Source: Rhizaria sp. SCN 62-66 (lineage: Eukaryota). Taken from it: DNA of 20,000 bases. Positions within the stretch are counted from its first letter, which is position 1. Every line of letters begins with the position of its first letter. The stretch covers positions 52,192 through 72,191 of the forward strand of contig MEDY01000117.1 in the NCBI GenBank assembly GCA_001724265.1, given 5' to 3'. Positions 1 to 20,000 of this stretch are shown piece by piece. The translations under genes and the position numbers were made by a program. The notes beneath the pieces are model-generated. The model saw nothing but the letters and a program-made list of their open reading frames with translations. It made no database searches and had not been told where the DNA came from.

Positions 1-187
1 ATGCTGGTCTATCTTACTTTTATGACTAGACAGGATTCTTCTGATAGACGGTCAGCACGCAGCGTGACCACAAGAAGGGTAACTATCATTTGGCATATCT
101 TTATGCAACATCCGTTACTCGTGACACGGAACGAGCTCACAAAGGAAACCATTGCTTTTGTTACTTTCCGATAATTATAGTTTTCCA

Positions 188-864
188 ATGTCTTCTGGGG
201 CTGAGAACATCGATGTTCAAGAGAGCACCACAAGTGACTTGACAATCGACGACTCCGTTAAGGTACGTTCTCCCTTCATGCACTACACTAACCCCCGCTG
301 ATCACAAGGCTGCCTCTCACCGGTACACACATTTATGTAATACTGTAATCACTTGCCCTTGCGCAGCGCACGGTTCAAAAAATCCCTCTGTGTAGCATCC
401 GCGCGGGCCCGCTGGACGACGCGACCGAGTGGACAGCCCGCTTGCGGCAGGAGCTCATCGCTCTCATCGCGTACGTGCAGATGAACAAGGCCAACGACAA
501 CGACTGGTTCTTTATTGAGTCTAACCCTGACGGCACGAAGTGGTCCGGCAAGTGCTGGTTCGTGCACAAACACGTCAAGTACACGTTCAAGATGCAGTTC
601 GAGATTCCCGTGACGTACCCGGCGTCGCCGTTCGAGGTCGTGCTGCCCGAGCTGGAGGGCAAGACCGTCAAGATGTACCGCGGGGGAAAGATCTGCCTCT
701 CGCTGCACTTCAAGCCGCTGTGGGCGCGTAACGTGCCGCGCTTCGGCATCGCGCACACGCTCGCCATGGGGCTGGGGCCCTGGCTGGCCGCGGAGGTGCC
801 TTTCATGGTCGACAAGGGACTCATCACCGAGGAGGTCTTCGGTAGCGGCGGCAAGGGACAATAG
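188..864 (+). CDS. UFC1: Ufm1-conjugating enzyme 1 (E2-like); join(188..262,367..864), 190 aa if TAG is stop; extends to TGA at 883..885 (197 aa) if TAG is sense
   Basis: Exon 2 reads [64 protein letters not shown]...[52 protein letters not shown]. This matches UFC1 signatures ([14 protein letters not shown] with the catalytic Cys, [17 protein letters not shown]). Exon 2 has no upstream ATG in frame (TAA at 346..348). ATG 188 opens [25 protein letters not shown], which joins exon 2 in frame across the intron. Confidence 0.95.
263..366 (+). other. Spliceosomal GT-AG intron of UFC1 (104 nt, phase 0)
   Basis: AAG|GTACGT donor at 262/263. Pyrimidine-rich acttgcccttgcgCAG| acceptor ends at 366. 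Removal restores the frame (...DDSVK|RTVQKIP..., compare human UFC1 ...DEATRRVVSEIP). The interior has stops in both exon frames. Confidence 0.85.
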
Positions 865-998
865 CAACAGAACGACGCGGTTTGAGGTCACTTGGACTAT
901 TTGCCTTCGCAACTGACCTGGCAAGCAATGGCTTGGTGTGTCATCATCAGGCCACTCGAGACTACATAGTATTATTTGAATCTCATGAATCGCGGTAA

Positions 999-1004
999 AA
1001 TAAA
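999..1004 (+). promoter_or_regulatory. Candidate polyadenylation signal AATAAA for UFC1
   Basis: AATAAA in the AT-rich spacer about 115-135 nt downstream of the UFC1 stop. Confidence 0.35.
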
Positions 1005-1173
1005 AACAAATCATTGTATTGTACAAATTACACATAATTAAAGAGTTACATTTTTTAAATTCGGTTCAAAAACGACCCCTCACATTAGCAAGTTCTGACG
1101 CGATAGGCAGCAGTTGCCTCCGCGCATGCGCAAGATGAGTGAGTGACTGATGGAGTGAGTTTGCAGTCGCGAA

Positions 1174-4100
1174 TTAGAAGAGCGCGCGGCACATGGGGCA
1201 GGTGCTGTGCCCGGATGACTCGAACCACGTGAGCAGGCAGTTTGCGTGGAACGCGGCGGCACATGTGTGGCACGAGAGCGACGGTAGCGCCACCACGCGC
1301 GCCGCGGCGCCCGATGACGAGCCCGACACGTGGACGGTGCTGAAGCAGATGGGGCAGGCCTCGATGCCCTCGAGGCGATGGCGGACCACGCCGGCCCACA
1401 CCTGCAGCGCGCGCAGCAGCGGTGCGCCCTCGCCCGGGGCCGTGGCGCCGCGCATGAGCGTCTTGACCACGGCCAGTCGCGCGCGCAGCACGAACGACGC
1501 GCCCAGCGCGGCCGAGACCTCGCTGCCGCTGCTGCTGCCACGGTCGTCGCCGCCCGCATCGGAGCTCACGGCAGAGGCGGAGGCGTCGGCGGCGCCTACG
1601 GCCGCGGCGAGCATAGCGCGCCCGACGGCGTGCGTCATCGACACGGCCACGCCCGCGGCCGCGGCGAGCCCGCTGGCCTGAAACGGGAAGCCTGGCGTGG
1701 GGCGCAGCGTCAGACACAGCACCACGTCGCCGTCGTTGCCCGCCGCGCCCGCCGCGCTGCCGGTGAACTTGGTCAGCAGCGCCTCTGCCTCGGCCGACAG
1801 GCCCGTCCCGCCCTCGTCCGCCGCGGCGGCGGCGGCCGCGGCGGCGGCGGCCGCGGAGACGTGAGTCGGCGCGCGCAGCGCCATGGGCTTGGGGGTGAGC
1901 CCGAAAGCCTTGGCGGCCTTGCGGACCGCGGAGGCCGCGCCGCCGGTGGCGTAGACGGCGCGCAACATGGGCGCCGAGGGGATCGACGTCGGCGCGCCGG
2001 AGATGCTGTAGCTCGCGAAACCACTGTTGCTGCTACCGCTGCGATGAGACGGCGTGGCAGAGGACCACCAGGTCGCGGCGGGGCCAGAGCTGGCGGCAGC
2101 GGCGGCGGCGGCGGCAGCAAGCGCGGCGTTGGCTGCGGACACAGGCGGCAGCAACGGCGTTAGGCACTTGTACGACGCGTTGTTGTCGCCCGCGGCCGTC
2201 GCCGCGAGGAGCGCCGCGGCGACCTTGGCGCGCTCCACGACGGCGACGGTGGCGATGGCGGCGTCGTACAGTCCGTCCTGGCAGAAGACAGCGAACGCGG
2301 CGTCGGCGTCGGCCACGGCGGCCGCGGCGGCGGCGCGCGCAGCGATGCCCGCCGCCGCGCCCGCGCCCCCAAGGCGCCGCAGCGTCGGCTCCAGCAGCGT
2401 GGCGGCCGCGGCGTCGGGGGCAGCCCCGTGCAGCCCGAGCCGCGCCGTCGCGGCCGCGGCCTGCGCCTTGGCCGTCAGCACCAGGGGGGCAAACGCGCGC
2501 GCCATCAGCAGCGACGGCGAAGCCACCGCCACGTCGGCGTCGCTCGCACCCGCGCCCCCAGAGGCGCCAGCGCCGGCGTTGGACCTGCTGGCCAGCAGAC
2601 GCGGGTTCGCCGCGGCCAGCAAACGCAAATGTGCGACGGCGAAGGCCGAGGTCGCGTTGGCGGTGGCGCGTGCGGCGGCAGGATCGCTGAGCGCGAGCGC
2701 GAGCAGCACGCGCCACGCGACAGGACCGAAAAACTGCGTCTGGAAGACAAGTTCGGCCTCCTGCGCGCGCAGCTTGGCCAGGCGCGCGGCCGCGGCCGGG
2801 GACGGGGCGCCGCACGCCAGCGCGGTCGCGGCGGCGGCGGCCGCGGCGGCGGCCGCGGCGGGGCGGAGGCGGGCGCCGCGCGATGCAGAAGAGCCGGAGC
2901 CGGAGCCGGCGCTGCTGGCGTTGGCCGCGGCCGCGGAGGCGCGGGGCGGCAGCGCACCGTCCGCGAGCGCAACGACAGCGGGGGCCGCAGTCTCGGTCGA
3001 GTCATCGGTGTTTTTGACGCCGGTGGGCTCGGCGACGGCGACGGCCAGCGGCGCCCTTGCAAGGCCTGCAGCCTCCGGGGCGGCGGTACACGCCGTGTGT
3101 GAGTTGTAGAGGAGCGCGGTCATTGACGTGACGTCAAGCCTAATGCTGTCGTCGTCGCCCTCGCTGTCGTCGTCATCATCCGAGGACGACGGCGATGACG
3201 CAACGTTGGCGACGACCACGCCGCCCCGGCCGCCCTTGCGCTTGCTGGCGGTCTTGGCACGCGCCCTGCGCGCCTTGGCGGCTGCAGACCGGGAGCCCCG
3301 CGCCGCCATGGTCTCGGTCGCGGCGGTGATGGCGCCCGAGAGCGCGGTCCAGCGCGGGCCCAGCCCGGTGCCCACGGCGACGGAGCGCAGAAGCCGCGCC
3401 GCGACGGAGCCCGACGCGAGCAGCAGCGGCCAGTGCCAGCGCCACGCGCCCGCCTCCCACCCGGCTACGGAGGACTCGGTTGAGACGGACTGTGTGGCGG
3501 CGCGGTGCGCGGCGAGCGACTCGCGGTAGCTGATGGCGAAGTACCCCATCGAGGCGTCGGTGGGCGCGACGGCCCCCGCGTGCAGCGAGAGAAGCGTGAC
3601 GGCAGTGCGCGCGACGCCCACCGCGCCCGCCGTGTTGGCCGCGACGGCGGCGGCCACGGCGGCGGGCGAGGAGAGAGTGACGTCGCAGGGCGCGTTGGGC
3701 GCGGCCTGGGCCAGCGCGGCCACACTCGCGGCATGGCTGTGCTGACTCGCCACCTCATGGCTGCCGTGGGGGAGCTGCGGCGCGGCAGCGACAGTGAGCG
3801 CGGTAGGGACGGTACCGAGGAGCGAGTCAAGCAGCACGGCGCCCCACGGCGCGTCCTCGTCGTGGTCAATGCCGCTGTCATAGGAGTAGTCGTCAGTGTC
3901 ACGGCCATCGTTGTTGTTGAGACCGCTGCAGAGCGCTGCGACTGCGTCGTCATCACCAGCGTCGCAGTCGCCGTCCTTGCACTCGACGCTGTCGGTGGTG
4001 ATCGCGCCAGCAGTGTCAGCGGCGCAAGAGTAGTCGGGCAGCGCGTGCGCCGTCTTGCCCAGCGCGACGTCAATGCCGAGCATCATCACTACGCTCGCCG

Positions 4101-7100
4101 GCGCCGCGGCCTCGACCGCAGCCGCCGCGGCCGCCGCGACGCACCCGGCGTGGCCGCAGCGGCCGCAGCCCGCGCCCGCGCCCGCGCCGCCGGCGAGCCC
4201 TGAGCTCACGGCCGCGGCGACCGCGGAGGCGGCGGAGCGGACCGAGGCCGCCGCGGAGCCCAGGGCGGCGCGCGCAGAGCTCCACAGACCGGACTCAACC
4301 TTCTCAGCATCAGCGCCAGCATCCGCCTCAGCGTCGGCGTCGTCAGAGTCCGACCCGTCGACGACCTCAGCGGTCGCGGTCGCGGCAGCGGCCTCGGCGG
4401 CAGCGGCCTCGGCGGCAGTGGCCTCGGCGGCGAGCCCGGCCTCCGCAGCGGCCGCCACTACGACAGACTGCGCGGCGGCGACGAGCGCGGCGTGCGGGAA
4501 CGCGCACGCCAGCGCGCGGCGCGAGTAGCTCACGGTCACGTGTTCCGTGGCTTCCGCAAGGAGCCGGTGCAGCGGCGCGTCCGTCGGCAGGCGCAGCGGC
4601 AGCGCGGGCGCCAGCAGCCAGCGGCGCGCATCGCTCGCGGCCGCTGCTGTGGCCGTCGCGGCATCACCGGCGCTGAAAGCGCTCGTGGCGCTGGTCGCGG
4701 AGGCGAGCTCGATGACGGCGGCGCAGGCGAGGAGGTACGCGCGCGCTAGGCACCACGGCGGCAGCACCGCGGCCGGATAATACGGCGCGTCGGCCTCGTT
4801 GCCAGCGGTGCTGACGCTGGCGCTGGCGCCCGCGCTCGTGGCAGACGCCGCAGCAGAGGGAGTGGCAGCCTCGGGCGCGCTCAGAGGGGCGGCGTTCGCG
4901 GCGGCGTCGGCGGGCGAGAGCAGCGACGCGTACATAGGGTTGCTGATGAGGTCGTCGTCACCGCCATTGCCGTCAGCAGCGCTAGCAGCAGCGGTGGCAG
5001 CGGAGTTGGAGTCGCTCGCGAGCGTGAGCCCAGGCAGGGCCAGGCCCTCGCCACTGCCGTCCGCGTCGCCAGTCTTGCCAGCGGCGTCCTGACTGGCCTC
5101 CGCGGTGCCGACAGCCACGCCGGCCGCGACGCCCCAATAGTAGCTGGCGGCGACGCCGCCGCCGTAAGCGTTGCCGTCGCCGGCGCCGACCCCGGCCTCG
5201 GCCGCGGCGTCGGCCTCGGCCTGCGCGGCGGCGGCCGCGGCCGCGGACAGCGCCCCGCCGCGGCCGCCGCGCGCGGTGAGCGCAGCGCTAGCGGCCGCAG
5301 CGACCGCGGCGGAGGACGAGGTCGCGGTGCGCAGCTTGGCGGTCTCGCCGAGCGGGCCCGGGGCCGGGCGGTACAGAGCCAGACGGCGCAGCGCGTGCGG
5401 CAAGTACCGACCGGCGCGCTTGCTGGGGGCTGCACTCGCGCTCGCAGCGGAGGAGACTGCGGCGGCAGCAACGGTAGGCAGCACAAGGCGCAGTAGCGGC
5501 CACGCGACGCCCGCGGCCAGCGCGGCGGCGGGGTGAGCCAGCAGCGCGATGAGCGTGTCGACGGGGGTCGCAGTGGAGGCGGCGCTGCTGTTGCTGTTGC
5601 TGGGCGCTACAGCGGCCAGCACGGCGGCCGGCAGCGCAGTCGCGGTCTCACCAGTCGCGCTGCTGCTACTGCTGGACGTGAAGTGCGAGAGAAGAGTGCC
5701 GACCGCGACCGCGGCGCTCGTCAGCGGCGCGGCCACAGAGTTTCCTCCAGAGGCAGTGACCGTGAGCCCGGTGACCGTGAGCGCGGTGACCGTGAGCGCG
5801 GCCGTAGCCTGGCTGAACGGACTGGGGATGGCGACAGGGCATTGCCACAGCAGCAGCGCGGCTGCGTCGCCCTCGCTCTCCGACACGGCCGCACTCACCG
5901 CGTTCGCTGCGTCGCTGGACGCAGAGGAGCCAATGACGGCGGCGGCGGCGGCGGCGGTAGGCGTGTGGGAGGGCGAGGCGGCGGGGGACGTGGCATAGAG
6001 CGAGCGCAGCACACGGTGCAACGGGGCATGCGCGCAGGCGCCGACCGTGGAGAGCAGCGGCGCGCGCGACAAGGCCGCTGCGGAGCCACTCTGGACCAGC
6101 GCCTTCGCCACGCTCTGCCCAGTCGCGCCCTCACCGGACGCGGACGCGAGAGACTGGATGGAGGCGGGCAGCGTGGTGAAGGCGGCGAGCGCGAGCAGCA
6201 GCGCGCGGGCCGCGGCGTCGTTGCGCGCGCGCGTGCACAGCGCAGCCGCGGCGGGCGCGGCGGCGAGCGCAGCGGCCACAGCAGCGGTGCCCGTGGGCAG
6301 CAGACTCGCGCCGAACGCGGAGCCCGCAGCGACGGCCAGGGCGCTGGGCGCGGTGTAGCTGTGAGCAGCGAAGCCGGTGAAGGACGACCCGGCGGCGGAG
6401 ACGGAGAGCAGCGAGCCCGCAGGCACCAGGATGCCCTCGCCTGCAGCAGCATCGATCGCGTCAGCGTCGTTGTTGGCAGCGACAGAGACGGATGAGGCAG
6501 TACGGTGCAGCTCGGCGGCGCTAGTGAAGATGACAGTCACGACGGCGGCAAGCGCGGCGGCGACTGACGCGGACGGCGCAGCCGTAGCGCGGGCGGCGGA
6601 GGCGGAGAGCGTCTGCAGCAAACGCAGTAACGCGTGTGCGACAGCGATGCGCGCGTCTAAGGGGTTCTTAGACAACGCGCTCGGCAGACACTTAGACTCG
6701 CCCGCGATGGCGGCGGCGACGCGTGCGAGTGCCGCAGCGGCAGCGCGGGAAGGAAGCTTCGCCGCAGCCGCAGTCGCAGCGGCCACAGATACGATGGCAA
6801 CGTTAGTAGAAGCTGCAGCGGTCACGGCAGTAACGGTAGCGACCACGCTGTCCACGTCGATGTTGCCACTGTTTGCTGCCACGACGCCCGCCTTCACAGC
6901 GGCGACATAGGCCTCGCGCGCGCTGGCCGCGAGCTCGGCGCTCGACACGCGACTCGACTTCGATAGCGCCTCCGCAGCGGCTGACTGCGCAGCGTCGCGC
7001 GCGCGGGACATGGCGGCGACCGCGCAGTCCTCCGCAGCCGCCACGGCTGCCACAGCGCTGTTACTGTTGCCGCTGCTGTTCAGGAAGCGGCTCGCGACCG

Positions 7101-10100
7101 CGGCGGCGTTGGCGACTGCGGTGAGTGGCGCGACCCGGCGGCGGCCTCCGCAGGCGCGCGCGTTGGGCAGCAGCTCGCCCGCGTCGTCAAACTGGTCCGA
7201 ACCGTAGTATTCGTTGCCGCCATCGGGCAGCCACCATCCGTCGCCGTCGGCGGCCTCAGTCAAAGTCTCGGTGCTCGCGTCCGCGTCGGCGTCAGAATCA
7301 GCGCCTGCATTGGCGAGAGCAGCGGTGAGGCCCTTAGTGACAACGGCGCGGCCATCGACACGGCGGTACTTAGCGGGCAAGTACGTTTGCAAGTCCTCCA
7401 GCAGCAGCGTCTCTGCGGCAACAACCGCGGCCGGCGGCGCACTCGCAGTGTTGTTTGCACCAAAGCCAGAGCCAGAGCCAGAGCCAGAGCCGGAGACGGA
7501 GCCGGAGACGGGGGGACGCAGCGCGGCGGCGGCCGAGGCGGCGGCAAAGGGGCGCGCAGCGACGGCGAGGATGACGGCGACGGGCGCAAACGCGGCCCCA
7601 AGCGGGTTACTCTCACTGCAGACAGCGCTAGAGCTCGAGCTGCAACTGATTACGGCGGTGTTGTTTGCGAGAACACCGACGCCCTGGAGCAGCGCGAGCA
7701 GCGGGGCGAATGCGGGGAGACGCGCAGGGGGGATGACGCCGTTCGAAACAGACGCCACGGTGACGGACTTGAGTCCCTCACTCGCGCCCGCAGTTGCAGT
7801 GTCGCAGCGAGCGTAGCTATGGAAGAGGAGCGGGGTATCCGTAGTGACGGCCGCGGTTTCATGATCCCGCACCGCGTTGTTGAACGCCGTCGCGCCCGCC
7901 ATCGCCCACAGCGCGTTCGCGGCCAGCGCGACCGTGGCCGCAGCGGAGCAGGGCATCCAGCCCGCCGCACCGGCGGCGCCCGTGGCCGCCGCGGCCGCCG
8001 TGGCAAAGGCCGCGAGCGAGGGCGCCGACGCGGCCGCGGTAAGCGGAGGCAGCGGCAGCGGGTGAGCTGGCGCCCCGGCCGCGGCGCGCTCGGAGGCCGC
8101 CGCGGTGGGCAGCGCGGCGCCGGCCAGCGCAGCGGCGGCGAGGCCCGAGTTTAGGGGGTTCGCGGGGGACAGCAGCGACAGCGCGGCGGCGAGCACGGGC
8201 GCGGGCGCCGCGGCCGAGGCGGCGGCGGCCGCGGTGGACGCGGCGGCAGCGGCGGCGGCCACGGCGGCGGGAGACGCGGCGTGCTCGCCGGCGGTCAGTA
8301 TGCGCGCCACGACGGAGCCCAGCGCTGCAGTCGCACCGCTGCTGCTGGTGCTGCTAACAATGGCTGCAGTGCTGCGAGAATCGACAACGGGCGAAAGTGC
8401 GGGCAGCAGCGGCACGGCCTGGCTGCCGCTGTCGGCGGTCACTGCGACAGTCGTGGCGGCCGTGAGGGCGGCGGCGGGCTCAGTGGCCGCGGTCGTGACG
8501 TTGATGACGGCCTCCATCGCGATCAGGTCAGCCAGCACCATCGCAGGCGCAACGGCGTAACTCACTGCACTGGCGCCGAAGCTAGAGTTGGCGTTGGAGG
8601 CAGCGGCAGCGGCCAGGACACGCGGGAGACCGAGGCCGAGCAGCACGGCGCGCCATACAGGGCCGTGGAGCGCGCGGAGGCGTGCGGCGCACTCGAGCGC
8701 GCACGCGGGCGACACGGGTACAACAGCCCCGTCGGCAGGCACGGTCGAGAGTGGCGACGCCAGGGAGGACGACGCCGCCGCAGTTCCATCGATGTTGGTG
8801 TTGCTCGAGAGTGCGGTGAGCAGAGCGCGGGGAATCGCGCCCTGCGCGCCGGCCAGCAAAGCCAGCACGTACGCGCGCGGCGGCAGCAGTGCGGCCAGCA
8901 CAGTCGCCCACGCCGGGGCAGCCTCGCCGCCACACACGGCCGTATCGCGCACCTTGGTGTCGGCGCCGGTGTGCGTGAATGACTCGCAGTGCGCGCGCTC
9001 GCCGTCGCCGGCCAGGCCGACCCCCGCCTCGCCACTATGGCCCGCCGAAGCGGCGGCAGCGGCGGCAAGGAGCGCGGCGGCGCGTGCGACCCAGGCCTCG
9101 CCCCACATCTTTTGCGGCAGCAGCGCGGGCGCGGCGGCACCGAGTCCGGCCTCAGCCTCCACGTCGCCGCCCTCGGTCCCCACAGCGCTGGAGCCAGAAC
9201 TAGCGGAGGCGAGGGTGGCGAGGGTGGTAAGCAGCACGCGGTCGCGGCGCGGCATGTCGCGGAGGTGTGGCACCAGGGCCCACACCGCTGCAGATGCGCT
9301 CACGGTCGAGGACGCGAAGGCGCCGGAGCCCGCGCCCACGGTCACTGCACTCGCGCTCGCGCTCGTCGTGGCAGCGGCGGCGATGGGGAGCAGAGGCAGC
9401 GCGGGGTGGCAATGCAGCTCGGCGCGGGTGAGGTGCGCCGCAAGCGGGCGCGCGGCAGCAGCGAGCGCGGCGGCCGGCAGCGCGCCAGTGGGGGCAGCGG
9501 CGGCCGCGGCGGCGACGGCGGCGGCGGCCGCGGCGCGCAGGGCGGGGTCGGGAGCCGTCCACTGCGTCGTGATGAGGGACGCGAGCAGCGCATTGGCCGC
9601 GGTCACGGCAGCAATGTTGTCGCTGCTCTTGTGCGCGCCATTGAGGGCCGCGGCGGCGATGATGGGCGTGAGCGCGGTGATGATGGCGGGCAGCGCGGCA
9701 GGGTGCACGCCCGTCACGGCGGCGGCGCGCGCGGCGGCGGACCTGCCGAACGACGTCGTCGACACGTTGTAATAGTAGCCATCGTCGTCGTCGTCGTCAT
9801 CCTCGCTGTCGTCGCCGTCCTCGTCTTCGTCCTCGTCCTCGTCCTCGTTGCCGTCGACGTCGCGGCTACGAGAGCGCGTGAGAGCAAAGCCGCCGCCCGC
9901 AACGCGCTGCAGCCGCGCGGCGACGCGGGCGGACGCGGCGGGAAACAGCCCGTGGCAGCGCAGGGCGCCGGTTAGCGCCTCGGCAGCGGCAGCGACGGCC
10001 TGGTTCGCGGCGGCGGCGCCCGCAATGGGCTCACTGCTAGACGCCGCAGAGGCAGAGGCAGCGGCAGCGGCGGAGCCGGGAGTCAGCAGCAGACGCAGCG

Positions 10101-13100
10101 TGGCCGTGAACAGGCCGCCGGACGCTGCATTCGCAGTGGATCTAGAGCTAGAGCTGGAGCTTGGGGCGAGCGTGGTCGCGGAGGTGGCAGCGGCAGAGGC
10201 GGCGGCGGGGGTGGCACGCAACAGCGTGGACATGAGAGACAGCGTCAGCTCAGCGGTCTGCGGACCGCGTGCCAGTGCTGCAAACGGAGACATCGCGTTG
10301 CTAGCGCAAGCGCCCTCGGTGGTGATGTAAGTACCTTGGGCGCGTGTGTAAGTGCGCTTGCAGATGAACCCGGCAAGCGCCGCGTGAGCCAGCAGCAGCC
10401 AGCGCGCGGCGCGGGCGCGGGGGCGCGCGGCCACGCCTGCGCGCGCCCGCGGCAGCAGCACGTAGCCCGTGGGCAGCGCCGCAGAGGACGCCGCGGCCTC
10501 ACTTTGCTGGATGGCCTGACTTTCGGGGCGGTAGAGGCGCGGCAGCATGAGCAGGCCGGACGGGTCCTGGCTCTCGGCCAGGGTCTCCGCGGCCGCCAGC
10601 GCGGCCACGAGCGCGGCGCTCTCGCCGTCGCCGGCGCTGGCGCTGGCGTCGTCGTCGTAGCAGTCGGCGGCGGCGGAGGCGTCGGGGTCCGTGTCCGGCA
10701 GAGTGGAGATGAGCAGGTCGACGACCTCGGTCGCGGCGGACTCGGCAGTGAGGCCACCGGCCGCAACGCCGGTCGCCGTCGCAGCAGAAGCACCAGTTGA
10801 GCCACTGCTATTGCTGTTGCTGTCGAGCGCAGAGACGGAGGCGGCGACCGTGGCCATGACTGAGTAGAGCCCGGCGCACGCCCACAAGCACACGGTGTCG
10901 CTGCCGGCGTCGCTCGCGTCCAGACGCTCGGCGAGGAAGTTAAGCCGCTCGTCCACGAAGTTAGGCCGTGTCGCATCATCAGCAGCAGCCGCGGCGGGAT
11001 CGGCATGGAAGCAGACGCGCGGGCGGGCAACGAGGGGCGCAAACGACGCTGCAGCTGCCGGCAACAGCTCGATCGTGCAACCCGAATTCGCGGTCGGATT
11101 GGGGCCGTTGTAGAGCGTGGGAGGGATCACGGTGCATGCGCGCGTGGCAGCGGACGCGGCGGCGGCGGCGCGGGCCGCACGCAGCGCCGCCGCCGCAGGG
11201 CCACGGGCGCCAGCATCCACGGCGCCAGAGCCGCGTCCGCTGCCCGCGCCGTTGTTCTGGCAGAGGGCGGCAGGCAGCGCGGCGGCGGCGGCTGCGGGCG
11301 ACGGGGCGTAGGCGCGGACTGCGGCAACGAGCGCAGGGAAAGCCGGGTCGAGCAGGGGCAGCGCGGCGAGGCTGTTGCGGGTCGCCACGGGCACCAGCGG
11401 CTCGCGGTCACCGCCAGCGGCGGCGAAGCTGCCCTCGGGATGCGAGTTGCTGTAGGACGTCATGTCGACGGGGTCGAGCAGCGAGAGCAGGAGCACGTGC
11501 AGGTCCGCGAAGGTCTTGTTCGCGGTCGCCGCCGGGTAAAACGACAGACGCAGCGGCTGAGAAGACGGCGCGAAAGCGGTGTGTGCATTCAGAGTGACCG
11601 TGAGCAGGCCGAGCAGGTGCATGTTGTTGACGCAGTCGGCGGCAAAGGACGCCAGCGAGGCGGCCGCAACGGGGGCCAGGATGTGGGTGCGCACGGTCTC
11701 GGCCACCAACGCGCTCACCGCCGAAATCGTAGTCGCACTCATAGCCTCGGTCGCAGAAGCAGAGGCAGAGGCAGAGGGAGTGGCAGTGGGGTTGGGCACA
11801 GTGAGGGCGACGATAAGGGCAGCGGCAGAGGCGGAGTCCTCAGCAGCAGTCATCTTCGCGTTGCAGTTGCTGTTCTGAGCATTGGTGATCGTGAGCAGCT
11901 GCGCCCACCAGTCGCCGGGCAGCGTCGGCATCGTCGAGTCGGCCTCAAGCTCACAGCTCTCCCAGTCAAAGCCACCGTCGCAGACTGCAGAGGCGGCTGC
12001 CGCAGCTGCACCCGGGCGCTCAAACGAGAGCGCGCCGGTGACGGGGTCGACGCTCCATAGTAGCGAGGCGGGGGCTGCGCGCGCCAGTGAGAGCAGCGTG
12101 CGCGCAGTCAGCGTCGAGAACCACTCACCGACGGAAGGCTCCGAGAAAAACGTCTCTGTGATAGACAGCAGCGCGCTCGCAGCCGCAGTGGCGAGCGAGT
12201 CGGTCTGCACAGCGCCAGTGCCAGGGCTGCTGGTGAAAGCAGCGGGGCCCAGGGTGGTCGCCAGAGTGTAGATCGCAGGCAGCACGAGGTCCGCGGCGAG
12301 TGAAAGCGAGACGGCACGGGCCTTGGCGTTCGCCGACGTAGTCGCAATTGCACCGCTAGAGCTGGAGCAGTCACCAGAAGCGTTTGTGGTCGTGGCGCGC
12401 CACAGAGCGGCCACGGTCTCGGCGGAAAGCGCGAACAGAGCGCGCGCGGCGGCGGACACCGAGGGCGCGAGCGGCGTCGCAGCCACAGTATTCGCCGCAG
12501 CAGAGGACGAGGACGCAAAAGCAGAGGCCGAGGCAGAAGTCGGGGCCGGGGGGTCGCAGCGGGAGAAAAGCTCCGTCGGAGTAACCAACCACGCAGCAGT
12601 CACGTTAATAGCCGTGGCGGCGAGGGCAGACTCTGAGGCCACACTAGGCGCAGCCGTGCCTAGAGCGGCCGCAGCCACCTCGCCGTCGTCGGCGTCGGTG
12701 CCAGGCACGGCGTACCCCAGCGCCGCGGCGACCGTCGGTGACGCCGAGAGCGCGGCCAGCGCGGGGGGCTGCGCCATCGCGCCCGCAGCCACGGCGGCCG
12801 CCGCGGCGTTGCTGTGTTGAGCAGCCGCCGTGGCCGCAGTGTGGCTTGAGTGCGAATGCGGGTGCGCGTGCAAGTGTGTTTGTGAGGCCGGGAGGATGGT
12901 GGTTGCGATCCCGGTCCACAGGGAGCGCAGCACGGTGATCACCGACTCGGGGGCGTCGGTCGGCCACTGGACGCGCCACCCGCTCTTCTCCTCCACCACA
13001 CTCCCACTCGCACTCCCAGCGGTGGCAGCAGCCTCACTGGGGCCGTTCTCGGTACTTCTGTCGCTTTGAGTAACCGTGAGCGCGGTGACCGTGCGCAGCA

Positions 13101-15696
13101 GCGCGGCGGCGCGCGCGGGCACCGCGGCGTCCCCCGCGGCTGCCTGTCGGGCCAGCGAGGCGGCGAAAAGCGGCAGCAGCCGGTTGGCCAGCCCCGCCGC
13201 CGTGACCGTCAGCACCAGCGGCTGCTGCGAGACCGCGGCAGTAGCCGCCGAGACAGAGACAGCGGAGGCGGGAGGGATCGCGGCCCCGGCGGCGACGGCG
13301 GCCAGCTCAGGCCGCACCTTCAGCACTGTGAGGGCCAGATCCCATGCACTCTTGACGTTGCCGCGGGCCGTTTCGCGCGCCAGGACCGAGAAAATGCCCT
13401 TGGCGACGGTGGGCAGCGTGGCATGTGCCGTGACAAGGCGCGGCGCTGACTGGACGAGGACGGTAAGCAGCTCGACGGTGGCGCGGCGCAGGTCAGCCGC
13501 GGCGTGCGTGGTAAGCGGCAGCAGCGCGTCGAGCGCGGGCGCCGCGGCCGCGGGCGGCAGGTAGAACGGCGACGACGCGAGCAGACTAGAAGGATTACTC
13601 CCTGCACGGGACGACAGCGCGGCGGCGGCGGCGGCAGGCGCGGAGGCCGTTGCGACGAGCCAGGGGTCAAAGGCGCATGCCGCCACCGTCGCGGGCTCCC
13701 TGGCCGCAGCGGCAACGTCACCGGACAGCAGCGTGTGCATGACGCCACCACTATGGGGCGAGGCGGGGGAAGAGCCGGCCTTCCTGAGCGCGAGAAGCGC
13801 GCCGGCGGCCGCGGTCCAGCCGCTGTGGCAGATGGCGAGCTCGCGGCACCAGGCCGCCGTGCCAGCCAGCACTGACGCTGTGACGCGCGCCCAGCGGTCG
13901 CCCTCGACGGCCGCGGCGGCCGAGTCGGCGGCGGCCATAGTAGAGTGGCGGGGGACGCCGGCGAGCGCGGCGAGCTGCGCGGGGGAGCAGTGCAGGTAGA
14001 GGCGCGTTGCGGCCAGCCAGGTCGGCAGCGTGAAAGCGAGGAGCTGCTGGTGCGACCACCAGGGGCGGGCAACGCAGCAGTCGCCGCCGCTCGCGCCATC
14101 ACGCGCAGCCGCGGCCTCGGTCTCCGTCTCGGTCTCCGTCTCCGGGCTGCGGGGGGACTGGCGTGGGACGGGCACGGGGACTGCGGCCGCGAGCGTGGTC
14201 AGCAGAGCAGTCTCGACCGCGCGGGCGGCCTTTGCGGCGGTGCTCTTCTTCTTGGAGCTCGAGCGGTCGCCGTCCGCAGCGACTGCAGCAGGAGCAGCAG
14301 CAGCAACGACCGGGGCGGCGGTGGCTGCGTCGGCAACGGCGTCGGTGGCCGCACGGGTGCCCGCAAGCACCGCGGTCCACAGCGTCGCGCAGTCCTCCTC
14401 GCTCATGGCCACTTGGCCGCCGCTCGTAGTCGCGGCCGCCGCGCTACTGTGGGCGCGGGCGAGCACAGCGGCGGGCGCAGACGCATGGGCCGGCACGGAG
14501 GGGAAGGCTGCGTTGAGGCACTCGAGCGCGGTCTTGGCGACGCGGGGCGCGCGGTCATGGCACAGCAGCCACGTGTGCGCAAACAGGTCCTCGATACCGC
14601 CGCTGGAACCGGCACCGCTGTGTCCTGCGCCGGCAGCGCCGCCAAAGCCAGAGCCATGAGTGTGACCGTGAGCGTGGCTGTGGGCGTCTGAGTGGGGGCT
14701 GTGGCGGCGGAGGAGAGCAGCGCGGACTGGCGGCAGCGCGCGCGCGAGCGTCATGAGGGGCGCAAAGAGGCGCGTGCAGACGAGCTCGCGGACGTGGGGG
14801 TCCGCGTCGAGGCAGAGGCGCGAGTGCAGCTGGCACAGCGCGGGCAACGACTCCAAGAGCGCCTCCAGCGACAGCGGCGCGCTCGAGACGGCAGCGTCGC
14901 CGCCACTCACGCTCGTACTCGCAGACGCGGACGCTGTCGCTGTGGGGGCTGTGACGCCGGGGCCAGCGCTAGGCGCGGCGAAGGCGGGCGCAAGCGCGGC
15001 GACGGTCGCGGCGAGAATGGCGCGCAGCCCGTCGAGGCTCTTGACGCGCGTCACTGAGTCGCGCTTGGAGAACTTGCGAATTGCCAGCGACAGGTGCGAG
15101 TCGGGCGAGTCGAGCGCGGCCAGCTCCGAAACCAGGAATGCCGTGCCCGTGCTCGTGGGGTACAGTGGCATCGGGAAGCTGCGATTTGGCGCAGCAGCGG
15201 AAGAAGCAGAGACGGAGGCGGAGGCGGAGGCGTCAATGGCTGCATCGGAGCTCTTGTCCTTGCTAGCCTTCTTGTCGTCCTTCTGCTTGTCGTCCTTGGG
15301 CTCCTTGGAAGACTTCTTGGCGGGCGTGTCGGCGCTGACGGAGATAGAAGAAGCGGGGGCGTCCTTCTTGTCCTTCTTATCCTTCTTGTTGTCTTTGTCC
15401 TTCACAGCATCAGAGTCTGCAGACGCATCGGCCTTTTTGTCCTTCTTGTCCTTCTTCTCCTTCTTGCCATTCGCGGCAGTGCCGGCGTCGACGATGGTAG
15501 AGGTCGTATCGTCAGCGTCGCCCATGCCACTAGACATCATAAACGAATCGAGGGAGAAACCACCGGCAAAAGCACCGCCGCTGCTCCCGCCGAAGTTGCT
15601 GCTGCCGAAGCCATCAAAGCCGCCGAAGTCACTGCCGACGTTCTAGTCGGCTGCGGAAGTCTTGGAAGCCTTGCCCGACTTGGAAGGTTTAGACAT
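1174..15696 (-). CDS. LTN1: Listerin / LTN1 (Rkr1) ribosome-quality-control E3 ubiquitin ligase, greatly expanded (4840 aa counting the in-frame TAG at 15643..15645 as sense; 4788 aa from ATG 15540)
   Basis: C-terminus LLRALQVWAGVVRHRLEGIEACPICFSTVH...LPSLSCHTCAAAFHANCLLTWFESSGHSTCPMCRALF* matches the LTN1 RING (human ...[23 protein letters not shown]...[38 protein letters not shown]). N-terminal domain motifs DSHLSLAIRKFSKRDSVTRVKSL, LCLDADPHVRE and WLLCHD...ALECLNAAFP match LTN1 ([41 protein letters not shown]...AFEAAFP). In-frame ATG 15696 gives MSKPSKSGKA...GFDGFG, similar to human RPSNSGRA...GFIGFG. Confidence 0.9.
1177..1356 (-). other. C-terminal LTN1-type RING (C4HC3) domain
   Basis: CPIC-x-CHTC-x-H-x2-C-x3-W-x-CPMC, with a Ser/Gly/Ala insertion in the first loop. 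Confidence 0.9.
5756..5800. repeat. Coding tandem repeat, 3 x 15 nt (gtgaccgtgagcScg), encoding ALTVT-ALTVT-GLTVT in LTN1
   Basis: Units at 5756-5770, 5771-5785 and 5786-5800 differ at one base. Confidence 0.8.
7466..7491. repeat. Coding hexamer microsatellite (CCAGAG)n encoding a (GS)n linker in LTN1
   Basis: gccagagccagagccagagccagagc seen directly. Confidence 0.75.
9781..9860 (-). repeat. Low-complexity acidic tract (DVDGNEDEDEDEDEDGDDSEDDDDDDDG) within LTN1
   Basis: (tcg/tcc)n trinucleotide-like run on the + strand. Confidence 0.8.
15250..15470 (-). repeat. Lys/Asp-rich low-complexity insertion (KKEKKDKKDKK...KKDKKDKKD) in the LTN1 N-terminus
   Basis: Repeated ttcttgtcc units on +; translation shows KKD repeats. 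Confidence 0.75.
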
Positions 15697-16350
15697 CGAA
15701 GTCAATCAGAGACTAAATGTGCTGGAAAAGGGGTGATATGGGCGTCTCGAGAAGAGACTCTGCGATGATGGACAACAGGGTGCGGAGCAAGATCCAAGGA
15801 GTGAGATAAGGCATTTAGAACGCATCTATCGATGAGGTAATTAAACAAACAAATGCAATCTCTTGTTGAAAATATGTGGATCGTTTCATGTCTGTACTAT
15901 CGGACTTTTATGCCTGATTTCAGCACAAGTTTTTTTCGCGCACATCGCCAGATTCGTTTGTGGTGGTTGGCCAGATGCGTATGCACAGCGTACCTACGCA
16001 AATGGACACAATAACCGAGTCGATCTTACCTACAATCACAATCACTCGAAATGATGTTCTGGTGCCACGTATAATCAAAATAATTCCATGATATGGCGAG
16101 CTGTATTATCAAAGGGTGATCGTTCAGGAATGATATAATACTCGTATTCTCCAAAGTTGCACCTGAACGTGACGTGTAACCTGGCGGACACAGGCGGCGT
16201 AGCCGATGATATCTTGTCATAAACGCGACAGACCAAGCATGGCCAAAATTTACAAACCAAATATGTTCAAAATCAAATCCGTAATAATCGTCTGAAGATC
16301 AATTTACACGATACTGACCACCACGGTCATTGCGCTAATCGCAGCATGAA

Positions 16351-18885
16351 TTAGTGCAGCTTGAAGTACGAGGACATCGTACTCCCCTGTTTACTACAAA
16401 CACCCATGCTACAAAACTTCTCAAAGCAGTACCTAACGGTGTTGGTGAACGGTTTATACGAATGCACCTGTGGCGCCTCCGTTGACATCGAGTCCTGTAC
16501 GATGCGGCCGACTGGCACAGCGCCGCGCAGCAGACTGGCCGGGCACGGCTTGAAGACGAGGAATACCGGTGATCGGTTTGCTGGGGGCAGAGGAACGACA
16601 TTACGAGGACACATGAGCAGCGTACCAGGCGGGTAAACAACGGTGTCATCAGGCCGCATGTACTCGCCGTAAGCAACATCGGTGTAATCCCCCAGCGTCA
16701 GCGGCGCAGTGGCGCACGGCGCTGTTCCGCTGTACAGTGTGACGTAAGGCAGCGTCGCCGCTGTGTGGCCGGGTGGCACAAAACACTGGTGTAAGTGCCA
16801 GCCCAGAGCGTTGTTCTTGGATGCCAACAAGAAGTGAACTTGATAACTTGGAAACCGATTCAAGTCGTAAAACAGCAAAAAATGGTGCGTGTCGTGGCGC
16901 AGAGTCAACGGATTGAAAAGCACTGAAGTGGTCATCTTTGGATTGCCGCATGACTCGTAAATCAAGCGTTTATGCGCAAGAATACTTACGCGTGCCTTAG
17001 CCTGCAACAGCTGCAGCGCTGCCGCTGACGGAACAGTCGCTGATTGAGCTTCAGTCAAAGCTTGCGCCGCGCCTGCGTTAGGACTGCGTTGTGAGCCTGC
17101 CTCGCTCGTGTTGCGAGTGGTTCCGTCGTTGCCATTGCTGTGCAAGACTGGGGCAGGGTAACCACATTGTTTCTCCAGGGTCCGACTAATATGCGCCTCG
17201 AACGCCCTCAACCAGTTTCCGTCGTAGCTCTCTGTGAAGGCACGTTCGTCCTTGAAAGCTTGTTGTACTTCAGAGTCTACTGTTGTTTTTGTTGCTGACA
17301 TAAAACACGCCGCCTCTGGCATATTTTCAAGCTGTTTGCTTAACAGCGTAAACTCCTTTAGTGCATGTCCGTCTTGCTGCATAACTGCCGAGTAGCGCAG
17401 GATATCAAGAGCCTGAGGTCCACGCGCATCAACAAATGTTGTTACAACGTCAGTGTCAATCGGGGCATTTGCTTGGTTGGTGCAAGTTCCTGCCGGTGTG
17501 CTTGCTTCAGTGCTGATTGCAGCGCCAGCGATTTGACGATCTTTTTCAATACTTTTGGTTCTAGAAACATTGGCATCAAGCATCACGCGTAGCACGCGCA
17601 GCAGCCTCGCAGCACTGGTATCATCAGCCTTCGTCAAATCAGTGCAAAGAGCGATGGCAAAGAGTGTGGAGACGCAGCATTGAACAACTCCAGTTTCGAG
17701 CATCAGTAGCACCGTAGAAGCGGTTGTGATGCCTGAGGAGTTAGCAGAGAGAATCGCGTCACACAAATGTACACCAAAAGTAGAAAGGTTGTTAACCCCC
17801 CATTTGTTCTCCTTTGGAATGAGTGCCCGTAAAAGCTGTTGAAACCCATTGTGAGAGACAAGTTGTGCCGCATACGAAGGGATCGCTTGCGTCAAGCGGA
17901 TCACAATTCGGACTGAGTGCTCGAGCACCAGCGTGTCCCAAGAGCTAACGACCATCACACGCCCGGTTACAGCATCCAAGTGCGGTTGTGTAAAGACCTT
18001 AGCAAGTGTGGTATCATCAACAGCAGAGGTGATCATCTGTAGCAACTCCAATACGTGAACCTTGAACACCGGTGTCGCACGCGACGAGTTGTACCACTCA
18101 TAGTCGGACAGCAATTGCGAGAACTCCTAACTCAGAATGAACTCATGGGAAATGCTTTGAACGTATTGACTAGCATCAAAATCGGCAGCACATGTACGTA
18201 GCACATTAATCAGCATTGTGTACGCACTGCCACGCACCACCGAGTTGCTGAATTGCCTGATGTGCCCCAGGACGACATAAAAGTGGGGCACGCATGTGGC
18301 GACAGACGCAAAAGGCACAGGCACACCTTTAGAGCACACCTGTGACACAACACCAAAAACGCTGCACATAATATGGAAGAAAGAAGGATTGGGATGTGCT
18401 GATTGTTCGGCTTTGGAGCAAAAATACTGCATAAAGGACATTAGATACTCCAGTGCTGCTGTCTTCACTGCGAGAGGAACAAGCGAGGATTGTGAAATAA
18501 TGTGCATCAGGGTTATCATTCGCGTGTCAACGTTATCGCCAGTTATGACACCATGCCAAAGCTGCCTGCTGAGGACAGAAAGCATGGTGCTTGGCGCAAA
18601 CACGTCGCATCCCTTTACGTCCATGTCGTGGTTACTGTTGCCTGCACAGACGTGTTGGACAATCTTGACAAGAGTATCTTGCCTATCACGCTCTTCATGG
18701 TCAGTACATAGCTGAAACGTGGATGTGAACAGCTCAGCAATGTTGCTCTCGCATAATATTGCGTTCCGTACAAGAGGGTCATTGTTGCGACTACGGACGC
18801 TGATAGCGGCTTGCAGTTCATGCAAGCCGGTAGTACTCGATGAGAGTGAAAGTGTCGAGGCAATGGCATCGTAGAGGCGTTCCAT
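16351..18885 (-). CDS. Uncharacterised protein of about 844 aa: ARM/importin-alpha-like helical N-terminal half plus degenerate cyclophilin-like C-terminal domain; one in-frame TAG at 18127..18129
   Basis: ORFs 18127..19050 and 16351..18114 share a frame and are separated only by TAG followed by GAG TTC TCG CAA. First in-frame ATG is at 18885 (MERLYDAI); upstream TGA at 19057..19059; terminal TAA at 16351..16353. Amphipathic helical repeats (SVRSRNNDPLVRNAILCESNIAELF; QLVSHNGFQQLLRAL; LMLETGVVQCCVSTL) resemble ARM repeats on both sides of the TAG. Confidence 0.6.
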
Positions 18886-19324
18886 GCTAAAATTCAGCGT
18901 TGTAACAGGAACTCCAGCCAATTGGTTCGAAAGAACAGTGCTTGGTGGGACTGAAAAGTCGAGCTGCCGTCTTTGCGAAAAAGGGGCAACACTGACCGTG
19001 GGAAAAATGACAGGATATAACCCTTGTGAGAGGTTCCACGAAATGCGCAAATGATATCACAATGCAATGGTTACTTTAAATGCATATACATCTTCAAAAT
19101 GAACTTCGACTGTGATTCTATGGCTACGCTATCGTCTTTCAATTGTGACCACGAGCTGGTTGGACCAATACATTTCTGACCACAAATGAAGCACAGACAG
19201 AATTATCGGAGATTTCTCAGTGAAATCATCGCATCTCATAACAAGTGCGATGCATCACATATAAATGTATCGATTCAATGACATTTTAACATAATATTCT
19301 GAAAAGTCGTTCATCAAAAGCTTG

Positions 19325-19330
19325 TTTATT
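19325..19330 (-). promoter_or_regulatory. Candidate polyadenylation signal AATAAA for the ABCA gene
   Basis: tttatt on + (AATAAA on -) about 157 nt downstream of the ABCA TAA. Confidence 0.3.
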
Positions 19331-19486
19331 CCAACCGCCATGAAGTGTCGGGGAAGTTAGGGTAGAGGGCACAATAACTTATGAGTATTTGCGTATCACA
19401 AAGCAAGCATATCTCAAATTCTATATAAAAATACGATCGATCAAAATAAAAGCATACAGTTCAACGACTGCGTTGTCAAGACGCAC

Positions 19487-19999
19487 TTAAGCGCGCTCAA
19501 CCAGATCACGCTGCTCCTGCGCACGCACCATCTGGATGAAGATCTGTTCCAGATCAGTGTCCGACACGGAGTACGAGTCGAGCCCGACGCGCGCCTTGTT
19601 GCTCTCAAACGCGCGGAACACCGCCGACGTCGGCCCCGCCACAGCCTTGTCAATGCGCACCTTGAACGTCTGGCCGTGGCTCTCGATCACGGTGGTGTTA
19701 GGATAAGTAGCCTTGATCCAGTCGAGCGCAGAGTCCTCAGCGCCCGCACGCGTCTTGCCGACGACCTGGTAGCCCGAGCCAAAGCGCTGCTTGAGGTGGG
19801 GCGCCGTGCCGAGGCAGCGGAGCCGGCCGCCGGTCATAATGCCGATGCGGTCGCAGAGCGCCTCGCACTCCTCCATCGAGTGCGTGGTCAGGATAACGGA
19901 ACGGTTGGCCATCGTGGACGAAATGAGCTTCCACATCGAGCGACGCGCCTGCGGGTCCATGCCCGTCGACGGCTCATCCAGGAACACGATCAGCGGGTT
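19487..19999 (-). CDS. ABC transporter subfamily A (ABCA), C-terminal part of NBD2 plus regulatory domain; 5' part outside the window
   Basis: [23 protein letters not shown] (Walker B/D-loop), [23 protein letters not shown] (ABCA-type H-loop), [31 protein letters not shown]; ends at TAA 19487..19489. Confidence 0.93.
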
Positions 20000-20000
20000 G

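Follow-up and report, generated by a model that had tools for sequence, protein, structure and literature searches.

Of four genes lying side by side in the nuclear genome of an uncultured eukaryote of wastewater and bioreactors, at least one and probably three appear to use the codon UAG for an amino acid, and UAA and UGA would still terminate translation in this organism. The stretch of DNA analysed, here called the window, is 20,000 nucleotides long and carries a UFC1 gene, a listerin (LTN1)-like gene, a gene for an ARM/HEAT-like helical-repeat protein (the ARM-like gene) and the 3' end of an ABCA-type transporter gene. On the basis of three sites in these four genes, the decoding of UAG as sense, with termination left to UAA and UGA, is considered probable. 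The original prediction had proposed a UAG-only reassignment: its core, translation with UAA and UGA as the stops, is supported by the ARM-like, UFC1 and LTN1-like genes and by the terminators, while a change extending over the whole genome is unproven.

In-frame TAG codons

When the sequence was re-read, the three codons were found exactly where they had been predicted: at 862-864 on the forward strand in UFC1, within CAA TAG CAA CAG; at 15643-15645 on the reverse strand in the LTN1-like gene, as codon 18 from the ATG at 15696-15694; and at 18127-18129, also on the reverse strand, in the ARM-like gene, as codon 253, inside a conserved block. The LTN1-like and ARM-like genes each contain one in-frame TAG, one TAA, which is terminal, and no TGA, and UFC1 contains one TAG and one TGA, the latter terminal. 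Moreover, neither an internal TAA or TGA nor a frameshift was detected in the 4840, 844, 197 and 170 codons of the LTN1-like, ARM-like and UFC1 genes and the ABCA part, respectively, as had been claimed.

The three TAGs are not assembly errors of a single sample, a doubt that had been raised together with the prediction. In fact, the two reverse-strand TAGs recur in DNA contigs from two other studies, X2 (record 3, covering 15437-19606, with a single difference, at 17130) and X4 (record 15, covering 15530-19344, with no differences), and the metagenome contig L001 equals the window over all 2337 overlapping bases, the UFC1 TAG included. The sequencing runs containing the stretch come from several wastewater and bioreactor studies and date from 2015 to 2025.

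The ARM-like gene

That coding sequence continues in frame beyond the TAGs was strongly confirmed for the ARM-like gene, through collinear homologues, and is indirectly supported for UFC1 and the LTN1-like gene; the ARM TAG is the strongest of the three sites. The gene (16351-18885, reverse strand) comprises 844 codons, ends with TAA at 16351-16353 and encodes a conserved C-terminal domain of unassigned fold. Its TAG divides a 309-codon from a 591-codon open frame, both in one frame, and the downstream one remains open at a GC content of 51%. A search of 5.8 billion proteins provided six homologues. EFILS-X-EFSQLL (X = TAG) pairs gap-free with DFVLS-D-DFEHLL and similar blocks among them; the TAG column, with conserved residues on either side, holds a residue in four of the six (D, D, N, P) and a gap in the other two. 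Two BLASTP alignments each cross the TAG in one piece, the first over residues 67-838 (E 6e-61) and the second over 123-831 (E 5e-66), and the 252 amino acids upstream of it, when searched alone, recovered the same homologues in collinear arrangement (E 3e-7 and 7e-4). An intron or a boundary between two genes at this point was rejected on these alignments, the homologues running through as single proteins; since the query has no insertion there in the alignments, no room is left for an intron.

The predicted structure of the read-through product, a poor model with a mean pLDDT of 53, is all-helical over residues 1-646, with residue 253 modelled at the beginning of a helix (253-261), and the C-terminal domain was modelled at a pLDDT below 50. 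The protein had no match in Pfam or the PDB, the earlier label "cyclophilin-like" for the C-terminal domain gained none, and a search of the Atlas with the C-terminal part returned scores below 0.8, which are uninformative.

As regards the amino acid inserted, the profile emissions in the column of the ARM TAG are highest for D (0.20), N (0.12), E (0.11), K (0.07), S (0.06) and Q (0.06), and low for L (0.03), Y (0.01) and W (0.003). This single informative column would mildly disfavour Leu, Tyr and Trp, leaving Glu, Lys, Ser and Gln unseparated; the Gln given as likely in the original prediction gains neither support nor contradiction from it and is compatible with the three sites. An explanation of the pyrrolysine or selenocysteine type was dropped, neither being known at UAG in eukaryotes. 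No tRNA was detected with Rfam within the 20,000 nucleotides of the window, and the one call made by ARAGORN, a tRNA-Glu(CTC) lying antisense inside the LTN1-like gene, is unsupported. The window carries no eRF1 gene.

The UFC1 gene

The UFC1 gene occupies 188-885 on the forward strand, with exon 1 at 188-262, a 104-nt intron (GTACGT...GCGCAG) at 263-366 and, if the TAG is read through, exon 2 at 367-885. The Pfam UFC1 domain was matched at residues 6-159 in a frame of 171 aa (E 3.3e-77), and the TAG stands 12 codons past the end of the domain. Because of this location downstream of the domain, it could be an ordinary stop; other UFC1 genes end there too. Beyond the TAG, the frame continues with Q-Q-N-D-A-V before the TGA at 883-885. 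In the closest relative, the syntenic locus L002, whose UFC1 is 73% identical to that of the window, the gene ends with T-D-A-V and TGA. The three codons in common are GAC GCG GTT in the window versus GAT GCT GTC in L002, so that they differ at synonymous third positions only. Over the whole gene, 86 of the 190 codons that align have a changed third position; with so many changed, an untranslated tail would not be expected to remain alike, which points to translation past the TAG.

Eight UFC1 loci with in-frame TAA or TAG are 57-66% identical to the window gene. When metagenomes were scanned with UFC1, the organism turned up on one contig only, the 2556-nt L001, by which the window was not extended, and the scans of genome contigs and of viral contigs gave no match.

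The listerin-like gene

The LTN1-like gene (1174-15696, reverse strand) has 4840 codons, of which 28% encode alanine, and a GC content of 73%. After its TAG, an open frame of 4822 codons runs down to the TAA at 1176-1174, and the two other frames contain 60 and 101 stops. Over its last 83 residues, the protein aligns with human listerin (chain residues 1692-1765 of 1766, E 7.3e-13) as well as with its yeast counterpart (E 2.6e-10), both alignments reaching the end of the query, so the TAA stands at the residue matching the C-terminal end of the human and yeast proteins. The RING at the extreme C-terminus of listerin and the conserved segment before it are both present, the Pfam RING matches being under the gathering score.

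The N-terminal part, where the TAG lies, is less easily placed. Its 420 residues gave no match among 1.84 billion representatives, nor in the PDB or Pfam, and the Pfam Ltn1_1st domain was sought in the protein with no Pfam, PDB or representative-library match. In a language-model search of the Atlas, a cluster of listerin N-termini ranked first (0.92; 135 of 256 features, where true members usually share 170), a match which is a lead only. With the N-terminus lacking a homologue, the leader of 17 codons ahead of the TAG might be an upstream open reading frame. Nevertheless, the ATG at 15696 is the first after the in-frame TGA at 15708, the next one (15614) is off frame and further in-frame ATGs occur at 15540 and 15537; under the standard code, the next in-frame AUG would be reached only by ribosomes that had bypassed both AUG 15696 and the off-frame AUG 15614.

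Terminators, codon use and relatives

The ABCA-type gene (19487-20000, reverse strand; Pfam R1_ABCA1) ends with TAA at 19487-19489, as do the LTN1-like and ARM-like genes with their own TAA codons, just as had been predicted. Together with the TGA of UFC1, this makes TAA the terminator in three genes, TGA in one and TAG in none of the four, a sample so small that, by a rough estimate, one in about four standard-code cases would match it. The full-length ABCA protein is available as a predicted protein (P0011) of 1912 amino acids, uninterrupted and with 100% identity over the window part; its lack of any TAG speaks against the sense reading. The very low use of UAG was also borne out, with one in the 4840 codons of the LTN1-like gene and three in about 7,800 codons altogether (about 0.4 per 1000), a total which includes 1,742 codons known only through P0011. 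If nonsense mutations struck these GC-rich genes at random, all three codons would be TAG in 17-22% of cases (0.17-0.22), TAG being their commonest nonsense outcome (about 60% of the mutational paths), and the identity of the three codons thus counts little as evidence.

The syntenic relative provides a further reference point. The C-terminus of its listerin is 73% identical to that of the window and is followed by TAG, where the window has TAA; reading through the TAG of L002 would add 142 codons. Hence, any change in the code must be young, or UAG must be ambiguous. The replacement of TAG by TAA at this position would be the kind of swap expected after a reassignment. In a quick tree of ABCA proteins (43 rows chosen among 120 matches listed), the window and the relative's protein P0012 fell within a fully supported clade of 12 rows, and named sequences, those of Rhizaria, plants and animals among them, were placed elsewhere. 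A rhizarian origin, which the named matches had first suggested, found no support in this tree. P0012 starts at the residue corresponding to P0011 residue 1304, and when an upstream fragment of the relative's ABCA was sought, only the query's protein was found.

Alternative explanations

It is very improbable that the TAGs result from faulty sequencing or assembly, or that small introns or RNA editing eliminate them from the message ahead of translation. RNA contigs stop short of the ARM TAG, leaving 18006-18172 uncovered, which gives this explanation some space, but the agreement of independent DNA contigs at the LTN1 and ARM sites and of L001 at the UFC1 site argues against error, and the ARM alignment, free of insertion at the TAG, against splicing. 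Furthermore, a contig from a polyA-RNA library (X6 record 21, 15543-15695) crosses the LTN1 TAG unspliced, unedited and with no differences from the window. This run may contain DNA: its four pieces that clearly belong to this organism all lie in genes, an outcome with an estimated probability of about 1 in 3 even from DNA. Visual inspection of the sequence around the TAGs turned up only GT...AG pairs of 16-71 nt, and just one, of 36 nt, would keep the frame, against the 104 nt of the UFC1 intron. A standard code would in turn require three unrelated events, namely a fixed or common nonsense allele that inactivates the ARM-like gene, a UFC1 tail clipped by seven residues in a recent nonsense change and an upstream open reading frame of 17 codons that is by chance in frame with listerin, and is also judged rather improbable. 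The UFC1 TAG is a plausible gene end, and a dispensable tail recently shortened by a nonsense mutation would give an identical picture; the leader peptide of the LTN1-like gene is without homologue; TAG is the most frequent product of nonsense mutation in these genes; and the TAG stop of the L002 listerin is as such a code would have it. Against this, the four adjacent genes would need to have acquired two independent nonsense changes, of which one would cost a conserved protein 70% of its length, and no frameshift and no internal TAA or TGA accompanies them. The supposed ARM allele is identical in X2 and X4, in a stretch recurring in runs over a decade (2015-2025), and is followed by an intact frame of 591 codons, while the start of listerin would have to be shifted to 15540 or 15537, bypassing two AUGs upstream, of which one is off frame.

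UAG might instead be ambiguous, acting mostly as a terminator and being translated at certain sites through context-dependent termination or programmed readthrough, a possibility regarded as unlikely. The TAG that ends the L002 listerin and the extreme rarity of sense UAG in the window genes would agree with it, and codes in which a codon is both stop and sense exist in eukaryotes, as described for some ciliates and trypanosomatids. The motif of tobamovirus-type readthrough is UAG-CAR-YYA, and the CAA UAG CAA of UFC1 resembles this leaky context, the next codon being CAG rather than YYA. The surroundings of the other two codons (AGU UAG GAG UUC in the ARM-like gene and GAC UAG AAC GUC in the LTN1-like gene, versus UAG CAA CAG in UFC1) are unlike it and offer no such context. 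Moreover, TAG terminates none of the four window genes, and readthrough of the tobamovirus type is partial and normally yields C-terminal extensions rather than whole proteins; an inefficient passage of codon 18 in listerin, or of codon 253 among the 844 in the ARM-like gene, would waste most of the product. The translation of UAG as a sense codon is the reading that we prefer.

Possible mechanism and age of the proposed change

Should UAG be a sense codon, it would be read by a tRNA with a CUA anticodon, one anticodon change away from a normal tRNA and able to read UAG and not UAA, while the recognition of UAG by eRF1 would be weakened; both steps are proposed by analogy with what is set out in PMC5304391. 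The reassignment would be young, since UAG is very rare and the nearest sampled relative still stops at it: former UAG stops would have been swapped for UAA or UGA, and sense UAGs would only be starting to appear. The more specific proposal of an early-stage change, with UAG stops purged in favour of UAA, sense UAG at about 0.4 per 1000 and a syntenic sister that stops at UAG, is put forward tentatively.

Comparison with known codes

According to PMC5304391 and PMC11687900, UAA and UAG are nearly always reassigned together and nuclear events restricted to UAG are few, the tally being one in a rhizarian, one in a fornicate and three in phyllopharyngean ciliates. If true, the change described here would be a further member of this known class. 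The rhizarian exLh (Sainouroidea) is described as reading UAG as Leu with UAA and UGA as stops, with 384 in-frame UAGs in 71 genes (PMC5304391). It resembles the present case in that UAG alone changes, here probably, and that both are non-ciliate protists known from sequence data only, and differs from it in the number of UAGs, only three in about 7,800 codons being found here, and in the amino acid, Leu being mildly disfavoured at one column. In Iotanema spirale (Fornicata), UAG is given as Gln (PMC5304391), again with the UAA stop kept, and Gln would be compatible with the window sites; unlike the window organism, Iotanema spirale is an anaerobic metamonad. In phyllopharyngean ciliates, UAG is reported to have become Leu in one lineage and Gln twice, UAA being the preferred stop and some of the cases coming from metagenome-derived genomes (PMC11687900). 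The restriction of the change to UAG, as proposed here, and the use of TAA in three of the four terminators are shared features, whereas genes of 51-73% GC and an intron of 104 nt set the window apart from ciliates, as does the low identity (57-66%) of its UFC1 to the eight loci with in-frame TAA or TAG. Finally, in Condylostoma, Parduczia and Blastocrithidia nonstop an internal stop codon is, as described, translated and may still terminate, which could reconcile the TAG stop of L002 with translation in the window; in those organisms, unlike here, UAA and/or UGA are also involved and the recoded codons are frequent.

Our literature search, supplementary files aside, came across no UAG change described for a non-ciliate eukaryote of wastewater. 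If the sense reading is true, an independent non-ciliate case would enlarge a very small set of UAG-only events, and, given the very low use of UAG and a close relative that stops at it, the organism could display an early stage of reassignment. In this context, the organism and its sister would allow a direct comparison of the codon-capture and ambiguous-intermediate routes, and follow-up is feasible with the public runs that contain the window stretch, in which contigs reach 71 kb (X2) and 193 kb (X4); in the protein database the locus comes from a contig of 106 kb. Standard gene callers split or truncate genes of this kind, as occurred with the ARM-like gene, whose part downstream of the TAG is stored in the database as a separate protein of 587 residues.

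The in-frame TAG codons and their source

Four eukaryotic genes lie in the window, with AT-richer spacers between them (288, 654 and 601 nt; 40-43% GC): UFC1 (188-885, plus strand), with one 104-nt GT...AG intron; a listerin-like gene, LTN1 (1174-15696, minus strand, 4840 codons); an ARM-like helical-repeat gene of unassigned family (16351-18885, minus strand, 844 codons); and the 3' end of an ABCA transporter gene (19487 to the window end, minus strand). Gene GC ranges from 51 to 73%, and the UFC1 intron donor is GTACGT. The region 15300-19200 is near-complete in four public runs, dated 2015-2025 and originating from three studies, which are labelled as bioreactor or wastewater metagenomes or carry no label, while further wastewater-type runs contain pieces of it; the window thus derives from an uncultured organism. 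A quick tree built on ABCA assigned the window sequence and P0012, the ABCA protein of a relative, to a clade of 12 unnamed sequences.

The original prediction was that UAG is probably a sense codon in this nuclear code and that UAA and UGA remain stops. The observation behind it was confirmed, all coordinates and codons being correct, while the interpretation itself was borne out only in part. No internal TAA, TGA or frameshift occurs in any gene of the window; the listerin frame contains no other in-frame stop, its two other frames having 60 and 101. LTN1, the ARM-like gene and ABCA terminate in TAA, and UFC1 in TGA, provided that its TAG is read through. The TAGs recur in other assemblies, so they are not the error of a single one: both minus-strand codons are covered by DNA contigs of two other studies, one of which (X2 record 3) shows a single difference from the window, at 17130, and the other (X4 record 15) none, while a separately assembled metagenome contig of the same organism (L001) is identical over 2337 of 2337 shared bases, UFC1 TAG included. 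The X2 variant (T>A) alters the first base of ARM codon 586 (AAC), and a variant of another run, X7 (A>C at 15666), alters codon 11 of the listerin leader. In addition, five clustered transitions in the ABCA end (19778-19901) are present in the RNA run X6, some of them also in X2, and suggest a second strain of about 3% divergence.

The ARM-like gene

A search among 5.8 billion proteins returned seven sequences for the ARM-like protein, one being the window's own downstream fragment. The family is very rare, with six homologues, all unnamed, at 27-38% identity, three of which cover 84-94% of the query. The TAG (18127-18129) occupies one ungapped alignment column, where four of the six have a residue and two are gapped in the region: EFILS-X-EFSQLL, X being the TAG, aligns with DFAGS-D-EFEFLI, DFVLS-D-DFEHLL, AFVTS-N-DLDSLI and EFLGS-P-EFELLL. 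Pairwise BLASTP gave single alignments spanning the TAG (E 6e-61 and 5e-66), and with the upstream 252 residues as sole query, these homologues were again matched collinearly, in their N-terminal parts (E 3e-7 and 7e-4). The locus is therefore one gene, with TAG at a position occupied by one residue in the homologues; an intron there is excluded, because the query holds no insertion to remove. In the predicted model, of low confidence (mean pLDDT 53, about 71-73 near residue 253), residue 253 is the first position of a helix (253-261) within a continuous helical solenoid. Judged from these alignments, support for UAG translation is strong, and the strongest among the three sites.

Strong conservation marks the C-terminal domain, in which the block VFKPC...LRGAVPVG is invariant; neither Pfam nor PDB contains a relative of this domain, and its predicted model has a pLDDT below 50. 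One X7 contig joins opposite strands at 16404-16437, immediately within the 3' end of the gene, perhaps through a hairpin or as a library artefact.

Listerin and UFC1

The LTN1 C-terminus matches human (E 7.3e-13) and yeast listerin (E 2.6e-10) up to the last residues, an unambiguous assignment by homology. Its N-terminal 420 residues gave no match among 1.84 billion representatives, nor in PDB or Pfam; an Atlas feature search gave a hit to a listerin N-terminal cluster, as a lead only. Following the in-frame TGA at 15708, the first ATG is that at 15696; the 100 nt upstream lack any ATG, and the TAG (15643-15645) is codon 18 counted from 15696. The next ATG (15614) is out of frame, in-frame ones resuming at 15540 and 15537. 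Scanning ribosomes are expected to start at the first AUG; the standard code then requires two upstream AUGs to be bypassed. Moreover, a contig from the polyA-RNA library X6 (record 21, 15543-15695) spans the TAG collinearly without any difference, which argues against splicing or editing there, although polyA libraries can contain DNA. The support from listerin for UAG translation is weak to moderate.

LTN1 is about 2.7 times as long as human listerin (4840 against 1766 residues), with 28% alanine throughout, and only the last ~85 residues are recognisable as listerin. Its GC is 73% (GC3 0.83), that of the neighbouring genes 51-64%. ARAGORN proposed an 88-nt tRNA-Glu(CTC) antisense within it (10590-10677, plus strand), probably a false positive; Rfam found no tRNA over the whole window.

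The UFC1 TAG (862-864) lies 12 residues beyond the Pfam domain end, and other UFC1 genes terminate 1-23 residues past the corresponding point, so an ordinary stop is possible. In the closest relative found (L002; UFC1 73% identical, convergent UFC1/listerin arrangement kept), the protein ends T-D-A-V before TGA, and readthrough gives N-D-A-V before TGA in the window, the D-A-V codons differing only at third positions. Third positions differ in 86 of 190 aligned codons, so untranslated sequence is not expected to have remained alike in both organisms. The comparison shows an ancestral end at D-A-V, which fits continued translation and equally a nonsense mutation that arose very recently in a dispensable tail; the support is moderate. 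The window intron (263-366) is missing in L002, where UFC1 (204-783) is a single exon.

Among 14 metagenomic UFC1 loci, eight (L005-L008, L011-L014), used as an informal positive control, have TAA and/or TAG in frame at conserved positions, with TGA as the terminator in at least six. These organisms look like cases of the common UAR reassignment and are probably ciliates; the window UFC1 is just 57-66% identical to theirs.

TAG as a stop and the reading of the code

The L002 listerin, whose last 81 residues are 73% identical to the window's, terminates with TAG at the homologous residue, and readthrough would add 142 codons, into the UFC1 gene; TAG is therefore a stop in this relative. In the window organism, the full ABCA (P0011) is one uninterrupted predicted protein of 1912 residues, so TAG is very rarely used as a sense codon (3 in about 7,800 codons). 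About 60% of single-base stop-creating paths in these GC-rich genes end in TAG, giving three of three a probability of 0.17-0.22, so the absence of internal TAA and TGA alongside the TAGs is weak evidence. P0012 is 78% identical to P0011 across 624 residues, starting abruptly at P0011 residue 1304 despite lying on contigs of up to 40 kb; the relative's ABCA gene is broken upstream of this start by a stop, intron or frameshift.

A full UAG-only reassignment is the probable reading, in which a predicted tRNA(CUA) would decode UAG and UAA and UGA would remain stops, as in known UAG-only codes. Ambiguous or site-specific decoding is unlikely, while four terminators are too few to separate a UAG that is both stop and sense from full reassignment. 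The standard code, much less likely than UAG translation and on the whole rather improbable, requires three events to coincide in four neighbouring genes: an ARM loss-of-function allele, a clipped UFC1 tail and an in-frame listerin upstream ORF. That allele would delete 70% of a conserved protein, yet it is identical in the assemblies of other studies, the frame beyond it otherwise stays open over 591 codons, and no frameshift or further stop occurs anywhere in the genes. That artefact, intron or editing explains the TAGs is very improbable.

UAG-only nuclear changes are on record for exLh, a sainouroid rhizarian (UAG = Leu; 384 UAGs in frame across 71 genes), and Iotanema spirale (UAG = Gln) (PMC5304391), and as three events in phyllopharyngean ciliates, with UAA as fixed preferred stop (PMC11687900). 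The window organism would resemble them in keeping UAA and UGA as stops and in the predicted tRNA(CUA), but its UAG use is far lower and a UAG stop occurs in a near relative. The literature searched contained no report matching it. If true, this would be a further UAG-only nuclear code, possibly an early-stage example of UAG reassignment.

As to the amino acid, the Q-rich UFC1 surroundings (Q-TAG-Q-Q) are compatible with Gln and prove nothing. In the single ARM column, a profile built on the homologues emits D 0.20, N 0.12, E 0.11, K 0.07, S 0.06 and Q 0.06, with L 0.03, Y 0.01 and W 0.003 at the low end, so that Leu, Tyr and Trp appear mildly disfavoured there.

Follow-up and report, generated by a model that had tools for sequence, protein, structure and literature searches.

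Gene content of the window

The window analysed here is a 20-kb stretch of DNA (20,000 nucleotides) from an organism that recurs in wastewater and bioreactor metagenomes and whose genes are GC-rich and intron-poor; the runs that had few words in common with it (X5, X7-X16) were left out as habitat evidence. The largest open reading frame, on the minus strand (1174..15540), has 4,788 codons, ends in TAA and encodes a giant Ala-rich listerin-type E3. It can be extended upstream by a segment (15541..15696, minus strand) that reaches from an ATG at 15696 to just before the ATG at 15540 and that carries an in-frame TAG (15643..15645), codon 18 of the extended ORF in both sequence and translation. 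A spacer 5' of ATG 15696 (15697..16350, minus strand), non-coding by composition with GC of 0.39/0.48/0.43 at the three codon positions, separates this gene from its minus-strand neighbour, here called gene B (16351..18885), which runs for 844 codons from its first Met to a TAA and encodes a helical-repeat protein of no named family. Beyond it lies the 3' end, 170 codons long, of an ABCA-type transporter gene (19487..19999, minus strand; PF23321, R1_ABCA1, E 1.9e-07), which ends in TAA and contains no in-frame TAG.

On the plus strand, UFC1 (188..885) consists of exon 1 (188-262), a 104-nt intron (263-366, GTACGT...GCGCAG), the single verified intron, and exon 2 from 367. The product matched the profile PF08694 with an E value of 8.1e-77 over profile positions 4-154 of 155, the match beginning at the exon-2 boundary; it had no match in the MAG collection. 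A trypanosomatid origin, considered because of the same-strand genes, the lack of introns in the giant ORF and a polypyrimidine tract, was rejected on account of the canonical cis-intron of UFC1. No common promoter or start-context motif stood at a constant spacing from the three start codons. The 20-kb window contained no tRNA(CUA), and its one tRNA call was a doubtful tRNA-Glu(CTC) that lacked Rfam support.

Identity of the listerin-type ORF

By its sequence, the giant ORF is a listerin-type RING E3. The last 83 residues (1177..1425, minus strand) correspond to the RING and the helix that precedes it. Their best PDB match was listerin 3j92_w (E 5e-13, chain residues 1692-1765 of 1766) and the second was listerin 8aaf_e (E 1.8e-10); both alignments reach the final ~75-85 residues of the PDB chains, and other RINGs had E>=0.0084. 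An earlier note, made from the sequence alone, had called the gene LTN1-type, and the two listerins at the top of the PDB search for the C-terminal RING bear this out. Only the C-terminus of the giant ORF matches solved listerins. In Pfam it scored 24.5 bits with zf-RING_2, under the cut-off of 27.3, and RING families alone were matched by the last 1,274 residues. As to the RWD region, the PDB alignments start only ~25 residues ahead of the RING. No orthologue was found in word searches, either among shorter proteins with stretches of 361 and 91 residues from the C-terminus or among long proteins with residues 1-420. Ala accounts for 1,364 of the 4,840 residues (28%) of the extended protein.

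The N-terminal part was searched separately. None of the Pfam listerin families, including Ltn1_1st (PF22958), matched it even at E<=10. PDB searches with the N-terminal 420 aa, 230 aa and three compact N-domain blocks gave no listerin at E<=10, and a 60-aa query of the extension alone gave no match of any kind at that threshold. A phmmer search of 1.84 billion representatives with the N-terminal 420 aa likewise returned nothing at E<=0.001. TAL-effector matches of an N-domain block in the PDB were rejected as the sum of 11 weak repeat matches. In the protein atlas, a listerin N-terminal cluster ranked second for this region with a score of 0.91, amid generic HEAT families, and an AF2 model of residues 171-599 was helical with a mean pLDDT of only 43.6. 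The claim that LTN1 N-terminal homology flanks the TAG thus found no support, given that no listerin was matched in PDB, Pfam or the 1.84 billion representatives. The proposed pairing with human LTN1 motifs lies over a short G/S/F/K-rich, partly tandem-repeated stretch, and none of these results points to Gln, the residue tentatively suggested in the earlier note, at the position of the TAG.

An in-frame TAG upstream of the called listerin start

The observation of an in-frame TAG upstream of the called listerin start is correct. ATG 15696-15694 on the minus strand lies 156 nt, or 52 codons, upstream of ATG 15540 in the same frame, exactly as had been described, and our translation was letter-for-letter identical to the earlier one. 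The extended ORF from ATG 15696 comprises 4,840 codons; a TGA stands in frame four codons 5' of this ATG, and the ATG ATG at 15540-15535 becomes codons 53-54. No ATG occurs in frame from the TAG down to 15540. Out of frame, an ATG at 15614 starts an ORF of 25 codons with which ATG 15540 overlaps. The extension is of low complexity, rich in G, S, F and K, and in part a 15-nt and 9-nt tandem repeat. The context of codon 18 is GAC TAG AAC, in agreement with the GAC-TAG-A reported before.

Both TAGs are kept in independent assemblies

The second in-frame TAG of the window is codon 253 of gene B (18127..18129, minus strand), with 252 open codons before it and 591 after. Both TAGs were compared with assembled contigs, not raw reads, of other runs, taken from studies other than the possible source of the window. 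The listerin TAG was unchanged in contigs of three other studies (X2, X4 and X6) and in one JGI contig (L001), and the gene B TAG was likewise unchanged in X2 record 8, X4 record 16 and L001. X2 record 8 spans 15437-19606 with one other letter (at 17130), X4 record 16 spans 15530-19344 with none, X6 record 22 spans 15529-15761 with one (at 15666), and L001 is identical across 15530-19322. Because independent assemblies keep them unchanged, we regard both TAGs as real and not as errors; a sequencing error at the listerin TAG, which the earlier note had named as a possible refutation, is contradicted by the four outside contigs. RNA adds thin evidence: in the poly-A library X8 one contig covers 15666 (codon 11) and has no difference there among those listed. 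Coverage gaps of X8, such as depth 0 at 17130, were left out as evidence.

Twenty-four variant sites were scored among strains. Within the listerin ORF the variants were 13 synonymous and 9 non-synonymous, a ratio that we read as purifying selection, and the ORF is therefore taken to be a working gene.

Coding potential around the TAGs

Codons were scored in each frame, in bits per codon, with non-circular training and with 3,000 samples of held-out spacer as contrast. Codons 1-17 of the extended listerin ORF scored 0.50 bits/codon, which 1.0% of the 3,000 spacer samples reached, and codons 19-52 scored 0.64, which none of the 3,000 reached; bona fide codons 53-104 scored 0.58. Spacer blocks of 52 codons gave -0.28 to -0.68 in the frame of the ATG, and the four blocks were negative in every frame except one frame at 0.03. 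The verified UFC1 intron scored about 0 in all frames. GC3 was 0.65 in codons 1-17 and 0.71 in codons 19-52, compared with 0.43 in the spacer. The suggestion that the upstream 52 codons are protein-coding is thus supported by in-frame scores that are coding-like before and after the TAG, which those of the spacer are not. As the extension is a low-complexity, partly tandem-repeated sequence, its codon scores do not amount to 52 independent data points; codons 19-52 were also positive in frame 1 (0.41), and a 34-codon open stretch in GC-rich DNA is by itself not remarkable. In gene B, frame 0 was the top-scoring frame on both flanks of its TAG.

Gene B

The TAG of gene B stands in the context AGT TAG GAG, and no further stop occurs across the 844 codons. 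From the TAG to the next Met there are 31 codons, far below the spacers elsewhere in the window (430-650 nt), and a division of gene B into two separate genes is implausible for this reason. Searches of Pfam and PDB gave no match to gene B, and its best protein-atlas score was merely 0.78. Among metagenome contigs it matched the same organism only (L001), apart from an irrelevant 16-residue match (L002).

Stop usage and a proposed decoding of UAG

Both of the two complete minus-strand genes, listerin and gene B, contain exactly one in-frame TAG, and neither TAA nor TGA occurs in frame in 6,052 codons. All three minus-strand genes whose 3' end lies in the window end in TAA, in a terminator tally that with UFC1 comprises four genes, too few for significance. 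The apparent stop of UFC1 is a TAG (862-864) followed by six codons and a TGA at 883-885 (CAA TAG CAA CAG ... TGA). None of the genes in the window needs TAG as a terminator. The second in-frame TAG, in gene B, together with the TAA terminators, strengthens the idea of a translated TAG. The evidence on the code consists of 2 or 3 TAG codons within 20 kb, and as a sense codon TAG would be very rare (2-3 of 6,052 codons).

We lean slightly towards the view that translation of listerin starts at 15696 and that UAG is decoded as a sense codon in this organism, or at least does not terminate. Ribosomes would initiate at ATG 15696 and read UAG codon 18 as an amino acid, whereas UAA, and probably UGA too, would end the genes of this organism. 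If the organism decodes UAG, it follows that listerin starts at 15696. Under the same reading gene B would be a single 844-codon protein and UFC1 would be extended by seven residues to the TGA. The agent would presumably be a CUA-anticodon tRNA, an altered eRF1 or both; the decoding of UAG, like its genome-wide scope, is something we infer. Listerin would keep its extreme N-terminal segment, the mammalian counterpart of which is described as a helix pinned by NEMF that has a part in holding the ligase on the 60S subunit (PMC4321881); in the mammalian protein residues 13-27 form this extreme N-terminal helix, which contacts NEMF and contributes to 60S tethering (PMC4321881). In the part available to us, a paper on RQC structures (PMC12215860) held nothing on the listerin N-terminus.

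Reassignment of UAG alone, with UAA kept as a stop, is a known type of nuclear code (PMC5304391, PMC11687900). The wider proposal is that UAG, and not UAA or UGA, was reassigned independently in an uncultured, non-ciliate wastewater eukaryote with GC-rich genes. It would add a new lineage to those whose nuclear code decouples UAG from UAA, perhaps at an early stage of the change in view of the low usage of the codon; we put this at an even chance.

Standard code, introns, read-through and editing

Under the standard code, listerin would be translated from 15540 or 15537, the 17 codons upstream would be a uORF, perhaps the relic of an N-terminus cut by a nonsense mutation, and gene B, with a fixed nonsense mutation of its own, would be a young pseudogene or encode a truncated protein. 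A uORF followed by a main start at 15540 is the literal standard-code reading of the listerin region. A short uORF with the main ATG about 100 nt later permits re-initiation, and for listerin taken alone this route is mechanistically feasible. The codon scores are compatible with it, since the relic of an N-terminus would retain a coding-like composition. The codon bias of gene B, which belongs to no recognisable family, is also much weaker (GC3 of 0.54 as against 0.83 in listerin and 0.85 in the ABC gene). However, two independent nonsense events would be needed, both to TAG, in adjacent genes and fixed across strains that differ at 24 sites, and the absence of a second stop from the 844 codons of gene B speaks against a pseudogene. 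If the mRNA includes 15696, ribosomes would have to get past two ATGs before they reach 15540, and one of these opens an ORF that overlaps it; the out-of-frame ATG 15614 sits between the uORF and 15540 and so stands in the way of this route. Listerin, although under purifying selection, would moreover lack the N-terminal element that aids 60S/NEMF tethering in mammals (PMC4321881). We consider the standard-code explanation unlikely.

Alternatively, each TAG could belong to a short spliceosomal intron, of a length divisible by three, that happens to be open in frame but for the TAG. The organism does splice a canonical intron, the 104-nt GTACGT...CAG of UFC1, and there are frame-preserving GT..AG pairs of up to 400 nt that span the TAG (47 of 242 pairs in listerin, 136 of 310 in gene B). 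One candidate in gene B (18237-18127, GTGCGT...TTAG, 111 nt) combines a fair donor with an end precisely at the TAG. It scores as normal gene B coding sequence, however, ranking 8 of 23 blocks with frame 0 best by about 0.5 bits/codon, and the near-zero scores of the verified UFC1 intron in all frames are unlike those of this candidate. At the listerin site the earlier note had argued that no frame-preserving GT-AG intron could end at the TAG; codons 1-17 indeed contain no codon that begins with GT, and none of the 11 spanning pairs of up to 160 nt ends there. Up to 160 nt listerin offers just two donors, GTCTAA and GTCGGG; neither resembles GTACGT, and use of GTCTAA would remove the ATG. Introns are sparse, with none in the 14.4 kb of the listerin ORF, and two frame-preserving introns that are each open save for one TAG would be an improbable coincidence. 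An explanation by introns is quite improbable.

UAG could also be a normal stop, with both sites recoded by programmed read-through or by mRNA editing (for example A-to-I, UAG to UGG), a reading to which we give little probability. In fungi A-to-I editing rescues genes with a premature UAG (PMC11156358, PMC5496914). UFMylation is described as absent from most fungi (PMC10183829), and the presence of UFC1 argues against a fungus and hence against editing of the ascomycete type. Recoding at two sites in neighbouring genes would be out of the ordinary, and the RNA run X8, in its contig at 15666, gave a weak indication against editing, with no T>C at 15644 among the differences listed. A purine after the stop codon makes a good termination context and follows both in-frame TAGs, which argues against mere leakiness. 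We further take neither GAC TAG AAC nor AGT TAG GAG to be a known leaky context, and this speaks against read-through; the UFC1 stop, CAA-TAG-CAA, presumably resembles one in part.

Comparison with known codes and listerins

Like the UAG-only codes, the window has TAG inside otherwise intact genes, genes that end in TAA or TGA, and neither TAA nor TGA in frame. A sense code for UAG only is already known as a rare type, and the data suggest that the uncultured eukaryote studied here would add a case. Among those described are the uncultured rhizarian exLh (Leu), Iotanema spirale (Gln) and Scotinosphaera (Ser) (PMC5304391, PMC11687900), as well as Protocruzia and several phyllopharyngean ciliates (PMC5304391, PMC11687900); few nuclear codes that separate UAG from UAA are listed there (PMC5304391, PMC11687900). 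In ciliates with a reassigned UAG, 78-91% of genes are reported to contain at least one UAG (PMC11687900). Unlike the UAG-only ciliates, the organism uses the codon far less (2-3 codons) and has GC-rich genes (GC3 of 0.83-0.85 in two) that are poor in introns.

As in Blastocrithidia, Condylostoma and Amoebophrya, where all three stops are described as ambiguous or reassigned, TAA terminates while another stop stands in frame; unlike those codes, in-frame TAA and TGA are absent here from the same 6,052 codons, and a canonical cis-spliced intron is present. Apparently functional genes whose genomic copy carries a TAG in frame are also described for filamentous ascomycetes, in which stage-specific A-to-I editing turns premature UAG into UGG. 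Unlike most fungi (PMC10183829), this organism has UFC1, and no editing signal was seen at minimal RNA coverage.

Each code in which UAG and UAA are decoupled shows how termination and decoding come apart. If UAG is read as sense, a lineage with GC-rich genes and very low UAG usage would inform on an early stage of reassignment, and standard-code gene callers would cut its proteins short or break them up: the N-terminus of listerin would be lost and gene B cut in two.

The predicted protein resembles listerin/Ltn1 (3j92_w, 1,766 aa; 8aaf_e, 1,562 aa) in being long and helical with a C-terminal RING and helix. Unlike mammalian and yeast listerin, it is 2.7-3.1 times longer (4,788-4,840 aa), consists of 28% Ala and has an N-terminal domain that escapes detection by sequence. 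The overall length of listerin has been described as well conserved (PMC4321881), and the present protein, almost three times as long as usual, calls into question the notion that this length is a conserved molecular ruler between the two ribosome contact sites.

Structure and identity of the listerin gene

From ATG 15540, the minus-strand listerin ORF has 4,788 open codons up to a TAA at 1176-1174. Its C-terminal ~83 residues matched the C-termini of two PDB listerins, 3j92_w (E 5e-13) and 8aaf_e (E 1.8e-10); the best non-listerin RING was far weaker (E 0.0084), and Pfam returned only a generic, sub-threshold RING for this terminus. The protein, of 4,788 or 4,840 residues depending on the start, is 2.7-3.1 times as long as solved listerins and contains 28% Ala (1,364/4,840). 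PMC4321881 describes the overall length of listerin as well conserved and as setting the distance between two ribosome contacts. Among the variant rows listed, beyond which 13 more exist, the 24 at 5004-17130 were scored and the 16 in the ABC gene (19547-19901) were set aside. Twenty-two of the 24 fell inside the called ORF, 13 synonymous and 9 non-synonymous, which argues for a working gene. The differences at 19547-19901, dense and clustered over the ABC nucleotide-binding domain in several contigs of runs X2 and X8, probably reflect paralogues or related ABC genes from other organisms, not strain variation. ARAGORN called an 88-nt tRNA-Glu(CTC) antisense within the listerin ORF (10590-10677, plus strand). 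Rfam at gathering thresholds matched nothing in the whole window, and the call is probably spurious, a product of the GC-rich sequence.

The N-terminal extension

The extension (15541-15696, minus strand) opens at ATG 15696 with MSKPSKSGKASKTSAAD, followed by a TAG at 15645-15643 and by 34 codons with many G, S and F residues that lead to the ATG ATG at 15540. Our translation was identical to that of the earlier note, which had joined the two starts in one frame across the TAG. An in-frame TGA lies 4 codons 5' of ATG 15696, no in-frame ATG was found between the TAG and 15540, and an out-of-frame ATG at 15614 begins a 25-codon ORF overlapping ATG 15540. The extension is of low complexity with short tandem repeats. 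The pairing of this short low-complexity stretch with a human LTN1 motif, which would set the TAG opposite Gln, is proposed in the earlier note and is treated here as an assumption.

N-terminal queries comprised residues 1-420, the 60-residue extension by itself and three compact blocks of the putative N-domain. At E<=10 none of them retrieved a PDB listerin, none hit the Pfam listerin families, and the 420-residue query had no match among 1.84 billion representatives at E<=0.001. Searches of protein, metagenome-contig and MAG collections with the listerin termini, gene B and UFC1 found no orthologue sequences. In a language-model atlas the listerin N-terminal cluster ranked second (0.91) amid generic HEAT families, and the single-sequence fold of the region was helical and unreliable (mean pLDDT 43.6). 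In mammalian listerin, loss of the extreme N-terminal segment is reported to weaken ubiquitination if the RWD contact is impaired (PMC4321881), so an N-terminal extension would matter for function.

Presence of the TAG codons in other assemblies

The runs carrying the window sequence are metagenomic (bioreactor, wastewater, activated sludge) and were all compared as contigs. The listerin TAG was unchanged in contigs from three studies, not counting the possible source: X2 record 8 (15437-19606, differing at a single position, 17130), X4 record 16 (15530-19344, no differences) and X6 record 22 (15529-15761, a single difference at 15666, changing codon 11 from Ser to Ala). The JGI contig L001, counted apart from these, was identical across 15530-19322. 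The TAG of the neighbouring gene B (18129-18127) was likewise unaltered in X2, X4 and L001. The listerin TAG is real, and the sequencing error at 15645 that the earlier note had allowed for is not borne out. The X4, X6 and L001 contigs break at 15529-15530 and that of X2 at 15437, at the edge (~15430-15530) of a 9-nt-periodic Lys/Asp-rich repeat, which shows that this repeat splits short-read assemblies of the gene.

Contigs of the poly-A RNA library X8 fall within listerin, for example at 14183-14554 and 14559-14859, and within gene B, at 18307-18830. A further contig crosses 15666 without a difference, a weak hint, from a library that may hold DNA carry-over, that the listerin transcript includes codons 5' of the TAG.

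Coding potential

GC3 was 0.65 in codons 1-17, 0.71 in codons 19-52 and 0.77 in the next 150 codons, against 0.43 in the upstream spacer. Codon-usage log-odds, trained with all listerin codons and the adjacent spacer excluded, separated the segments more clearly. Codons 1-17 scored 0.50 bits/codon in frame, matched or exceeded by 1.0% of 3,000 held-out spacer samples, and codons 19-52 scored 0.64, matched or exceeded by 0/3,000. The score was 0.58 for bona fide codons 53-104 and about 0 for the verified UFC1 intron; the four spacer blocks, each of 52 codons, ranged from -0.28 to -0.68. Given the low complexity, the tandem repeats and a positive frame-1 score over codons 19-52 (0.41), the coding signal is real yet weaker than the sample counts imply, and a recent coding relic would score alike.

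Gene B (18885-16351, minus strand) is a single 844-codon frame from Met to TAA whose sole interruption is its TAG, with 252 codons upstream and 591 downstream. Frame 0 scores highest on either side. Two separate genes are implausible, since the first Met after the TAG is just 31 codons away, far below the 430-650 nt of genuine spacers in the window. The GC3 of gene B (0.54) differs strongly from that of listerin (0.83) and the ABC gene (0.85) inside 5 kb.

Proposed decoding of UAG

As the best explanation we lean towards this organism translating UAG into an amino acid, because two strain-stable in-frame TAGs lie in adjacent intact genes with coding-like sequence flanking each, every gene ends in TAA or TGA, and no credible intron was found. 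TAA ends 3/3 minus-strand genes with visible ends (listerin, gene B and the ABCA-type transporter fragment), and in-frame TAA or TGA is absent from 6,052 codons. The organism would then read UAG as a sense codon in both genes, though a rare one (2-3/6,052). A nuclear code with UAG as sense is of a known yet rare kind; UAG-only reassignment is described for a rhizarian, Iotanema, Scotinosphaera, Protocruzia and phyllopharyngean ciliates (PMC5304391; PMC11687900), and the code proposed here would be of the same kind, seen from 2-3 TAG codons only.

Under the standard code, the TAG would end a uORF before listerin and gene B would carry a nonsense allele. The gene B TAG is shared by all three contigs compared, and we hold this reading unlikely.

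Short frame-preserving introns holding the TAGs are quite improbable. GT..AG pairs of 18-400 nt across the listerin TAG number 242, 47 of them frame-preserving, but the donors of those <=160 nt are limited to GTCGGG and GTCTAA, the latter of which would abolish the ATG. No pair in this size class ends at the TAG, as the earlier note had maintained. In gene B a 111-nt candidate (18237-18127, GTGCGT...TTAG) is formally fair, but it scores as ordinary gene B coding sequence (rank 8/23 blocks).

To site-specific read-through or editing we give little credence. UFMylation is described as missing from most fungi (PMC10183829), and the presence of UFC1 here therefore weakens a fungal A-to-I model.

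The UFC1 gene

UFC1 (188-885, plus strand; PF08694, E 8.1e-77) has a second exon without an ATG start, which aligns to the Pfam profile from position 4 onward. Its 5' part consists of ATG 188 and 25 codons, followed by a 104-nt intron (GTACGT...GCGCAG). A trypanosomatid origin, first suspected, was dropped on account of this canonical splicing. Around its apparent stop (862-885) the gene reads CAA TAG CAA CAG AAC GAC GCG GTT TGA; this TAG, if Gln, would make four consecutive Gln codons past the conserved domain (the Pfam match stops at residue 153/165). UFC1 and listerin (1174-15696, minus strand) converge, and their stops are ~290-310 nt apart. The two share a role in stalled-ribosome quality control, and UFMylation is reportedly tied to RQC at the ER in recent papers; their adjacency may be coincidental.
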